Positions 1-64,000 of a DNA stretch of 64,000 nucleotides are shown one piece after another. Every line of letters starts with the position of its first letter. Position 1 is the stretch's first letter. The position numbers were made by a program, and so were the translations under genes. Below the pieces are notes generated by a model that worked only from the letters and a program-made list of their open reading frames with translations, was not told where the DNA came from and made no database searches. The stretch spans positions 25,267 to 89,266 of the forward strand of contig JBEKBM010000010.1 in the NCBI GenBank assembly GCA_050015395.1, read 5' to 3'. The stretch comes from Candidatus Bathyarchaeia archaeon. GTDB lineage: Archaea > Thermoproteota > Bathyarchaeia > Bathyarchaeales > Bathycorpusculaceae.

Positions 1-735
1 GGAATAGGACCAGCACGCGAACAAACCCTAAAACAGCAAGGTTACAAAACAATAGAAGAACTTGAAAATCATCCTCTTTGGAAAAAGCCAGCCCGCGACT
101 TCATGAAAATAATAAATAAAAAAGAAATCCCTTTGATTCAAAAATGGCTGTGGCAACGCTTTCCAAAATCTCACCCGCTACTTCATTATTTAGCGGGATT
201 CTGCCAAGATCAAGACTTTGCAATAATAGACATCGAAACATTGGGGCTTTCAGAAAGACCCATAATCCTATTAGGCATAGCAAAACCAACCAAAGATGCT
301 GTGTGTACAAATCAATTTTTGCTCAGAGACATCCAAGATGAACCCAGCGCCATCTGGGCTCTTGTTTCACAACTTGAACCCAAGCTATCACTCATAACCT
401 ATAATGGCAGAAGCTTTGATGTTCCATACATTAAGCAAAGATTAGCTTACTATGGATTAGACGCCTCGTTAGACAATCCACATTTTGACGTCCTCCATTT
501 CACTAGAAGAGCATTACGCCACAAACTTTCCGATTGCAGACTAGAAACCGTTGAAAAATACCTAGGAATCAAAAGAGAAATCAACATTCCAGGCGCACTA
601 GTTCCCCACTTCTATGACACCTACCTAAGAACCAGAAACGTAGGACCTCTCGTAGCCATAGTTGAGCACAACAAACAAGACCTGCTAACGCTTGGGACGC
701 TGTTTTCCAAGCTGTATGAGGAGTGGAACCTTTGA
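1..735 (+). CDS. YprB/MrfB-like RNase H-fold (DEDD) exonuclease, 5'-truncated by window edge
   Basis: Frame is open from base 1 (GIGPAREQTLKQQGYKTIEEL, HhH-like). DIETLGL, TYNGRSFDVP, HFDVLH and HNKQDL exonuclease motifs. Overlaps the helicase start. Confidence 0.85.
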   Translation, partial: GIGPAREQTLKQQGYKTIEELENHPLWKKPARDFMKIINKKEIPLIQKWLWQRFPKSHPLLHYLAGFCQDQDFAIIDIETLGLSERPIILLGIAKPTKDAVCTNQFLLRDIQDEPSAIWALVSQLEPKLSLITYNGRSFDVPYIKQRLAYYGLDASLDNPHFDVLHFTRRALRHKLSDCRLETVEKYLGIKREINIPGALVPHFYDTYLRTRNVGPLVAIVEHNKQDLLTLGTLFSKLYEEWNL

Positions 736-3008
736 TAGACGACTTTATCCAAAGCATAAAGCGAATGCAATCCTACAAAAAGCAGATTGTGCACATACAA
801 GAAATTCCTCCTAAAGAAGCCTGCTTCGGCGAGCTGGAAAAACCCTTACCTGAAAATATCCAAAATTGCTTATTGACCAGAGACATCCATCTTTATTCAC
901 ACCAGGCTGAAGCGATAAACAAAGTCAGAGCGGGCAAGAACGTCGTAATAGTTACGCCGACCGCTTCAGGAAAAACCTTAGCGTTCAATATTCCAGTTCT
1001 CGAAGCTCTCACAAAAGACCCCAAAGCAACTGCACTATACCTTTACCCGACTAAAGCGCTAACAAATGATCAGCTAAAGGTTCTAAGAGAACTGGAAAAA
1101 GAAACAGGAATCCAAGCTTACCCTAACGTTTACGATGGTGATACACCTCAACATCAAAGGGCAAGCATACGAGAAAACTCTAAAATCATCTTAAGCAACC
1201 CCTATGGACTCCACCAATACCTTCCATGGCACTATAAATGGCGAAGCTTTCTACAAAACCTCAAATTCCTAATAATCGATGAAGCCCACGTTTACCGAGG
1301 AGTATTCGGCTCCAACGTAGCCATGCTCCTAAGACGACTACTAAGAATATGCAATTACTACAATGCAGACCCCCAATTCATTCTCTCATCAGCCACAATC
1401 GCAAACCCAGAAGAGCACGCTAAGAAACTAACGGGAAAAGACTTCGAAATAATCTCAAATGATGGCGCTCCAAGAGGAAAAAAATCATTCATGTTCTGGA
1501 ACCCTCCATTCATCGACAACACCAATACAACTCGCCGATCAACCCATCAAGAAACCAAAGACCTCCTAACACTCAACATTTCAAATAATCTGCAAACCCT
1601 CTGTTTTACAACATCCAGACAAATGGCTGAGCTCATCACAAGATGGACCAAAGAAGAACTCAAAAAAAGATCACCGAAACTAGCCAATTCGGTTACCGCG
1701 TATAGAGCCGGCTATTTACCTCAAGAACGTCGTGAAATAGAAAACCGACTGAAAACCAAAAGCTTAATCGGAGTAGTTTCAACCAACGCGCTGGAACTTG
1801 GAATCGATATAGGTTCTCTTGATTCCGTGATAATTTCGGGTTACCAAGGAACCGTCATATCCACATGGCAGCAAGCGGGACGTGCAGGCAGAAGCAACTC
1901 AGATTCACTTGTAACCCTAGTTGCTTTTCAAAACCCACTCGACCAGTATTTCATGAAGCATCCAAAAGACTTCTTTGGAAGGCCACATGAACAAGCCATA
2001 ATCGACCTGCATAACCGCTACATATCTTTGGGACACATAATGTGTGCAGCAAGCGAACTGCCCCTAACAGAAGCCGACCAAAAATATTTCCCAGAACTAT
2101 TCTCAGACAGCATCCATGCACTTGAACAACAAAACCTAGTTCGCAAAACACCCAGAGGATACGTGTATTCGGGAACAGCAAGACCCGTCGAAGTTGTAAG
2201 TTTGGAAAGCATTTCCGACAAAACCGTCACCGTTACCTGCAACGGAAACATACTCGAAACTCTAACCTTAAACAAAGCCTATGAAGAAGTTCACGCAGGC
2301 GCAATCTTGCTACACCAAGGCGAAACATACATCTCTGAAGAATTAGACCTCAACCAATTAACTGCCAAAGTCAGACAAGAAAACGTCAACTACTACACAG
2401 AAGCACTAAAAACCGTCGACGTCGCGATAAAGAAAACCCTTGAAGAAAAACAAAACGGAGTAACAGTTGGATTAGGCGAATTAGCCATAACAGAATTTTA
2501 CCACACATACATCACCAAAACGTATGATGAAGTTGTCGAAAGAAAACCGCTCAATCTACCGCCATTGTCCTTTTCAACCGTTGGAATGTGGTTCATAATT
2601 CCAGACGAAATCAAAAAAGAAATCGAAGATCGACAGCTCGATTTTGACGGAGGACTGCACGCGGTCGAACATGCAATGATTGCGATGTCTCCAATATTTG
2701 CAATGTGTGACAGATGGGACATTGGAGGATTATCAACACCCCTACACCCAGACACCGGAAACCCAACCATTTTCATTTATGATGGCTTTGAAGGAGGAAT
2801 CGGAATATCAGAAACCCTCTACTCAAACATAAAACCACTATGGGAAAAAACTCTCAAGCTAATCGATAATTGCGAGTGCAAAGACGGCTGCCCCTCATGC
2901 ATATACTCACCAAAATGCGGAAACGAAAACGAACCAATAGACAAAAAAGCAGCAAGCATTATCCTAAACAAACTTTTGAGCAAAGTAAACCAACGACAGA
3001 TCCAATAG
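723..3008 (+). CDS. DEAH-box helicase with C-terminal DUF1998 Zn module (MrfA/YprA/Hrq1 family)
   Basis: LYSHQ, TPTASGKT, YPTKAL, DEAH, SAT and QQAGRAGR motifs; C-terminal CECKDGCPSC. Confidence 0.92.
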   Translation: MEPLIDDFIQSIKRMQSYKKQIVHIQEIPPKEACFGELEKPLPENIQNCLLTRDIHLYSHQAEAINKVRAGKNVVIVTPTASGKTLAFNIPVLEALTKDPKATALYLYPTKALTNDQLKVLRELEKETGIQAYPNVYDGDTPQHQRASIRENSKIILSNPYGLHQYLPWHYKWRSFLQNLKFLIIDEAHVYRGVFGSNVAMLLRRLLRICNYYNADPQFILSSATIANPEEHAKKLTGKDFEIISNDGAPRGKKSFMFWNPPFIDNTNTTRRSTHQETKDLLTLNISNNLQTLCFTTSRQMAELITRWTKEELKKRSPKLANSVTAYRAGYLPQERREIENRLKTKSLIGVVSTNALELGIDIGSLDSVIISGYQGTVISTWQQAGRAGRSNSDSLVTLVAFQNPLDQYFMKHPKDFFGRPHEQAIIDLHNRYISLGHIMCAASELPLTEADQKYFPELFSDSIHALEQQNLVRKTPRGYVYSGTARPVEVVSLESISDKTVTVTCNGNILETLTLNKAYEEVHAGAILLHQGETYISEELDLNQLTAKVRQENVNYYTEALKTVDVAIKKTLEEKQNGVTVGLGELAITEFYHTYITKTYDEVVERKPLNLPPLSFSTVGMWFIIPDEIKKEIEDRQLDFDGGLHAVEHAMIAMSPIFAMCDRWDIGGLSTPLHPDTGNPTIFIYDGFEGGIGISETLYSNIKPLWEKTLKLIDNCECKDGCPSCIYSPKCGNENEPIDKKAASIILNKLLSKVNQRQIQ

Positions 3009-3129
3009 AAATTGAACCCTATCATTATTAAAACTAGACAAAAAGAACCTGGTCGTTACAGCTCACCAAAGAATAAACCAGACAAAGCATATAATATTTC
3101 AAAAAAGTCCAAAAAGACGTCTGAATATC

Positions 3130-3723
3130 ATGAGCAAAACAAAGGAAGCGCCGAAAAATCTCAAAGCACCCAAGCAACTGACATTGGACAATCTACCGAA
3201 TGATCCCATAAAAGAATCCGACAACATAACTAAACATATTTACGAAAAGCACATAATCATAACCGAAATCGGCGCAATCACAAGAGAGGATGAGTTAGCA
3301 CTCAAAATCGGGTTCAAGCTGCTTCCCTCAAAAACCGCGTTTTCAAAAGTTAAGTCGGATCTAGCGTTTGACAACCAACAAATCAGCTCCGTCATAATCA
3401 GAATCCCTCAGAGCCCTTTGGCGGGAGACGATTTCGAGTTAACGCCCGTGCTGGACATGAAGGGAATAACCGCTGGATCCCACTCTATAAAAGTCGAAAT
3501 GTATGAGCCATGGTCTAATGGAGAAAAACTTTCCTTCACCTCCAAAGAGGTTACTGTGGAATATGTTCCCAAGACCAGAGAGTCCAGGCTGATAGAAATT
3601 CCAATTGTAAAAAGCTTCGGAGGCGGGGATTTAGTTGTGGTTTCTGAGTCTGACAAAAACATTTACCGTGAAATTGAAGAAACAATGAAAAAGGAATCAG
3701 TCACCAAGCGAGATGAATGGTAA
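3130..3723 (+). CDS. hypothetical protein
   Basis: 197-aa ATG ORF with host-like composition; no motif recognised. Confidence 0.6.
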   Translation: MSKTKEAPKNLKAPKQLTLDNLPNDPIKESDNITKHIYEKHIIITEIGAITREDELALKIGFKLLPSKTAFSKVKSDLAFDNQQISSVIIRIPQSPLAGDDFELTPVLDMKGITAGSHSIKVEMYEPWSNGEKLSFTSKEVTVEYVPKTRESRLIEIPIVKSFGGGDLVVVSESDKNIYREIEETMKKESVTKRDEW

Positions 3724-4036
3724 CACCTTTCATACTTGGTTTTCTTTTCGCTAAAAAAGTCCTTACAAATTACGGCTTGTTTTGAATATCTACAAGTTTT
3801 CATCGTCAAAAAAATTGGTCCTCGGAATCCTGATTATCGCCAGAATCGAGGCAGTTATCGTGGAAAATCGCAATCATAACAAAAATAACAAAATAAATCC
3901 TTCTCGCCACAACATCCAGCCTAACAATGTTAATAGGGCGGAGCATTTTTTTTAAAAAATTAGTTTTCTGAAGAGGGGTAACAAACTTAAATATTTATAA
4001 TCAATACGTTTGTAAATAAAGGAAGAAGTATAAACA

Positions 4037-4426
4037 GTGAGCAGAAAAGAAGAAGAAAAGCGCCTGCTTAAAAGGTCAAGGGATTTTCTGGAAACTGCTG
4101 AATATCAGACAAGTAAAGGCTTTTATGACCTTGCAACTTTTAGCCTTGAGCAAACATTAGAGCTTTTTTTGAAGGCAAAAGTGTTGGCGGAAGGCGTTGA
4201 CTATCCAAGAACACATAGTGTAAGGGCTCTATTGGAGATACTTTCAGAATTGGTTGCGGAAAACAGAAAGTCCGTGATAAAACAAGTTTTGGAAAAGTAT
4301 CTTCTTGAATTAGGCATGCTGGAAGATTCTTACATAACATCTAGATACGTAATGAGAGAATTTACCAAGCAAGAAGCAGAGAAGCTAACAAAATCAGTCA
4401 AAGAGATAATTGAAAATGTCAAATGA
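4037..4426 (+). CDS. HEPN-domain protein (toxin of HEPN/MNT pair)
   Basis: FSLEQTLELFLKA, YPRTHSV and SRY motifs; overlaps the MNT gene. Confidence 0.88.
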   Translation: MSRKEEEKRLLKRSRDFLETAEYQTSKGFYDLATFSLEQTLELFLKAKVLAEGVDYPRTHSVRALLEILSELVAENRKSVIKQVLEKYLLELGMLEDSYITSRYVMREFTKQEAEKLTKSVKEIIENVK

Positions 4427-4733
4427 ACTGTTGGTGAAAAACGCCCTGAAAAGGCAGGAAGCCTTTAAAAATTTAGCGGGCTACCTCAAAATCATCAAGG
4501 AAACAGTCCGTGAAGTCGACCCACATGCCAAAGCATACATGTTTGGTTCAGTTGTAGAAAACAAAAACAACTACTCAAGTGACATAGACATCCTTATAAT
4601 TACAAAGTTGCCTCCAGCAGAAATCCATGCTGAACTCTGGAAAGCAGGAATAAAGGAACCATTCGAAATTCATGTGTACACACCAAAAGAAGCCACCTTT
4701 TTCAAAACAAGAGCCAAACTTGTAAAAATATAA
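4416..4733 (+). CDS. Minimal nucleotidyltransferase (MNT) antitoxin
   Basis: FGS-x10-DID motif (GSVVENKNNYSSDID); coupled to HEPN. Confidence 0.88.
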   Translation: MSNELLVKNALKRQEAFKNLAGYLKIIKETVREVDPHAKAYMFGSVVENKNNYSSDIDILIITKLPPAEIHAELWKAGIKEPFEIHVYTPKEATFFKTRAKLVKI

Positions 4734-4882
4734 CCAAATTCTGTCAGCAACATAACTCTTGATGAAGGATATTGCAACTTACCTGAATGCTTATCAACCT
4801 ATTAGAAGAAACTGTGGCTTCACGACAAAAGTTAAGAGGTGCTATAAAATCACTAAATAGTAAAAAAAGGACGCATGTTAAA

Positions 4883-5170
4883 TTGCAAACCAAAACCGAA
4901 CATCCTTATGTTGAAATCAACCCAAAAGTTTGCAACGGCTCTCCAGTAATAGTGGGTACGCGCATAAGAATAGTGGACATAGCCATCGAGTATGAATACA
5001 TGAATTGCACACCAGACGACATAGTTAACGCTCATCCACACCTAAAACTGGAACAAATACACGACGCCCTGTCATATTATTATGAACATCGAGCTGAAAT
5101 TGACAAAAAAATAAGAGAAGACGAGGAATTCGTCCAGAAACTCCGCCAAGCCCAAAAGGCAGATGACTAA
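4883..5170 (+). CDS. DUF433 family antitoxin-like protein
   Basis: INPKVCNGSPVIVGTRIRIVDI...HPHLKLEQIHDALSYY; TTG start at 4883 chosen by inference. Confidence 0.85.
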   Translation: MQTKTEHPYVEINPKVCNGSPVIVGTRIRIVDIAIEYEYMNCTPDDIVNAHPHLKLEQIHDALSYYYEHRAEIDKKIREDEEFVQKLRQAQKADD

Positions 5171-5250
5171 TCATCCCTACGAGAAGCCTTAGGATTTACG
5201 TTGATGAAGTTTAGGTTGCTATTCAATGTTTGAAGCGTTGGAAACGTCAC
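5163..5250 (+). pseudogene. Remnant of DUF5615/PIN-like toxin 5' end
   Basis: Directly after DUF433, one frame reads RSLRIYVDEV*VAIQCLKRW, resembling the LRIYxDEx N-terminus of the usual DUF433 partner; stop codon and no full ORF. Confidence 0.5.
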
Positions 5251-5503
5251 TTACGGAAAACCAGACTGCACCTCAACGCACATTGGAATTAAAACGGTAA
5301 ACTTGTTTGAATAGCTGACTGACCCCATGTTATAGCCAGCAATTTACATGTAGTTCTCATAGCTAAAATGTGCATTCGTACTCTGCCGTATACTGAAAAA
5401 TTTTGTCTCCCACCTACACAATAACAGGTGAAAAAGGATTTATTGCGCACAAACCAAAAAACCCATCGCCACTTACCCGTTCAATTTAGTTAGCAAGTAT
5501 TTT

Positions 5504-6964
5504 TTAGTTCATATCTTTAAAGAACAGTCTTGTCTCTCCCATTGTTTTGATGTCTAAGGCTCGGACTCTGGCAACTATGGGGAAGTCGCTTACGACTTTG
5601 CCAAGTGTGAGGCAGTGGTGGGGTGGCAGGTCGCGGGCGATTGAACGCACTGTTTCTGCATCCACGCGGGCGGCTCGGCTGACAACGTCTAGGTCGTGTT
5701 CGTTGGTGAAGTTGAAGAGGAAAATGTTGTCGGCTTGGCGGTAAATGTTTTCTTGAATCGTGTCAGGCTGGTTTGTGATGAACGTGGTGAATATGCCGAA
5801 GTGGCGCATGCGGGTAACGATGTCGTCCCAGTAAGTTTCGCGCAGGTACAAGTGTGCTTCTTCAGCGAAGAGAAAAACTGCTTTCAGCTTCCAGTTCGAC
5901 AAGGAATCAACGAGTTTTCCAAGAGCGTATTCGACTACGATTTGGCGGTCGATGTTTGAGGTGTTTTTCAGGTTTATGACGATGGCGCCGCCTTGGTCCT
6001 TAGCTTTTATGAGGCTTTCATCTAACAGCGTTGCCTCGCCGGGGGAGTCAGTGAAGAATCCTGAGTTAGCAAGGGAGTGGAAGCGTGAAGCTAACGCGTC
6101 GCGTACATGCTGGTTGCAGTTTAAATCGCGAATCGCCTCGCCTAGTTCTTGCATGTTTAATTTTCCTTTTTCTTTAAGCATTTTCCATATCCGACGGAAT
6201 TCACGGGCTGAAGTGCCTGGCAGGTGCAGTGCATTTACTAGTATGCCCATTACGGTGTTTAGGTGAAGCTGTTCGAGGGCTACTTTGAAGTTCTGCCCTG
6301 GGGTTAAGGTGTGGATTTTGTCGTAGTACATGTTTCTTTTGCCGTCGTTACTCATGCCTAAGCTTGTGTATTCACCGTTTAGGTCGAAGATGACGACGGT
6401 TGCCTTATAGCCGACGAGATTAACCATTAACAGCTTTGAGAGATGCGATTTGCCGCAGCCCTTCTTGCCCGTTATAATGTTTAACGTTCCATCTATTGCT
6501 GTAGCGTCAATCGTTAAGAGGGAGGAGTCTTTGGTGCCGCCCAAAATTATGGGAAGTTTACCCTCAACCTTTGCCAGCTTCATAAGCATAGGTATGGACA
6601 GTTTTTTGATGGTTGATTGTGAACGGCTGGGAAGCCAACTGCTGCTTGGGCTCAGCATTTCGTTTTCCAACGTTGCTCTAATCTTGCAGATTAGGAGGCT
6701 GGCGTCTTGAATGTAAGTGATGTGGGGGGCGATTTCCATGGGATCGATGTCTTCGCCCTGTAGTGATTCGCCTCCGTCTGGAAGCGTCCGCAAAAGCTCC
6801 TCAAGCACTCCGGGAACAGCTGCGAATTGTACGTCGATGACTTGGGCGATTAAGGCTTTAGCGGCGTCTTGGTCTTCGACGAGTAGGTAGTCGCCTTTTT
6901 CAGCGCTCTCCGTTGGGAAACTGATGATTTGCAGGATGTTGCCCTCTTTCTTGTAGAGTTTCAT
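5504..6964 (-). CDS. herA: HerA/FtsK-family ATPase (DUF87)
   Basis: Walker A GKKGCGKS, FDLNGEY, Walker B FAEEAH, RMRHFG and TNQP motifs; start MKLYKK overlaps the nurA stop as ATGA. Confidence 0.85.
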   Translation of the reverse strand: MKLYKKEGNILQIISFPTESAEKGDYLLVEDQDAAKALIAQVIDVQFAAVPGVLEELLRTLPDGGESLQGEDIDPMEIAPHITYIQDASLLICKIRATLENEMLSPSSSWLPSRSQSTIKKLSIPMLMKLAKVEGKLPIILGGTKDSSLLTIDATAIDGTLNIITGKKGCGKSHLSKLLMVNLVGYKATVVIFDLNGEYTSLGMSNDGKRNMYYDKIHTLTPGQNFKVALEQLHLNTVMGILVNALHLPGTSAREFRRIWKMLKEKGKLNMQELGEAIRDLNCNQHVRDALASRFHSLANSGFFTDSPGEATLLDESLIKAKDQGGAIVINLKNTSNIDRQIVVEYALGKLVDSLSNWKLKAVFLFAEEAHLYLRETYWDDIVTRMRHFGIFTTFITNQPDTIQENIYRQADNIFLFNFTNEHDLDVVSRAARVDAETVRSIARDLPPHHCLTLGKVVSDFPIVARVRALDIKTMGETRLFFKDMN

Positions 6965-8040
6965 GCGTAGATTTCCCCCTTGCTGAATGGTCCGAAAAGC
7001 AGTTTGTGCATGTCTGGGCGGTTGATTATTTGTATGCCATGTTTGCGTGTGATGAAGTGTTTGATGGCTAAGACTTCGTTGGCTGTGAATGTGCACAGGA
7101 TATGCGAGAGCCGCAAGGTTTCGGGGTAGCTTTGAGTGTACAGGTCGTTGCCGATTAGTTTCTGTAAGGCAGCCATTCTCTGCTCTACAGGCGTTTCTTT
7201 ATCAATATCTAAGCGAAATGCGAAGTTTGCCTTGTTGAGTCGTGCCACGTAAACGTCGCCTAGCAGCACTATTGGCGATTTGAAGTGTATTCCTGTGGTT
7301 TCAAGCAGGTATGGCGGGTCATGGTTTGGAAGCTGCTCGGTTATCAGGATGCCGTTAGCTCTAAGCGTTGTAGCTTTTGAGAAGGCAAGTACGGTGCTGT
7401 TGTTTCTTCTCGCGTAACTTAGAATTTCCCTGAGGCGTTGGACTGGTGTATCTATGGTGCCTGAGATTAAGGAGCCGTCGAAGAGGATTATGCCGTGGTT
7501 TACGGTTTTGGCGAGCATTGTTTGTAGCCATCGCTCCAGCAGGCTGGCTAGTCGCGTGGGCATTTGCAAGATGTTTGGTGCGGCTTGGTGGCTGGCTCCG
7601 TAGCTGGTGCTGAAATAAGCATGTTCAAGCGTGTTGTAGACAGCGTTTTTGTTTTCTTCCGTTATGTGAAATATGAATGGCCCGAGGCGCGTGTACTTGT
7701 ATGCTCGGTTTTGTTTCCATGTGGTTGCTCCTCGGACGGCAATTATCATGCCGGTAGCTGTTTCGCCGATTTTTATGGTTGAGGTGTCTACGGCGGCGAT
7801 TAAGGTTTCTTGGTGGTCTGGTTTTATGGGGATTGGTTCTGGTTTGAGCTGTATGCTGGATGGGTATTGTTCGGTTGTGTTTAGTTGTTGAAGGTTTTGG
7901 GGGTTTAGTTGGAAGGGTTGGTGTTGCGCTTGCTTGAGCGAGTAGAGGCTTTGTTCTAGGAAGCGTTGTGGGAGTGTTGTGTCGATGGTTGGTTGTGGAA
8001 AGTTATATTTGTCAGTAATTGTATATTGTTCAATCACCAT
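6961..8040 (-). CDS. nurA: NurA-family nuclease
   Basis: AAVDTS, LFDGSL and YPETLRLSH motifs; translationally coupled to HerA. Confidence 0.78.
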   Translation of the reverse strand: MVIEQYTITDKYNFPQPTIDTTLPQRFLEQSLYSLKQAQHQPFQLNPQNLQQLNTTEQYPSSIQLKPEPIPIKPDHQETLIAAVDTSTIKIGETATGMIIAVRGATTWKQNRAYKYTRLGPFIFHITEENKNAVYNTLEHAYFSTSYGASHQAAPNILQMPTRLASLLERWLQTMLAKTVNHGIILFDGSLISGTIDTPVQRLREILSYARRNNSTVLAFSKATTLRANGILITEQLPNHDPPYLLETTGIHFKSPIVLLGDVYVARLNKANFAFRLDIDKETPVEQRMAALQKLIGNDLYTQSYPETLRLSHILCTFTANEVLAIKHFITRKHGIQIINRPDMHKLLFGPFSKGEIYA

Positions 8041-8128
8041 GATTCACCAATATGCAATAATTATTGGTGAAATATTTAAATATTGTGCATGTGCATCTTG
8101 CACAATACAATATTCAATAGGTGAAGAG

Positions 8129-8536
8129 TTGACAGAAAAACAGCAAAAACCACCAATACGCGTAAAAATAAAAATCGGCGACATAGAATTCGAAATCGAA
8201 TCCCAAGAAGACCAAATCCAAAGCACCGTAGACAAAATACTCGCCACAGTCACCGAACGCCTGAAAAACACAAACCTAGCCCAAGTAGCCGAACGCCCAG
8301 CCCCACCACCCAGAGCAGAAACATGCAAAGGCATAATCCAGAAACTCTGGGAAGAAAACTGGTTCAACGAACCAAAAAACCTCGACGAAGTCCACACAGA
8401 ACTTGCAAGACGCGGCTTCCACTACGACCGCACCGCCGTAGCCCACGCACTAGTAGACCTCGTCAAAGACAACATACTCACACGAATAGGAAAACCCCGC
8501 CGATACCAATACGCACAAAAAAGACCGCCAACCTAA
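8129..8536 (+). CDS. hypothetical winged-helix DNA-binding protein
   Basis: GGTGA RBS then TTG; C-terminal LDEVHTELARRGFHYDRTAVAHALVDLVKDNILTRIG is wHTH-like. Confidence 0.6.
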   Translation: MTEKQQKPPIRVKIKIGDIEFEIESQEDQIQSTVDKILATVTERLKNTNLAQVAERPAPPPRAETCKGIIQKLWEENWFNEPKNLDEVHTELARRGFHYDRTAVAHALVDLVKDNILTRIGKPRRYQYAQKRPPT

Positions 8537-8599
8537 CATGTGAAAAAATCTCCAAGCAATTGCCAAATTTTAAATAGCAATTTTGCATAATGCAGTTTC

Positions 8600-9091
8600 A
8601 TGCAAGTCACCGATTTAGTGCGCTACAATCATGTTGTTCGTGGACTCTACCTTGATGCTATGGCAAAGTTACCTTGGGCGGCGGTTGTTGAGCCTAAAGG
8701 GTTAAGTTTTGATTCGATGCGTAACGTGTTTTTGCATTTAACGTTTGTTGAGGACAGGTGGATAAACTACATTATCCCAGACCGCCTTAGTCAGTAAGTT
8801 GACCCAAGCTTTGATGATTTCAGAGACATTGATTCGTTGAAGAAATACGTGCAACAGACAAAGGTTAAAACTGAAAAGTACTTGGAGAAACTCTCAAATG
8901 AAGAATTGAACAGGCAAATCGTTATTCCCTGGGGGGATAAGCCAGGCACGCGCATCAGTATCGAAACGGCTCTTTGCCAAATTATAATGGAAGACATGAT
9001 TCACTACGGCGAATTATCAGCACTTCTTTGGCAAATGGGCATTGATGCACCGTACCTTGGCTTTTGGCGCTACAAACATATGCTTCTGTAG
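8600..9091 (+). pseudogene. DinB/YfiT-family protein with one in-frame TAA (8795-8797)
   Basis: ORFs 8600-8797 and 8837-9091 share a frame; SMRNVFLHL...EDMIHYGELSALLWQMG are DinB motifs. Confidence 0.8.
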
Positions 9092-9169
9092 ATTAGCAAG
9101 GTTTATAGTGTATTTTCTCCATTGTATTCTTGTGGTTTTTAAAGTTTAATTGTAAGTGGAGGCGAAATT

Positions 9170-9613
9170 TTGCCTGATATTGTTGACACCGCAGTTGCTT
9201 CGGGCATGTTTAACACGCTTGTGACAGCTGTAAAAGCAGCTGGATTGGTTGATACCCTGAAAAGTCCTGGTCCATTCACGGTTTTTGCGCCTACTGATGA
9301 AGCATTCGCTAAATTACCGAAAGGCGACCTTGATATGCTCCTTAAGGATACTATGAAGTTGAAGGCAGTCTTAACTTTCCATGTGGTTGATGGGAAATTA
9401 ATGGCTTCAGATTTGGCTCAACATGAGTATTTATAGGCACTTCAGGGAGGAGAATTAAGGATAGACGCGACACGTTGGCACCTGCATAGACACATGAAAG
9501 TTAACGGTGCAAACATCGTCAAACCGGACATAGCTGTGGATAATGGAGTTTGCCATGCCATAGACAGAGTGCTAATGCCCAAAATGGCAGTGGTAGGCGA
9601 ACAAAATAAGTAA
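9170..9613 (+). pseudogene. Fasciclin (FAS1) domain protein with one in-frame TAG (9434-9436)
   Basis: [13 protein letters not shown] before the stop; the same frame continues ALQGGEL...VNGANIVKPDIAVDNGVCHAIDRVLMP (FAS1 C-terminal motif) to TAA 9613. Confidence 0.85.
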
Positions 9614-9721
9614 AAAGTAAAGCCCTGCAACTTTGAACAGGGACATAATGCTACCGTAATTAAACAAAAAAATGCCCCATTTTTTTAAAAAAAAATTAAC
9701 TTTAAATATAGTTATTAATGC

Positions 9722-9882
9722 ATGTATTAGTTCTTGGGTTTTGTCTTGGGATGTTTGTGTGTGCTCAAGCCTACCTACCCGGTCTACTAGATGCTTCTAA
9801 TATGCTTCAAATATGATTCAACATAGCACTGCATAGAATTAATCCCCGCACTTTCAACATGAAACAGTGCTTTTTCAACATA
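9722..9882 (+). repeat. Dispersed non-coding element, copy A (inverted relative to 28848-29007)
   Basis: Core 9754-9826 equals the reverse complement of 28904-28974 except for two 1-nt indels; flanks also similar. Confidence 0.92.
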
Positions 9883-9979
9883 CTAGAATAGCAAAATACA
9901 ATTGTTTAGAGGGAAAAATCAAGAGCTAAATATACACTTATTAATTTATTTTTTAACCATGAATTTTAATAATTCAAAA

Positions 9980-10070
9980 ATGGCGGGAAACTTGCTTGGT
10001 GTCGGCGGCATGGAAAGAATGATGACTTACCCAACGCTTCTTTGGATAATCAGTTTAGGCGATATCTACT
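9980..10070 (+). pseudogene. Possible 3' remnant of a DUF998-like membrane protein gene
   Basis: Reads LLGVGGMERMMTYPTLLWIISLG, resembling the GGMERM-x-YP-x-LLW tail of that family; no upstream coding part. Confidence 0.4.
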
Positions 10071-10197
10071 CGGCAACCACAGTGACTGATGAGGTAGTCT
10101 TTAACGACCTTTTCTATTTGCACTGCTCAACTAGATTAAACAGCGCTTTCCCTAAAACTATTGAGCGTAAAAAAAGAAAGGGTTGGTGTTTGAGGGC

Positions 10198-10371
10198 TTA
10201 TTTACTGGTTTTCGGGCTTGCTTTTGGTTTCGCCTTTTGTGGCTCCTTAACAGGTTTCATTGGTTCTTCGCAACAAACTATTTCGCATGGTTCACAACCG
10301 CATGGGTCTTCAACTGCGATTACTAGCCCGCATTCTTCACACTTGTATTTGTCGCCTTTTTTATTTGCCAA
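10198..10371 (-). CDS. 57-aa Cys-rich desulforedoxin-like mini-protein (not in ORF track)
   Basis: Manual translation MANKKGDKYKCEECGLVIAVEDPCGCEPCEIVCCEEPMKPVKEPQKAKPKASPKTSK; AGGTG RBS, TTG start. Confidence 0.85.
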   Translation of the reverse strand: MANKKGDKYKCEECGLVIAVEDPCGCEPCEIVCCEEPMKPVKEPQKAKPKASPKTSK

Positions 10372-10565
10372 AAATTAACACCTGCTTTAGAATATCGCTA
10401 TATTATTGAGAGATTATTCATTCTAATAAAGAATATCCAAAATTATGCCATAGCTTAGAGCGTACTTGTTAAGCATTAAAAATATTTGTTCACTTTAGCT
10501 TCCTGAATACCAAGAAGATCAACTTTTTAGGACTTTAGGTAATAGGGTAAAGAAATTTTGGAGCA

Positions 10566-11012
10566 CTAGACATATGAAATAGAATTTAAGTTTTTGAGAT
10601 GTTTCTTTATTTTCTTTGCCATATTGTCAAGTTTGACTCTCTCAACCTTTCTAAGGTCGCTGAAACTTGGCAGTTTTTGTCCTTCGAATCTTGGAACAAT
10701 GTGCACATGAAAATGGAATATGTCTTGGCCTGCAGCTTTGTCGTTTTGCTGAATAATGCTGATGCCATCAGCGTTAGTGGCTTTTTTAACTGCTGTAGAA
10801 ACTTGTTTAGCAACCGTGTGAACTTGGCTTAACTGGTCTTCGGGAATGTCGAAGATGTCAACGTAATGCTTTTTTGGAATAACAAGCGTGTGTCCCTCGT
10901 TTAATGGTCGTATATCAAGGAAAGCCATCACCGTTTCATCCTCGTAAATGATGCTTGCTGGAGCTTGTTTAGTTACTATTTTGCAGAATATGCAGGATTC
11001 GTCAAAGGTCAA
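10566..11012 (-). CDS. HIT-family nucleotide hydrolase
   Basis: CIFCKIV, GHTLVIPKKH and HFHVHIVPR histidine triad. Confidence 0.93.
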   Translation of the reverse strand: MTFDESCIFCKIVTKQAPASIIYEDETVMAFLDIRPLNEGHTLVIPKKHYVDIFDIPEDQLSQVHTVAKQVSTAVKKATNADGISIIQQNDKAAGQDIFHFHVHIVPRFEGQKLPSFSDLRKVERVKLDNMAKKIKKHLKNLNSISYV

Positions 11013-11103
11013 CCCGAGTCACCGTTAAACTATTAGCGCTTTTGCAATCAGTTTATATGTTAAGCTACTTCATATTCCTTTTACTAAATCAGAGGTTAAA
11101 AAA

Positions 11104-11391
11104 ATGACCGAGTTAGAAGATAAAGTACGCCAAGAAGTAGGCAAAGTGCAAGACCCAGAAACAGGACAAACATTCGATGAAATGCAAATGATCCAAAGCG
11201 TAAAAGAAACTGAACCCGGCACAGTCACAGTAGAATTCATACCAACCAGCCCATTCTGCCCCATAGCGTTCAAACTTGCAGCAGACATCAAAGCCGCAGC
11301 AAAATCAGTTCCAGGCATAAAAAAAGCAGTCGTTTACTGCCGCGGTCACGCGATGGAGCAGCAAATCAACGAAATGACCAATAAGCAATAA
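11104..11391 (+). CDS. DUF59/SufT-like Fe-S assembly protein
   Basis: VQDPETG...PTSPFCPIA motif. Confidence 0.85.
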   Translation: MTELEDKVRQEVGKVQDPETGQTFDEMQMIQSVKETEPGTVTVEFIPTSPFCPIAFKLAADIKAAAKSVPGIKKAVVYCRGHAMEQQINEMTNKQ

Positions 11392-11450
11392 AGCTAATTT
11401 TTCTTCAGTTCTTTTTTCAATTTTACCTTCTAAAATAAAAAAAGTTTGGG

Positions 11451-11750
11451 TTATCTAATGAATCCGCAGTTTCTATTGTGTGATTCTTCGCTGTCTATAG
11501 AATCACTGTAATCTCTAAAGCCTGTGTGAAGCTTCGCCCGAATTTCAAAGCGTAGCCTAGAAACACTTTTTGCATAACGCTTTATCATCATAAAAATATT
11601 GTTGAAGTTCATCTGCCTAGCAATCGCTAAGAAAGCAAACATACCGATTACTGCTAACATGTAGAGTGGATTGATTAAAACTACTATTAATCCGACTGTT
11701 CCAATCAGAGCAAGATAAATGATGCTTCTCAGTTTTCGCATATTTATCAC
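11451..11750 (-). CDS. hypothetical small membrane protein
   Basis: Two N-terminal hydrophobic segments; GGTGA RBS. Confidence 0.55.
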   Translation of the reverse strand: MINMRKLRSIIYLALIGTVGLIVVLINPLYMLAVIGMFAFLAIARQMNFNNIFMMIKRYAKSVSRLRFEIRAKLHTGFRDYSDSIDSEESHNRNCGFIR

Positions 11751-11898
11751 CGAAACTGCATTAGTGGAAGCTGCTTAAAGGTTTTTTGACCCGAAAAATT
11801 GACTGAAAAAATAATCCAACTATAAATTTATGCAAGAACGCAAAAAACGGTTAATTCTAAGCCTTTGGAAGAAATTAAGCGTTTCAGCAGCCAATTCG

Positions 11899-12666
11899 TT
11901 ATTTCATTCTGGTGAACGCCCAGATGCCAATTACCATCATAATCAAATCAAATAAGGCAATAATTCCAATGTCAAACCATAAAGATTGAATTTGAAAAGG
12001 TGCCCATGCTGCACCCAAAATAACGTTTCTTAACGCGTCAACACCGTAAGTTAATGGGTTTAATCTTGAGGCGATTTGCAGCCAGGTTGGAATACTTGCT
12101 CCTCTAAGGGGGAAAAGAGCACCGCTGAGGAAGAACAAAGGAAGGTTAATGAAGCTCTGTATTGTGCCGAAGCCTTCCAAACTTCCCATGAAACTGGCTA
12201 GCGTTAAGCCTATGCTGACCAAGCCAAAGGTGATGAGCAGCATGATGGGCAAGAGTTCGAGGAACGTAAATATGTTAAGCTTTATCCCTAACAGTAGACC
12301 AAGAACGAAAACGATTATCCCTTGAATTACGGCGTCGGTGCTGTCACCTATCATCTTACCTGTGAAGACCCATGTGCGCGAAATGGGTGCAACCAGTATT
12401 TCTTTCATAAAGCCAAATTCTCTGTCCCAGAGTACGGAAATTCCCATGAACATGGAAGTGAAAAGCAGGGTTTGCCCTATTATGCCTGGGAAAATGTACT
12501 GTAGATAATTCAGTCCTGCATATGGAAGAACCAAACGGACGCCCTCCCCGAATATAAATAGCCAAAGTAATGGCGTGACGAAACTGCTGACTATTCTGAC
12601 TCGGTCTCTCAGGTAACGTTTGACTTCTCGAAGCCAAAGAGTGTAGAAGCCCCTGATTTCAGTCAT
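11899..12666 (-). CDS. ABC-2 type exporter permease
   Basis: DREFGFMKEILVAP, LSGALFP and NPLTYGVDALR motifs. Confidence 0.92.
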   Translation of the reverse strand: MTEIRGFYTLWLREVKRYLRDRVRIVSSFVTPLLWLFIFGEGVRLVLPYAGLNYLQYIFPGIIGQTLLFTSMFMGISVLWDREFGFMKEILVAPISRTWVFTGKMIGDSTDAVIQGIIVFVLGLLLGIKLNIFTFLELLPIMLLITFGLVSIGLTLASFMGSLEGFGTIQSFINLPLFFLSGALFPLRGASIPTWLQIASRLNPLTYGVDALRNVILGAAWAPFQIQSLWFDIGIIALFDLIMMVIGIWAFTRMK

Positions 12667-13664
12667 CTCGCAGCCGCTCTCCTCCGTGCCTCGGCTAAGC
12701 CATGAAGTTCCTTGGTTGCGTCTGGGCGTATGGTTCTGCCTGTGTAGTGCAAGAATACGTCCTCAAGGTTTGGTTCGCGTAAACGGATGGATTCAACGTA
12801 TATTTTGTTTTGAGTCGCCGTGTCCACTATCCTCGGTAGCAGGCTTTTTCCGTTTTGCACCGTGATTTCTAACGCATCGTCAACTATCTGAGCTTTCTGA
12901 AGTCCCATTTTCTCGGTTATGATCGAGAGAAGAGCTTCAAGATTGTCTGCTTTAACTGTTATCACGTCGCCTTCGAGGGTTTCTTTCAATTTAGAAGAAG
13001 TGTCAAGAGCGATGATTTTTCCGTAATCCATTATGGCGATGCGGTCAGAAAGCCTATCTGCCTCATCCATATAATGCGTAGTTAAGACCACAGTTATGTC
13101 ATGGGCTTCTTTCAAGTCTCGGATGTATCTCCAAACGTGATCTCTAGTTTGTGGGTCAAGTCCTATTGTAGGTTCATCCAAAAAAAGAACCTTAGGATAA
13201 TGAATAAGCCCTCGGGCAAGCTCCAATCTGCGCCTCATCCCGCCGGAATAAGTTCGCGTAAGATCATCAGCCCTTTCATCTAGCTCAACCAATTTCAGAA
13301 CGCTATTGATTCGGTCGTTCTGTTCGCTTGTTGGAACTCCGTAGAGGTTGGCGTGCATGAGGAGATTTTCTCGCCCAGTCATTCTGTCGTCAACGCTTGG
13401 GTCTTGAAAAACTATGCCTATCGATTTTCGCACCTGCATAGCTTCCTTAACGATATCAAAGCCGTTGACCTTGGCAGTCCCGGAAGAGGGTTTCAGGAGG
13501 GTGCAGAGCATAGATATGCTGGTGGTTTTTCCGGCACCGTTGGGTCCAAGCAAGCCGAAGATTTCGCCAGACTCAACAGTAATATTCAGCCTATCAACGG
13601 CAGTGAACGAGCCAAACTTCCTTGTTAATTGACTAGTCTCAATAACGTTGCCCATTTCTGCCAC
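12663..13664 (-). CDS. ABC exporter ATP-binding protein (DrrA-like)
   Basis: GPNGAGKT, YSGGM, LDEPT and TTHY motifs. Confidence 0.94.
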   Translation of the reverse strand: MAEMGNVIETSQLTRKFGSFTAVDRLNITVESGEIFGLLGPNGAGKTTSISMLCTLLKPSSGTAKVNGFDIVKEAMQVRKSIGIVFQDPSVDDRMTGRENLLMHANLYGVPTSEQNDRINSVLKLVELDERADDLTRTYSGGMRRRLELARGLIHYPKVLFLDEPTIGLDPQTRDHVWRYIRDLKEAHDITVVLTTHYMDEADRLSDRIAIMDYGKIIALDTSSKLKETLEGDVITVKADNLEALLSIITEKMGLQKAQIVDDALEITVQNGKSLLPRIVDTATQNKIYVESIRLREPNLEDVFLHYTGRTIRPDATKELHGLAEARRRAAAR

Positions 13665-13780
13665 ACTGCGAACAGACGCATAAAAATGTGTTTAAGAACG
13701 CAACGTGGATATAATGGTTTTGCTGGAACAATTCGATAATGTTGAAAGCTAAAAAATACTTCTTTATTTCACTGAGTAAC

Positions 13781-13990
13781 ATGGCGGCTATGTTATTGGC
13801 TTTTTTGCCTACATGGGTAAAAGATGTGGCGATGTTTAACCCAATAAGCTACGCAGTAAACGCTATCTGAGCCCTCATGATCAATGGTTACGATTGGGGC
13901 ACGATACTGCCTGCTTGGGGCGTAATCGGGTTAGTCGTTGTTGTGACGTTGATCGCTACATTGTACCAGTTTAGAAAAGTAGTCAGCTAA
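13781..13990 (+). pseudogene. 3' remnant of a second ABC-2 permease
   Basis: LPTWVKDVAMFNPISYAVNAI*ALMINGYDW...FRKVVS*; internal TGA 13868-13870; 5' part missing. Confidence 0.75.
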
Positions 13991-14217
13991 GGGTAAACGT
14001 GAGCGTCCACATCAATTGACTTGTGTAACCGTTTAATTTTTACTTCAATCAACTCCGGAGCCTCAGCCGCATCCAGCCCTTTTAGCGATTTCGAAAACCC
14101 AGCCATAATGTTACCAATGGTTTCCTGCACAAAATTGTTCAAAGGCAACTTTTCACCATCAACAAACATCTCAGTTTCAAAACTCTTCTCCATAATCCTA
14201 TGTTTATTTTGTTCCAA
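13987..14217 (-). CDS. hypothetical protein
   Basis: 76-aa ORF with GGTGA RBS (VDGEKLPLNNFVQETIGN). Confidence 0.65.
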   Translation of the reverse strand: MEQNKHRIMEKSFETEMFVDGEKLPLNNFVQETIGNIMAGFSKSLKGLDAAEAPELIEVKIKRLHKSIDVDAHVYP

Positions 14218-14319
14218 AAAAATTCACCGATTAAACCTTTAATTTTAAGACTGATAAAGCCTTCTATTAGCTTAGCTATTAACGCTCCAGAAAGCAATCC
14301 ACTAAACAAGAGGGAGGAA

Positions 14320-14508
14320 ACTTTAGTTAGCCAAATAGCCCGACGAAAACTTGTTATCGCTTACCCTGATTAAACCGAATTGGATGCCTTTAAAAGAATG
14401 AGCGAAAGTGAAACAGGACGTGTGCTCGTTCGAGATAGGGCTGATCCAAAGAAACTTCTGGGCGTTGTAACTAAAATCGACCTAACGCGTACCTTAACGA
14501 TGCAGTAA
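14320..14508 (+). pseudogene. 3' remnant of a CBS-domain gene
   Basis: TLVSQIARRKLVIAYPD*TELDAFKRMSESETGRVLV...LLGVVTKIDL; TAA at 14371-14373. Confidence 0.7.
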
Positions 14509-14579
14509 GCGACCGCTAAATCACCTTTATTAAGTTAACAAGCCTTAATTTATTAATTGAGTTCAGGTGCCCGAATTTT

Positions 14580-15062
14580 ATGGTTGAATGCTCTGTAGAA
14601 AAAAAGCAAGGAACCAATTCTTTAGCACGTATTTTGTTGATTATAATAACTGTTGCGGCTGTCTTTGGCGTCGTTTTGAGTTTAATTTATCCAGAATTTA
14701 TTAACTTGCTGTCTGTAGGTGGCGCTATTTACAATGCGATTTATGTAGTGCTTACCGTGGCCGCTGATGCGCTCTATCTTTTCGGCGGTGGTATTATAGC
14801 TTTTGGCGCCATATTGGTAACGATCCGGTTTATTCAATGTAAACTCAAGGATCCTTTTCAAACATCATCTTCTACGCGGATCTTGTCAGGATATTTAACG
14901 TTAGGTCTGAACTTTTTTATTGGCGCAGAAATCATTCGTACAGTGGCTGTTAGAACTATTGGCGAGTTCGAATTGCTTCTTTTTGTAATTTTCAGCCGAG
15001 GTCTCTTCAGCTTGATTCTTTACTTGGAAAAAAGATGGCATGGGACAACTGAAACAGAATAA
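14580..15062 (+). CDS. DUF1622-like membrane protein
   Basis: LTLGLNFFIGAEIIRTV motif; several TM segments. Confidence 0.7.
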   Translation: MVECSVEKKQGTNSLARILLIIITVAAVFGVVLSLIYPEFINLLSVGGAIYNAIYVVLTVAADALYLFGGGIIAFGAILVTIRFIQCKLKDPFQTSSSTRILSGYLTLGLNFFIGAEIIRTVAVRTIGEFELLLFVIFSRGLFSLILYLEKRWHGTTETE

Positions 15063-15399
15063 ATCGCTTTTTTCCAATAATCTACTATATCCATTTGAGA
15101 CCATGGGTTTGCATTGTTTTAGTTGTTAAAACTTAAATCTGAGCGCAGTGCTTTATAGAGAACTAGCTCGGGGCAATATGGGAGAACAAAGAGCTGTCGG
15201 AGAGAGTATAGTTAGTAATCAGGCTGATGGCATTAATTTGGGGATAGACTGCCATCTGCCAATTACCCCAATGTTCTTCGTTTGCATAGTTTTTGTGCAG
15301 ATAACCTTATATACATTCATAATACCGCACTTGGATATAACAAGTGCAAATTTAACTCTATCCTTGAGGCAACTTTAATGATTAAGCGCAAAAGCATCA

Positions 15400-15744
15400 G
15401 TGGAGACATATCAAATGATTGTTGAAGCCCTCATCGCATTTACAATAATATTTATAGCAACATTAGTAATCTACACTTTAGGCAAAAGGTCAGCGCCAAA
15501 AACCACCATAAGCGAAAACGAGCAAGCATCATATGCTTGCGGAGAGAAAGCGTCATTTCCCGGGTTAAAAGTCAACGTATCACTATACAAGTACCTAATT
15601 TACTTCGTAATCTTTGACTCATCCGTACTATTACTCGCTTTTGCATCTTTCGCAATAGCAGGCACAAACCCGCTTTTCTTAATCCTTTACCTTGGTATAC
15701 TTCTTGCCGCATGCTTGGTTCTTTTAGAAGGAGGTAAAGACTAA
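15400..15744 (+). CDS. nuoA: NuoA-like membrane subunit
   Basis: SYACGE loop, YLIYFVIFD, three TMs; first gene of operon. Confidence 0.85.
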   Translation: METYQMIVEALIAFTIIFIATLVIYTLGKRSAPKTTISENEQASYACGEKASFPGLKVNVSLYKYLIYFVIFDSSVLLLAFASFAIAGTNPLFLILYLGILLAACLVLLEGGKD

Positions 15745-16310
15745 TGGCAAACATAATAACATGGGCACGAGTAAAATCACCATGGGTCTTACACTTCAAC
15801 TCAGGCGCCTGCAACGGATGCGACATAGAAATAGTCGCCTTACTTACACCAAAATATGACGTTGAACGGTTCGGCGTAAAACTCGAACCCTCACCAAGAC
15901 ACGCTGACGTCCTACTAGTAACAGGCTGCGTCACACAACAATGCGCAGAACGGCTAAAACGAGTATATGACCAAATGCCACAACCCAAATTCGTCGTAGC
16001 CATCGGTGCGTGTGCATGCTCAGGCGGCGTTTTTGCAGGAAACTACAACGTAGTTGGCGGTGTAGACAAAGTGATTCCAGTCACAGCGTACATACCTGGA
16101 TGCCCACCGCGTCCAGAGGCAATCTTGGATGGTGTAGTTAAACTTTTAAACGCCCTAAGTCCACCCAAACCAAAGAAGCAACCTAAACAAGTAAAAACTC
16201 CTGAATTGCCTAAGGAAGAGGCAAAGCCTGAGGTTGCAAAACCAGAAGCCGTAACCCAGCAAGAGGTTAAACCGATAGTTGAGGAGGCAAAACCAAACGC
16301 CAAACAGTAA
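15744..16310 (+). CDS. nuoB: Group 4 hydrogenase small subunit / NuoB-like
   Basis: GACNGCDIE, SPRHADVLLVTG, GACACSGG and PGCPPRPE motifs. Confidence 0.92.
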   Translation: MANIITWARVKSPWVLHFNSGACNGCDIEIVALLTPKYDVERFGVKLEPSPRHADVLLVTGCVTQQCAERLKRVYDQMPQPKFVVAIGACACSGGVFAGNYNVVGGVDKVIPVTAYIPGCPPRPEAILDGVVKLLNALSPPKPKKQPKQVKTPELPKEEAKPEVAKPEAVTQQEVKPIVEEAKPNAKQ

Positions 16311-17871
16311 CATAGACATTATTAACGTAATTGAAACCAAACTCAAAGACAAAGTCCAAATTCAACTAGGCCAACTTGGCAAAGCCGCAATAGTCACCAG
16401 CAATGGCTTACACAGAGACGTGCTCAAAGCAATGGTGGAGGCAGACGAGAAAACCGCTATCATAGCCATTACCGGTTTAGACCTTGGAGCAAACCTAGGC
16501 GTACTATACCATATTCGCACTTCAAACGCGTTCCTAACCATACGAGCAGAAGTGCCAAAGGACAACCCAAAAATTCAAACAGTAATCGACATTATTCCCG
16601 GCGCCGTATTTCATGAATTGGAAGTGTCTGACCTCTTAGGTGTAGTCTTCGAAGGGAACAGGCTCCCAGGACACTTTGTTTTATCAGAATATTGGCCTGA
16701 GGGCGTTTACCCCTTAAGGAAAGATGTTAAAGCAAGTGAAATAAAACTAAACCCGCCACCTCCTGAAGAAGAAAAACAACCGGAATATGGCAAAATCGTA
16801 AAAATCATTATTGGTCCACAGCACCCTGCACTATTGGAACCAGAAAAATTCGCCGTAACAGTTGATGGAGAAACTGTAACTAAAGTTGAACCCAGAATCG
16901 GCTACGTGCACAGGGGAATAGAAAAAGCAGCTGAATCACGCACTTACCTGCAAGATGTTTACTTGATTGAGCGAATCTGCGGCATATGTAACACCATACA
17001 TGCTTGTAACTTCGTTGAAGGTGTTGAAAAAATATTAAAAACTGAGGTTCCGCCAAGAGCCAAGTATCTGCGAGTAATAGCTTTAGAACTCAACCGGCTA
17101 CATAGCCACTTACTAACGTTGGGTCACGCAGGGTTAGAAATAGGTTATGAAACGTTGTTCCAGTATTTCTGGAGAGACCGAGAGCCAATCATGGATCTAA
17201 TTGAGTTAACCAGCGGTAACCGTGTTTACGCGTCACTCATGACTGTAGGCGGCGTAAGACGAGACCTAAAAGACACTGACCTCCCCAAAATCAAGACGAC
17301 CTTGGAGGACCTGAGGAAGAAGCTGCCGTTCTACAGGCAAATCTACCGGGACGAACCTTCAATAAAGGCTCGTATGCAAAAGGTGGGTGTACTTAAAAGA
17401 GAAGATGCATTAAAACTGTGCGTTGTTGGTCCAGTAGCCCGAGGATCAGGTGTTGACATTGACGTACGCAAGGATGAGCCTTATGAAGCGTATGGCGAGA
17501 TTCCATTCAAAGAGATAGTTTATACTGAGGGCGATACGTGGGCAAGAATGAATGTCCGTATGAATGAAGTTGAAGAAAGCATCAATATAATCGAGTACGC
17601 AATTGACCACTTGCCAACAGGGCCATTCCGAGTTAAGGCGCCGAGAGTTGTTCCTGCAGGTGAAGCTGTTAACCGGGTTGAAGCTCCAAGAGGCGAGCTA
17701 TTCTGCTACATTAAAAGCAACGGCACAGCCTTTCCAGAACGCGTCAAAGTGCGCACTCCAACATACGCTAACATTCCCGCCTTCCTCAAAACAGCAATAG
17801 GTGAAAACATAGCTGACGTTCCTCCGAACTTTGTTAGCTTAGACCCATGCTTCTCATGCACAGACAGATGA
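16279..17871 (+). CDS. Fused NuoC/D-like group 4 [NiFe]-hydrogenase large subunit
   Basis: NuoC part (ELEVSDLLGVVFEG...YPLRKD), GPQHP, GYVHRGIEK, L1 ERICGICNTIH and L2 DPCFSCTDR. Confidence 0.93.
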   Translation: MRRQNQTPNSNIDIINVIETKLKDKVQIQLGQLGKAAIVTSNGLHRDVLKAMVEADEKTAIIAITGLDLGANLGVLYHIRTSNAFLTIRAEVPKDNPKIQTVIDIIPGAVFHELEVSDLLGVVFEGNRLPGHFVLSEYWPEGVYPLRKDVKASEIKLNPPPPEEEKQPEYGKIVKIIIGPQHPALLEPEKFAVTVDGETVTKVEPRIGYVHRGIEKAAESRTYLQDVYLIERICGICNTIHACNFVEGVEKILKTEVPPRAKYLRVIALELNRLHSHLLTLGHAGLEIGYETLFQYFWRDREPIMDLIELTSGNRVYASLMTVGGVRRDLKDTDLPKIKTTLEDLRKKLPFYRQIYRDEPSIKARMQKVGVLKREDALKLCVVGPVARGSGVDIDVRKDEPYEAYGEIPFKEIVYTEGDTWARMNVRMNEVEESINIIEYAIDHLPTGPFRVKAPRVVPAGEAVNRVEAPRGELFCYIKSNGTAFPERVKVRTPTYANIPAFLKTAIGENIADVPPNFVSLDPCFSCTDR

Positions 17872-17877
17872 TAACAA

Positions 17878-18864
17878 ATGATTGACTTCGACTTAATCCT
17901 CCGAATATTAATCTTCCCTGGCTTCACATTTATACTTCTGTTAACTTTATTCTGCGATTGGGTTGAGCGAAAGCTCGAAGCCCGCTTACAAAACCGCGTT
18001 GGCCCCATGGTCGCAGGACCAGGTGGAATTCTTCAGCCATTAGCGGACTTCATAAAGCTGTTAACAAAAGAAGACATTGAACCAAGAGACGCTAAAAAAA
18101 CCGTTTTCAAGTTTGCACCCCTTATTGCCTTTACAATTATGGTTTTCGCAATATGCTTTTTACCTATTGATGGTGCAAGTGTGCTTTCCACAACCGGGTT
18201 TAATGGTGACTTAATCGTTATTTTGACATTCTCTACAATTGCTAGCTTTCTATTGTTCCTTTCAGGATGGGCATCATGCAATCCTTATGGCACTATAGGC
18301 TCAGCAAGAGTGTTAACCCAGTTCTTAGGTTATGATATACCGCTTTTCATGCTTGCGTTAACACCGGCATTTATCGCTGGAAGCTTAAGCATATTCGTCA
18401 TAGCTTCAAGCCAGACAATTCCATACATACTTTTGGCGCCATGGGCTTTCGTCCTGTTCATAATTGCTATGCAGGCGGAACTGGAAAAAGGTCCCTTTGA
18501 CGTCCCCGATGCAGAAAGCGAATTGGTCGGCGGATTAGAAACCGAATACACAGGCGCCAAATTAGCCTTCCTTCACTTGACACGTGACGTGCAAATTGTC
18601 TTCGGAGCAGCCTTGGTGGTTGAATTGTTCCTTGGCGGACCATACGGGCCAGTATTTTTTGGGTTGCCGGCGTTCTGGTATTCCTTGTGGTTTGTACTTA
18701 AGCTGTTGGCAGTCGTAATAGTTGCTGAGTATATAACAACCCTTTTTGCAAGATTGCGCATAGACCAGGTATTATCAGCTAACTGGAGGATAATCTTACC
18801 CGCAGCAATATTATCGCTAATGCTAACCGTAGCAATGGTAACATGGGTGTATCCGTTGGTGTAA
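17878..18864 (+). CDS. nuoH: NuoH/HycD-like membrane subunit
   Basis: ERKLEARLQNRVGP, QPLADFIKL and PFDVPDAESELVGG motifs. Confidence 0.92.
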   Translation: MIDFDLILRILIFPGFTFILLLTLFCDWVERKLEARLQNRVGPMVAGPGGILQPLADFIKLLTKEDIEPRDAKKTVFKFAPLIAFTIMVFAICFLPIDGASVLSTTGFNGDLIVILTFSTIASFLLFLSGWASCNPYGTIGSARVLTQFLGYDIPLFMLALTPAFIAGSLSIFVIASSQTIPYILLAPWAFVLFIIAMQAELEKGPFDVPDAESELVGGLETEYTGAKLAFLHLTRDVQIVFGAALVVELFLGGPYGPVFFGLPAFWYSLWFVLKLLAVVIVAEYITTLFARLRIDQVLSANWRIILPAAILSLMLTVAMVTWVYPLV

Positions 18865-18868
18865 AAAA

Positions 18869-19252
18869 ATGACGAAGACAAAAAAATCACGCATATCTCC
18901 AATGTGGAAAAGAACTGTTTCGCATATCTTCACCAAACCAGCCACAACAAAGTATCCCTTCGTGAAACCTCAGCTTCCCGATGACTTCCGAGGCCAACCA
19001 GTATTCGATATTAAATTATGCGTCAGTTGCGGTCTATGCAGCCGAGATTGCCCAGCAAAAGCCATTGAAATGGTTGAAGTTGAAGGCAAAAGACGCCCAC
19101 AATTCAAGCTGGACCAATGCATCTTCTGTTACCAATGTGCGGAAAGCTGCCCCAGAAACGCAATTAAAAGCTCAGTTTTCTACGAGTTAGCCACAACTGA
19201 TAAATCCTCATTAGTCATAAAGCCTCAAACAAGCGTTAAGAAAGGTGCATAG
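18869..19252 (+). CDS. nuoI: NuoI-like 2x[4Fe-4S] subunit
   Basis: CVSCGLCSRDCP and CIFCYQCAESCP. Confidence 0.92.
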   Translation: MTKTKKSRISPMWKRTVSHIFTKPATTKYPFVKPQLPDDFRGQPVFDIKLCVSCGLCSRDCPAKAIEMVEVEGKRRPQFKLDQCIFCYQCAESCPRNAIKSSVFYELATTDKSSLVIKPQTSVKKGA

Positions 19253-19254
19253 CA

Positions 19255-19716
19255 GTGATCCTTGAGGTCCTCTCAATAGGCTTAATAGTTTCCGCTTGCC
19301 TGGCACTGTTCCTTGACGAAGTTATGTATTCTGTTGCTGCTCTATCAGGAACTTTTCTTTTCACAGCATTACTGTACTATGTTAACGGTGCGGTTTATGC
19401 AGCTATTTTCCAGTTCGCCGTCGGTGTAGGCACATTAGCCATCCTGTTCTTATCAGGAGAAATGTTGAGTGATAAATCTACAAAGAAAACATCACCTAAA
19501 AAGACCGCAGCCTTGATTGGTGCAGGCGTAGTTTTAACATTGCCTGCAATCTTTCTTTCAGTTTCCAGCTCAACAGGAGTATATTCCGATGCTTCTTTTG
19601 GCGATGCCTTATGGAACTTAAGCGGCGTAGACGTTATTTTACAAGCTCTAGTTATTTTGACGGTAGCATTAGGAATCGCTATCATTTTGTATGAGCAGAA
19701 GAAAGGTGGGAAATAA
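19255..19716 (+). CDS. nuoJ: NuoJ-like membrane subunit
   Basis: Five hydrophobic segments; operon position. Confidence 0.78.
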   Translation: MILEVLSIGLIVSACLALFLDEVMYSVAALSGTFLFTALLYYVNGAVYAAIFQFAVGVGTLAILFLSGEMLSDKSTKKTSPKKTAALIGAGVVLTLPAIFLSVSSSTGVYSDASFGDALWNLSGVDVILQALVILTVALGIAIILYEQKKGGK

Positions 19717-20030
19717 TGGACTTTGTTATATTATCACTGGTAATGCTGGCAATCGGCATCTATGGCTTGCTAACTAATCGGCAGCTCTTGAAAGTCTTCA
19801 TTTCAATTGAGCTAATCGCTACTGCCGCAACGTTGAATTTTGTGATGCTTGCTTCTTCCGCGGGTCAAGGTTTAGGACAAGCCTTTCTGATATTGGCGTT
19901 TTCTACTGATACTGCCATTAGCGCGGTAATTCTGTCGTTGCTAGTTATTGTATCTAAAAAGTATGGAACAAGTAACATCAATGAAATACTAAAAATGCAA
20001 GAAAAAAGGGACAGTGAGGCTGAACAATAA
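19716..20030 (+). CDS. nuoK: NuoK-like membrane subunit
   Basis: IGIYGLL...FISIELI; three TMs. Confidence 0.85.
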   Translation: MDFVILSLVMLAIGIYGLLTNRQLLKVFISIELIATAATLNFVMLASSAGQGLGQAFLILAFSTDTAISAVILSLLVIVSKKYGTSNINEILKMQEKRDSEAEQ

Positions 20031-21931
20031 TGGCGTTTGATGATATTTCCGCATGGCTTGTTTGGGTATTTCCGCTTGTTGCAAGCGTGTTCGTTCCCTT
20101 AATCGCAAAAAAAGGCGACAAAGTTCGAAACTACTTTGTCATAGCAGTTGCAGTAGTTACCGCAGCCTTTGCGTTTTCACTTGTACCTGGCGTCTTTTTC
20201 GGCAATGGGCTACCAACAGAATCGACAATTCCTTGGATTGCAGGCATCAACGCTGGAGTATACATTGATCCGCTGTCGATATTGTTCACGTGCCTTGTTG
20301 CCTTCTTCGGGTTAATTATCGCCATCTACTCTTGGGGTTACATGAAAGGCGAAGAAGGATTAACACGATACTACTTCCTAATTCTACTTTTCATAGGCTC
20401 AATGATAGGCCTTGTGATCTCAGATAACCTGCTTCAGTTGTTCATTTTCTGGGAAATGGTAGGCTTATGCTCTTACGCGTTAATTGCTTTCTGGTATAAA
20501 CGGCCCGAATCAGTTAATGCAGGCAATAAAGCTTTCATCATGACCCGCATCGGCGACATATCCCTGCTTGCAGCCATCGGTATACTTTACATGACTTACG
20601 GAACCTTCAGTCTCCATGGAATAATCAGTGACATGCAATCAGCTGCAGCAGCAGGAACTTTGAACACGGGACTTATGGTCACGGCTTTCTTCCTAGTTTT
20701 AGGCGGCGCAATCGCAAAGTCCGCTCAGCTCCCATTGTTCACTTGGCTCTACAGCGCAATGGAGGCACCAACTTCAGTCAGCGCCCTATTGCACGCTGCC
20801 ACAATGGTTAAGGCAGGTATCTACCTTCTTGCAAGATTCATCCTCATAGCTGCAGCAGTCGCTCCCTTAATGATCGCGCTTCAGCCGTACTGGTTGCCAA
20901 CAGTAGCTTGGATAGGGGTCTTAACGGCGATTGTCGGCGCTACGTTGGCTTTAACCACAACTGACATCAAAGGGGTTCTTGCATACTCAACTGTTAGTCA
21001 ACTCGGTTTCATGATGGCTGCTTTAGGTTCAGCTCTTAACGGGGCTGCATCTGTCGGCTGGTTCGCAAGTTTATTCCAAATGGTAAGCCATGCTTTCTTC
21101 GAAGGCCTCGGTTTCCTCCTTGCAGGAGGCATCATACATGCACTCGGCACAAGAGACATGCGGTTGATGGGTGGCTTAAGGAAAGCTATGCCCGTCACCT
21201 TCGCTTTGATGGTGATAATGGTTATAACTACTAGCGGTCTGCCTCCTTTCGCTGCATTCTTCAGTAAAGGCTTAATTATTACCAGCGTAACCGGTGCAGG
21301 GTACTTGGCAGAGGCAATCCTGCTTTATGCCACAACGGCAATTACGTTTGCTTATGTGATACGGATGTTAAGTCTAGTTTTCATGGGTAAAGAATCAGAA
21401 CACTTAATCAAACAGCATCCGCATGAAGCTCCAAATGTTATGCTAATCCCAGCTGCGGTACTTGCAGGCTTATGCATTGTTTGGGGTTTAGCTGAGCCTC
21501 TGGTACAGACATTTATGCATGTAAACCTTGGACTCACACTCCTCGGCTCATTCACCAACATTGAAACACCCATTTTCCTAGCTCTCCTCGTGCCGACTGG
21601 ATTACTTTTGTACTGGAGTTACTACAAGAACTATCAAGCCGTGAGAAATATTGGTGGCGGTTCAAATCCAATTGCAACAATGCTAAATCACGCTTACTTC
21701 TTTGACGACATCTACGATGCCGTAACCAAAGGAATCGGAAAGTTTTCTGAAGGCCTTAAATATGTTGATGATTTGGCGAATCTGGGATTAAACTCCTTTG
21801 CAGGTTGGTTTGTGCGAGCCTCTTCAAAGCTGAAAAAAGTGCCATCCACAACGGTTCAAAATTACATTGCTGCCGGAATAGTTGGTTTCATACTAATCGT
21901 AGTGCTGATAATATTAACGGTAGGGGTGTAA
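20030..21931 (+). CDS. nuoL: NuoL/MrpA-like antiporter subunit
   Basis: FWEMVGLCSY, TRIGD, KSAQLPLFTWL and AMEAPTSVSALLHAATMV motifs. Confidence 0.92.
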   Translation: MAFDDISAWLVWVFPLVASVFVPLIAKKGDKVRNYFVIAVAVVTAAFAFSLVPGVFFGNGLPTESTIPWIAGINAGVYIDPLSILFTCLVAFFGLIIAIYSWGYMKGEEGLTRYYFLILLFIGSMIGLVISDNLLQLFIFWEMVGLCSYALIAFWYKRPESVNAGNKAFIMTRIGDISLLAAIGILYMTYGTFSLHGIISDMQSAAAAGTLNTGLMVTAFFLVLGGAIAKSAQLPLFTWLYSAMEAPTSVSALLHAATMVKAGIYLLARFILIAAAVAPLMIALQPYWLPTVAWIGVLTAIVGATLALTTTDIKGVLAYSTVSQLGFMMAALGSALNGAASVGWFASLFQMVSHAFFEGLGFLLAGGIIHALGTRDMRLMGGLRKAMPVTFALMVIMVITTSGLPPFAAFFSKGLIITSVTGAGYLAEAILLYATTAITFAYVIRMLSLVFMGKESEHLIKQHPHEAPNVMLIPAAVLAGLCIVWGLAEPLVQTFMHVNLGLTLLGSFTNIETPIFLALLVPTGLLLYWSYYKNYQAVRNIGGGSNPIATMLNHAYFFDDIYDAVTKGIGKFSEGLKYVDDLANLGLNSFAGWFVRASSKLKKVPSTTVQNYIAAGIVGFILIVVLIILTVGV

Positions 21932-21935
21932 TGAA

Positions 21936-23483
21936 ATGACTTTTGCTCTTCTAGCAGTATTTGCAATTCCAACTCTAAGCATACCATTGGTTTACCTTAC
22001 TGGAAAGAAATCGCCTAAAGCTGCAGCGATCTTTATTGCTTTAATTGCCCTAGTTAACATAGCGTTACTCTTAACGACTGTTCCAACGATTCTCAACAGC
22101 TCAACCCATCAATACACTGAATCCTACACCTGGATTTCCGTAATCAAAACGTCATTCACACTTTTCGCCGACGGCATCAGCGTTTCCATAGCCCTAGTAA
22201 GCCTCATTCTTATTCTAGTTGCGGCTCTGTTCTCAATCTCCTACATGACTGGAAAAAAGAACCTGCCAGTCTTCTATGCATTACTATGCATGCTTACTGT
22301 CGGCTCAGTAGGCGTCTTCCTAACATCTAACCTTATCCTATTCTACTTCTGCTGGGAACTAATGCTTGTCCCAGCATACTTCATCATTGGCGAATGGGGC
22401 TACAAAGACTCATACAAGCATGCATTCAAATTCTTCATATACACACATGCAGGCGCCGTCTTCGTACTCTTAGGCATCGGCGCAACCTACATAGCAACAG
22501 GAACCACCAATATGTTTCAAGCCCAAGCTGCCCTAATGACGGCTAGCCCAACTCTTGTCAAGTGGATTCTCATAGCCTTAACCGCAGGATTCGCTGTTAA
22601 AATGGCTGTTATACCAGTCCACATGTGGCTGCCCGATGCTTACTCTGAAGCGCCTGCACCAATGTCAGCGCTGTTAGGCGGTGTCATGATAAGTGCAGGA
22701 GCTTACGCAATGCTTCGCCTTTCACTGGGAATAGTTTTCCCAGCAGTCGGAATAACATTCGGAACAAACTTCCTACATGCGTTAGCCATTGTCGGCGTAC
22801 TTTCCGCCTTCTTTGGGTCACTAATAGCGTTAGTTTCAACTGATATAAAACGGCTTATCGCATACTCAAGCATCGCCCAAATGGGTTACATAATGTTCGG
22901 GCTTTCACTCTTTCCCGCAAATGCCGCTGCTGGAATAGTTGTACTTCTGGCCTCATCCATCGCAATAACCGGAACTGTCCTTCATATTATCAGCCACGCC
23001 CTAAGCAAAGGCCTCCTCTTCCTCACTGCAGGAGGGGTAATGCATCAAACAGAAAAAAGAGATATCCGTAAAATGGGTGGATTAGCATCCAAGATGCCGT
23101 TCACAGCGGTTTCATCAACTATAGCAGCCTTAAGCATAGGCGGAGCGCCACCTTTCGCATGCTTTATCAGTGAATTTCTAATATTCGTCGGCGCTTTCCA
23201 AATAATACACGTTGATTCATTTTACATTATACCCACTGCTCTTATGCTCATAGTAACGGTGCTTTCGCTTGCATACATGCTGAGATTCACTTCAAATGTT
23301 TTCCTTGGTCAATCAAAAGACGAAGAGGGCGAAATAAGCGAAGAGGGCAAAGAGGAAAAGAAAACTCTTGAGGTTTCAAACTACATGAAGCTGTCTTTCG
23401 CTATCTTAGTGGTATTAATCATCCTTGTAGGGATCTACCCAACATTCTTCCTAAATCTAATTCAAACGGTGAGGATTGGTTAA
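21936..23483 (+). CDS. nuoM: NuoM-like antiporter subunit
   Basis: FCWELMLVPAY, KMAVIPVHMWLPDAYSEAP and DIKRLIAYSS motifs. Confidence 0.9.
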   Translation: MTFALLAVFAIPTLSIPLVYLTGKKSPKAAAIFIALIALVNIALLLTTVPTILNSSTHQYTESYTWISVIKTSFTLFADGISVSIALVSLILILVAALFSISYMTGKKNLPVFYALLCMLTVGSVGVFLTSNLILFYFCWELMLVPAYFIIGEWGYKDSYKHAFKFFIYTHAGAVFVLLGIGATYIATGTTNMFQAQAALMTASPTLVKWILIALTAGFAVKMAVIPVHMWLPDAYSEAPAPMSALLGGVMISAGAYAMLRLSLGIVFPAVGITFGTNFLHALAIVGVLSAFFGSLIALVSTDIKRLIAYSSIAQMGYIMFGLSLFPANAAAGIVVLLASSIAITGTVLHIISHALSKGLLFLTAGGVMHQTEKRDIRKMGGLASKMPFTAVSSTIAALSIGGAPPFACFISEFLIFVGAFQIIHVDSFYIIPTALMLIVTVLSLAYMLRFTSNVFLGQSKDEEGEISEEGKEEKKTLEVSNYMKLSFAILVVLIILVGIYPTFFLNLIQTVRIG

Positions 23484-23496
23484 CTGAGGGTGAACT

Positions 23497-25005
23497 TTGA
23501 TGGTTGAAATAATAGATGCCCTATTACCGATATTTACTCTAGCTATCGCAGCATTGCTAACTATTCCAGTGTTCAGGCTGATAAGAAAAAGCAATTACAA
23601 GACTGCCTTGACCCTGGGCTGGTTCATAGCCGTGTTTGCAATTGCAGGCGCAACAGTAGCTAACTTAGCGCTTAACTATTACAGTACACCCTCACCGGGC
23701 ATTATTAGCTTGGGCTTAAGCGGGGCTGCTTCATCAATTTTCTCAAGCGCCTTCCTAGTAGACGCCATCTCAATTTACATGGCAATAATCATAGTAGCAA
23801 TCAGCGCCGTAGTCCTAATCTACACCGTGTTCGCCGTCGGCTCAAACGACAGGCCATCAGAACGATACTTCGCCATCATGCTAATGACCACCGCGTCCTT
23901 ACTTGGCGCTGTCCTCGCCGGCGACCTCCTAACACTCTTCATATTCTGGGAAGCCGCAACAGCAGGCGGAGCATTCTTAATGCTATTCAAGAAAAACGCG
24001 TTCTCCATCAATGCCACACTAAAATATCTCATCATGATCATCATCGCTTCAGCATTCGTAGTCTTAGGGCTTTCACTCGTCTACGGTTTAACAGGAACCC
24101 TAAACTATCTGGCAGTTGGCCAAGATTTAAAAACTTTAAGTAATAATCACCTGCTTATCATAGCATTCATATTCATAGCAGCCGGCTACGCCATTGAAGC
24201 GGCAATTGTACCCTTCCACTTCTGGCTACCAGACGCTTACACCGCAGCCCCAGCGCCATCAGCAGCTTTCCTCTCAGCCCTCGTTGACCAAGGAAGCTAC
24301 TACATCCTCATAAGAGTACTCTTGTACATCTTACTTCCCTCAACGATAAACTGGACTATCATGTTAGCCGTCATGGCAGCATTAACCATGATTGTAGGCA
24401 ACTTGTTTGCATTAATACAGAATGACGTAAAACGTTTAATGGCATACATCTGCGTAGCCGATGTGGGCTATAACCTTGTAGCAATATCAAGCGTAACCGC
24501 AGTTGGCTTACTTGGCAACCTTTACTTCTTTTTAATCGGCGGCATAACCACAGCCCTCGCTTTCATGACAATCGGCATCATAAACAGTCACGGATTCAAA
24601 AGCTTAGACGACTTCTCGGGTCTAGGAAAGAAAATGCCGCTTGTATGTTTAGCCTTGGTAATGGCTGGGCTTTCATTTGCGGGTGTTCCACCCTTCGGAG
24701 GGTTCATAGGTAAATACTTAGTCTTCACTGCAGCTATAGAAGCGAACCTAAGCTGGCTAGCAGTTATCGGCGTTTTGACAAGTGTCCTTCAAACCGCATA
24801 CTTGTTCAGGCTAATCTATGTCATGTACGGAAAGAAATCCAAAGACGAAACAGCAATAAAAGAATCAAAACGGATACTTATCCCAATCTTCATCCTGGCT
24901 GGGTCACTGATAATCTTGGGCCTGTTCCCAAGCATCGTGCTCAACCTAATCCACCCCGTTGTACACCAACTCCAATCAATTATACCAAATCTACCAACAG
25001 TATAA
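23497..25005 (+). CDS. nuoN: NuoN-like antiporter subunit
   Basis: ATLKYL, PFHFWLPDAYTAAP and AGVPPFGGFIGK motifs. Confidence 0.88.
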   Translation: MMVEIIDALLPIFTLAIAALLTIPVFRLIRKSNYKTALTLGWFIAVFAIAGATVANLALNYYSTPSPGIISLGLSGAASSIFSSAFLVDAISIYMAIIIVAISAVVLIYTVFAVGSNDRPSERYFAIMLMTTASLLGAVLAGDLLTLFIFWEAATAGGAFLMLFKKNAFSINATLKYLIMIIIASAFVVLGLSLVYGLTGTLNYLAVGQDLKTLSNNHLLIIAFIFIAAGYAIEAAIVPFHFWLPDAYTAAPAPSAAFLSALVDQGSYYILIRVLLYILLPSTINWTIMLAVMAALTMIVGNLFALIQNDVKRLMAYICVADVGYNLVAISSVTAVGLLGNLYFFLIGGITTALAFMTIGIINSHGFKSLDDFSGLGKKMPLVCLALVMAGLSFAGVPPFGGFIGKYLVFTAAIEANLSWLAVIGVLTSVLQTAYLFRLIYVMYGKKSKDETAIKESKRILIPIFILAGSLIILGLFPSIVLNLIHPVVHQLQSIIPNLPTV

Positions 25006-25400
25006 GAAAACTCAGCTTAACCACAAGCAAGCGAAGACCCACCCAAGATAGACCTTCCTCACCTTTCTTTCTTTATTCCAAACCCTAAATCAATGCAAAA
25101 TGGGCGACCTAAGTTTTTTCATTTTTCAATAAGTTTTAATTTTTAAAGTATGTATTTGCTATGAAAATCATCAGTACAATGGAAAAAAATTTTCATGCCG
25201 CTTCTATGAACACTTACGTTATAAACTTTAGCTGGCGCCTTTTTGGTCAAGAACTAGTTGTGGTTGGACTTTGTACAATCCTTAGTTTTGCAACTTCATT
25301 TTTGTCTAGGTTTCACTAGTGAAAAAATTGGCCTGTCTCTGTTTTCTGATAAGGCTGTTTTGGGTTGCTTTTTTGGTTCAGGGGTTTGAGGTGTTTGCAG

Positions 25401-25480
25401 GTTGCGTCTCTACGCGTTTGCTTGCGTTTTTCTGCGTGTTTGTGCGTTGTTCTGCGTTTATTCGCGTTTCTTTGCGTTTA
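25401..25480 (+). repeat. 8 x 10-bp phased YGCGT tandem array
   Basis: gttgcgtctc tacgcgtttg cttgcgtttt tctgcgtgtt tgtgcgttgt tctgcgttta ttcgcgtttc tttgcgttta: GCGT at the same offset in all 8 decamers. Confidence 0.92.
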
Positions 25481-25518
25481 TAAATGCTTAAGTATAAGTG
25501 TTAGAAGCAAGAAGTTAT

Positions 25519-25578
25519 ATGCCGTTAACTGAGAAAGCTACCTTTACAGTAACGCTTCAAAGCTTCATTAAAGTGTAA
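25519..25578 (+). pseudogene. 19-aa ORF MPLTEKATFTVTLQSFIKV, possibly the truncated 5' end of an AbrB-like regulator
   Basis: ATG downstream of TATA-like motifs after the phased array; family resemblance is from recollection only. Confidence 0.35.
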
Positions 25579-25920
25579 ATTCGTGTAAAAAGTGCAAAAA
25601 AGTGTGCTAATAAGAGCTCAACTTGTCGCTGACTCAAACGGCAATTCAGCATGACGTCTCAGAATTTAATTTTCGAGTTTTTTTCTCCGCTAATTTTTGT
25701 TCTGTTTGTTTTGGGTTGCTTATTTGGTTTAGGGTTTGTAAAGGTATTCGTTTTGATTTTAGTTTAAATTTTTTCAGAAATCCAATGAAAAATAAATTGG
25801 AAAGCCGGCGCGTGCTTGCGGTTTGAGTGAGCTATACTCGCGCGTTCGGAACAAATCTCAGCACGAATTTACTGATTAGACGGACAGGCAGCCAGCGCGC
25901 TTTTAGCAACATCTCCGCCA

Positions 25921-27177
25921 TCAGCCATTCGTTTGCGCGGGTTGCGTATGAATCGATGTCGAAATAAGCCAGGCTGAAACCGCCAAGCATGCGGCGGCGG
26001 TTATGAAGGTTGTATAGAATCCGAGATAAAATGAGGAGAATCCCGAAACTAGGGATCCAATCATCGTGGCGATTGCCACCAGTGCACTGTAGACCCCCAA
26101 GGAAGAACCCTGATTTGTTTGTCCAAGCGCGTTGAACACCATGGTGTTCGATGCGGTGTAGTATATCGAATAGGCAAGTCCGGCGGCAAGGGGATAGAAA
26201 ATTAGTACGGGAGCCAGGAACCATATTCCGGCTACGAGGTATACGGAAACACCCAATAGCCCGTAGCACGTTGATCTTAGGATAAGGCTTGCGACCGTTG
26301 CCTTAACAGGCGATTTTTTCTCGGTGTAGGGTCCAGCAAACCTGAATGAAACTACCTGGACCGCCATGCTGATTGCTGTGGCTAAGAAAATCAGCAGGTT
26401 CGAAGCATGATTCGCCTGCAAAGAGGGAACGATTGAAGTGTTGAAGATTCCCGACCCCAGATAGAACGCGAAGATGGAGAGATAAAGAAGCGGCACTTGT
26501 CTGGTAAGTTCGTATTTTAATGCTCTGAACTCCCTTCTGAAATCGTTTAACCTGGGAATCCTCAAGAACAGGTACGGAATGGCTTGAAGCCGCTGAAAGA
26601 AGCTGGGCTTAGTCAAGGCTATTATACGTCGCTCGAAAATAACGTTCGGCTCATTTATCATCAGAACAGAAAGACCAGCAGAAATCAACGACAGAATTGC
26701 CAAAGCCAGTACAATGTAACTTAACGAAAAAACCAAAGACCAAGCCAAGCAGAGAACCAGCCCCACAGTGTTGCCGATGCTCACAATCATAGATAATCTT
26801 GCAAACGCACTAGCCCACTTTTGTTTGCGCTCCGTCTCCATGATGAGAAGATTCAAAGGCGTTGTCGAAGCGGTCGTTGCAAAAGAGAACAAGGCGTACA
26901 GCAAAGAGATAGAGTAAAAGGTTCTTGCAACGAAAAACAAGACAAAAACCCCGGCCGTCGCCACGTAACTCACAATGATAATCGGCCTCCTTCTGCGGGC
27001 TCGATCAGCAGCAAAACCCCAAAACATAGCAGCAGGAATGCTAACCGTATTATACAGTGTAACCGCGAGACCGACTTCAATAACCGTTCCATGCATGTTT
27101 AAAATAAAGAGCTGAATAAGGGTCGAAACAGGCCCCAAAGCAATGCTAATTGGCAGCACCGAATTTATCCAAGCCAC
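25921..27177 (-). CDS. MFS transporter
   Basis: WGFAADRARRRRP motif A; about 12 TMs. Confidence 0.88.
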   Translation of the reverse strand: MAWINSVLPISIALGPVSTLIQLFILNMHGTVIEVGLAVTLYNTVSIPAAMFWGFAADRARRRRPIIIVSYVATAGVFVLFFVARTFYSISLLYALFSFATTASTTPLNLLIMETERKQKWASAFARLSMIVSIGNTVGLVLCLAWSLVFSLSYIVLALAILSLISAGLSVLMINEPNVIFERRIIALTKPSFFQRLQAIPYLFLRIPRLNDFRREFRALKYELTRQVPLLYLSIFAFYLGSGIFNTSIVPSLQANHASNLLIFLATAISMAVQVVSFRFAGPYTEKKSPVKATVASLILRSTCYGLLGVSVYLVAGIWFLAPVLIFYPLAAGLAYSIYYTASNTMVFNALGQTNQGSSLGVYSALVAIATMIGSLVSGFSSFYLGFYTTFITAAACLAVSAWLISTSIHTQPAQTNG

Positions 27178-27466
27178 GCGGTTCGCCTTCGCAGCGACAG
27201 CCGGACTATTCTGAACACGAGAATCAGCCTCAGGGCTTCCGCTTGATCGTTCCTGTATCGTTAGACCTCCTTTTCGAGTTCAAAATGAACCTCTTCTTCT
27301 CCGGCAGCGGTCAGCCCACTCAACCATTTTAACGCATATCATTATGCATGTCTTAAAAAATTAACTGAACGCCCAAGGATGCAGCATGCATGGATGTTCC
27401 TAAAATGGTGAAAAATGGTTTTAAGCCCGCTTCTTAGGTCAGGGTCTCTTTTCGAGGCATGCGCGC

Positions 27467-28540
27467 TCATGTTTTTTGTGTGTCTTTTATTAGCGCGGCG
27501 CTTCTCTTGAGATCGAGGATTTTGTTGTTTATCATTTCCCAAAGGTCAATTTCTGGGATGGGTCTAAAGCTGGGACAGAATTGTTCCTTAGCGATCTCAT
27601 AGATTGCTTGGTTAATTGGCATTGGAACACCTACATTGCGGGCTAATTCAAGCATGTATCCGCTTAATGTTTCTAGTTCTGTGGTTGGTTTTCCGCTGAA
27701 TACGTCTTGTGTCATGCTGGTTGGTCCGACCCTGTTGACGATGAAGTCGTGGAGAGGATTTGTGGGTGATTCTGGCATGTTAACTGCTATTTGGATATCG
27801 TTCCAAGAGGGCATGCTGCCAAGCTTGTGCTCTTTAAAGCCTGCTGCTTGCAGTACCTGGATTCCTTCTCCTAGTAGTCTTGTTGTCATGTGCACAAGGA
27901 TCTTTTCTGACTCGATTGATCGTTTTCGGAAGCCTACTAGTGCCATTAATGCGTTTATGAGGTTAATTGCTAATTTGCAGTGAACTGCATCCTGTAAACG
28001 ATTAGTGATAAAGCATTCTAATCCGGGATATAAGACGTTTTTAACGCTTTTAAGTTCGAGTTGCAGGTCATTGTTCGGGGTTCCAATAATTAGGTATCCT
28101 CGTTTTACATATGTGGCTTTCCCGACACCGTCTCGCCACGCGTTGTAGCAGACGACGCCGTATATTGCTCTAGAAAAATACTTGGGCAGTATCTGCTGGT
28201 TTTCTACGCCGTTCTGAAGGCTTGCAACGATTGGCTGACAATTTCCAAGTTGGTGCCGAAGCGTATGTGCTGTTCGGTCGAGATCATAGTTTTTCACGGT
28301 AATGATTATAATGTCTGGAGGCGGAATCTCGTCTAGTGATTCAATTACTTTTACTGGCATTGGAGCAGTTGTGGCTTCTTGACCTATTTTGTAAAGCCGT
28401 AACCCGTGTCTTCTAATCGCAGCAACGCTTTCGCCTCGTGCTAGAAGATTCAAGTTTTCATTGTGAGGAAAAATCCAGCCTGCTACGCTTAAACCGATTG
28501 CCCCCGCTCCGACGATTAGAACATTGGGTTTTTCTTTCAA
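27467..28540 (-). CDS. Ketopantoate reductase (PanE/ApbA) family oxidoreductase
   Basis: GAGAIG, TVKNYD, LQNGV, KLAIN, TSMTQD and TELETLSG motifs. Confidence 0.85.
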   Translation of the reverse strand: MKEKPNVLIVGAGAIGLSVAGWIFPHNENLNLLARGESVAAIRRHGLRLYKIGQEATTAPMPVKVIESLDEIPPPDIIIITVKNYDLDRTAHTLRHQLGNCQPIVASLQNGVENQQILPKYFSRAIYGVVCYNAWRDGVGKATYVKRGYLIIGTPNNDLQLELKSVKNVLYPGLECFITNRLQDAVHCKLAINLINALMALVGFRKRSIESEKILVHMTTRLLGEGIQVLQAAGFKEHKLGSMPSWNDIQIAVNMPESPTNPLHDFIVNRVGPTSMTQDVFSGKPTTELETLSGYMLELARNVGVPMPINQAIYEIAKEQFCPSFRPIPEIDLWEMINNKILDLKRSAALIKDTQKT

Positions 28541-28847
28541 GGGATCACACTCGTCGATCGTTCTTACCGTTCTTTAACAACACCTTGTCCAGAACGGGCG
28601 AGATAATTATAATTTGCTGAGAGCAAATCGATAAATTAATGCACCAGATGGGAAAGACTCGTGCGTGCTTTCGACCATGGTTGGAATTGAACCCTGCCCA
28701 ACGCATTTCTGTTGTAGTTTCCTATCTAAAGGTTTTATTACTAACTGTATCTCACGACTGTTAACATGGAGAAGCATCCCACGAAGAGTTAACAGAACCT
28801 TTTTTCTTCTTTAGTGCTTTTTTTCTACATTAAAAAACAGCTTTTTC

Positions 28848-29007
28848 TATGTTGAAAAGCATCGTTCTGCATGCAAAGTGCGCAGTCTTCGCTCTATGCA
28901 CATCTATGTTGAATCATATTTGAAGCATATTAGAAGCATCTAGTAGACCGGTAGGTAGGCTGAGCACACACAAATACCCTAAAACAAAAAACGAGAGCTA
29001 AATACAT
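28848..29007 (-). repeat. Dispersed non-coding element, copy B
   Basis: Reverse complement of 9722-9882. Confidence 0.92.
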
Positions 29008-29107
29008 ACACGCAATAAAACTGGTCAAAGAAAGCTTAGACAGGCCTGAAAGAAAAAAGATGGTGGAATAAGGCGCTTTTGCGGCGTTTATCAGTGTCTA
29101 TTCTTTG

Positions 29108-29758
29108 CTAAGCTTCTATGCTTGTCTTTTTGCTAATGGCAACTCCAGTAGCTACTTCTGGAAATTGTTCCTTAAGCCTGTTCCCTGCAGCTAACTCTGC
29201 TTCCTCTAAGATTTTTTCTGCGTCTGCGTTTACTGTTCCAATATTCACTGGCATTTCTGTGGATTGGTTAGTTGAGGTCACTATGTCCGTTAGCAAACTT
29301 CCGATGTTTTCAAGCTCCTGACCTGCCTCTGGCAAAATAGTAGACATTCCAGAACGAATGCTGTTTAGCACACTTGCTGCTGGAGCTAACACTGTAACTA
29401 AGTCGCCAATTTCTGAAACTGTGCTGAGACGCATAGACACGCTTTCCAAAGCAAGCGACTCCTGCATCAGCATTTTCTCTACTTTGCGTATTTCCCAGAG
29501 TTCGCTGGCAAGGATGTTTGCCCGTGCCTTATCCCTTTCTGAGAGGGCTTTCACAACACATTTGAAGAGGGCAGCATCACGATTTTCAAAACGTTTTACC
29601 GCCATGTCTAGCGTCTGGGTTTGGACGTCAATGCGTTTAGTTACCAAACTGATTTGTTGTTTTATATCTTGCGAAGGCTTGCCAATGTTTTTGATCTTCG
29701 ATGTAATTAATGGCTGGCTCTCTTTATCTCTCCATTTACCCAAGAAACGGTTAACCAA
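29108..29758 (-). CDS. Snf7/ESCRT-III (CdvB-like) protein
   Basis: All-helical; DKARANILASELWEIRKVEK...LALESVSMRL...ADAEKILEEA...LKEQFPEV is typical of TACK CdvB paralogs. Confidence 0.85.
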   Translation of the reverse strand: MVNRFLGKWRDKESQPLITSKIKNIGKPSQDIKQQISLVTKRIDVQTQTLDMAVKRFENRDAALFKCVVKALSERDKARANILASELWEIRKVEKMLMQESLALESVSMRLSTVSEIGDLVTVLAPAASVLNSIRSGMSTILPEAGQELENIGSLLTDIVTSTNQSTEMPVNIGTVNADAEKILEEAELAAGNRLKEQFPEVATGVAISKKTSIEA

Positions 29759-30115
29759 GATAGCTTTCTCCTAAGTTTCCTCACTCGTTTCACCAGCAGG
29801 AAATAAAATATAAAAGAGTGTTCGAAACGATAAGTTAAAACTCGACCTCAGAAAAACCTCATTTTTAATTTTCTTTCTAAACTATTACGTGGCTGAAAGG
29901 CTTTGTTACATTGAATTTAACTGAGACTCAAGGGGAGCTCAAAAAATTTGTATTTAAGCTACTTTGATAGGTTCGTCGCTGCTAACAAAAAAACATTATT
30001 CTTCCCAACTGTTTTAGGCACTTTAACTATTTAAAAAAAAGCGTTTTCCTTGAGGGAAGGAAGTTTACTTTTTATATAAGGGTGAAGGAGTGCCCTGAAG
30101 GTAATAGAAATTCCC

Positions 30116-31357
30116 TTATTTTCTGATTTGCCCATTGCCTAAAACAACGTATTTTGTTGTGGTTAAATGCTGAACGCTCATGGGTCCTCTTGCATGAAGC
30201 TTCTGTGTGCTGATGCCTATTTCCGCGCCTAACCCGAACTGATTGCCATCAGTAAACCGTGTGGATGCGTTCCAGTAGACAACGGCTGAATCGACTTCCC
30301 GTATGAAACGCATGGCTTTGTCAAAGTCGGTTGTGAGGATGGAGTCTGAATGTTGGGAGCCATACTTGTTAATGTGAGCTATGGCTTCGTCTAGGTCTTT
30401 CACAACTTTTACGCCCATGATTAGGTCTAAATATTCGGTGTACCAGTCCTGTTCAGTTGCAAGTTTCACGTCTGCAACAATTTTTCGGGTTTCTTCGTCG
30501 CCTCTAACTTCCACGCCTTCCTTTCGCAGAGCAGCAATCACAACTGGCAAGTAGTGCTCTGCGATTTTGCTGTGGACCAAGAGTTTTTCTGCGGCGTTGC
30601 AGGTTCCTGGTCTTTGGCATTTAGCGTTTATCACTATGGGTGTTGCTTTTTCTAAGTCTGCGTCTTCTTCAACGTAAACATGGCAGTTGCCGGTTCCTGT
30701 TTCAATAACTGGAATGCGCGAAGTCTCAACCACAGTTTTGATTAAATCTGCGCCTCCGCGAGGAATAAGCACATCAATGTACTGTCGCATACGCATCAGT
30801 TCCTCCGCAACCTTACGTTCAGGAGAATTCACCACTTGAACAGCGTCAACTGGAACATTTGTCCCCGCCAAAGCGTCCCGCAGCACATCGCCAATGGCTA
30901 CGTTCGAGTTTAAAGCGTCTGAGCCGCCGCGAAGGATAACTGCGTTTCCAGATTTAATGCAGATTCCTGCCGCGTCAGAGGTTACGTCTGGGCGTGACTC
31001 GTAAATTACTCCTACAACACCTAAAGGCACACGAACCTGGCTAATTATCAAACCGTTCGGTCTTGTCCAACTGCTTATTATAGTGCCAATCGGGTCGGCT
31101 AAGCCTGAAACTTCTCGGAGACCGCGAGCCATGGCCTGTATTTTGCGTTGGTCCAGTGCTAAACGGTCAAGTAACGCTGATTTGAGCCCTTTGGCTTTGG
31201 CAGCTTCCACATCTGCTTTGTTTGCCGCCAAAATTTTATCAGCATCAGCCTCAAGAGCGTTCGCCATCCTGCAAAGCGCAGTGTTTTTTGTTTCCGCCGA
31301 AAGCTTTGCCATTTCAACTGAGGCAGCCTTTGCTTTCTTGCATATTTCAGTTATCAT
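30116..31357 (-). CDS. proA: Gamma-glutamyl phosphate reductase
   Basis: VPLGVVGVIYESRP, CNAAEKLL and NASTRFTDG...GAEIGISTQKLHARGP motifs. Confidence 0.96.
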   Translation of the reverse strand: MITEICKKAKAASVEMAKLSAETKNTALCRMANALEADADKILAANKADVEAAKAKGLKSALLDRLALDQRKIQAMARGLREVSGLADPIGTIISSWTRPNGLIISQVRVPLGVVGVIYESRPDVTSDAAGICIKSGNAVILRGGSDALNSNVAIGDVLRDALAGTNVPVDAVQVVNSPERKVAEELMRMRQYIDVLIPRGGADLIKTVVETSRIPVIETGTGNCHVYVEEDADLEKATPIVINAKCQRPGTCNAAEKLLVHSKIAEHYLPVVIAALRKEGVEVRGDEETRKIVADVKLATEQDWYTEYLDLIMGVKVVKDLDEAIAHINKYGSQHSDSILTTDFDKAMRFIREVDSAVVYWNASTRFTDGNQFGLGAEIGISTQKLHARGPMSVQHLTTTKYVVLGNGQIRK

Positions 31358-32481
31358 TTTTCTTCCTCAATTAAGTGTATATTTCTATGTTCAATAACTT
31401 CTTTAGGCTTATCGGAACCAAGCGTCTTTTGCACTTCTATTATTTGTAATCCTTTAATTAGATTCAACTCGCCACTAGTATAATTCGGGTTACCCTTTGC
31501 AAACTCAACTTTGTTTTCGTCAACAATACTTACTACGTCGCCAACGTTAAAGTGCCCCACAACCCGTATTATGCCAACAGGTAACAAGCTTGAACCTTCA
31601 AGTATAGCTTTCTTGGCGCCCTCGTTAACGTGGATTTGGCCTTTAACTGCGGCTCCATACGCAATCCAGCGTTTTATTGCTGACATTGGATTCTGAGGCT
31701 TAAAAAAGGTGCCCACATCTTTTCCCGCAAGAATATCAAGTAACACGTTTTCTCTTCTACTGTTAGCTATAACCACGGGGATTCCGCATGAAGTGGCAAT
31801 TTCAGCAGCTTTAATTTTGCTTTGAATTCCGCCTCTGCCTAACTTGCTCTTTCCGTTAAGCGAACCCTTCAATTCAGGCGTTATGGCATCTACGGTTTTT
31901 ATTAACTGTGCATCTGGTTCTTGAGGGTCAACGGTGTATAAGCCCTCAACATCTGATAGGATTATAATCATGTCTGCGCCAATTGCGCTTGCGACAAGAA
32001 CTGAGAGGATGTCGTTGTCGCTGAAGTTTACTTTGTAGCCTTCCTTTAGTCTAAGCTCATCTACCGATGTGACGTCATTTTCGTTAATTATTGGAATGAC
32101 GCCTGTTTTCAGAAGCATCCTTAACACGTTACAGGTGTGAACGTAGGATGCTCGGTTGGAAAGGTCTTCTGCTGTAAGCAGGATTTGTGCAACCTTTAGT
32201 CCATGCGCCTTGAAGAATTCACGGTATTTCGCCATTAGTACACTCTGGCCTGTTGCGGCTGCAGCCTGTTGAAACACTACATCGTTAGGTTTCGGTGGTA
32301 TACCAAGTTCTGCTATTCCTGCAGCTACCGCTCCTGAAGTTACAAGGACCACTTTGTCTCCTTGTTTGGTTGCGGCTGCTATTTGACTGGTTAATTTTTG
32401 CATTTCTTCCTCGTCAAGGTTCCCTTCGCTGGTTGTTATGCCGCTTGTGCCAACCTTAACAACTATTAATCTTGAAGGCAT
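31354..32481 (-). CDS. proB: Glutamate 5-kinase with PUA domain
   Basis: VVKVGTS, INEND, FSDNDILS and GRGGIQSKIKAA motifs; C-terminal PUA. Confidence 0.96.
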   Translation of the reverse strand: MPSRLIVVKVGTSGITTSEGNLDEEEMQKLTSQIAAATKQGDKVVLVTSGAVAAGIAELGIPPKPNDVVFQQAAAATGQSVLMAKYREFFKAHGLKVAQILLTAEDLSNRASYVHTCNVLRMLLKTGVIPIINENDVTSVDELRLKEGYKVNFSDNDILSVLVASAIGADMIIILSDVEGLYTVDPQEPDAQLIKTVDAITPELKGSLNGKSKLGRGGIQSKIKAAEIATSCGIPVVIANSRRENVLLDILAGKDVGTFFKPQNPMSAIKRWIAYGAAVKGQIHVNEGAKKAILEGSSLLPVGIIRVVGHFNVGDVVSIVDENKVEFAKGNPNYTSGELNLIKGLQIIEVQKTLGSDKPKEVIEHRNIHLIEEEK

Positions 32482-32656
32482 TACTTAATCACTTTAAAGC
32501 ACAGACTTATTCAGTTATGTTCCAAACTTCCTTAAAAATGCAACTAAATTGCAAAGGCAAAATTGAATTTAGAACATATTAATTACGCGTTTATACAAAA
32601 CATTGCTCCAAATTTTAGGAAAAATATATAAGCAATAGAGGCATCGATTTTTCAAC

Positions 32657-34849
32657 ATGTTAATAAACTTACTACCCTTAGCCACATTAATGGTTAACTC
32701 CCCCATGGTATTTTGGCTCGCACCAATATCGGGCTTTATCGCAATAGCTGCTTCACTTTTGCTCATGCGCAAAATAGGCAAAATGAGTCCAGGTGCACCA
32801 AAAGCAGTTGAAGTGGCCAATGCAATCCGCGAAGGCGCTTACGCTTTCCTCAAAAGGCAATACCGTACAATAGCCATAATCACCGTCATCGTGTTTGTCC
32901 TGTTGGCGGTTGCCCCCGGCTTCGGGTTAGGCACTGCCGCGGCGTTCTTAGTGGGCGCCGTTGCCTCTTTGTCTGCAGGATACATAGCCATGGACAACGC
33001 CACCAAAGCAAACGTGCGCACCGTGGCAGCCGCGAAAGAAAGCGGCGCAGAAAAAGCCCTCAAAACTGCTTTTTACGGCGGTGCCACGATGGGTATGGCG
33101 GTTGTGGGTTTATCTCTTTTGGGTGTAAGCTTTCTATTCTTGATTTACGGCGGCTACAACGCCATGTTTGGCTCGCTGAGTGTCACTCAAGCAGCAACCT
33201 TAGGCAGACAAGCTGCAAGTGGAATCGTAGGCATGGGTTTCGGAGCCTCATTGATTGCGTTGTTTGCCCAGCTTGGAGGCGGAATTTACACTAAAGCCGC
33301 CGACGTCGGGGCAGACCTTGTAGGCAAAATTGAAGCTGGTATACCTGAAGATGACGCACGCAACCCCGCAGTTATCGCCGATAATGTCGGAGACAACGTG
33401 GGTGACTCGGCAGGAAGAGGCGCAGACCTATTCGAATCTGCAACTGGAGAGAACATCGGCGGAATGATTATCGGCGGCTTAATTAGCATAGCCACTGGAA
33501 ATCTTATATTCCTGTTTTTCCCGCTTATTGCACGTTCTCTTGGTATCTTTGCCACATTAATCGGTATGCCTTTCGTGAAGCTCAACGAAGCAGAAGCTAA
33601 GCATCCGATGAAAGCTCTAAGAAAAGGTCTCATGGTCACAACCATAGTTGCAGGCGTTTTGTTCTTGTTTGCCACAATCTTCCTCTTGGGCAATATTTAC
33701 CTGTTCTTCTGCTTACTCGCCGGTTTGGCAGCAAGCGTAAGCATAGATTACATTACAGATTACTACACTGGACGAGACCGAGGACCAGTAATGAGGATAG
33801 CTAAAGCCAGCGAAACAGGAGCCGCAACCAACATAATCACAGGCTTTGCAGTGGGGTTAGAAACAACGGCATTGCCTATAATCTCACTAGTCACAGCGCT
33901 CATAGTGTCCTACTTCTTTGGGCTCCAATTTGCATACAGCTGGAATGCCAGTCATGTCACACAAATTACGCCCTTCATAGGCGGAATTTACGGAACTACT
34001 TTAGCCACAATGGGTATGCTTGCAGTAATGGGCATGGTGCTGGCACTTGACGGCTTCGGACCAATCGCTGACAACGCAGCAGGAATAGCCCAAATGTCGG
34101 GTGAAGGCGGCGCCGAAGAAACAATGGAAGCCTTAGATGCGGTCGGAAACACTACCAAAGCATTAACAAAAGGCTTCGCGTTAGGTTCAGCTTTACTTGC
34201 AGCGCAACTGCTATTCCAAACATACGCTTCAGAGGTTTCTTCCCATTTCCATATCACTTTTACTGTGAACGTCGCTGATCCTGTCATATTGGTCGCTGGC
34301 TTCATTGGTGCAATGATACCGTTCTTCTTCTCATCGCAGGCAATCAGCGCCGTAGGAAAAGCAGCCGCCGAAATGGTTGAAGAAGTCAGACGGCAATTCA
34401 GAGAAATCCCTGGCATCATGGACGGAACGGGCAAGCCTGAGTATGGCAAAGCCGTAGACATCAGCACAAAATCCGCTCTAAAAGGCATGGTAACTCCAGC
34501 ACTGATCGTCTTGGTTGTTCCGTTAATCATCGGTGTCCTCTTGGGACCTGAAGCTGTAGGCGCACTCGTAATCGGTGCAACACTAACAGCAGTTCCGCTA
34601 GCCTTACTCATGAACACAGGCGGAGGCGCATGGGACAACGCAAAGAAGTACATCGAAGCAGGGCACCTCGGCGGTAAGGGTTCCCCCGCTCACGCAGCTG
34701 CCGTTGTAGGCGACACAGTCGGCGACCCAATGAAAGACACAGCAGGACCAAGCCTCCACGTAGTCATAAAACTTCTCAGCACGCTGTCAATCGTCTTCAT
34801 ACCGTTGTTCATAAACGTGCTTCAGCACTACCTACCTGCCCTCGTATAG
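32657..34849 (+). CDS. hppA: Membrane pyrophosphatase, K+-independent H+-PPase type
   Basis: GGIYTKAADVGADLVGK, DNVGDNVGD, GNTTKA (Lys = K+-independent signature) and GDTVGDPMKD. Confidence 0.95.
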   Translation: MLINLLPLATLMVNSPMVFWLAPISGFIAIAASLLLMRKIGKMSPGAPKAVEVANAIREGAYAFLKRQYRTIAIITVIVFVLLAVAPGFGLGTAAAFLVGAVASLSAGYIAMDNATKANVRTVAAAKESGAEKALKTAFYGGATMGMAVVGLSLLGVSFLFLIYGGYNAMFGSLSVTQAATLGRQAASGIVGMGFGASLIALFAQLGGGIYTKAADVGADLVGKIEAGIPEDDARNPAVIADNVGDNVGDSAGRGADLFESATGENIGGMIIGGLISIATGNLIFLFFPLIARSLGIFATLIGMPFVKLNEAEAKHPMKALRKGLMVTTIVAGVLFLFATIFLLGNIYLFFCLLAGLAASVSIDYITDYYTGRDRGPVMRIAKASETGAATNIITGFAVGLETTALPIISLVTALIVSYFFGLQFAYSWNASHVTQITPFIGGIYGTTLATMGMLAVMGMVLALDGFGPIADNAAGIAQMSGEGGAEETMEALDAVGNTTKALTKGFALGSALLAAQLLFQTYASEVSSHFHITFTVNVADPVILVAGFIGAMIPFFFSSQAISAVGKAAAEMVEEVRRQFREIPGIMDGTGKPEYGKAVDISTKSALKGMVTPALIVLVVPLIIGVLLGPEAVGALVIGATLTAVPLALLMNTGGGAWDNAKKYIEAGHLGGKGSPAHAAAVVGDTVGDPMKDTAGPSLHVVIKLLSTLSIVFIPLFINVLQHYLPALV

Positions 34850-34949
34850 TGCGCTAAACCGGGGAAGCTTTTTCTTCCCATAACTCTTTTCGCGTTATAG
34901 TATGTTTTTATTTCTTGGTGTTGCAACTAGCTAAAGAGAAGTGTAGACT

Positions 34950-36041
34950 GTGAAGATTATCGAGAAGAATCTGCAGCAAGATTTCGTTAAAGTGGTTCCT
35001 GACTCGCCAGACGACCTTTGGCACCTATACAACATCATCTATAGAGGCGACGAGGTTTACGCTTACAGTTCACGAGCCATAAAAAGTGACACTGAAACGT
35101 CGCGTCCTAAAAGTGCTGAGCGTGTTTCAGTCTTCATGGGCGTAAAAGTGGAGTCGGTTAGCTGGGATAAGTTTCTGGGTAAACTGCGGGTTCACGGGTT
35201 GATTTGTCATGCGCCTGATATTATTCCTACTGGTGCCCATCACACGCTTAGCATAGCACTGAATCAACCGTTAACTATTGTGAAGAAAGAATGGCCTAAA
35301 CACATAGTGGACAGGCTTACGCGAGCGAGTGAAACTGAGAAGCCCATGCTGATAATCTCCATTGACGACGAAGGCTTCGCCATTGCAGAAACCAAACAAT
35401 ACGGTGTAGAAATTAAAGTTGAAGAACGCATGAAACTGCCTGGAAAGCTCGAAGCAGACAAACGTGTCGAAGCTACAAAAGCGTATTTTCGGCGTGCACT
35501 CAACAGTCTAAACCAACTTTGGAGTCAAAATCATAGTCCAATCGTTGTTATCGGCGCAGGTTTTGTTAAGAGCGATTTTGCAAGATACCTCTCTGAAGAA
35601 GCGAGGGAAATGTCCAAGGCAGTTGCGGATGTGAAGAGCGTTAACAATGGTGGCACGGCAGGAATCTACGAGGCTTTGCGTTCTAGCGTTTTGTTGCGGG
35701 CTGCAAATCAACTGCGTATTGTCGAGGAAGCAGAAACTATTGAAGAAGTTTTGAAACGGTTAGGCAAAGGTGAAGGAACAGTCACGTACGGGTTAGATGC
35801 GGTGGAAAATGCCGCTAAAATGGGCGCTATTGAAAAGCTGGTGCTTGCCGACGTAACGCTTCGTGATGCGGACGAGCAGCAACGTTTGAAGCTTGAGGAG
35901 CTTATGAGGGAAGCTGAAAAGCGCGGTGCGAACGTGACTGTAATCAGCACTGAGCATGAAGCAGGCGCAAAACTGTTAGCTTTAGGCGGAATCGCCGCTT
36001 TACTACGCTTCCCAATCTACAGAGACACAACAGCACAATAA
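34950..36041 (+). CDS. pelA: mRNA surveillance protein pelota
   Basis: DDLWHLYNII, GAHHTL and LGGIAALLRF motifs. Confidence 0.93.
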   Translation: MKIIEKNLQQDFVKVVPDSPDDLWHLYNIIYRGDEVYAYSSRAIKSDTETSRPKSAERVSVFMGVKVESVSWDKFLGKLRVHGLICHAPDIIPTGAHHTLSIALNQPLTIVKKEWPKHIVDRLTRASETEKPMLIISIDDEGFAIAETKQYGVEIKVEERMKLPGKLEADKRVEATKAYFRRALNSLNQLWSQNHSPIVVIGAGFVKSDFARYLSEEAREMSKAVADVKSVNNGGTAGIYEALRSSVLLRAANQLRIVEEAETIEEVLKRLGKGEGTVTYGLDAVENAAKMGAIEKLVLADVTLRDADEQQRLKLEELMREAEKRGANVTVISTEHEAGAKLLALGGIAALLRFPIYRDTTAQ

Positions 36042-36273
36042 TCTGAGGGGAAAGTTAGAAGCCATGTGGAACTGCACAATAATAGGTGTTTTAAGCTTTA
36101 TTGTGTAGTGAAGAGTCAAAATTTTCAGTCTGGTTGGATTCGCACGCAAACAAGCCTTTGGACGCTGGTTATGGACGCGTGTTTTTTGCCTTTATTAGCG
36201 GTTGGGTGCTCCTTATAAATAGATGCTTTATATACCCCCTGTGCTCTTTAAATACTCAAGCGCGTGAGTTGAC

Positions 36274-36843
36274 ATGAGTAAACGAAAACCAATCATTAAG
36301 ATACAAAACATTGTTGCTTCTGTATCGCTTAACCAGAAAATTGACTTACAAAAAATCGTAGAAAAATTTCCTCAAACTGAGTATAACCCAAGCGTGTTTC
36401 CAGGTTTAGTTTTCAGACTTAAAAAGCCGAAAACAGCCACTTTAATTTTTGGCACTGGCAAAATGGTTTGTACAGGCGCTAAATCAGAAAAAGAATCCCG
36501 AAGTGCCGTGGAAAAAGTCGTTAAAGAGCTGCGAGGCGAAGGAATCCAAATTACCGAAAAACCCATTGTGAAAATTCAGAACATTGTTGCCTCAGCCGAA
36601 CTTGGCGGTGAAATTGACCTTGAAAGCCTCGTTTACAAACTTAGTAAAGTCATGTATGAGCCTGAACAGTTTCCAGGTGCAGTTTACCGTATGGATGAAC
36701 CTAAAGTAGTGTTCCTAATCTTCTCAGCTGGAAAACTCGTCTGCGTAGGAGCCAAACAAGAAGGGCAAGTTTACGAAGCCGTTGACAAAATCCAGCTGCT
36801 ACTCGAAGAAAAAGAACTCATCTACTACCCCGCTCCCCCTTAA
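36274..36843 (+). CDS. tbp: TATA-box binding protein
   Basis: Two IQNIVAS...Y(N/E)P..FPG...IF..GK.VC.GAK repeats. Confidence 0.97.
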   Translation: MSKRKPIIKIQNIVASVSLNQKIDLQKIVEKFPQTEYNPSVFPGLVFRLKKPKTATLIFGTGKMVCTGAKSEKESRSAVEKVVKELRGEGIQITEKPIVKIQNIVASAELGGEIDLESLVYKLSKVMYEPEQFPGAVYRMDEPKVVFLIFSAGKLVCVGAKQEGQVYEAVDKIQLLLEEKELIYYPAPP

Positions 36844-36845
36844 AC

Positions 36846-37550
36846 CTATTTTTTCATTCTTCTGCGCACCGCAGGATTCAAGTCTGAGAGCTTTTTGAGC
36901 GCCAACTCAAAGGTTTCGTCTGGAGCCAATTCCTTTTTAACGAAAACTCCCGTTCTGCCCACTGTATCGCGCTTCAGAAGCGTGTGAACCCTGTCCAGCA
37001 CGGTTTCAGCGGATATACCCAAAATTTTAGCCGCAAAGTCTTCTCTGCCGATGATGCTGCTCTCCACATGACCTTTATCGGTTGGTTCAATAAGCATAAG
37101 CCGTTTGTCCACGCCTGAGACCCGAACGCCTGCTTTAAGCTGGTTAAGGTTGGTTTCCCCACCGAACTGGTAAAATTCCCTCTCTACCCTGCGCATCTGC
37201 ATCAGCGGAAACGAAACAGTGATTTGCTCGCTGACTTCAATGTGCGCTTTCATAGCGTAATTCGGGGTAGCTTGAACAATTAAACGGGCATTAACTGGTA
37301 TGCGTGCTTTTTCTATGGCGGTTTCTACAAGGAAACTATTCTGCACCTCCGCAATGAACACGTCGATGTCGCTGTTCTTGTGAACGTCTCCTCTGGCTAT
37401 GCTTCCATGCGCAATCGACTGCAAATGAAACGCGTCTAAGGCAACCATAATTTCTGTTGCTTTGGTTCTAAGCTCGGTTAGCAGCGTCCAGCGTGCACTA
37501 TTATATGTTACTTCCTTGTAATCTGCATGTTTTGTTGGTTTAACAGCCAT
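36846..37550 (-). CDS. Predicted archaeal nucleotidyltransferase (COG2413-like)
   Basis: HGSIARGDVHKNSDIDV, EREFYQFGG and GRTGVF motifs. Confidence 0.82.
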   Translation of the reverse strand: MAVKPTKHADYKEVTYNSARWTLLTELRTKATEIMVALDAFHLQSIAHGSIARGDVHKNSDIDVFIAEVQNSFLVETAIEKARIPVNARLIVQATPNYAMKAHIEVSEQITVSFPLMQMRRVEREFYQFGGETNLNQLKAGVRVSGVDKRLMLIEPTDKGHVESSIIGREDFAAKILGISAETVLDRVHTLLKRDTVGRTGVFVKKELAPDETFELALKKLSDLNPAVRRRMKK

Positions 37551-37630
37551 TTTATCCAGCCATTTAAGAAGTTAATGCGGCATTGTTTATTTAGTTTAAC
37601 AGTCACTCAAATGTTGAATCGTGAAAGCCA

Positions 37631-38569
37631 ATGACTGCGCGTGTCTGCTGCGCCTGCAAAACCAGAGAAGCCTTCTTTCATAGGCAGTATTCAGGTGAAA
37701 CGCTGTGCAAAAAATGCTTCACCCAATCCATTGAAGCAAAGGTAAGAGCAACCATCACGCGCTATCACATGCTCAACTTTGATGACCATTTAGCAGTGGC
37801 AGTTTCAGGGGGCAAAGACAGCCTAAGCCTGCTGCATATTTTGGCGAAGCTGAAACGGTTTCGTCCCAAGACCACGCTTACCGCGGTAACAGTGGATGAG
37901 GGCATAAAAGGCTACAGAAATGAAGCATTAGAAATTGCAGCTGCAAACTGCAAGAAACTCGAAATTCCCCACCACATCGTCTCATTCAAAGAGCTTTACG
38001 GCTTCACGCTTGACGAAATAATACTTAAAGCGCGGAGCAAAGGCGAAACAGAGTTAACTGCCTGCGCTTACTGCGGCGTACTTCGGCGAAAAGCCATAAA
38101 CATCGGCGCAAGGCAGGTTAAAGCAGACAAAGTTGCAACTGCCCACACCTTAGACGACGAAGCGCAAACAATCCTCATGAACATTTTCCACGGCGACATC
38201 ATGCGGCTGGCTAAGGAGAAACCAGTCACCAGCGAAGTGCATCCGCTACTAGTGCAGAAGATTAAGCCTTTCTGCGAAATCCCAGAGAAAGAAAGCGCCC
38301 TGTACGCTTACGTCAAAAAAATCCAGTTCCAAGACACACCATGCCCCTACGCTTCCGAAGCATTGCGCAATGATATTCGCTGGATGCTTAACCGCATGGA
38401 AGCGAAGCATGCTGGAACAAAATTCACCGTTCTCAAATCCATAGAACGCTTAAGACCCGCATTAGAGGAAACAGCTAAAAAAGAAGTCTTCAAAACATGC
38501 GTTGAATGCGGCGAACCATCAGCTTCGGATTTATGCAAAACATGCGAGATGCTTCGGCGCGTGCGTTAA
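37631..38569 (+). CDS. ncsA: tRNA 2-thiolation protein (TtuA/NcsA, TIGR00269-like)
   Basis: PP-loop SGGKDS, CAYCGVLRR, CPY, N- and C-terminal Zn knuckles. Confidence 0.88.
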   Translation: MTARVCCACKTREAFFHRQYSGETLCKKCFTQSIEAKVRATITRYHMLNFDDHLAVAVSGGKDSLSLLHILAKLKRFRPKTTLTAVTVDEGIKGYRNEALEIAAANCKKLEIPHHIVSFKELYGFTLDEIILKARSKGETELTACAYCGVLRRKAINIGARQVKADKVATAHTLDDEAQTILMNIFHGDIMRLAKEKPVTSEVHPLLVQKIKPFCEIPEKESALYAYVKKIQFQDTPCPYASEALRNDIRWMLNRMEAKHAGTKFTVLKSIERLRPALEETAKKEVFKTCVECGEPSASDLCKTCEMLRRVR

Positions 38570-38772
38570 GCCTTGCGGCTGAATCCTTGTTCGCTTTTTA
38601 GTTTGCGAAGCATTTCTGAAGCTTCAAATGGGTTGCTTGCTGAGGCTACTTGTTGCACTCGCAATAGGTCAACGTGTGCGCCGCAGTAAGGACAAACTTT
38701 TGTTCGTTGCCCCTTAGCGGTTAGCATTAGACCGGCGCATTGTGTGCATTTCACGATTGAAGTCGGCTTCAT
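38566..38772 (-). CDS. Zn-ribbon protein (DUF1922-like)
   Basis: CTQC...CPYCG. Confidence 0.7.
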   Translation of the reverse strand: MKPTSIVKCTQCAGLMLTAKGQRTKVCPYCGAHVDLLRVQQVASASNPFEASEMLRKLKSEQGFSRKA

Positions 38773-38843
38773 TTCTTGTTTGTCTTCCGAAAGGCTTTTC
38801 CACACACAGGTTGATAAGGTTTAGCAGGGAAGAGAACGAGTAT

Positions 38844-39206
38844 ATGAGCATTGATGAAGAACAGCCTAAGCCCAGATCGCATTTATTGGACTTAGCAATT
38901 CAATACTTCAAAAAAGAAGGCTACAAGGTTAACAGGGAAAATGTTGTGCTTGAAGGCTACAGCGGCGAAAATAGGCATTTTGACCTTATCGTGCAGAAAG
39001 GCCGCGTGGAGCAGGGCGTTTGGGTTCGGGACTGGAACAGAACCATAGGCGTAAACGTAATCATCGGCTTGGACACGTCCTCGGAAGATGTTGGCTTAGG
39101 CAGCCCCATCATGATTGGTGATAAATTCAGCGACCACGCCAAATCATACTCGAACAGGCGCAAACTCACGCTGTTGACTAAGCAGAAGATAGGCAGCTTC
39201 AGGTAG
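38844..39206 (+). CDS. Mrr-like restriction-endonuclease-fold protein
   Basis: YFKKEGYKV...LEGYSGENRHFDLIV; catalytic E-x-K appears degenerate. Confidence 0.65.
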   Translation: MSIDEEQPKPRSHLLDLAIQYFKKEGYKVNRENVVLEGYSGENRHFDLIVQKGRVEQGVWVRDWNRTIGVNVIIGLDTSSEDVGLGSPIMIGDKFSDHAKSYSNRRKLTLLTKQKIGSFR

Positions 39207-39445
39207 ATTGTGTTGGGCACCTTGTGTTTGCTTGCTTTTTGTGGTTGTTTTTTTGTCACAAATAGTAGGGTAGGTCTATAGGTAGCGGTTTAGGGTCAGG
39301 GCTTGTTTTGGGTTGATTTTTTGATTTAGGGCTTGAATCAGGCTCAGGAAGTGCCGATTAACTTAAAGTTCTATGTCAGGTTCATGGAAACCTAATCGGT
39401 AAGCAGACAAGCGACCTTGCACTTTTCAATATGAAATTATGCTGA

Positions 39446-40030
39446 TTAGGCTTTTAAGTACTGGTCAGTTAAGCCTTCCCGTTCAAGCATACCCAGCCAA
39501 TCAACAATGCCAATGGAGCAGTTTTTGCTTTTTTCCAAAACATCCAAGATTTCACTGACTACTTCCTCAACCGTTCTGCCCGTGACGTCTAGCTCGCAAA
39601 CCTTGCCCGCTTGCGTCTGCATAGCTTCGATGAGGCAAACGTCAAGGATTTCAGCGGACAGGTTTTCCCAAAGCTTGATGCCTTCAAAACCGCATTTTTC
39701 CATGAAATGTTTGAGTTCTTTGGGGTTTCGGCGCAAAACAAAAACATGGCTGACAAGGTCTGCTGGGGTTACGGCAGCGGCGTAGTGCCCGTCGATGATG
39801 ATGTTGGCTTTGTCTGTGGCGTTTATGGTTTCGGCGAGTTTTGTGCGCATTTTTTCTTCGTCAATTATGATTGTTTTTCTTTCTTTGTCTTCGCCCTGCG
39901 TTAACTGGTAGGTTTTGGCGTAGTCAGTCAAGTTAATGTAGTGGGCATCCAGTTTGGCAGCTAATTGTTTTGCGGTGGTTGTTTTTCCTGTGCATGGAGT
40001 GCCCGTTATGAGAACGACGCGTTTGTTCAT
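39446..40030 (-). CDS. Archaeal AK6/Fap7-type adenylate (NMP) kinase
   Basis: ITGTPCTGKTT, IIDGH and ENLSAEILD motifs. Confidence 0.88.
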   Translation of the reverse strand: MNKRVVLITGTPCTGKTTTAKQLAAKLDAHYINLTDYAKTYQLTQGEDKERKTIIIDEEKMRTKLAETINATDKANIIIDGHYAAAVTPADLVSHVFVLRRNPKELKHFMEKCGFEGIKLWENLSAEILDVCLIEAMQTQAGKVCELDVTGRTVEEVVSEILDVLEKSKNCSIGIVDWLGMLEREGLTDQYLKA

Positions 40031-40288
40031 GGCTATAAGTTGAGGTTGAGGAATGTTTTATCTATTCCGCAGTTTTTGGCTACGAAAGGTAGGCTGGCAG
40101 TCTTCCTAAAATCGAGGAATATAATTTTTTCTGGTGTTTCAGGGTCATTTTTGGGTTGTTTTTTAGGAACAGGCGTTGATTTAAACGTGTCTTACCCGTC
40201 ACGCATCCATGTCGTAACTAGTCACGCAACCACATAGAAACCTGTCACTAATCAGAAATTCTTATTGCTTCCGATAGCGCATTATGTT

Positions 40289-40609
40289 GTGGGCTGGCGA
40301 GTTGGTGTGTGGCTTTCGGACCCAAAAATGCTGGGTCTGAGGAAACTCCGCCCACGTGTAGAATTGCAGTGCCCTCAGGGTACAGGGCGAGAGCCTTGGC
40401 AACGGAGCAGAAACGAAACGTCCAATTGGACTTGGCGATGAGACATTTGTGATGTCGAGTGTGCCAGTTTGGAAGCGGTGAAACGGCCGTCCTGCAAGTG
40501 GAAAGGGCAAACAGTCGCCGATGAAGCCTCTACCTGAAGGCGCGGGTAGCCCGATTAGCCGAATGCCACAGACAACAGAAGGCGGGTTACAACCAACACA
40601 CCACGCCCA
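40289..40609 (+). ncRNA. rnpB: RNase P RNA (archaeal type A-like)
   Basis: Conserved GAGGAAACTCCGCCC, GGCAACGG..CAGAAACG, GGTGAAACGGCCGTCC, GCCGATGA, TAGCCGAATG and ACAGAAGGCGGGTTA; P2 (GTGGC/GCCAC) and P1 pairing visible. Confidence 0.95.
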
Positions 40610-40654
40610 TTACTTAACCAGAGGATATATTGATAATGAAGACATTAACTTACT

Positions 40655-41050
40655 TTAGTTGTTGAATTTTCTTGCGTCTTCCAATAGTTCTTCAAGTAAC
40701 TTGTCCTTTTTCTCAGTATCATGGATTTCACTGCAGATTGACTTGCCGATAGAAAGTTTTGTCTTTAAGATTGTAATATCTTTATAGCGGGTGAAAATTC
40801 TATCAAGTCTTTTATGCGAGTCATCACTTCTTTTAAAAAAGAGAACAGATACGGCCCCTAAAATAATTCCTGAAATTGATGACAACTCAGAAACTGATAA
40901 AGTAATTATCTGTACATATACCAAAAATACACCAATAAATATCATTATAGCGGCAATGCTCGCGAAGAATATACCTATTTTGTGATTCTCATCAGCTTGT
41001 TTGAGAGCCAATTGATAGTAATCTTCTAAACTATCATTGGTTTCACTCAT
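40655..41050 (-). CDS. Two-TM protein resembling the TRADD-N-associated membrane domain
   Basis: DYYQLALKQA, two TMs, then SGIILGAVSVLFFKRSDD; coupled (ATGA) to the TPR gene. Confidence 0.55.
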   Translation of the reverse strand: MSETNDSLEDYYQLALKQADENHKIGIFFASIAAIMIFIGVFLVYVQIITLSVSELSSISGIILGAVSVLFFKRSDDSHKRLDRIFTRYKDITILKTKLSIGKSICSEIHDTEKKDKLLEELLEDARKFNN

Positions 41051-41994
41051 GACTTGATTTCGCCAGCCTGCCCAATTTGTTTGCTGCTCTCTAGTGCCAT
41101 TTCATAGTATGTTTTAGCCTTCTTAGAATCACCCAAATTGCCGTATATTGCCCCTAAAGCGGAATAGCAAGCCGCTTCAGTCGATTTATCGCCTATTTCG
41201 AGTGCAATTTCCAAAGCCTTTCGATAATTTGATTTGGCTGCCTCAAAATCCTTTTGGGTAACATTGACATCACCAATGGCAACATAACATGCCGACTGCA
41301 GTGTTCGGTCACAGATCTCAGTGGCAAGACTTAGAGACTTTTTGTAGTACTCAATTGCCTTCTCGTTGTCTTCGAGAGAATGGTATATATCCCCCAGATT
41401 GATGTAACCCTTTGCTTGACCTGCTCGATTGCCTATTTGTAATGCTATTTCAAGCGCTTCTTTTTGGTATTTAACCGCTTTTGTTAAGTCTCCTATGTTT
41501 CGATAGATGACACCGATATTACCAATTGCTAATGACTCACCAATTTTGTCCTTCGTCTCAATGGTTATAGCCAGGGCTTGCTCGTAATTTTTCAGAGCCT
41601 TTTCAAACATGTTTAAATTCGAATAAACATTACCAATGTTCAAATAAGATTTCGCAAGAATCATTTTATCCTGAATTTGTGTTTCGAGTGCTTTCTCCAA
41701 ATAAGTAAGGGCGACCTTTAAATCATCCAAAAAATACTCGGCATAGCCTAAATTCACGTATGTTTGTGCTTCCCCTAATTTGTCGCCAGTCTTAATATAG
41801 AAAACCAAAGCTCTTTTCCAAGAAAGCACAGCGAATTTATACTTCAAGTTATCGAGAAGAACTTTCCCAATTTCAGAAAGTAAAAGGGCTTTTTCTTTAG
41901 GGTCCGGATACTTTTTTTCGATTAAACTAAGAAAATCCTCAAAATTCTCCTGACTTTCAGCGGTAGCTAATATTGCTCGGTCTATTTCACTCAT
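41047..41994 (-). CDS. Tetratricopeptide-repeat protein (about 40-aa TPR units)
   Basis: Repeated NLG/NIG..Y...A..Y..AL.IA..IGD units. Confidence 0.9.
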   Translation of the reverse strand: MSEIDRAILATAESQENFEDFLSLIEKKYPDPKEKALLLSEIGKVLLDNLKYKFAVLSWKRALVFYIKTGDKLGEAQTYVNLGYAEYFLDDLKVALTYLEKALETQIQDKMILAKSYLNIGNVYSNLNMFEKALKNYEQALAITIETKDKIGESLAIGNIGVIYRNIGDLTKAVKYQKEALEIALQIGNRAGQAKGYINLGDIYHSLEDNEKAIEYYKKSLSLATEICDRTLQSACYVAIGDVNVTQKDFEAAKSNYRKALEIALEIGDKSTEAACYSALGAIYGNLGDSKKAKTYYEMALESSKQIGQAGEIKS

Positions 41995-42232
41995 TTTATC
42001 AACCGTTTTGCTGGCGATTGATTAATATCTTCTTTTTCTTAAAAAGCTTTAATTTACCTGATCTTAAGGTTGTACCTTATTGTTTGAGGTTATACGAGGG
42101 CAACGCAAAACTGCAACAATATTGATAGTTCTCCAGTGAACTGAGCAAGAAGCTGAGCTATCGCTTAAACTCCCCCGCCAACAATAATTGTAGATTGGCA
42201 ATTTCTATTCTTCTACGCAATAGGGTACTTGT

Positions 42233-42263
42233 GAAGGCGGTTACAAACAACACACCAAGCCCA
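42233..42263 (+). repeat. Diverged copy of rnpB 3' end
   Basis: GAAGGCGG-TTACAAACAACACACCAAGCCCA vs native GAAGGCGGGTTACAACCAACACACCACGCCCA (40578-40609). Confidence 0.9.
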
Positions 42264-42489
42264 AAAACAAGCTTTTTGTCTTTTCCTTTTTGCTAGCTTC
42301 TTTTCAAACTGATTCATGTTTTTAAAACAACAACTTGCGCTTTTGAAAGGAAAGAAACCTAAAGCACGTTAGTCTAAAACAATCCATTGTAGTAATTTTT
42401 ACTGTTTTCTGTCAAAAAGCGATTTATACACTAGCGCTAGTGTTGTTGTTGTTATGTTTAACGCTACGGGGAAAGGGCGGCAAGGAAAA

Positions 42490-43005
42490 ATGAGCTATGC
42501 AAATATCGTTGATATTTTGACAATTATTTTCGGAAGTAGTGCATTAATAACCCTGATAGGTTATGCTTTTCAATATAATCAACACAAGTCAGAAAAAGAT
42601 TTTGAAGCAAGGAAAGTAGCACAAGAGTACTACATGACACTATATGGTTACATCGGCGTTTTAGACGAACTAACGAAAAGCTATCTTAGAAGCATTCAAG
42701 ATGGGAAAGCAGAAGTTTTCTCGTATGACAATGGTTTAATTGAGGTTCAAACGTCCGAGAAAATACTTGATAACTACAAGAATAAGTATGTTAACTTTGC
42801 TAGTTTTTACCTTAAGAAATCATGCGAAGGCTACGAGATCTTTGTATCAAAAAAACTCAAAGGGTTATTGATAAAATTTTGGAAAACAGCCAAGATTTTT
42901 TATGACGAACCCTCAAGCCTGAAAAATAAACAGACAGTTGAGAAATTCAATAATGCCGCGAAAGAAACAACCGACAGTATGGAAAAATTATTCGGATTAA
43001 AGTAA
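42490..43005 (+). CDS. hypothetical protein with N-terminal TM
   Basis: AT-rich ORF, one TM then a helical domain. Confidence 0.7.
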   Translation: MSYANIVDILTIIFGSSALITLIGYAFQYNQHKSEKDFEARKVAQEYYMTLYGYIGVLDELTKSYLRSIQDGKAEVFSYDNGLIEVQTSEKILDNYKNKYVNFASFYLKKSCEGYEIFVSKKLKGLLIKFWKTAKIFYDEPSSLKNKQTVEKFNNAAKETTDSMEKLFGLK

Positions 43006-43091
43006 GAGGTATGTAGGCATGCGATTGGAAGAAAAAAATGTTTTCTTAGAAAGAATTTCACTATCTGATTTAGCAAATAAGCAAGCACGAG

Positions 43092-43292
43092 GTGATACGA
43101 ATGACGAGAGAAAACGTGTCATACGATAATGTGGAAATTAAGAAATCTCGAATTTCTATGGATAGCATGAGGCAACCAATGATTCAAGGCGGCAGAATTT
43201 CCCTTGGGAATATTTCAGACGAATCACGAATATCTTATACTAACCTTTCTAACAAGTCTCAGGGTCAGGCGAAAAACACAGGCAAAAAATAG
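43092..43292 (+). CDS. hypothetical small protein
   Basis: GAGGTGA RBS; 66 aa with recurring (S/G)RIS. Confidence 0.45.
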   Translation: MIRMTRENVSYDNVEIKKSRISMDSMRQPMIQGGRISLGNISDESRISYTNLSNKSQGQAKNTGKK

Positions 43293-43375
43293 CTAACATT
43301 AAAGGCAATGGATAATAAGGCGAGCAATGTCGCAACAAAAAAGAAAAAAAGCGTTGGAGATAAAAACCGCTTCTT

Positions 43376-43870
43376 TTATTTGTTTTCACTTGTTTTAACC
43401 TTTATTACAACGGCACCGGTAACTATTGCAATCAACGCTACAATAATGAGGGATATGGGGAACTCTGGAACTGATGGCGTGGGTGTAGCTGTTGCTTGTT
43501 GAGCTTCTACGGTTATTGTATAGCTATCTAAGTTGGCTGCGCTTATTTTGAGGTAGTAGCTGCCTGGTTGCATGTTGTGTTCGTAATTAACGCCGCTATT
43601 TTGGTTTGATTGTGCCATGATGCTGTCTACGGGCAGGTTGTTGCCTTGCTGGTAAACGTCTATGTAGAATGCTGCGTATGTTGGGGTTGAGCTGCTGTAG
43701 GTCCAATTGAGAAGCCATTCGCTGCTGGGTACGTTGAAGTAGTTGGTTGTTTGGTCACTGGCGCCTGTTATAGTTGTTACTTGCTGGTAAGTTTGTGCAC
43801 TTACGAAGCCAGCGGTCGCAAGAACCGTAATTGCTAATATGATTAAGGTTGCTCTTTTTTGATTTTTCAT
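43376..43870 (-). CDS. Secreted protein with PEF-CTERM-like (VPEFP + TM + basic tail) sorting signal
   Basis: Signal peptide MKNQKRATLII...VSA; ATPTPSVPEFP, TM helix, KVKTSENK. Confidence 0.82.
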   Translation of the reverse strand: MKNQKRATLIILAITVLATAGFVSAQTYQQVTTITGASDQTTNYFNVPSSEWLLNWTYSSSTPTYAAFYIDVYQQGNNLPVDSIMAQSNQNSGVNYEHNMQPGSYYLKISAANLDSYTITVEAQQATATPTPSVPEFPISLIIVALIAIVTGAVVIKVKTSENK

Positions 43871-44012
43871 TTTTTGTTCATTCCCTATTTTCTCGCTGTG
43901 TATTCTATACACAAAAATGCACCGCTTCTCTGTTTGTCAGGGATTCTTTTTAAGTCTTGTGTATGAGTGAGTACGTTTGAGTATTAACGCAATAAACAAG
44001 GAGGGTGAAAAC

Positions 44013-44195
44013 TTGACTGAAAAAGAGACGATTGAAAGCATGGCAAAAATCAGGCTTCAAGTAACGGTAAGAGAAGACCTTGTAAAGTATATAGATGAAC
44101 AGGTGGAAAAACTCAGGTTTGCAAGCAGATCACACGCTATCGAATACGCATTAACTCAACTAAAGGAAAAGGACAGACAAGAAAAAAGAGCTTAA
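44013..44195 (+). CDS. CopG/ribbon-helix-helix DNA-binding protein
   Basis: RLQVTVREDLVKYIDEQVEKLRFASRSHAIEYAL; GGAGGGTG RBS. Confidence 0.85.
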   Translation: MTEKETIESMAKIRLQVTVREDLVKYIDEQVEKLRFASRSHAIEYALTQLKEKDRQEKRA

Positions 44196-44331
44196 GGCAG
44201 GCATTTAATGCTCGCAAGCGGTTTCAACTAGTTATTAAGAGCGCTCATGTGCAATTCAAGTAGTAGATATCAATTACCGATAATTAGCTGTTAATCGGAG
44301 AAAGAGTTTCTTACAAGCCCATAAATGTTTA

Positions 44332-44393
44332 AAACGTTTGTCCTGTAAGTTGAAAGGGCAAAGAGAAGGCGGGTTACAACCAACGCACCAGCC
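44332..44393 (+). repeat. Internally deleted copy of rnpB 3' region
   Basis: AAACG...GTCCTGTAAGTTGAAAGGGCAAA (matches 40481-40511) joined to AGAAGGCGGGTTACAACCAACGCACCAGCC (matches 40577-40607). Confidence 0.92.
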
Positions 44394-44414
44394 TCCCAAA
44401 CTTAGAGTGCTTGG

Positions 44415-44586
44415 TTAGACGATTTTTATGTTGTGTTTACCAACACTGGCGAGTTTTTGGTCTCTTGTTAGTAAAACCTCATCGTGGGCCAGTGAAATAC
44501 CCGCAGTAAGCAAATCGTTCTCATTAATCAATCTTCCAGCATCCTGTAGCTCTTCAAAAAGCATGGCGGCTTTTTTGGCGGCTGCT
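44415..44586 (-). pseudogene. C-terminal half of a VapC/PIN toxin
   Basis: AAAKKAAMLFEELQDAGRLINENDLLTAGISLAHDEVLLTRDQKL; N-terminal half absent. Confidence 0.8.
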
Positions 44587-44589
44587 TAG

Positions 44590-44925
44590 TCACTCAAATG
44601 TCCTTCCGTAATTTGCCTCTCTTTCGGCAGCTATTTGCTGCTTTAATCGCTCCAGTTTCTCCTTATCATCCTTTAAGATGCCAGCCAAGCGCATGATGTC
44701 CCCTTTATCTTCTCCGCGTAGTTTTTTTTGATACTTGACTGGGTCTCCATAAAGACCTTTTCCAATCCCCTTTAATTCGGCTACGGGGTCAACTGGTTTT
44801 AGAAACAAGCCCTCATTCGTGGCGCTTATCTCGAGAATTGTGTGGCTTTTAATGTTGAATCTTTCTCGGAGGTTATTAGGAAGAACTATTTGACCACGCT
44901 TGCCAACTTTTACTTTCTGAGACAT
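44590..44925 (-). CDS. AbrB/MazE-type antitoxin, apparently fused to a second VapB-type tail
   Basis: KVGKRGQIVLP...EGLFLKP AbrB fold, followed by DIMRLAGIL...EREAN. Confidence 0.8.
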   Translation of the reverse strand: MSQKVKVGKRGQIVLPNNLRERFNIKSHTILEISATNEGLFLKPVDPVAELKGIGKGLYGDPVKYQKKLRGEDKGDIMRLAGILKDDKEKLERLKQQIAAEREANYGRTFE

Positions 44926-44998
44926 CTTGCGTCAAGCTATAAACTGTAAATTCGGGAAATAACCTTTGTGGCAGATCACACGGTCTATACCTAGTGGC

Positions 44999-45047
44999 GC
45001 CGAAATAAAACCAAAAAGAATGCGGTTTACAGCCTACACTTCCTGCC
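44999..45047 (+). repeat. Degenerate copy of rnpB 3' end
   Basis: AGAATGCGGTTTACAGCCTACAC vs AGAAGGCGGGTTACAACCAACAC (19/23); upstream GCCGAA at near-native spacing. Confidence 0.7.
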
Positions 45048-45065
45048 TGCTTATATCCTGAGGCT

Positions 45066-45389
45066 CTAACTTCTGAGTGCAGTAAGTTGGTTGTTTTTGA
45101 GTTTGTAAATTATGAATGTATCGGGGTCTGTTTTGTTTATAGACCGCTTTGTTCTCCACATGCTGCCCGCTTGGTAGGTAAGTTGATGTTTTATTAGTAT
45201 TTCTTGTATGCATTTTTTTGTTTCTTCATCGAGGGCTGTTTTTATAGTAATTTGATACCCGCCCATCGTTGACGAAGAGACGTTAGGTGATGATAATTCC
45301 AAATAATGGCCATCAAGACCACGGCAATTGTCAAGAAGTTCCTTCAGAACCGATATTGCTTCTTCCCGTTTCAAAACAATCCCTAACAA
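45066..45389 (-). CDS. hypothetical protein
   Basis: 107-aa ORF ending 19 bp from an rnpB-like repeat. Confidence 0.6.
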   Translation of the reverse strand: MLGIVLKREEAISVLKELLDNCRGLDGHYLELSSPNVSSSTMGGYQITIKTALDEETKKCIQEILIKHQLTYQAGSMWRTKRSINKTDPDTFIIYKLKNNQLTALRS

Positions 45390-45491
45390 CTCTCTTAGGA
45401 ACTTCTCATAAAAAAGATTCGGTAAGAGGGAAGATGACGTTTAGGCGCTCAACCGAAAATAATACATTGATGTCTAGCTTCAATACTAAGT

Positions 45492-45965
45492 GTGACCCAT
45501 TTGTCGAAAAAGGAATACGATACCCTTGAAGTTGTGCCGCATGTCGATCTAAAAAAGTACTTGGGCAAATGGTATGAGATAGCACGTCTTCCCGCCAGAT
45601 TTGAAGAAGGCTGTTCCGATATAACAGCAACTTACTCTCTACGTGAAGATGGCACTATATCTGTGCTCAACGAATGCAAAAGGAACGGCAAAGTGAAACG
45701 GGCAAAGGGCAAGGCAAAAGTGGTTGACAAGAACACTGGAGCGAAACTTAAAGTAACATTCTTCTGGCCATTTTACGGTGACTACTGGATCATAAATTTG
45801 GGGAAAGACTACGATTACGCCGTTGTAGGCACACCAAACCGCAAGTACCTTTGGATACTAAGCAGAACCCCACAAATGGACGACAAGCTATTTTCCCAAT
45901 TAATAGAACTTGTAAAGTCAAAAGGTTTCGATGTTACAAACCTTATTAGAACCAGCCATACCTAA
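45492..45965 (+). CDS. Lipocalin (Blc-like), no signal peptide
   Basis: YLGKWYEIAR, DYWII...DYDYAVVG and LWILSRTP motifs. Confidence 0.92.
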   Translation: MTHLSKKEYDTLEVVPHVDLKKYLGKWYEIARLPARFEEGCSDITATYSLREDGTISVLNECKRNGKVKRAKGKAKVVDKNTGAKLKVTFFWPFYGDYWIINLGKDYDYAVVGTPNRKYLWILSRTPQMDDKLFSQLIELVKSKGFDVTNLIRTSHT

Positions 45966-46176
45966 TGAAAAAACCTATCCATTCTGAGTTTCAACGCTTT
46001 TTTTCAAGCCAGCAAACGAAGAAAGAAAGGGTCATGTGTGAATGCGTTATTTTCTTAACCAAACGCTAAATATCCATTAGAGAAAACCCTGTAAAAGCTT
46101 ATAACTAGATACCACAAAAAGAACACAGGGATTAAAAATGAGTGAAGAAATAAGTAGAAAAAAATTACTAAGCCCA

Positions 46177-46209
46177 AAGGCGGGTTACAACCAGCACACC
46201 AGCCCACAG
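46177..46209 (+). repeat. Copy of rnpB 3' end
   Basis: AAGGCGGGTTACAACCAGCACACCAGCCCACAG. Confidence 0.92.
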
Positions 46210-46393
46210 CTAAACTCATCTACGGTTTCGGTTTTCTAAAAATCACGATTTTTTGTTATGTAAACGAAGCAGAAACCACATTAGGCTACAGTTTCGTTAG
46301 TAACTATCAAGGGATATCTTACGAAGCCAGCTTAGATTTGGATAATAATATTAGCATCGAAAATTTTTTACCGCAGAATAGCGTATTAACAGT

Positions 46394-46618
46394 TTGAGGG
46401 TGTATATTATGGCTGTACTCGAATGCCCCTTCTGTTATGAACTCCTTGAAGTTGAGCCGCCTGATAGACTCCATACAGCATATTCATCAGTAAAGCCAAT
46501 ACTAAATAGTTACTATGGCGATATTGTGAAAAAGAAATATAAGTGCCAAAACCCAAACTGCAAAAAGTCAATTACAGCTTTCTGGTATGCGCCACTAGAA
46601 TACTTCAGCCGAATATGA
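46394..46618 (+). CDS. Small Zn-ribbon protein
   Basis: CPFC...CQNPNC. Confidence 0.65.
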   Translation: MRVYIMAVLECPFCYELLEVEPPDRLHTAYSSVKPILNSYYGDIVKKKYKCQNPNCKKSITAFWYAPLEYFSRI

Positions 46619-46770
46619 CGACTCCAAATAACTCATATGAATAACCGACCAGCATCAGCTCTTTTGCAGAAACTTAGGTGCCTTCTCGGATACAACCACT
46701 AATTTCCTGCGTAAATGGATAGAAACCTTAAATCTAAATTGAATCTAATAGAGATAGAGGCTGAAATTTC

Positions 46771-46983
46771 ATGGCAGACAATGTTTTGGTGGAAGTAAGT
46801 GTAAGCCGGGACAAAGGCGAAATTGTGTACAAGGTTGATTGCTCTAGTAACTTAACAAATGAAGAACTCGAATATTACCTTAAAGAAATAATTGAAGGTA
46901 TATGCAAATGGAAACCAGGCGTTTGTGAAGAAACAGTGAAAAGCTTTAAAGGAACAATCAGAAAAAGGAAAACAAACAAATAA
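46771..46983 (+). CDS. hypothetical small protein
   Basis: ATG ORF with GAGG RBS and upstream TATA-like motif. Confidence 0.55.
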   Translation: MADNVLVEVSVSRDKGEIVYKVDCSSNLTNEELEYYLKEIIEGICKWKPGVCEETVKSFKGTIRKRKTNK

Positions 46984-47092
46984 TCCAAACCAAATTAAGA
47001 AACAATCATTTATATTTTTTCAAGATTTGACCTAATAACCTTACTTGCGAGAAAAAAAGGATTAACTATCCGAGAAATTTGACTCTTAGGTT

Positions 47093-47413
47093 TTACCTGT
47101 TATATTTGGGACGTTTGGATTCTCTGAGCCAAAATTGAGGGTCATCAACCAATATGACCTGAACCTCAACGACATTTCTGGGACTTGTTATTGCGGCGCG
47201 GAATTTCGGGGATAAATCTGTGTTACTTAGAAATGCCATTCTGGACTCTTCCAACTGATCCGCGATGCGCTCAGCTTTTTTGTTTGCGTAGCCGCGGTAC
47301 TTTACGCTTTTTCCTTCAACGATAGCTTTATCGAAAGCCTCTTTACTGCACTGTACCAGTTTGGCGCCGTCTCGGATGAACCAGCAGGCAAGAGTTGGAG
47401 AAGTCTTGGTCAT
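47093..47413 (-). CDS. hypothetical protein
   Basis: 106-aa ATG ORF. Confidence 0.6.
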   Translation of the reverse strand: MTKTSPTLACWFIRDGAKLVQCSKEAFDKAIVEGKSVKYRGYANKKAERIADQLEESRMAFLSNTDLSPKFRAAITSPRNVVEVQVILVDDPQFWLRESKRPKYNR

Positions 47414-47644
47414 AATAATCTGTTAGCAATATCGTTTAGGTGACTCTTAATTAACATTTTCATTGCAAACAGAAAGATGCGCCTCAGAAGTCGAATTTAA
47501 AGCAAATCATCTCAGGAACTGAAATCCCGCTTCAGACTGACGTGTTTATCATCATAGGCACTTCAAAACGATAAATCGGAAAAAAGAGGCTTAGTTTTGC
47601 TAAACGGTTAATCACTTTTCAATACGAATAATAATCCTGTGATG

Positions 47645-47761
47645 TTAACGTTTGATGATGAGCATATGGCCCTTATGGTTAACAATTCTGTGGATTCTTA
47701 GCTCTTCAGGATTATTAAATTTCGCTGAACAGATTCTGCATTTATACGATTCTCCAAACAT
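47645..47761 (-). CDS. Stand-alone classical C2H2 zinc-finger mini-protein (not in ORF track)
   Basis: MFGESYKCRICSAKFNNPEELRIHRIVNHKGHMLIIKR = Y-x-C-x2-C-x3-F-x5-L-x2-H-x4-H; alternative TTG starts at 47782/47788 after GGAGAAGG. Confidence 0.8.
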   Translation of the reverse strand: MFGESYKCRICSAKFNNPEELRIHRIVNHKGHMLIIKR

Positions 47762-47919
47762 GACTTTGTTATCCAGTATCAAACTCAACCTTCTCCCTAT
47801 TGGCTTTGCAAAAATCGCTTCTTACAAGCCATCTTAAAGAGCAACTAAGCCACTTATAAACAAATGATAAATTCCTGCTAAACCGCCATACCTTTCGTTG
47901 AATTGTGTTAAAATTCTTC

Positions 47920-48141
47920 TCAGATTTTTTTTTGATATTTGACTGGGTCTCCGAAAACGCCTTTTCCAAGCCCTTTCATCTCAGCTATCGGATTGAAAGG
48001 TTTCAAAAGTAAGCCTTCCCCTGTTTCCTCAATCTCTAAAATTATTCCCTTTTCTATTTTAAATTTTCTGCGAAGTTTTTGGGGAATAACCACTTGCCCA
48101 CGTGTACCAACTTTAGGTGTATCGACAAAGTGTATCAACAA
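47920..48141 (-). CDS. Second AbrB/MazE-type antitoxin (paralog of 44590-44925), possibly truncated, no toxin
   Basis: KVGTRGQVVIP...EGLLLKPFNPIAEMKGLGKGVFGDPVKYQKKI*; TGA where the paralog has Arg. Confidence 0.72.
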   Translation of the reverse strand: MLIHFVDTPKVGTRGQVVIPQKLRRKFKIEKGIILEIEETGEGLLLKPFNPIAEMKGLGKGVFGDPVKYQKKI

Positions 48142-48173
48142 AATGTATTGACATTTGACCCCCCGGTAGGTAG
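48117..48173 (+). repeat. 3 x 13-bp tandem repeat followed by CCGGTAGGTAG
   Basis: gtgtatcgacaaa gtgtatcaacaaa atgtattgacatt tgaccccccggtaggtag. Confidence 0.75.
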
Positions 48174-48394
48174 TAGACTACAAACGTATATTTCGGTCCT
48201 GTTGAAACCACGGCAATAGAAGACCTAAATGCCAAAGACACGAAGCGCCTCAGAACGCATTTTAATTTCAAGTCATCTTTTGGGAAACAGCAGTAAGCTG
48301 AAACCCTCATCCAAACGTGCAATTATCTTCATTGGCGCCATTAATACTTTCGCAGTCTTGTTAAAATCGGTAGCTAACGTAAATATCTGCGTAT

Positions 48395-48447
48395 GCCGAT
48401 GAGTCCACCTGCCTGAAAACAAGGGTAGCCCCCGATTAGCCGAATGC
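48395..48447 (+). repeat. Diverged internal fragment of rnpB
   Basis: GCCGATGA...CCTGAA....GGGTAGCCC(CC)GATTAGCCGAATGC vs native 40517-40566. Confidence 0.88.
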
Positions 48448-48755
48448 AACACTAATTCATAATTCAATTACCCGTCTTCAGCGATAAGTAAAAGGGGTAC
48501 TCTTTTAGCTCGAAAAATAAGTTAACAAAAAGACATGGAGGGGCAGGGCAGGTCTATTTAGCTAGTGAAACCAGTCTAAAAAGAGAAGGGGAGGACAACT
48601 CATTTTTGCTCGCGAATTTCTTAGTCGAAAATGAGGTACCGGCAGGGCAGGCACACTATTGATGAAGATTCCTCGGCAAAAAATGCAGGTATCCCTCTCG
48701 AGGAGTTATCAGCTTTCTGGAAAAAAAGAAATTTTAAAAGCAGCAATTATTATTA

Positions 48756-50699
48756 ATGTTAAACCTAATGAATAAATTAACGTTTTCACGCTCAGCGGTT
48801 AGTAAGCTTCAAGCAATCATTCTTCTCATTGTAGTAATATTTGGCGCACTGGTAGCGGTTAACTATTTCTATCAAAGTCAGCTTATGTCGCCGCAGCCGA
48901 CTCCTTCGCCCTCGCCTTCGCCCTCGCCTTCTCCTTCGCCCATGCCTTCCACTGCGCCAGCTGCATTAAAATACTCCAATTTAAACGTAGAGCCAACTGA
49001 GGCTTGGCCTGGGCAACTGGTCAACGCTTCCCTGGATGTCAGCAACACAGGAAGCGAAAACATCAGTTATTTGCTACCTTTCTCAGTGAACGGTGTAGTT
49101 AACCAAACTGTTGAGGTGCAACTGGCAGGAGGAGCTTCCGAAACCGTAACGGCGACATTTAATGAGAGCAGTATTGGAACTTACCAGTTAACTGCCGGAG
49201 GGCAAAGCAATCAATTTAGCATCGTTCCAACAGGCGAATACACGTTGCACTATATTTCCAGCGCCAATGGGTTTCCCTTCACTTTGGACGGCGTGTCTGA
49301 AGTTTCCCCGTTCTCTGGACTGGTAGCTGCTGGACCACATACAATTGCTGTTCCGTCTGTAGCCCAAATTGAAGTTGGCGGTTGGGGTCTTGTTTCATAC
49401 GACTTTTCGAGCTGGAACAGCGGAAGTACTAGCCTTACTCAAACATTTAACGTGCAGGGTGAGACTTACGCGGTGACAAATTATATTAGGCAAGGTTCAT
49501 GTCCCTCCTTGGAAGTCTGGAACGGAACGGGCTATAGTTACGTTGGAGAAGTCAATGACGGCACAGGCTGGCTAGGCTACTTGGAGTATTTTCAACCTGA
49601 TGGCTCAATGGTTTTCTCTTACAACTACCCATATGACTACATGAAACTGGATTCAACTCAACTGCAGCCACTCAACGGATTTTACAACTTTAAAATCGCT
49701 GAGCTGTCCGACGAAATCTTCTATCTCGACTCAGTCAAAATGATTGCCGTAGATCAACCCGCAGACGTGAATGTGTTTTCTACCGCGAGCACATTCATAT
49801 ACAATCTTACAGGTCAAGGAACAATTTACACGGTAAGCGACAACTTAGCTACACCAGTCTCCGCGGTAAATGGAACAGGACAAAATGTTCTGCCATTAAT
49901 CTCCAAGCTGGACGGAAACTTCACAACTGGAACCACATGGGCATGGCAAAGCCTAACGCTTAATATAGGCAACCTAACCGGCGCACAAGAGATCAACCTA
50001 GTAGTTGCAGCCAAAATTACTTGGCCAACCACCCAAGCTGGAGGCGAAAACTTCCTAAACTACGCCAACCAACCAGGAGTAACGCCTTCCCCGCCGCCCT
50101 ACATGCAAGTAATGGCGCCAAACGGAAGCTGGGTTAATGTCCCTGACGACCGAGAGTTTCCGATACCTCATGTAACGGACAGTGAATTTGTCGTCAACTT
50201 AACAGGCCTCTTTCCAACTAACAATTACGAATTAAAAATTAACTACTACCAAGACATTCAGTTCGATTACATAGGCATCAGCACGACACTCCAGCAGAAC
50301 ATAATTGTTCACACCATAACGCCCTCATCCGCTAATTTGGAGCAAGCATTCGGCGTAAACTCAAACTCCAGCGGAGCATTCACAAAGTACGGCGACGTTA
50401 CAGCGCTGCTGCAGTCCGCCGACGACAAGTTCGTCATCGGACGAGAAGGAGACGTGGTTTCAATACAATTTTCTGCAAACCTGCCGCCTGTTCCAAAAGG
50501 TTGGGTAAGAGACTACTTTATCGTCGCCAGCTGCTGGTTCAAAGGCGAAGGCTTGCCCTACGTCCCATTCACGGTTAATCCGCTTCCATTCCAAGCAATG
50601 ACCAGTTTTCCATACCCATCAAACGAAAGTTACCCCTATGACGCCGATCACCTAGCTTATCTGCAGGAATACAACACAAGAATAATTAATTCGCCTTAA
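48756..50699 (+). CDS. Membrane-anchored extracellular protein (Pro/Ser linker, CARDB-like Ig domain, large C-terminal domain)
   Basis: N-terminal TM, (PS)n linker at 48891-48950, VSNTG...VNG Ig-like segment, GSCPSLEVWNG. Confidence 0.75.
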   Translation: MLNLMNKLTFSRSAVSKLQAIILLIVVIFGALVAVNYFYQSQLMSPQPTPSPSPSPSPSPSPMPSTAPAALKYSNLNVEPTEAWPGQLVNASLDVSNTGSENISYLLPFSVNGVVNQTVEVQLAGGASETVTATFNESSIGTYQLTAGGQSNQFSIVPTGEYTLHYISSANGFPFTLDGVSEVSPFSGLVAAGPHTIAVPSVAQIEVGGWGLVSYDFSSWNSGSTSLTQTFNVQGETYAVTNYIRQGSCPSLEVWNGTGYSYVGEVNDGTGWLGYLEYFQPDGSMVFSYNYPYDYMKLDSTQLQPLNGFYNFKIAELSDEIFYLDSVKMIAVDQPADVNVFSTASTFIYNLTGQGTIYTVSDNLATPVSAVNGTGQNVLPLISKLDGNFTTGTTWAWQSLTLNIGNLTGAQEINLVVAAKITWPTTQAGGENFLNYANQPGVTPSPPPYMQVMAPNGSWVNVPDDREFPIPHVTDSEFVVNLTGLFPTNNYELKINYYQDIQFDYIGISTTLQQNIIVHTITPSSANLEQAFGVNSNSSGAFTKYGDVTALLQSADDKFVIGREGDVVSIQFSANLPPVPKGWVRDYFIVASCWFKGEGLPYVPFTVNPLPFQAMTSFPYPSNESYPYDADHLAYLQEYNTRIINSP

Positions 50700-50916
50700 A
50701 CTGCTTTTTCCAGTTGTTTCAAAAGCCTTGGTTGAAAAACATCAAAAGCGCTAAAGAGAAAGTCCTAATGCAGGTCCCAGAATAACGATACAAACTTTCT
50801 ACAGTCAATTTTTTTCTGTTTTCATTAATCATGCTCTAAAAATATTCCAACAAGCAAAGATAAAATAGGCTATAAAAACAATAAATGGTGAAGCAGAAGC
50901 TTGTTGGCTAAAACTT

Positions 50917-51006
50917 CTATTTCTGTGTTTTGCTTTCCTTTTCTTTACGTGCCTTTCTTTTCGCGTCTCTTTCTTTTTTAGTTAATGGTTTTTCTTTTTT
51001 GGGCAT
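50917..51006 (-). CDS. 29-aa Lys/Arg-rich mini-protein (not in ORF track)
   Basis: MPKKEKPLTKKERDAKRKARKEKESKTQK with GGAGA RBS, downstream of tfs. Confidence 0.55.
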   Translation of the reverse strand: MPKKEKPLTKKERDAKRKARKEKESKTQK

Positions 51007-51071
51007 TTGATATTCTCCGACGGTACTTTATGCGAATTACTGCTTTAATAACTTTCTAAAAACAAGCTAAC

Positions 51072-51413
51072 TTAACTGTATTCTCTGAAGGTGTGACCGC
51101 ATTTTGTGCAGCGCATGAATTGGGTTGATGCTTCATCGCCGCCTCGAGTCTGCACTTGCCAAACATAAACCATGTTGTTATCGCATTTCTCGCATTTCAT
51201 GTGAATCGTTGGCATTGTCTTGATTTTTTGTTCTTCTTCGCTTATAACAGTCAAAAATGGCTGGGATGTAGGTTGAATAACCTTAACCACCTTAGCCTGA
51301 GCCCTATTGCTCGCAGCCTGCTTAACATAGCTGCATTTTGAGCACGCGAGCACTATGGAGCCACCAGTTTTTTTAGGTTCAAGCCGGCAACCGCATTCTG
51401 GACAAAATTCCAT
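51072..51413 (-). CDS. tfs: Transcription factor S (TFS/RpoM)
   Basis: MEFCPECG...CSKC; C-terminal CEKC...QTRGGDEASTQFMRCTKC with acidic DE hairpin. Confidence 0.93.
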   Translation of the reverse strand: MEFCPECGCRLEPKKTGGSIVLACSKCSYVKQAASNRAQAKVVKVIQPTSQPFLTVISEEEQKIKTMPTIHMKCEKCDNNMVYVWQVQTRGGDEASTQFMRCTKCGHTFREYS

Positions 51414-51581
51414 AAATTAGAACCCTTCACAATTATTTCTTCATTACTAACAAGATAATCCGATATAAGCATTGTTTTTATTAAAGGAAATTCTGGTATC
51501 ATGTTGTAATTTGCAGTAAATTGATTTGAAAATAAAGCGCAAACTAAAATATCCTGCTTTATTAATCAGCAAGAGCGCAAA

Positions 51582-51929
51582 CTAAAAAAAAGAGGGCAAT
51601 GGGACCTTAAACTCTTCCAGCCAAACCTTGAGTTGTTTTTCATTTAAGCCCACGCCGAATTTTCCGTCAAGTCGTCCATAAACTTTGCCTTTATCAAAAA
51701 ATATGACGGTTGGGACTGCGTCTATAGAATAGTCATCCCATAATGGATTGTCATAATCGTCTAAGAGAACGTGGATGACGCTTCCAACGGTGAAGTTAAC
51801 CACTTTTTTATCAAAAACCGGGACAAAACTCATACAGTAAGGGCACCATGAAGCGTAAAATAACGCAAGAACTTTTTCATTAGTTTTTAATTGGCTGTTT
51901 AGATCTTGTTTGTTTTCAACTTGAATCAT
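51582..51929 (-). CDS. Thioredoxin-family protein
   Basis: FYASWCPYC and AVPT motifs. Confidence 0.9.
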   Translation of the reverse strand: MIQVENKQDLNSQLKTNEKVLALFYASWCPYCMSFVPVFDKKVVNFTVGSVIHVLLDDYDNPLWDDYSIDAVPTVIFFDKGKVYGRLDGKFGVGLNEKQLKVWLEEFKVPLPSFF

Positions 51930-52056
51930 TTTTCTCGTAGTTAAATCGGTTTTACGCTGTTCATAAACATGCCGTTTTTTAACTTACTTATCTAGAAACT
52001 GTAATGTAAAGTAAGCCTAAATAACTCAAACCTCAAATGGAATAAAGGAAAGAACA

Positions 52057-52779
52057 ATGACGCCGAAAGTTTATAGACGTGGGTATATTGTTGCGATTTT
52101 AGCGGGAATAGAGAATGATCATGCTGCTTTATGGCAAGTTTTCAGTCAAGTTGCTAAACACCAACAAACCATACCCTTAAACGGTGGCAGAAGCGACCCT
52201 AAAGCAGTATACAACTTTCATGAATCCATCGTAAACGCGTTAAGGCCAACGTTGAAAGAAGGTGTAAGAAGCATAATAGTAGCCTCTCCAGCAAAAACCA
52301 GTTACGCACAAGAATTCCAAAACCACATCAAAGCGCATCATTCGTGGCTTCTTCAAGGAGAAAACAAAGCAACATTCTCGCTGATAACAGGCTCAGCGAG
52401 CACGCCACCGCAAGTAGTGGCCTTAACAAAAACAGCCGTGTTCAAACAGTTAATTCAAGAAACAGCTTCTGAGGAAACCGAAAATCTGCTTGAAATCTTG
52501 GAGAAACGCCTCAACACAGCGGACAATCTTGTGCTTTTTTCGCTGGAAGAAGCAGAAAACCTCATCCTTGGCAAACAAGCAGCAGGAAAACCAAAACCTG
52601 AATACTTACTACTCACGGATAATTATCTTTCAAACAGCCGCCGAAAGAACAGAGTTCACAGGCTATTGCAGATTGCCAAAAACAGAAGCGTTAAAACAAG
52701 AATAATAAACGCTGAATCAACCGCGGGCATACGCCTCACACAGCTTGGCGGTCTCGTATGCTTGGCAAAAACAGATTAA
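52057..52779 (+). CDS. Pelota/aRF1-like protein (domains 2-3 only)
   Basis: SIIVASP middle-domain motif; C-terminal ESTAGIRLTQLGGLVCL resembles pelota EHEAGAKLLALGGIAAL. Confidence 0.65.
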   Translation: MTPKVYRRGYIVAILAGIENDHAALWQVFSQVAKHQQTIPLNGGRSDPKAVYNFHESIVNALRPTLKEGVRSIIVASPAKTSYAQEFQNHIKAHHSWLLQGENKATFSLITGSASTPPQVVALTKTAVFKQLIQETASEETENLLEILEKRLNTADNLVLFSLEEAENLILGKQAAGKPKPEYLLLTDNYLSNSRRKNRVHRLLQIAKNRSVKTRIINAESTAGIRLTQLGGLVCLAKTD

Positions 52780-52794
52780 AATACAAGGTGGCGG

Positions 52795-53526
52795 CTAAAG
52801 CAAGTTGGTTTGCTTTAACTCTTCAATAGAAATTTTGCCCGAATGCAAAGCAGTAGCCACCAATACCCCTGACACACCTAAATTCTTCAACTCGACCAAA
52901 TCCTTAATGTTTCTCACTCCTCCACCAACATAAATATCCATAGGCACTGCCTCAAGCGCTTCCTTCAAAAAATCAACGTTAACTCCTTCACCGCTACCAA
53001 CACGCGCCAAATCCAAAACAATAACCCCTGAAACACCCATTTCCTTAAACTCACGTAGAAGACACACGGGACTCTTGCAGCCAGCAAACCCCAATTTTAC
53101 AAGGACTATGTCGCCCTTCAAGTCCAAGCTAACAATGACGCGCTCGCTTCTAAAAAGCCTCACCGCTTCACCCACAAAACTTTTACTTTGCAGCGTTTCG
53201 GTTCCAATAACAACTTTGGAAACTCCGCAATCCAGCAATTTCTCCGCTGTTCCGAGGTCAGATACTCCAGCATCAACCATCAACTTAAGCCTAGTTTCCT
53301 TGGCGATACGTTTGAAAACCTGAAAATTCACGGGGCCACTGGTAATTGCGTCTAAATCAGCAATGTACAGTCCACCAAATCCAAGCGTTTTAAATGCTTT
53401 AGCCACTTCCAATGGTTCAACCGACTTGCACAGGATGCTTTGGAGCGGTTGATACTCTTGCCTTTTTCCTCGGACAGCATGGACCACTATGCCGTTTAAA
53501 ATGTCAATTACAGGTATAACCTTCAA
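52795..53526 (-). CDS. HisA/HisF-related TIM-barrel protein associated with methanofuran/C1 clusters
   Basis: IPVIDILNGIVVHAVRGKRQEY, YIADLDAI, LDLARVGSGEG and GGGVR motifs. Confidence 0.85.
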   Translation of the reverse strand: MKVIPVIDILNGIVVHAVRGKRQEYQPLQSILCKSVEPLEVAKAFKTLGFGGLYIADLDAITSGPVNFQVFKRIAKETRLKLMVDAGVSDLGTAEKLLDCGVSKVVIGTETLQSKSFVGEAVRLFRSERVIVSLDLKGDIVLVKLGFAGCKSPVCLLREFKEMGVSGVIVLDLARVGSGEGVNVDFLKEALEAVPMDIYVGGGVRNIKDLVELKNLGVSGVLVATALHSGKISIEELKQTNLL

Positions 53527-53631
53527 GCTCTCACCTTACCCGTGAATTGACTCTCCACAAATAGAAAAACCTAACCATCGCTACAGCAAAACTTTAAAGG
53601 CACCATCAATCCGCATCAATAAGGATGCTAA

Positions 53632-54372
53632 TTGAAGCTACTCATAAGCCCCATGAATGAAAAAGAAGCCTCTGAAGCCATCGCTGGAGGCGCCGACATA
53701 ATAGATGTCAAGAACCCTCAAGAGGGCGCATTAGGCGCGAATTTTCCATGGGTTATTAAGCGAATAAGGGAAATTGCGCCGAGAAAGATCCAAGTGAGCT
53801 GCGCATTGGGGGATGTTCCGAACCTTCCAGGATCCATATCATTGGCTGCGTTGGGAGCAGCATCGCTTGGTGTTGATTATATTAAAGTGGGGCTTTACGG
53901 ATTCAAAACCCCCAGAGAAGCCGTCTTTTTATTGCAGAACGTCAACAAAGCAGCCAAAGAATGCAACCCTAAAATCAAAGTGGTTGCCACTGGCTACGCT
54001 GATGCAGAAAGAATAAGCACATTAGACCCAATGCTCATTCCCGAAATAGCTTCTTTGGCTCAAGTAGACTTAGCAATGATTGACACAGCAGTTAAGGACG
54101 GCAAAAACATATTCAATTTCTTAGCCGTCAAGCAACTTGAAAAATTCGTAGACGAAGCGCATAAACTGGGCTTGGAGGCGGCGTTGGCAGGTTCGCTGAG
54201 AAAGCAGGATTTACCTGTGGTTTATGGTTTAGGTGCTGATGTGGCAGGTTTACGCGGTGCAGCCTGCACAAACAACGACAGAGACAATGGTCAAATCACC
54301 AGAAAACTGGTACATGAGCTAGTCGAAACTGTTAAGCAAGCGGAAAAGCAAGCCAACACAAAGAGGGCTTAA
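53632..54372 (+). CDS. mfnB: (5-formylfuran-3-yl)methyl phosphate synthase
   Basis: LLISP...GGADIIDVKNPQEGALGANFPW, MIDTAVKDG and GLRGAAC motifs. Confidence 0.93.
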   Translation: MKLLISPMNEKEASEAIAGGADIIDVKNPQEGALGANFPWVIKRIREIAPRKIQVSCALGDVPNLPGSISLAALGAASLGVDYIKVGLYGFKTPREAVFLLQNVNKAAKECNPKIKVVATGYADAERISTLDPMLIPEIASLAQVDLAMIDTAVKDGKNIFNFLAVKQLEKFVDEAHKLGLEAALAGSLRKQDLPVVYGLGADVAGLRGAACTNNDRDNGQITRKLVHELVETVKQAEKQANTKRA

Positions 54373-54375
54373 CTA

Positions 54376-55518
54376 TTGCATGCTAAGGGGGTAAGCAAAA
54401 AAACAGTGCTGGCTGAACTCAAAAGAATCCGTGAACAAGACCAGCGGTATGATGACGGGAAAATTTTGTGTTCAATGTGCACAAAACCCCATCCTATAGC
54501 AGAAAAGGCTTATCAACTTTTTTTAAGCTCCAATCTGGGTGACTCAGGGCTCTTTCCTGGAAGCCTCCAACTTGAAAAAGAAGTCATAAACCAACTGGCA
54601 ACGCTTCTTCACGGTGAAAACTGCGTTGGCCATCTTGTCTCGGGTGGAACAGAAGCAAATTTAATGGCGCTCTTAGCCGCAAGAAACATGACGCAAGTCA
54701 GTCAACCCGAAGTGGTTTTGCCAGAGTCCGCTCATTTCTCTTTCACTAAAATTTGCAACCTGTTGAATATGAAGCCTGTCTATGCAGGTTTAGATAGCTC
54801 TTTTAGAGTTGATTCTTCGTCAGTTGAAAAATGCGTCAGCAAGAACACAGTCACCATAGTTGGCACGGCTGGAACAGCTGAACTGGGCGCTGTCGACCCC
54901 ATCGAGGAGCTATCTCATATTGCTTTAGAGCATAATGTTTGGTTGCATGTTGATGCAGCCTTCGGCGGTTTAGTCATCCCGTTTCTCAAAAATGCTAAGT
55001 ACAAATTTGATTTCACTTTAGACGCTGTGAAATCTATGACGGTTGACCCGCACAAGATGGGTTTGGCGGCAATCCCCTCTGGAGGAATCATTTTTAGAGA
55101 CAGCAAAGCCCTGGATTTTATCAAAACTGAAACGCCTTACTTAACCGACCCGTATCAGTACACGTTTGTTGGGACAAGAACAGGCGCCGCCGCTGCTTCG
55201 GCATGGGCAGTTTTCAGATCGCTCGGTATGGACGGGTTCAAAAAAGTGGTGAGCAACTGCATGAAAACAACCCAGCTTTTCGCTGATGGGCTGAGTGATG
55301 CGGGTTTTAAACTTGTTGTGGAGCCAACGCTGAACATAGTGGCTTTCCGCAGCAACAAGGGCACCAAGCATTTGGCAGAAAAGCTTTGGGAAAGCGGCTG
55401 GTTTGTCTCTTATGTTCCACGATATGACTGCATCAGAATTGTTGTGATGCCTCACGTTAAGAAACGATGTGCTATAGCTTTTCTGGAAGATGCAATTAAG
55501 TATGACAAAGATAGCTAG
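54376..55518 (+). CDS. mfnA: PLP-dependent tyrosine/aspartate decarboxylase
   Basis: SMCTKPHP, NLGDSGLFPG, HVDAAFGG, VDPHKMG and GTRTG motifs. Confidence 0.92.
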   Translation: MHAKGVSKKTVLAELKRIREQDQRYDDGKILCSMCTKPHPIAEKAYQLFLSSNLGDSGLFPGSLQLEKEVINQLATLLHGENCVGHLVSGGTEANLMALLAARNMTQVSQPEVVLPESAHFSFTKICNLLNMKPVYAGLDSSFRVDSSSVEKCVSKNTVTIVGTAGTAELGAVDPIEELSHIALEHNVWLHVDAAFGGLVIPFLKNAKYKFDFTLDAVKSMTVDPHKMGLAAIPSGGIIFRDSKALDFIKTETPYLTDPYQYTFVGTRTGAAAASAWAVFRSLGMDGFKKVVSNCMKTTQLFADGLSDAGFKLVVEPTLNIVAFRSNKGTKHLAEKLWESGWFVSYVPRYDCIRIVVMPHVKKRCAIAFLEDAIKYDKDS

Positions 55519-55706
55519 AATGATTTGGGTTTTGATCTTTGCGATATTTTATTAGTTTAAAGTAACCTTTTATTGGATTTGAAGGTTAGGCCAAAATGAG
55601 AACTGAAGATGATCTGCCCTTTACGAGACGCATGAAATACTTAACAAAAGCGCGTGCGCTCAAAAAATGTTTTTTTGATCTCGCCTTGAGACAAGCGGCA
55701 TTTTGT

Positions 55707-56498
55707 CTATTTTAATTCTTGCGCCTGCTTCCATACCGTTTCGAAGTAGTTTTGAAACACTTCTATAATTCCCGGATGGTCAAGAATTAGTTCCGTTGTT
55801 TCTACGGGGGTTCGATTTGGAAATAGATTGGTATGAAGGTCCTTTTTGTCAACGATCACAAATACTACCTTGGGCGAACTGAGAACGTACTTTATTTGGA
55901 AGCCTGGTACTTTTGCAAAGCGTTTAACATTCTTTTTGATTGAGGCAAAACTTGGCTCTTGGATAATCGTTCGGCATTTTACTCCTCGCTTGACGCATTC
56001 AAAATAATATTTTGATAATGCATTTATGCCGTAATGAAAGTCTTTTATGCTAAGTAGCATGTCTAAATTCGTTTGAGCAATTTGGCAATGTTTGATTATA
56101 TCTTTCGTTTGGCTGGTTTTTCCCTTGCTCATTATCTTGAATTCGTGTTCTTTCTCTTCGGATGTCTGGCTGTTTACCTTGTTTGCAGTTATCAATTGTT
56201 CGGCCTCGTTTCGGAGTTCGTTGTACTCGTTTTTTTTTCGTTCCATTAATGTTGAGATTCCCTCGTGTAGAGGGATTGCTTGGAAGAAGTTCGGAGTATC
56301 TACTAATCTTTCAACTAAGCCCATTTTTTGGAGTTGATCGATTACTTGGTAGGTGTTTGATCTATCTGCGCCTATAGCTCTTGCGATAGTCTGTATTTTT
56401 TCTTTTTTCATGTTGATCAAAGTTAGGTACATCTTGGCCTGCAATGGGGTTAGTCCTAGCTTGTGTAAGGTTTGAGCGCTTCGATCTTGGAGCTCCAT
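55707..56498 (-). CDS. TrmB-family transcriptional regulator
   Basis: LGLTPLQAKMYLTL...RSNTYQVIDQLQKMGLVE HTH; PLD-like C-domain (IVDKK...YFETVWKQA). Confidence 0.85.
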   Translation of the reverse strand: MELQDRSAQTLHKLGLTPLQAKMYLTLINMKKEKIQTIARAIGADRSNTYQVIDQLQKMGLVERLVDTPNFFQAIPLHEGISTLMERKKNEYNELRNEAEQLITANKVNSQTSEEKEHEFKIMSKGKTSQTKDIIKHCQIAQTNLDMLLSIKDFHYGINALSKYYFECVKRGVKCRTIIQEPSFASIKKNVKRFAKVPGFQIKYVLSSPKVVFVIVDKKDLHTNLFPNRTPVETTELILDHPGIIEVFQNYFETVWKQAQELK

Positions 56499-56547
56499 TT
56501 TTCTCTTCCTGAGACCTACTTTGTATTTTCTATAATTATAAATTACT

Positions 56548-56568
56548 GTTGTGTATGTTTTACACAAC
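56548..56568. promoter_or_regulatory. Palindromic operator candidate GTTGTGTA-N5-TACACAAC
   Basis: Perfect 8-bp arms between the divergent trmB-like and surface-protein genes, just upstream of TTTAAAA. Confidence 0.6.
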
Positions 56569-56632
56569 TACACTTTAAAAACTATCCTAAGCAAACGATG
56601 CTTGTTCATTAAAAATTAGAAGGAAAAGAAAA

Positions 56633-59251
56633 ATGCAAAAAATAAAAAGTAAAACTATGGCTATTCTTATTGCCTTATTATTGGTATTTTCAATGACAGC
56701 TTCAACGATGCTATTACCGAATGCTAACGCGCACACACCGCTGTGGACGATTCCAACCTATGCCTTTCTTGCTGCTAGCCCCAATCCCGTAGGAGTCAAC
56801 CAGAAAGTCGACATCAACTTCTGGATTGATAAGGTGCCTCCAACAGCGTTTGGTAATTATGGGATGGATTGGCACAATATGATAGTGACGGTAACGGAGC
56901 CTAACGGACAAAATCTGACACTTGGACCCTTAACTTCCGATGCTACTGGAGGCACATATACAACTTTTGTGCCTAACCAAGTTGGCAACTACACGCTAGT
57001 AGGTAACTTTCCAACACAAACAGTAACTAATGAGAATCCCTACCCATATACCCCGGGTCCCCTAATCGAAGCCGGTCTTGCTTTTTTAAATGATACTTAT
57101 ACCGCTAGCACCAGTAATACAGTAGTACTAAACGTACAACAGCAACCAATAGCCACATCTTATCCATCCACTCCGCTTCCAACAAGTTACTGGACAAATC
57201 CGGTAAATGCAGAGAACCAAAATTGGGCCGTGATTGATGGGAACTGGTTGGGTCTTGGAGGGGGAGCTTTCGCGAACACTGGAACGTATGATGCTAATTC
57301 AAACTACAATCCTTACACAACGGCGCCTGGCAGTGCTCATGTATTGTGGACTAAGCCTTTAGCTCTTGGAGGTTTAATCGGCGGAGAATACACCACCGAT
57401 ACTACAAACATCTATGCAACAGGAACAGCATACGAACCCAAATTCCAGCCAGTAATAATCGACGGAATACTTTATTACACACAATTTCCAGGGGCTGCAA
57501 ATGACTTTGGACCTTTAACCGCTGTTAGTCTCGCAACTGGGCAAACGTTATGGACAGAGAATACTCCCCAACCGCTAAAATGTGGCATGGTGTACAAGTT
57601 CCAGACAGGAGATCAGTACGGTGCACACGCTTATCTATTTACGGGGCCGGAGGGGGGATTAGGCTTAGGATTCGTTACAAATATCCAGAATCCACTCCCT
57701 AATGTGTGGTCGATGTATGACGCTATGACAGGTGCTTGGATACTGAACATTACTAACCCCAATCCCGGTATACTCGTAGATGGTCCAAACGGAGAAACTC
57801 TAAGCTACACAGTCGCAGGAGGTATGATGACTATGTGGAACGCAAGTCTATGCATTGCAACGGCATCAACGAACCTCTATTTCTATGTGGTTTACAGTTC
57901 TGGAGAAGTTTGGCGACCTCCTCAAGGAGCTGCGATTCCTTGGAGCGGAGGAAATCAATGGAGCGTACCGATAGCCACTAACATGTCAGGTGTACCCATC
58001 AGTCTAAGCCTTTCCGAAGTTTCTAATGGCGTAGCACTTCTGACTCAATCAGCGCCTACAGCTGAAGGCGGTGCCCAATCAGGTTGGGAAATCTTTGCAG
58101 GTTACAGCACAACTACTGGCCAACTACTATGGGGTCCGACAAACGTAACACTGCCAGTATGGACCAACGTAGATATTGTAGCTGGGGATGGAATCTTCGC
58201 GCTATACAACCAACAGGCAGCGACATTCACTGGATACAGCCTTACAACCGGAACACAACTATGGGGACCAACCACCCCTGAGAGCAGTCCTTGGTCTTAC
58301 TTCTCGTCACCGATTAGTGGTGAAATCATGGACGGAAGTCTTTACACATGGAACATAGGTGGACAAATCTATTGTTATAATATCACAACGGGAGCAGTAG
58401 AGTGGAGTTGGTCTGCCGGAAGCTCCGGATATAATACTCCCTACAGTAGTTATCCTTTATGGTTCTCTCCAATGCCCGATCTTGCTGACGGGATGATTTA
58501 CATGGCGTCAAGTCACGACTATACAACGCCCTTCTATCAAGGGGCCCAGCTATACTGCATAAATGCTACCAGCGGACAGGAACTATGGAGCACATTACTG
58601 TTTGGCGGTACCCAAGGAAATAGTCGCGCCATCGCGGACGGCGTCCTAGTATCGGATAACTGCTACGATAATCAGATATATGCATTTGGCATGGGACCTA
58701 GCAAAACCACCGTCACAGCACCTGACATCGGAGTAACAACTGCCACGCCAATAACGATAACTGGAACAGTAACCGACATCTCTCCAGGTGCGCAACAACA
58801 AGCAGTAGCAGCAAACTTCCCCAACGGTCTACCATGCGTTTCAGATGCTAGCATGAGCCAGTTCATGGAAGCCGTTTACCAACAGCAGTCAATGCCAACA
58901 AACGTGACTGGTGTTCCAGTCACCCTAAGTGTTGTTGACGCTAACGGCAACAGTAGAGTAATCGGCACCACTACAAGTGACGCTAGCGGCACATTTGCCT
59001 ACAATTGGACGCCTAACATCCCAGGCAATTACACTATAACCGCCACGTTTGCAGGTTCACAAGCATACTACGGATCTTCCGCTGAAACACACATCTATGC
59101 TAGCGCTGCACCAGGCGCAACTGCCGCACCCACAGCTACTCCGACATCTGTCGCTAACCTGTACTTTGTCCCCGCAATCGCCGGCCTATTCGTTCTAATC
59201 ATCGCAGTCCTCGCCGTAGTAGTACTCTCTATGCTTAGGAAGCGACCATAA
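56633..59251 (+). CDS. Large secreted PQQ-like beta-propeller surface protein with C-terminal TM anchor
   Basis: Signal peptide; repeated TGxxLW blades; many NxS/T sites; Thr/Pro linker, TM, RKRP. Confidence 0.85.
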   Translation: MQKIKSKTMAILIALLLVFSMTASTMLLPNANAHTPLWTIPTYAFLAASPNPVGVNQKVDINFWIDKVPPTAFGNYGMDWHNMIVTVTEPNGQNLTLGPLTSDATGGTYTTFVPNQVGNYTLVGNFPTQTVTNENPYPYTPGPLIEAGLAFLNDTYTASTSNTVVLNVQQQPIATSYPSTPLPTSYWTNPVNAENQNWAVIDGNWLGLGGGAFANTGTYDANSNYNPYTTAPGSAHVLWTKPLALGGLIGGEYTTDTTNIYATGTAYEPKFQPVIIDGILYYTQFPGAANDFGPLTAVSLATGQTLWTENTPQPLKCGMVYKFQTGDQYGAHAYLFTGPEGGLGLGFVTNIQNPLPNVWSMYDAMTGAWILNITNPNPGILVDGPNGETLSYTVAGGMMTMWNASLCIATASTNLYFYVVYSSGEVWRPPQGAAIPWSGGNQWSVPIATNMSGVPISLSLSEVSNGVALLTQSAPTAEGGAQSGWEIFAGYSTTTGQLLWGPTNVTLPVWTNVDIVAGDGIFALYNQQAATFTGYSLTTGTQLWGPTTPESSPWSYFSSPISGEIMDGSLYTWNIGGQIYCYNITTGAVEWSWSAGSSGYNTPYSSYPLWFSPMPDLADGMIYMASSHDYTTPFYQGAQLYCINATSGQELWSTLLFGGTQGNSRAIADGVLVSDNCYDNQIYAFGMGPSKTTVTAPDIGVTTATPITITGTVTDISPGAQQQAVAANFPNGLPCVSDASMSQFMEAVYQQQSMPTNVTGVPVTLSVVDANGNSRVIGTTTSDASGTFAYNWTPNIPGNYTITATFAGSQAYYGSSAETHIYASAAPGATAAPTATPTSVANLYFVPAIAGLFVLIIAVLAVVVLSMLRKRP

Positions 59252-59698
59252 AAAACGCTAAACAAAAACATCACTTCCCCCTTTTTTAGTCTTAAAAAGC
59301 AAATGGAGAAAAAATATGGGCTGAGAAGGCTCTGGTCAAATTCACAAAATTGAATGAAACCTTAGACATTTCATTCTTTTTTCTCCTAGTAGTGTTCCAG
59401 AGCCTCAGCAAACCCTAAATGCTCTGATTTTACCAGTCCATTAGGTATGATTTCCATGAATAGAAAATTAGCAGTCGCATTTTCCCTATTAGCCATCTTA
59501 GGTTTGAACCTGAACTGAACTCCAAACCAAAAATCTTATAACGCAAGCGTTCATAGAAGTGCCATGAAAAATAAGTTTTTCATAGAAAAAGCAACAAAGC
59601 AATGACCTGAAAGGAACTCTCAGTCATTCGAGACAGCAGACAAATCGAAAAGCTTTAAGGCTACTTTGGGTTTTCATCGACTCTGAAGGAGCTTTGCT

Positions 59699-60931
59699 TT
59701 GAGGCTTTTAGTTTACGAGTACGTTTCAGGCGGTGGATGCGCAGGGCAGCCTATTTCACCAAGCGTTTTATCTGAAGGCTTTGCAATGCTGCGCTCAATT
59801 GTTTCTGATTTTAAATCTGCAGACCATGAGGTAACCGTTTTACTTGATACTAGACTTTCAAAACTGAATCCGCCCATAGTCGCCGACTACACAATACCCA
59901 TTTTTTACCCCCAGGAAGCCGAAAAATTCCTCGTTAATGCTGCTAAAATTAACGATGCTGTCTACGTTATTGCACCTGAAACAGGGCAAACGCTGCAGTC
60001 AATCGTAGAACTTGTGGAGCACATAGGCAAGGTTTCGCTTAATTGTGATGCCAGTGCTATCCAAAAGGTTGCGGATAAAACTGTTCTATATGAGACGTTG
60101 AAAAAAAATGGGTTATCGACGCCTAACACGGGGGTGCTTAATGTTGATGGGGGTTTAGCGGAAGTTAAGCAGATCATCAGAAGCAAGTTTAGTTATCCTG
60201 TAGTGTTCAAGCCTATGGATGGTGTCAGCTGCTTCGGCTTAAGCATCGTTAAAGAAGACGCCCAAGTTGAGAAAGCAGTTGCAAGAATAAAGGCTGAGTC
60301 GGCAGGGATGCATTTTATAGTTCAAGAGTTTATTGATGGCGAAGCTGCAAGCGTCAGCGTTCTTTGCACAGGCGGCAAAGCGTTGGCAATTAGCTTGAAT
60401 AAGCAAAACGTCAAGGTTGCCGTGCCAGAGGCTGTTTCAAGCTATGAAGGTGGCACTGTTCCCTTTGATCATCCGCTTAAGCAAGAAGCATTCAGGGTGG
60501 CAGAGAACGTTGTCGAGTCTTTTCCTGGTTTGAGGGGTTATGTGGGTGTTGACTTGGTTTTGGTAGAGGATAAGCCGTTTGTAGTAGATGTTAATCCACG
60601 GTTAACAACTTCTTATGTTGGCTTATGCAGGGTTGCCAGTTTTAACGTTGCCGAGGCTTTAGTTAACGCTGTTTTGAAAGGTAAGCTTTCAACTAAACAG
60701 GAAATTAACGGTTTTGTTTACTTCTCGAAAGTGGAGACTCCCAAGCCGACAGTTAGTGTCTTTGAAAAAGCGGCTCAAATAATGGAGGTTGTTTCGCCGC
60801 CTTTCCCACTGGATGATAATGAAAAAGCTTGCTCGCTGGTCGCTGGTCAAGGTGAATCTTTGGACATTGCACGTTTACGGTTCGAAGAAGCTAAAAAGCG
60901 CTTACTCAACATTATTAGCAGAGGAAAATAA
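59699..60931 (+). CDS. mfnD: ATP-grasp tyramine-glutamate ligase
   Basis: YEYVSGGG...EGFAML, IAPE, KPMDGVSC, QEFIDG and GYVGVD...VNPRLTTSY; mfn context. Confidence 0.85.
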   Translation: MRLLVYEYVSGGGCAGQPISPSVLSEGFAMLRSIVSDFKSADHEVTVLLDTRLSKLNPPIVADYTIPIFYPQEAEKFLVNAAKINDAVYVIAPETGQTLQSIVELVEHIGKVSLNCDASAIQKVADKTVLYETLKKNGLSTPNTGVLNVDGGLAEVKQIIRSKFSYPVVFKPMDGVSCFGLSIVKEDAQVEKAVARIKAESAGMHFIVQEFIDGEAASVSVLCTGGKALAISLNKQNVKVAVPEAVSSYEGGTVPFDHPLKQEAFRVAENVVESFPGLRGYVGVDLVLVEDKPFVVDVNPRLTTSYVGLCRVASFNVAEALVNAVLKGKLSTKQEINGFVYFSKVETPKPTVSVFEKAAQIMEVVSPPFPLDDNEKACSLVAGQGESLDIARLRFEEAKKRLLNIISRGK

Positions 60932-60932
60932 T

Positions 60933-62006
60933 TTGGTAAACGTGTTAGGCTACGATATCGGAGGCGCCAACACTAAAGCCGCCTTCATAAACACACAAAA
61001 AGGCAAGCTGCAAGATATCAAAGTGGCAGTGGAGTACTTCCCAGTATGGAGAGAACCAGAAAAACTCACCAGCGTCCTTCTAATGCTTAAGGAACGGTTA
61101 GGCGTCAACAGGCTTGACGGTTTAGGCGTAACAATGACCGCTGAATTATCCGATGCTTACACAACCAAGCGAGAAGGCGTCCACCATATTTTAGCATGCG
61201 TTAAGAAAGCTTTCCCTAATGTGCCAATTTACGTTTTGAACACCGACGCAAAATTAGAGCCACTTAGCATAGCTGAAGAGGAACCGCTTGGGGTTGCCGC
61301 GGCTAATTGGGCTGCAACAGGCTGGTTAGTAGCTCAACGGGTTAAAGATTGCGTGGTGGTTGACGTTGGAAGTACAAGTGCAAGCATAATTCCCATAGTC
61401 AACGGGCAAGTTGCAGCGAAAGGTAAAACGGATTTGGATAAGCTCATTTGTGGAGAGCTTGTTTACACTGGAAGCTTAAGGACGAATGTTGCTGCAATTG
61501 TTCATTCTGTTCCTGTTAAGAATGGGGTTGCAGGGGTCGCTTCAGAACTGTTCGCGTTATCTGGCGATGTACACTTAGCCTTAGGCAACATCACCTCGAA
61601 GGAGTATACTTGTGAAACTGCTGATGGTCGAGGAAAAAGTTTGCCTGAAACTTTCGCGAGGTTAGCAAGAGTAGTCTGCGCTGACACGGAAATGTTGACT
61701 CAGCAAGAGATCATCAACATGGCTAAGTACATTTATGATAAACAAGTTCTACAGGTTGCCGAAGGCTTAAACAAAGTCTACTCTTACACAAAAACATTGG
61801 CGTCAAACGAGGTTCCGGTGGTGGTTACGGGGCTTGGCAAAGATTTCATCGCAAGGAAAGCCGCTGAAAAAATCGGCGTCAAAGCCATAGTTGATTTGGA
61901 AACTTTAATGCAAACTGATGCTGTGGTGGCTACTCCTGCATTCGGTGTTGCCCTGATGACTGCCATTAAACTTGAAGGAGAAATCGTCAAATGGACATGG
62001 CAATAG
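60933..62006 (+). CDS. mfnF: Hydantoinase-A family methanofuran synthase
   Basis: GYDIGGANTK, VTMTAELSD, AAANW, DVGSTS, GELVYTG and RLARVVCAD motifs. Confidence 0.87.
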   Translation: MVNVLGYDIGGANTKAAFINTQKGKLQDIKVAVEYFPVWREPEKLTSVLLMLKERLGVNRLDGLGVTMTAELSDAYTTKREGVHHILACVKKAFPNVPIYVLNTDAKLEPLSIAEEEPLGVAAANWAATGWLVAQRVKDCVVVDVGSTSASIIPIVNGQVAAKGKTDLDKLICGELVYTGSLRTNVAAIVHSVPVKNGVAGVASELFALSGDVHLALGNITSKEYTCETADGRGKSLPETFARLARVVCADTEMLTQQEIINMAKYIYDKQVLQVAEGLNKVYSYTKTLASNEVPVVVTGLGKDFIARKAAEKIGVKAIVDLETLMQTDAVVATPAFGVALMTAIKLEGEIVKWTWQ

Positions 62007-62659
62007 TCAAAGTAGGAGGCAGCTTAGCGTTACACCCTGAAAAACTAAGAACCCTATGCGCAAAGTTAAGCGAAGTCTCCAAGAAGCATAAGCTAATAGT
62101 AGTGCCGGGAGGAGGCGAATTCGCTGACGCAGTGAGGAATTTAGATAAGCGGTTTAACTTGTCACCTGCAGTGTCTCATCGGATGGCGATTTTGGGAATG
62201 GATCAATACGGTTTCCTGCTGTCTGATTTATTGCCACATTCTTGTGTAATAAATCAGCTTGAAAATGCGCAAAGAATTTTGGATCTGGGTAAGTTGCCTG
62301 TTTTTTTGCCTTCAAATTTTCTGTTCAGCGAGGACCCGCTGAAGAACTCGTGGGATGTAACTTCTGACTCCATCGCTGTTTACATTGCAGGTCAATTGCA
62401 CGCAAGCAGAGTTGTCTTGGTGACTGATGTCAACGGGGTTTACACATGTGACCCGAAAAAGTTTTCAGACGCTAAATTGATCAGCAAGTTATCCGCTAAT
62501 GACCTTTTAAAGATGAATAAGCGGACAAGTGTTGACAAGTTTTTGCCTAAATTGCTTTTACAGTTGCAGATTGAATGTTTTGTTGTTAATGGGCTTTATC
62601 CTGACCGGGTTGAGTCTGTCTTAGATGGGCGAGATACAGTTTGCACAATAATTAATTAG
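61991..62659 (+). CDS. mfnE: Amino-acid-kinase family furan phosphate kinase
   Basis: VKVGGSL, VPGGGEFADAVR, HRMAILGMDQ and SWDVTSDSIA motifs. Confidence 0.85.
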   Translation: MDMAIVKVGGSLALHPEKLRTLCAKLSEVSKKHKLIVVPGGGEFADAVRNLDKRFNLSPAVSHRMAILGMDQYGFLLSDLLPHSCVINQLENAQRILDLGKLPVFLPSNFLFSEDPLKNSWDVTSDSIAVYIAGQLHASRVVLVTDVNGVYTCDPKKFSDAKLISKLSANDLLKMNKRTSVDKFLPKLLLQLQIECFVVNGLYPDRVESVLDGRDTVCTIIN

Positions 62660-62693
62660 CAAACCCATTGGATATGCATCACTAAATGTTTCT

Positions 62694-63059
62694 TTATATC
62701 GATTGCTTCAACACTCTTTGAATTTCGGGAGCAACCGTCATTGACTTTTGCTTATTTTTTGTTCCCGTGATATTTTGAAGCTCCAAGTACTTTTCCAGAA
62801 AAACTAATCCTTTTCCCGTTATCATAAATTTTTTTTGACCACAACTCTCTTCCACAAGCATTAGCCACTGGCTCAGAAGCAGTTGCATAATGCAATTTTG
62901 AAGCGTAACGTAAGAAATACTTGTTTGACGCCTAATGTAACTTTTAGTTTGAGGACTTTTGCATGAACAAAGTATTTCCGCGATGATTTGAATGTGGTCT
63001 CGTTTCTTGTAAAAAGCCGTTTCTTCCTTACTCCTATGGATTGGCTGGTATTCGAGCAA
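62694..63059 (-). CDS. Winged-helix protein (ArnR1-like)
   Basis: KRDHIQIIAEIL...FMITGKGLVFLEKY. Confidence 0.72.
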   Translation of the reverse strand: MLEYQPIHRSKEETAFYKKRDHIQIIAEILCSCKSPQTKSYIRRQTSISYVTLQNCIMQLLLSQWLMLVEESCGQKKFMITGKGLVFLEKYLELQNITGTKNKQKSMTVAPEIQRVLKQSI

Positions 63060-63144
63060 TTAAACGTTTGTTGTAGCGGGTTAGCAGTCACAAATAAGCA
63101 AGTAAATAAAGAAAAATAGAAAAAGGAAAATTGGAAGTACGCGT

Positions 63145-63309
63145 TTAGATTTTTTTCTTGTCTAAGACTTCGCGGAAAGTCTTATCGCAGCACTCGTAAA
63201 GCCCTATGGTAAGTTGAGTTCTTTTTCCTTTCTTATCCGGTTTGCCAGCCATCTTCCAAGTTTTCTTTGCGGTTTTTACTTCTTTTCCACAAGTTGGGCA
63301 TTTTGCCAT
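63145..63309 (-). CDS. 54-aa Cren7-like / Zn-ribbon chromatin protein candidate (not in ORF track)
   Basis: MAKCPTCGKEVKTAKKTWKMAGKPDKKGKRTQLTIGLYECCDKTFREVLDKKKI; K-x-W, IGL(Y/F) and K-x-FR pattern as in Cren7. Confidence 0.8.
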   Translation of the reverse strand: MAKCPTCGKEVKTAKKTWKMAGKPDKKGKRTQLTIGLYECCDKTFREVLDKKKI

Positions 63310-63564
63310 AATTATCCCTATGGTTCAATGTTATCATATGAATCAGCATAAAACACTTGCGGTTAATATACGTAGAATGATTAAAAAAAGGCTTTTTTAC
63401 AGTTAAAAAATGGGAAAACCAATCGTTTTTATTAAAAAAGCGGGCGTTAAGAAGCTCCATTTGGCGTAGGCTAATAGGTGCTTCTACGTGGAGTGCTTGG
63501 TTGAGAAAGGGAATTGTGTGGAAGAATTATTAGCTTAGACTGATGAAGCTTACATTGAAGATAC

Positions 63565-63870
63565 ATGACGATTGTTGGTTTAGATTTGGCAGGCGTTGAA
63601 AGCAGACCTACGGGTTTCTGCATACTTGCAGACATGAAGGCAGAGACTTCCTTGGTTTATACAGACGAGGAAACCCTCAAGAAAATCAGGGAAAGCAACC
63701 CTAGAGTTGTCGCCATTGATGCGCCTTTAAGCTTGCCTCCTGGAAGAAAGTCGCTTGAGGAAAGGACAGACGCGCATTTAAGAGAATGCGACAGGGAACT
63801 TTTGAAAAGGGGCATAAGGTTTTTTCCTGTGACACTGGGTCCTTTGTGAAAGCTGATTTATCAGGGTGCC
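63565..63870 (+). pseudogene. DUF429 family (RNase H-like) gene truncated at TGA 63847-63849
   Basis: GLDLAG, AIDAPLSLP, LRECDREL, FFPVTLGPL*KL; no long continuation. Confidence 0.7.
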
Positions 63871-64000
63871 TCAGATGTGGTGTTAACATCAGTCTTGCTC
63901 TAAGCGCGCGCCAGTGCGTTGCTAATTTAGCATTTTTGTGTTTAGTTTCTGCTCATCTTGCGAGTAAGGTTATGGACCGTGCTTTTTCTACCCTGTTTAA

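Follow-up and report, generated by a model that had tools for sequence, protein, structure and literature searches.

The RNase P RNA gene's 3' end as a probable attachment site for small integrative elements in a Bathyarchaeia genus

rnpB and the blocks behind it

The window, a stretch of 64,000 nucleotides, stems from a metagenome bin of 2.59 Mb in 42 contigs and carries an intact RNase P RNA gene (rnpB) with displaced 3'-end copies downstream (Table 1). The archaeal RNase P model RF00373 matches over its full length (model 1-288) at 40297-40601 of the plus strand with 191 bits (gathering score 84) and is the sole Rfam match at E<=1 between 40000 and 49000; the gene ends were placed by eye from a 7-bp extension of the P1 helix. 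Whole-genome BLAST found a single full copy of rnpB.

According to the initial annotation, parts of the 3' region of rnpB are repeated downstream in the same orientation, and we confirmed five copies (R1-R5), all on the plus strand as is rnpB. The recurring part is the last ~26-32 nt of the gene (R1-R4, with R3 degenerate). The 25-nt terminus, with at most 3 mismatches, has three matches in the window, and 100 dinucleotide-preserving shuffles yielded no match at all. When 15 extra copies from eight genomes were aligned, they agreed with rnpB from AAGGCGGG on; to the left of this word, several of them have conserved element DNA in place of the rnpB sequence. Minus-strand genes end 46, 22 and 19 nt past the native terminus, R2 and R3, respectively, in line with what had been noted before. 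GC content is 0.33-0.44 over 40500-48500 and 0.46-0.50 in the flanks, and synteny with relatives picks up again past R5, at about 50745.

Table 1. Features of the rnpB locus in the window
Feature	Coordinates	Strand	Remarks
rnpB (RNase P RNA gene)	40290-40609	+	intact; RF00373 match plus P1 extension read from the sequence
Attachment core, probable attL of the array	40578-40609	+	identity block AAGGCGGGTTACAACCAACACACCA begins at 40579
Block 1: 131-aa 2TM protein (40655-41050) and 315-aa TPR protein (41047-41994)	40655-41994	-	Pfam CyanoTRADDas_TM 3e-11, TPR_12 9e-55
R1, displaced rnpB terminus	42233-42263	+	aligns to 40578-40609; 1 gap, 2 mismatches
Block 2: 183-aa protein	42454-43005	+	no Pfam, NCBIfam or PHROG match
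Block 2: 178-aa secreted protein, PEF-like C-terminus	43376-43912	-	no Pfam, NCBIfam or PHROG match
Block 2: 72-aa RHH protein	43977-44195	+	RHH_1 1.7e-5
R2, long-type copy	44332-44404	+	44332-44365 matches rnpB 40481-40514, 44361-44404 matches 40574-40616; rnpB stretch between absent
Block 3: truncated VapC, 49 aa	44415-44564	-	resembles full VapC genes of relatives
Block 3: 111-aa AbrB/MazE-type antitoxin	44590-44925	-	MazE_antitoxin 1.6e-7
R3, degenerate long-type copy	44999-45068	+	local alignment to 40558-40629; 73% identity over the 30-nt core
Block 4: 107-aa protein	45066-45389	-	homologues behind rnpB in 8 of 73 other genomes
Block 4: lipocalin	45492-45965	+	Lipocalin_2 4e-53; homologues behind rnpB in 14 of 73 other genomes
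R4, core copy (46177-46215) and element-side arm (46090-46176)	46090-46215	+	core matches 40579-40618
Block 5: 74-aa Zn-ribbon-like protein	46394-46618	+	
Block 5: 70-aa protein	46771-46983	+	
Block 5: 106-aa protein	47093-47413	-	gene also behind rnpB in 14 other genomes
Block 5: 47-aa C2H2-like protein	47645-47788	-	zf-C2H2 8e-5, below cut-off
Block 5: 73-aa AbrB protein	47920-48141	-	MazE_antitoxin 1.3e-7
R5, internal rnpB piece without terminus	48395-48451	+	matches 40517-40570 only; distal end of the array

The blocks measure 0.6-2.2 kb and their genes occupy both strands. Pfam confirmed the cargo labels first proposed for the 2TM, TPR, RHH_1, two MazE/AbrB, Lipocalin_2 and, weakly, C2H2 proteins, but not the PEF-CTERM label of the 178-aa protein, whose basis is solely a 'PEFP' motif, a transmembrane helix and a basic tail recognised by reading. 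The 49-aa VapC fragment shares 58-81% identity with the C-terminal ends of VapC proteins encoded behind rnpB in six genomes, and the full-length VapC gene of the closest relative (closed genome G003) matches TA_toxin_VapC at 4.5e-15.

Distribution in the genome and in relatives

The core pattern has six matches in the whole genome (one of them weak, with 3 mismatches, on contig C7) and none when reversed. Outside the array, solid copies were found only at C9:85790-85844 and C6:79358-79378; the motif is thus clustered behind rnpB and not scattered over the genome, where scatter had been named as an objection. Among 120 genomes of the genus, 107 contain the core and 71 contain at least two copies, with 0-1 matches per genome for the reversed-pattern control.

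We surveyed rnpB and up to 8 kb downstream in 74 genomes from this Bathyarchaeia genus, across which rnpB is 82-96% identical. At least one extra same-strand copy of the rnpB end is present in 44 of the 74, a non-random choice from a listing with less than 8 kb downstream in eight; the opposite strand gave one match in total and the reversed sequence none. The remaining 30 genomes have no extra copy within 8 kb, which counts against the interpretation given below. Gene content behind rnpB differs between relatives, as expected of the variable locus that had been proposed. For the genes of the proximal blocks 1-2, none of the 73 other genomes has a homologue behind rnpB, and genes of the distal blocks 3-5 recur there in 2-14 of them; pieces of block 5 are also present in G003, in a different order. 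The orthologue of R2 in G003 is the att copy in front of VapC (window 44366-44586, G003 14353-14575, 85%).

Integrases and element arms

The initial annotation saw no integrase and suggested, as one of two options, one acting in trans. We also detected no integrase or remnant of one in the array or on its contig, but relatives supply the enzyme in cis. In 12 of the 74 genomes, an open integrase frame of at least 280 aa begins no more than ~100 nt past rnpB; a further 12 have pseudogenes (integrase fragments or frameshifted copies) at this position, 24 in total. Three tyrosine-integrase lineages are found at rnpB, all matched by PHROG integrase families, and PF00589 confirms the integrases of G003, G008 and G014. 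The G008-type lineage, with invariant catalytic R..K..HxxR..H..Y residues (alignment A1), has rnpB directly upstream at 17 of 25 genome loci, only a 3' fragment at 4 and neither at 4; for 39 metagenome loci the numbers are 25, 4 and 10. Tyrosine recombinases next to rnpB 3' fragments, earlier suggested as a search target, do occur, with the gene or a fragment directly upstream at 21 of the 25 and 29 of the 39 loci.

In G003, rnpB, a 306-aa integrase, a putative rolling-circle Rep and attR span 4.5 kb in all, and this element is missing from the window. Its attR retains the ...CACGCCCA terminus of the window's native gene and its attL has ...CACCCCAA, a swap that is exactly what integration predicts. 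We aligned R4, with its arm GCTTATAACTAG...ATTACTAAGCCC, to the attR of the integrase-bearing element L136 and to G003, G001 and G008 (alignment A2); mean column identity is 73% and both arm words are invariant or nearly so. Strict matching places an R4-type arm at 12 of the 54 extra copies, and a TTACTAAGCCC-like word stands at many more. Judged by its sequence, R4 is an attR that belongs to an element with an integrase of the '+'-orientation types.

The genome of the window contains no G008-type integrase at E<=1e-40, and the gene in it that is homologous to the G003-type upstream integrase carries a frameshift. The proposed search of viral contigs for attP (free or circular form) was unsuccessful: the core matched 0 viral contigs, and the G003 integrase and Rep had no viral-contig match. 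Terminal repeats were found at none of the 39 metagenome loci of the G008-type lineage, nor was an excised circle.

rnpB as an attachment site

These observations make it very probable that the last ~26 nt of rnpB are the attB core for small integrative elements and that the array is a tandem row of their integrase-less remnants. Such elements, of 3-6.5 kb and with tyrosine integrases of at least three lineages, would circulate in this Bathy-6-type genus of peat and wetland Bathyarchaeia. An element would recombine with the core, its own core copy and flank would restore a complete rnpB (attL), and the old 3' end would be displaced downstream as the far boundary (attR). Repeated insertion, mostly proximal to rnpB, and subsequent loss of the integrase and most genes would leave remnants in a row. 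From the rnpB-adjacent integrases of relatives and the match of R4 to their attR arms, we infer that the 8-kb array arose by tandem accretion of five such remnants. The catalytic RNA gene had already been proposed as the recurrent insertion site, and our results uphold this, with recurrent insertion that is site-specific and blocks bounded by displaced copies of the gene end. That the blocks are too small for whole proviruses, also noted at the time, is accounted for by decay of the elements; half of the integrases of relatives are already pseudogenes. Since the remnants hold no integrase and the genome no recognisable cognate one, the array is probably now immobile. Surviving cargo, notably the AbrB/VapC toxin-antitoxin pieces, may persist because its loss harms the cell. 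R2 and R5 are odd complementary rnpB fragments that this explanation leaves unexplained and that count against it.

An overlapping reading, different solely in present-day mobility, holds that the integrase-less blocks, especially ~0.7-kb 'att - VapC/VapB - att' units, are still mobile, in an integron-like or cis/trans-mobilisable platform. The rnpB-specific integrases of incoming elements would excise units and reinsert them at any att copy, making the locus one of capture and shuffling and not a graveyard. We consider this unlikely, with several observations in its favour. Cassette order is permuted without inversion (A,B,C,D in the window and D,B,C,A in G003), and VapCB+att and h107-lipocalin units have traded places in G069 relative to the window; permutation of this kind between close relatives is not expected from simple proximal accretion and counts against it. 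In G002 and G091 a minimal att-bounded VapC-VapB unit follows rnpB immediately; G037, G069, G117 and the window have it within their arrays, and G094 has it at a locus other than rnpB. Copies of att with an AbrB gene also occur away from rnpB (C9 of the window genome and G090:C7), and in G090 an integrase element is inserted at such a copy. Finally, alternative metagenome joints break at cores (46201->45090 in four runs, 40602->46159 in two and 46204->48491 in one), as seen in short-k contigs of at least 90% likeness that may stem from other strains or species; these joints speak for the remnant reading as well. Against mobility stand the missing cognate integrase and the lack of an excised circle among the 39 metagenome loci. 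Of the words sampled from the 8.4-kb stretch, 0.89-1.00 are present in 24 runs from 22 studies (2017-2025), a sign of stability, with the limit that a large share of the runs may go back to a single campaign or to the source sample. Differing histories of proximal insertion would also account for the differing positions, and addiction for the persistence of toxin-antitoxin genes.

Homologous recombination without an integrase is less probable still. Here circular or linear DNA with a 60-140-nt rnpB 3' piece would cross over in rnpB (Campbell-type), or relatives would swap whole downstream regions with rnpB as one anchor, which would yield copies of the long type; the conservation of rnpB across the genus could allow such anchoring. 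Long copies (60-138 nt) do exist (R2, R3, R5 and C9 in the window genome; G002, G037, G051, G069, G090, G091 and G117), and at nine fetched loci that contain them, eight outside rnpB and one in the G037 rnpB array, an integrase is mostly absent nearby. However, short copies start at the same base in many genomes beside conserved arms, the signature of site-specific crossover, and three integrase lineages lie exactly at the site. A flank swap is unable to make the end of a gene recur in tandem, and for homologous recombination a length of 26-32 nt is very short. The homology-anchored capture suggested in the initial annotation may still apply to the long copies found with VapBC pairs, and to no others.

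An assembly artefact, with strain variants collapsed or chained at the 23-32-nt repeat as the bin was built, is very improbable. In its favour, the source is a fragmented bin, and public short-k contigs break at cores and show alternative rnpB continuations in the same samples. Against it, R1 and R2 are both bridged by a 4053-nt contig (40574-44626) that recurs in identical form in two independent runs, and by one of 4049 nt in another run. Blocks 1-2 have the same contig depth as the flanks in four runs, sequencing reads are longer than the repeats, and an array of this kind is also present in G003, G014 and G060, each a closed genome of a single contig.

Comparison with known systems

Bacterial and archaeal integrative elements and proviruses that target tRNA and tmRNA genes carry a tyrosine integrase next to attL and cross over in the 3' end of the RNA gene; a replacement 3' end keeps the gene intact and the displaced fragment becomes attR. 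The rnpB elements resemble them in all these respects. Streptococcal cis-mobilisable elements (CIMEs) and the site-specific accretion of ICEs/IMEs combine att-flanked segments that lack an integrase with integrase-bearing elements, in a tandem row at a single site of the chromosome, which is also the arrangement of the rnpB arrays; unlike CIMEs, the rnpB elements have no visible conjugation or transfer genes, their mobilisation is putative and their host is archaeal.

Integrons, reported in Archaea too, hold small, unrelated, toxin-antitoxin-rich cassettes next to a fixed anchor, with an order that varies between relatives, as does the rnpB array. The label 'integron-like' chosen in the initial annotation is nevertheless not appropriate: the repeats are gene-end copies without an attC-like hairpin fold, neither an IntI-type integrase nor attI is present, both strands carry genes and many cassettes are multi-gene.

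The conserved N-terminus of the integrases begins past the att core (G008 compared with G010; A1 consensus). SSV-type 'suicidal' integrases of hyperthermophilic archaea are likewise archaeal tyrosine integrases of small elements with RNA-gene targets, but their att site is located within the int gene, which is split on integration (PMC7253208), whereas in the rnpB type the whole frame stands beside attL. We found no paper that names rnpB as an attachment site. In the accessible part of a report presenting ffs as a new non-coding-RNA attB site, the others listed are tRNA/tmRNA and csRNA genes, and rnpB is not among the targets named there (PMC12540744).

The closest parallel is ssrA of Dehalococcoides, as far as described in the available portion of PMC3146451. 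In both cases the landing site is a single-copy essential stable-RNA gene, tandem islands lie downstream and are bounded by direct repeats of its 3' end (~20 nt in ssrA), and the islands are strain-specific, low in GC and break synteny (PMC3146451). Islands with an integration module next to attL and islands without one are about equally many in the two systems; those without are discussed in Dehalococcoides as possibly cis-mobilisable or fixed (PMC3146451). The systems differ in target (RNase P ribozyme RNA and an archaeal host here, tmRNA there), recombinase (three tyrosine lineages against a serine recombinase), size (here much smaller, 3-6.5 kb with remnants of 0.6-2.2 kb) and cargo (toxin-antitoxin modules and small proteins against dehalogenase genes) (PMC3146451). 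The array would thus represent the rnpB counterpart of the island arrays at tRNA and tmRNA genes, such as ssrA in Dehalococcoides.

Displaced copies of the gene for RNase P RNA

The row of rnpB copies in the window very probably records integrase-borne elements that accreted in tandem at an attachment site in the RNase P RNA gene and have since decayed. The RF00373 model matched a complete gene (191 bits, gathering score 84; untruncated over model positions 1-288), and a reading of the sequence by eye adds 7 bp to its terminal helix, up to 40290/40609, in agreement with the boundaries of the initial annotation. Downstream of this full-length gene and on its strand lie five displaced copies (R1-R5), R1-R4 copies of the terminus and R5 an internal piece, and all the repeats listed in that annotation were recovered. 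With at most 3 mismatches allowed, the 25-nt terminus matched at three places in the window, and 100 shuffles gave no match. Across the whole genome (2.59 Mb, 42 contigs), other solid rnpB copies were detected only on contigs C9 and C6; the motif is thus clustered behind the gene, as first described, rather than scattered. The GC content of the array is 0.33-0.44, against 0.46-0.50 in the flanks. No tRNA was found in the window, and no other Rfam family matched in 40000-49000 at E<=1.

The native rnpB gene and its displaced copies in the window (RF00373 search for the gene; repeat finder and local alignment for R1-R5)
Feature	Window position	Strand	Content
rnpB	40297-40601	+	RF00373 match
R1	42233-42263	+	copy of the rnpB terminus
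R2	44361-44404; extra piece 44332-44365	+	extra piece matches rnpB 40481-40514
R3	44999-45068	+	degenerate copy
R4	46177-46215	+	copy of the terminus
R5	48395-48451	+	only the internal stretch, rnpB 40517-40570

The copies delimit five blocks of cargo, numbered outward from rnpB. Among the labels first given to the cargo, Pfam backs 2TM, TPR, RHH, two AbrB/MazE, lipocalin and, weakly, C2H2, while PEF-CTERM came from a reading of the C-terminus alone and drew no Pfam or NCBIfam match. At 40655-41994 the TPR gene overlaps its partner 2TM gene (PF20712, "Cyanobacterial TRADD-N associated 2-TM domain", 3e-11); the two may form a conflict- or defence-type pair, present only in this genome among 74 rnpB-downstream regions. 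The 111-aa antitoxin at 44590-44925 looks chimeric and adjoins a VapC truncated to 49 aa: its N-terminal AbrB domain resembles an AbrB gene of the closest relative, G003 (16474-16688, 73% nt), and its C-terminal tail matches a different antitoxin of the same genome (14774-14897, 89% nt).

Further small features were seen within the array and at its distal side. The rnpB stretch absent from R2 (40515-40573) is about the content of R5 (40517-40570), so that the two (44332-44404 and 48395-48451) look like complementary parts of a single former long copy, now 4 kb from each other. A 33-40-nt stretch in the lipocalin gene (45691-45730) is like the R2 junction (AAGTGAAACGGGCAAAG...GTGGTTGACAA), probably by chance. 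A 12/18-nt periodic repeat at 48888-48959, within the gene of a 647-aa secreted CARDB-like protein, encodes a Pro-Ser run, and its repeat number varies among the contigs of one metagenome run.

Extra copies and integrases behind rnpB across the genus

The genus of the window genome is represented by 120 species-level genomes in the collection searched. Related loci are labelled Candidatus Bathyarchaeota or Bathyarchaeia, including "Bathy6" and "miscellaneous Crenarchaeota group-6" isolates of bog, palsa and other wetland. We detected the core, the last ~26-32 nt of rnpB, at up to 3 mismatches in 107 of the 120 genomes (at least two copies in 71 and at least three in 37), against 0-1 matches per genome for the reversed-core control. 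With Infernal, rnpB scored above the cut-off in 96 genomes, 74 of which were taken with up to 8 kb downstream; this set was picked from the listing, not at random, and eight of its members have less than 8 kb. Extra core copies on the rnpB strand are present in 44 of the 74 (at least two extra in nine genomes and at least three in one), with a single opposite-strand match across the whole set and none to the reversed sequence. The rnpB site is occupied in most genomes of this large uncultured peat and wetland genus.

An integrase-like open frame of at least 280 aa, starting no more than ~100 nt past the rnpB end, was identified in 12 of the 74 genomes (such a frame does not by itself establish function), and shortened or frameshifted integrase pieces occupy the same place in a further 12. 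Three lineages of tyrosine integrase adjoin rnpB, each named after a genome: the G008 type (~380-405 aa) and the G003 type (~306-335 aa), both encoded on the rnpB strand, and the G014 type (~390 aa), encoded on the opposite strand with its C-terminus toward rnpB. The rnpB-adjoining genes matched PF00589 (3e-17 to 5e-17 in G003, 4e-16 in G008 and 2e-6 for a fragment in G014), and all three lineages matched PHROG integrase families. In an alignment of six G008-type proteins, from which alone the residues are taken, R154, K185/K191, H266, R269, H292 and Y301 are invariant.

Intact elements and the crossover site

In the single-contig genome of G003, whose rnpB is 96% identical to that of the window, a 306-aa integrase comes immediately after the gene, then a 380-aa Cys-rich protein on the other strand and, 4.5 kb downstream, a copy of the core. 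The next segment, of 6.5 kb, contains an integrase C-terminal fragment and a PLD-like gene and ends in another core copy. Among elements with an open integrase frame, the distance from rnpB to the next core copy is 2.9-6.4 kb. The 380-aa protein had no match in Pfam, PHROG or NCBIfam. In a protein atlas it retrieved first Bathyarchaeota hypothetical proteins and then clusters with Rep_1 in 17%, 64% and 49% of their members (scores 0.95-0.96); these clusters, together with the words HWHIV and YICK that we read by eye, offer a lead to a putative rolling-circle Rep.

When copies from 12 genomes were aligned, identity with rnpB began at AAGGCGGG (window 40579), and to the left of it many extra copies have conserved element DNA (...ATTACTAAGCCC) in place of rnpB. 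The recombination crossover would fall inside the rnpB core AAGGCGGGTTACAACCAACACACCA. The displaced far copy in G003 (attR) has the same terminus as the native gene of the window (...CACGCCCA), and the native end beside the G003 element (attL) reads ...CACCCCAA. This difference is what integration predicts, with the element giving a new gene end and the old end being displaced.

Both G003 elements are absent from the window, with synteny kept on both sides; an empty site with identical flanks was not seen in strict form among the relatives compared. Closer inspection of G003 showed a further gene, for a 395-aa Zn-ribbon-plus-integrase protein, 1.3 kb upstream of rnpB (L029 562-1749), where the window has other genes. 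Shallow searches for a circular attP found the core in no viral contig, and likewise no relative of the G003 integrase or of the Rep-like protein. Terminal repeats were present in none of the 39 metagenome loci with a G008-type integrase, so no circular attP form was detected among those metagenome contigs.

Links between the window's array and integrase-borne elements

The ~87 nt to the left of R4 (46090-46176) align with arms from G003, G001 and G008 and with the one beside the distal core copy of L136, a metagenome element with a G008-type integrase at its start. Columns are on average 73% identical, and the words GCTTATAACTAG and ATTACTAAG(C/G)C are conserved. We distinguished three visible classes among 54 extra copies: those with an R4-like arm, found with the two plus-strand integrase types; those with a second arm (…GTGGCAATTTCGCCAAA…), found with the minus-strand type; and "long" copies, which reach 60-138 nt into rnpB. 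The long copies accompany an opposite-strand VapC/VapB (or AbrB) pair in G002, G091, G037, G069 and G117, and at a locus away from rnpB in G094. R2, R3, R5 and the copy on contig C9 are of the long kind and also adjoin AbrB/VapC genes. Searching the genome for the class-B arm word returned noise only.

As first noted for the window, no integrase is encoded beside the array: PF00589 had no match on the contig (C10), and nothing there answered to tblastn queries, of which seven were integrases or integrase fragments and two were Rep proteins. The window genome has six PF00589-like places, all on other contigs and none of the G008 type. One of them, C8:92650-93685 (57% identical to the upstream integrase of G003), was considered as an integrase acting in trans and set aside; its reading frame is broken in two, and nothing resembling an att site lies near it.

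Specificity of the G008-type integrase for rnpB

Searching representative genomes with the G008-type alignment gave 25 loci, all in Bathyarchaeia or Thermoproteota. Directly upstream we found rnpB in 17 (complete in 15, truncated by the start of the contig in 2), its 3' fragment alone in four and nothing in the other four. The corresponding counts for the 39 metagenome loci are 25 with rnpB (14 full, 11 cut by the contig start), four with a fragment only and ten with no BLAST match. In an even sample of the class, 17 of 401 genomes have the lineage (E<=1e-40). Two matches from another genus of the window's family have rnpB adjacent, and five places in other families (1e-44 to 1e-97) have neither rnpB nor a tRNA within 1.5 kb; targeting of rnpB is therefore seen in the window's family only. 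Between the core and the integrase start lie two to three AAGTCCAAYACA-like words (L136 1048-1130, L140 431-480, and right after rnpB in G010/L030), which on sequence grounds are candidate arm-type integrase binding sites.

rnpB fragments away from the gene

On contig C9 (85511-85878; L001 8511-8878), the 3' region of rnpB recurs over 55-95 nt (93% over 56 nt), 43 nt after a 76-aa AbrB gene, far from rnpB and between core genes (ABCE1-like and THUMP-like). The AbrB that ends the G003 array distally is ~93% identical to this one but lacks an adjoining rnpB fragment. No synteny was found between the long-copy loci away from rnpB and the C9 locus of the window genome. Contig C6 contains an isolated 21-23-nt copy of the rnpB terminus (79358-79380; L002 9359-9381, minus strand), 1.7-2.4 kb from an AbrB/PIN pair (L002 11124-11778).

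In the genome G090 (contig C7; L048 6510-11139), three copies of the rnpB terminus and a full G008-type integrase are present without the rnpB body. The integrase comes after an AbrB-plus-att unit, which indicates that elements can enter displaced att copies away from rnpB. In a Bathyarchaeota bin, two inverted full rnpB copies flank an integrase near a contig end (L122 176-479 and 2855-3161), an arrangement that an inversion or an artefact of assembly might explain. For annotators we add the caution that the rnpB fragments across these genomes are att scars, not functionally interesting pseudogenes.

History of the array

An element would insert at the rnpB end and supply a new 3' end while the old end moves downstream, and each new insertion next to rnpB would shift older remnants outward, giving a tandem row. 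Gene content behind rnpB differs among relatives: the genes of blocks 1-2 (2TM, TPR, 183-aa, 178-aa and RHH) have no homologue there in the 73 other genomes, a result at odds with identical content, and those of blocks 3-5 recur behind rnpB in between 2 and 14 genomes (14 each for the lipocalin and the 106-aa gene). Synteny with relatives is kept upstream of rnpB and returns at about 50745, the variable stretch in between measuring 5-14 kb across genomes. This pattern, unique genes proximally, recurring genes distally and synteny on both sides, fits newer insertions beside rnpB that push older ones outward. The region of R2 and VapC is orthologous to the third att copy and VapC of G003. The order of the common pieces is A,B,C,D in the window versus D,B,C,A in G003, and the window also differs from G069, so that insertion at inner copies, or cassette movement, must have occurred as well.

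Cassette movement leads to another reading, in which the array is a working gene-capture platform: integrases specific for rnpB and provided in trans would cut out its integrase-less mini-cassettes, reshuffle them and carry them to new places, also to att copies elsewhere in the chromosome. We regard this as unlikely, and hold in similarly low expectation its detail that a mini-cassette is typically a VapC/VapB pair with a 60-140-nt rnpB fragment. If true, the platform would be a functional analogue of the integron in which the end of a ribozyme gene takes the place of attI/attC. It also seems doubtful that the small toxin-antitoxin-plus-att units of the array are still moved in trans. Under the preferred reading of accreted, decayed elements, the window's own array is probably a fossil.

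Soundness of the assembly

The initial annotation had also raised a chimeric assembly of strain variants, and an artefact of this kind is unlikely. In 24 public peat and wetland sequencing runs (22 studies), 0.89-1.00 of the sampled words of 40200-48600 were present; 16 of the runs were flagged as possible sources, and short-k contigs of four unflagged ones were aligned to the region. The contigs break at the core, and alternative joints were seen: all four runs have 46201->45090, two have 40602->46159 and one has 46204->48491. These joints may come from co-occurring strains or species, as matching was at >=90%. The stretch 40574-44626, across R1 and R2, was recovered as an identical 4053-nt contig in two runs and as a 4049-nt contig in a third, and the depth of blocks 1-2 equals that of the flanks in each of the four; stretches left uncovered between short-k contigs are uninformative. 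Arrays of the same kind also occur in the single-contig genomes G003, G014 and G060. The spanning contigs, the even depth and these single-contig genomes together argue against an artefact.

Comparison with known systems

The label "integron-like", first attached to the array, was dropped. As single-stranded DNA, four repeat copies fold at only -1.4 to -5.3 kcal/mol, and in comparison with shuffles only the native copy is modestly better (z -2.7). Unlike in an integron, the repeats are copies of the rnpB end and not attC-like hairpins, open frames lie on both strands, neither IntI nor attI is present, and the contig has no integrase. In SSV-type elements the att site lies inside the int ORF, which is split on integration. 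Here the 335-405-aa frames stand whole beside attL and their conserved N-terminus starts after the core; since int is not split, the SSV-type definition does not apply.

Elements that integrate into the 3' end of a tRNA or tmRNA gene are well established. The catalytic RNA gene of RNase P appears to be a new target, and it is served by three integrase lineages. A literature search for rnpB as an attachment site returned no paper naming it; most subscription journals and supplements were outside its coverage, and an earlier mention elsewhere is possible. In its accessible text, a paper from 2025 names the genes of tRNA/tmRNA and csRNA as targets of the non-coding-RNA kind and introduces ffs, the SRP RNA gene, as a new one (PMC12540744). 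For Bathyarchaeia, the accessible parts of a further paper catalogue only viruses as mobile elements so far (PMC10541130). The region behind rnpB offers a strain-variable marker for finding small plasmid-like elements in this class, and the compact pair of integrase (~380 aa) and core (~26 nt) might provide site-specific integration tools if Bathyarchaeia are ever cultured.

The closest published case that we found, judging from the available portions of the paper, is that of the tandem islands of Dehalococcoides. These lie behind ssrA, a tmRNA gene present in single copy, and are delimited by 20-bp repeats of the 3' end of that gene; an integration module is present in sixteen of them and lacking in fifteen, the latter being discussed as possible cis-mobilisable or fixed elements (PMC3146451). 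Both systems consist of tandem islands bounded by repeats of the 3' end of a stable RNA gene, some without an integrase. The present one differs in its RNase P RNA target, its occurrence in Archaea, its tyrosine recombinases of three lineages and its scale. The end of an essential, single-copy, structured RNA gene appears to be a property on which integrases converge, and the case described here appears to have arisen independently in Archaea.

Follow-up and report, generated by a model that had tools for sequence, protein, structure and literature searches.

Integration into the 3' ends of tRNA and tmRNA genes is textbook knowledge, and Williams reportedly described, in 2002, genomic islands and proviruses with tyrosine recombinases that had integrated into the 3' part of these genes. 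Integrons have an IntI integrase together with an attI site and cassettes that are bounded by attC sites.

As given in excerpts of a survey of thaumarchaeal elements (PMC6563490), 39 of the 68 elements have tRNA targets, 15 have intergenic targets, and 14 have protein-gene targets. In Dehalococcoides, islands that are specific for the ssrA gene lie in tandem downstream of it and are bounded by repeats of its 3' end (McMurdie et al. 2011, PMC3146451, in excerpts). The same excerpts read the island next to the gene as the most recent one; the idea of polarity is already in print. In the literature on archaeal attachment sites (main texts), we met with no account of insertion into the RNase P RNA gene, and neither "RNase P" nor "rnpB" was found in the main text of PMC6563490 or of PMC8371274. 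Some of the sites that are listed as intergenic in the excerpts of PMC6563490 may be rnpB, and Table S2 of that survey could bear on this.

Here we analyzed a window of 64 kb (the whole stretch of DNA, 64,000 nucleotides) from a Bathyarchaeia archaeon. We propose that the 3' part of rnpB is the attB site of tyrosine-recombinase elements, that insertions and the loss of the integrases led to a fossil array, that the 3' end that is now attached to rnpB came from the last insertion, and that a distal copy at 46177–46209 is an earlier end. We give this reading, as a whole, a probability of roughly 65%. The attachment site appears to be the last 33–135 nt of rnpB. Each element would bring its own copy of the 3' part of rnpB, and recombination would join that copy to the body of the gene and push the previous end downstream, with whatever followed it. 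Repeated insertions, and then the loss of the integrases, would give the present array. The attached end, with C40604, would have arrived with the last insertion. The copy at 46177–46209 would have served the gene earlier and would have been kept behind the part that was cut off from an integrase gene (its promoter, its start codon, and 13 initial codons), and an older displaced end would survive at 48395–48451. The integrase would have its att site inside its own 5' coding region, so that integration would cut off its promoter and start codon. Strand exchange presumably takes place at the gene-internal edge of the repeat, which would make the displaced copies former working ends. We observe the repeats, integrases beside rnpB in relatives, an outer helix that covaries, a shared flank, and proximal cassettes that are specific to this genome; we infer the splitting of the integrase gene and the order of events. 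The features are, in order:

40289–40610, + strand: rnpB, the archaeal RNase P RNA gene, with its outer P1 helix (the RF00373 match is 40297–40601)
40289–40297, + strand: 5' strand of the outer P1 helix, GTGGGCTGG (read directly from the sequence)
40574–40610, + strand: attached 3' end, an attL-type junction, probably from the last inserted element, with an extra C at 40604 (from the sequence, relatives, and DNA contigs)
40611–42232, unstranded: cassette 1, specific to this genome, with a 2TM protein at 40655–41050 (-) and a TPR protein at 41047–41994 (-)
42233–42265, + strand: displaced copy 2, with one G missing and a bulged CCAAGCCCA (profile search, E = 1.5e-5)
42266–44331, unstranded: cassette 2, with ORFs at 42454–43005 (+) and 43376–43912 (-) that match no Pfam family and an RHH protein at 43977–44195 (+)
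44332–44404, + strand: displaced copy 3, long, with rnpB 40481–40514 joined to 40574–40616 and about 59 internal nt absent (profile search, E = 2.2e-9)
44405–45013, unstranded: cassette 3, with a truncated PIN remnant at 44416–44586 and an AbrB/MazE-like gene at 44590–44925 (-)
45014–45043, + strand: copy 4, weak and decayed (73% to the reference copy)
45044–46098, unstranded: cassette 4, common to relatives, with an ORF at 45066–45389 (-) and a lipocalin at 45492–45965 (+)
46099–46176, + strand: conserved element arm, interpreted as int(N), the cut-off 5' part of an integrase gene (TTATAA box at 46099–46104, ATG at 46138–46140, 13 codons into att)
46177–46209, + strand: distal 3'-end copy (copy 5), an attR-type junction, with CCAGCCCAC at 46199–46207 (profile search, E = 1.1e-8)
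46210–46297, + strand: right flank with T-runs (GGTTTTC, GATTTTTTG), common to displaced ends of genomes G004 and G124
46298–48394, unstranded: blocks whose order varies among relatives, with ORFs at 46394–46618 (+), 46771–46983 (+), 47093–47413 (-), and 47920–48141 (-)
48395–48451, + strand: oldest displaced copy, an internal piece of rnpB (40517–40570; 79%, E = 1e-6)

rnpB is the sole Rfam match within the 64-kb window (191 bits, where the gathering score is 84; E = 3e-55; model positions 1–288 of 288), and no tRNA genes were found in the window. The Rfam model stops at 40601, so the outer helix is beyond it. We aligned rnpB, with short flanking stretches, from 39 genomes of this order and counted pairs. 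Across the eight outer pairs of P1, 83% of cells were paired, and slid controls paired far less (24–51%). In five of the eight pairs, both sides have changed; for instance, five sequences have GGGTTG/CAACCC in place of GGGCTG/CAGCCC. In the extension, the six inner pairs (GGGCTG/CAGCCC) form in 82–100% of the 39 sequences; for the two outermost pairs, the counts are only 26 and 16. Given this covariation, the outer helix has been selected as an RNA structure, either in the mature RNA or in the precursor only. RNA-library contigs from two peat runs span 40298–40603, and each of the two runs has a contig that terminates at 40603 without a loose end, where the DNA contigs continue; these RNA contigs are unitigs of about 60 nt, with eight pieces listed per run, and strain variants also diverge at 40603. 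The summed depth of the RNA contigs over 40287–40573 is 36,719 (run X19) and 60,535 (run X20), and it is zero over all cassettes; these sums combine many related organisms and are no measure of expression.

The original prediction placed the 5' strand of P1 at 40289–40297, held that the attached 3' end needs a bulge to pair with it, and held that the distal copy is its exact complement. All of this is correct. The 5' strand reads GTGGGCTGG; the attached end reads CCACGCCCAT at 40601–40610, with the extra C at 40604; and the distal copy has CCAGCCCAC at 46199–46207, the exact complement of 40289–40297. (The predicted end of the copy, 46209, takes in two further bases, AG.) Throughout the 64-kb window, CCAGCCCAC is found twice, as the reverse complement at 40289–40297 and on the + strand at 46199–46207, where 0.28 occurrences are expected. 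Furthermore, 46177–46215 is 85% identical to 40579–40618 of rnpB, so the distal copy is homologous to the end of the gene and is not a chance match.

With the 5' strand (40289–40305), the duplex energy is -21.2 kcal/mol for the attached end, -18.3 for copy 2, -21.7 for copy 3, and -27.9 for the distal copy. For the outer 9 nt alone, the energies are -13.2 (attached) versus -19.9 kcal/mol (distal); the attached end is about 6.7 kcal/mol worse in pairing. Within the span of the Rfam model, the two ends differ only at A40598 versus G46194: the G of the distal copy (CCAGC) gives a G.U pair and the attached end has A-U. A functional cost of the attached end is not evident, since its energy is inside the range of relatives with a single copy (-19.7 to -29.5 kcal/mol). 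And good pairing is no proof of chromosomal origin, since elements mostly carry a well-pairing end: 12 of the 16 ends with an adjacent integrase have the unbulged CCAGCCCA. In five of seven arrays, a displaced copy outpairs the attached end with its own genome's 5' strand, and the best pairing is by the most distal copy in only three of the seven.

The displaced copies of the rnpB 3' end are direct repeats, all on the + strand. In the fossil array, from 40.6 to 46.2 kb, four or five displaced ends lie between cargo cassettes, and the older fragment at 48395–48451 lies further out. DNA contigs from two other peat runs reproduce 40574–45616 and 40574–44626 with zero differences, so the array is not an assembly artifact. 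A profile search at E ≤ 1 did not recover copy 4, and we retain it, on positional grounds, as a weak copy. At its position, a contig from a sister strain has a well-kept copy (start codon plus att). At the far end, the counterpart of 48395–48451 in genome G068 continues into ACAGAAGGCAGGTTACATAC; these 30 nt are deleted in the window, where we found no decayed terminal strand after 48451 (score 5, versus a null mean of 6.6).

The part of rnpB that copy 3 lacks (40515–40573) is close to the stretch that the far fragment keeps (40517–40570), so that together the two would nearly make up one long 3' copy. AACAG repeats lie on either side of the deletion in copy 3; either chance or recombination at a secondary site is possible.

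As for the cargo, the rnpB regions of relatives have no homologue of cassette 1. Its 2TM protein matches PF20712 (TRADD-N-associated TM domain) and is translationally coupled to the 315-aa TPR protein. A PADLOC scan for defence systems with 12 cassette proteins, including this pair, gave generic TPR matches only. At 44416–44925 is the remnant of a toxin-antitoxin pair: the AbrB/MazE-like gene is intact and the PIN gene lacks about 198 nt relative to that of genome G003 (L028:14393–14764). The ORF at 46394–46618 (+) encodes 74 amino acids and has no match in Pfam; 61 of 120 genomes of the genus contain this DNA, at locations that vary and in some cases two or three times over. The motif TTACTAASCC is not enriched in the window (13 found versus 7.7 expected), and a scan of the window for bacterial-type promoters and terminators gave counts equal to those of shuffled sequences.

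The relatives are, by their names, Bathyarchaeia of peat, bog, and palsa. Among 14 relatives' rnpB loci, four (G002, G003, G008, and G014) have one or two clear extra copies downstream, and weak copies are present in another three; displaced copies downstream of rnpB are found in G124 and G087 as well. Genes or gene fragments for tyrosine recombinases (PF00589) lie directly after rnpB in G003, G008, G010, G014, and G015 (64 of 103 selected ORFs were scanned). These integrases belong to three lineages and occur in both orientations. The G008 type has 302 relatives at E ≤ 1e-10. In a collection of species-level genomes, this family is found at 32 loci, all from Bathyarchaeia, and 22 of these have rnpB (16 complete and two cut by the end of the contig) or an att copy (four) within about 105 nt upstream, on the same strand. 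Of the other ten loci, one is ambiguous and nine lack rnpB or a copy; no Rfam family and no tRNA was found at these nine. In four loci without rnpB (L056, L058, L060, and L062), which represent one branch of this family, the integrase frames extend upstream through another conserved stretch, TATAAGGGGGCTTTTGG, which reads ..YKGAFG...

Some gene calls in this family run upstream through att and into rnpB (such as ..ARVARLAECHKKQKAGY..): there are at least 17 among the 120 homologues listed, as read by eye, where a strict motif flagged only one. In L075, the start codon, att, and the integrase's C-terminal portion are in one frame. Near their N-terminus, L047, P0086, and P0096, which are apparently unsplit, have the encoded motif YN(Q/N)Q(H/F)TSP. 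In G010, L053, and L072, which form an unsplit branch, there are stop codons between att and the integrase's own start. In seven public sequences (P0001, P0005, P0032, P0044, P0053, P0063, and P0077), the integrase call starts at an ATG inside rnpB (..CCGAATGCC..), and the first 10–40 residues are translated ribozyme, which is either an annotation artifact or expression by read-through from rnpB. And at the end of a 252-kb contig, two full-length rnpB genes in opposite orientation flank an integrase within 3.5 kb (L061:170–479 on the + strand and 2855–3168 on the - strand); an inversion between att sites could explain this, as could a faulty assembly.

In the window itself, no integrase or remnant of one was found between 40.6 and 48.7 kb, and this genome has only distant integrases (33–37% identity). 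A scan of metagenomes for the distal junction recovered three loci, of which the first is the same as the window, the second is unrelated, and the third comes from a sister strain; none of them is an empty site. Similarly, among 120 genomes of the genus there is no empty site, and no rnpB is joined whole to the flank of the distal copy. A scan of viral contigs with P0086 found no free element or circular form.

It had been suggested that the array has a polarity, with the newest cassette next to rnpB. The closest relatives (G068, G124, and G087) have rnpB genes that are about 94% identical to this one. These genomes have no match to 40611–45096, and from 45097 outward they share the sequence at 89–95%, so the new material adjoins the gene. 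The cargo of 40611–45096 breaks synteny, and both sides of it are shared with close relatives. A broad polarity stands: proximal DNA is specific to this genome, distal DNA is shared, and the outermost piece is the most decayed. The order is not strict. Copy 4 is more decayed than copy 5, which is more distal; the blocks between 46.3 and 48.7 kb are in a different order in G003 and G068; and comparing the flanks indicates that cassettes moved between att copies.

The distal copy has an arm on its left that resembles the start of an integrase gene. About 34 nt after the TTATAA box is an ATG, and the 13 codons from there run in frame into the att copy, giving MSEEISRKKLLSPKAGYNQHTSPQ. In G003, G087, G124, and L075, displaced copies have a matching arm (box, ATG, and frame) before them, and G008 has a form with GTG; overall, an in-frame ATG is ahead of six of 17 displaced copies. 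To the right of the distal copy, the flank is shared with displaced ends that have other left arms. In G124, a displaced rnpB copy of about 115–130 nt is followed by a 67-nt flank that is homologous to 46208–46275 (score 21; shuffled sequences had a mean of 7.9 and a maximum of 15). G004 has a decayed copy and, after it, a flank that matches that of the distal copy (score 54). Since the same right flank of roughly 65 nt follows different left arms, the distal copy was probably once a working end of rnpB, as had been suspected; one right side with differing left arms is the trace that independent insertions into one ancestral end would be expected to leave. The T-runs in the flank fit what is expected downstream of an archaeal RNA gene. 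G068, whose 5' strand is identical, has CCAGCACACCAGCCCAC as its attached end; the region of the distal copy is missing entirely from G068 and from G087.

Alternatively, the distal copy might be just the att site of an element, which never closed P1 of this gene and fits it because elements copy the consensus. We think this is unlikely, although several observations are in its favor. Most of the integrase-adjacent ends (12 of 16) have the same CCAGCCCA. The apparently unsplit integrases P0086, P0096, and L047 encode YN(Q/N)Q(H/F)TSP, that is, TACAACCAG..ACCAGCCC, within their 5' coding region. CCAGC is the state of the order's other families and not of the genus. And the right flank may be element DNA, as AGCTAAACTCA is also found after the inner att copy in a sister strain (L046) and after an att copy behind a different block in G068; AGCTAAAC, too, recurs after other att copies. 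However, there is no integrase beyond the distal copy, where the frame of the arm stops after 12 codons, so the left and right sides came from different sources, as in a recombinant junction. Furthermore, in G124 the matching right flank is behind about 115–130 nt of genuine rnpB with no element arm. Finally, at the position of the distal copy's G there is an A in both G124 and G004, which suggests that the G arose later. (In the apparently unsplit L047, at 2005–2080, there is an att-like stretch, and about 20 nt further on is a second match, of 23 bases, to the part of rnpB just upstream of att, GAATTGCTACAACAACAGAAGGC.)

The original prediction went further and took 46177–46209 to be the original chromosomal end of rnpB, with everything between it and the gene inserted later. 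This seems quite improbable to us. The exact complementarity to the 5' strand would fit it, as would the genus-consensus sequence of the copy, the T-runs that resemble a transcription stop in a flank that is common to G004 and G124, and the proximal cassettes that are specific to this genome. But beyond it, at 48395–48451, is a longer, older, and more decayed piece of rnpB that in G068 runs into the terminal strand, so the distal copy is not the first chromosomal end. Also, between 46.3 and 48.7 kb the blocks have another order in G003 and G068, and none of 120 genomes of the genus has the distal flank directly after a whole rnpB. Our reading is instead that the distal copy is most likely a former working end, and that it was probably itself supplied by a still older element.

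The attached end is the other half of the argument. The idea that insertions each supply a replacement 3' end, and that the ribozyme is a chimera, is probably right. The CCACGCCCA allele of the attached end is present in seven other genomes (G003, G008, G014, L068, L075, L076, and G124): in the middle copies of G003 and G008, in the distal copy of G014, in L068, L075, and L076, and at the attached end of G124. Beyond 40610, there is no synteny with any relative that we examined, and the first 40 nt after the attached end have no run of four or more T. A DNA contig from run X6, a strain variant from peat, agrees with the window up to 40603 and then has GCCCATTTTACTAG, without the extra C. From these comparisons, the attached end is probably foreign, which would make the working ribozyme a chimera. 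That the attached end is native and that C40604 arose by an insertion mutation in place is very improbable: the flank ATTACTTAACC does resemble the ATTTTACTAAC flank of G012, G014, G015, and the X6 variant, all of which lack the extra C, and one-base bulges (A, C, T, or G) are found at this position in several genomes, but the CCACGCCCA allele is in displaced or integrase-adjacent copies of seven other genomes and the DNA after 40610 is not syntenic with that of any relative examined.

If our proposal is true, then finders of proviruses or islands that use tRNA genes as anchors overlook a hot spot in a lineage of sediment and peat that is abundant worldwide. Part of an essential ribozyme would routinely be foreign, with bulges and mismatches in P1 being tolerated. 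Gene callers would produce false integrase N-termini that are translated from rnpB. And pairing a stranded end with the untouched 5' strand would be a usable, though imperfect, way to order insertions at genes for structured RNAs. More tentatively, and with considerable doubt on our part, these observations might be joined into a wider picture. The ribozyme would be repeatedly re-tipped, with 33 to about 135 nt of its 3' region exchanged horizontally (the 3' strands of both P1 and P2, together with the neighboring internal region when the replacement is long). Integrases would hold att in their own 5' coding region, and a tandem neighbor could restore the promoter and start codon. Cassettes that lack an integrase would be shuffled in trans, so that rnpB would anchor an integron-like platform for gene capture.

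The repeats in the window are ends of rnpB, which we presume are not attC hairpins, and there is no integrase in the window. Overall, we see an ordinary mechanism at a target for which we found no archaeal report in the literature. As in the islands at tRNA and tmRNA genes, in the excerpts of that literature, the far border has a direct repeat of the gene's 3' end, the gene is made whole again by the element, the integrase adjoins the gene, and re-use of the site leads to arrays. The difference is the target, which is here the RNase P RNA gene. Also, the repeats here come in several lengths (about 33, 60–75, about 95, and about 135 nt).

The ssrA islands of Dehalococcoides (excerpts of PMC3146451) are similar in that the target is a single-copy, essential gene for a stable RNA and in that many islands lack an integrase. 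There, too, each repeat has, immediately upstream, a conserved motif that cannot be aligned with the gene, and the integrase gene extends across the junction. That system is bacterial and uses tmRNA, a 20-bp repeat, and a serine recombinase (DsiB, which is CcrB-like), whereas this one is archaeal and uses rnpB and tyrosine recombinases (PF00589).

In the "suicidal" integrases of SSV1, pTN3, and pT26-2 (excerpts of PMC8371274 and PMC7253208), att lies inside the integrase frame, as it appears to here. In their topology, the 5' piece ends up at the far junction and the catalytic part beside the target gene, and the arrangement here may be the same. PF16795 (Phage_integr_3), which is the suicidal family according to the excerpts of PMC8371274, had no match at E ≤ 1e-4 and PF00589 alone matched, so the rnpB-adjacent integrases are not members of the suicidal SSV/pTN3 family. 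The same excerpts tie the suicidal system to hyperthermophilic archaea, whereas the hosts here are Bathyarchaeia from peat. In contrast to the suicidal integrases, only about 6–28 codons plus the promoter would be cut off here, and some members of the family, which have a start codon of their own downstream of att, are unsplit.
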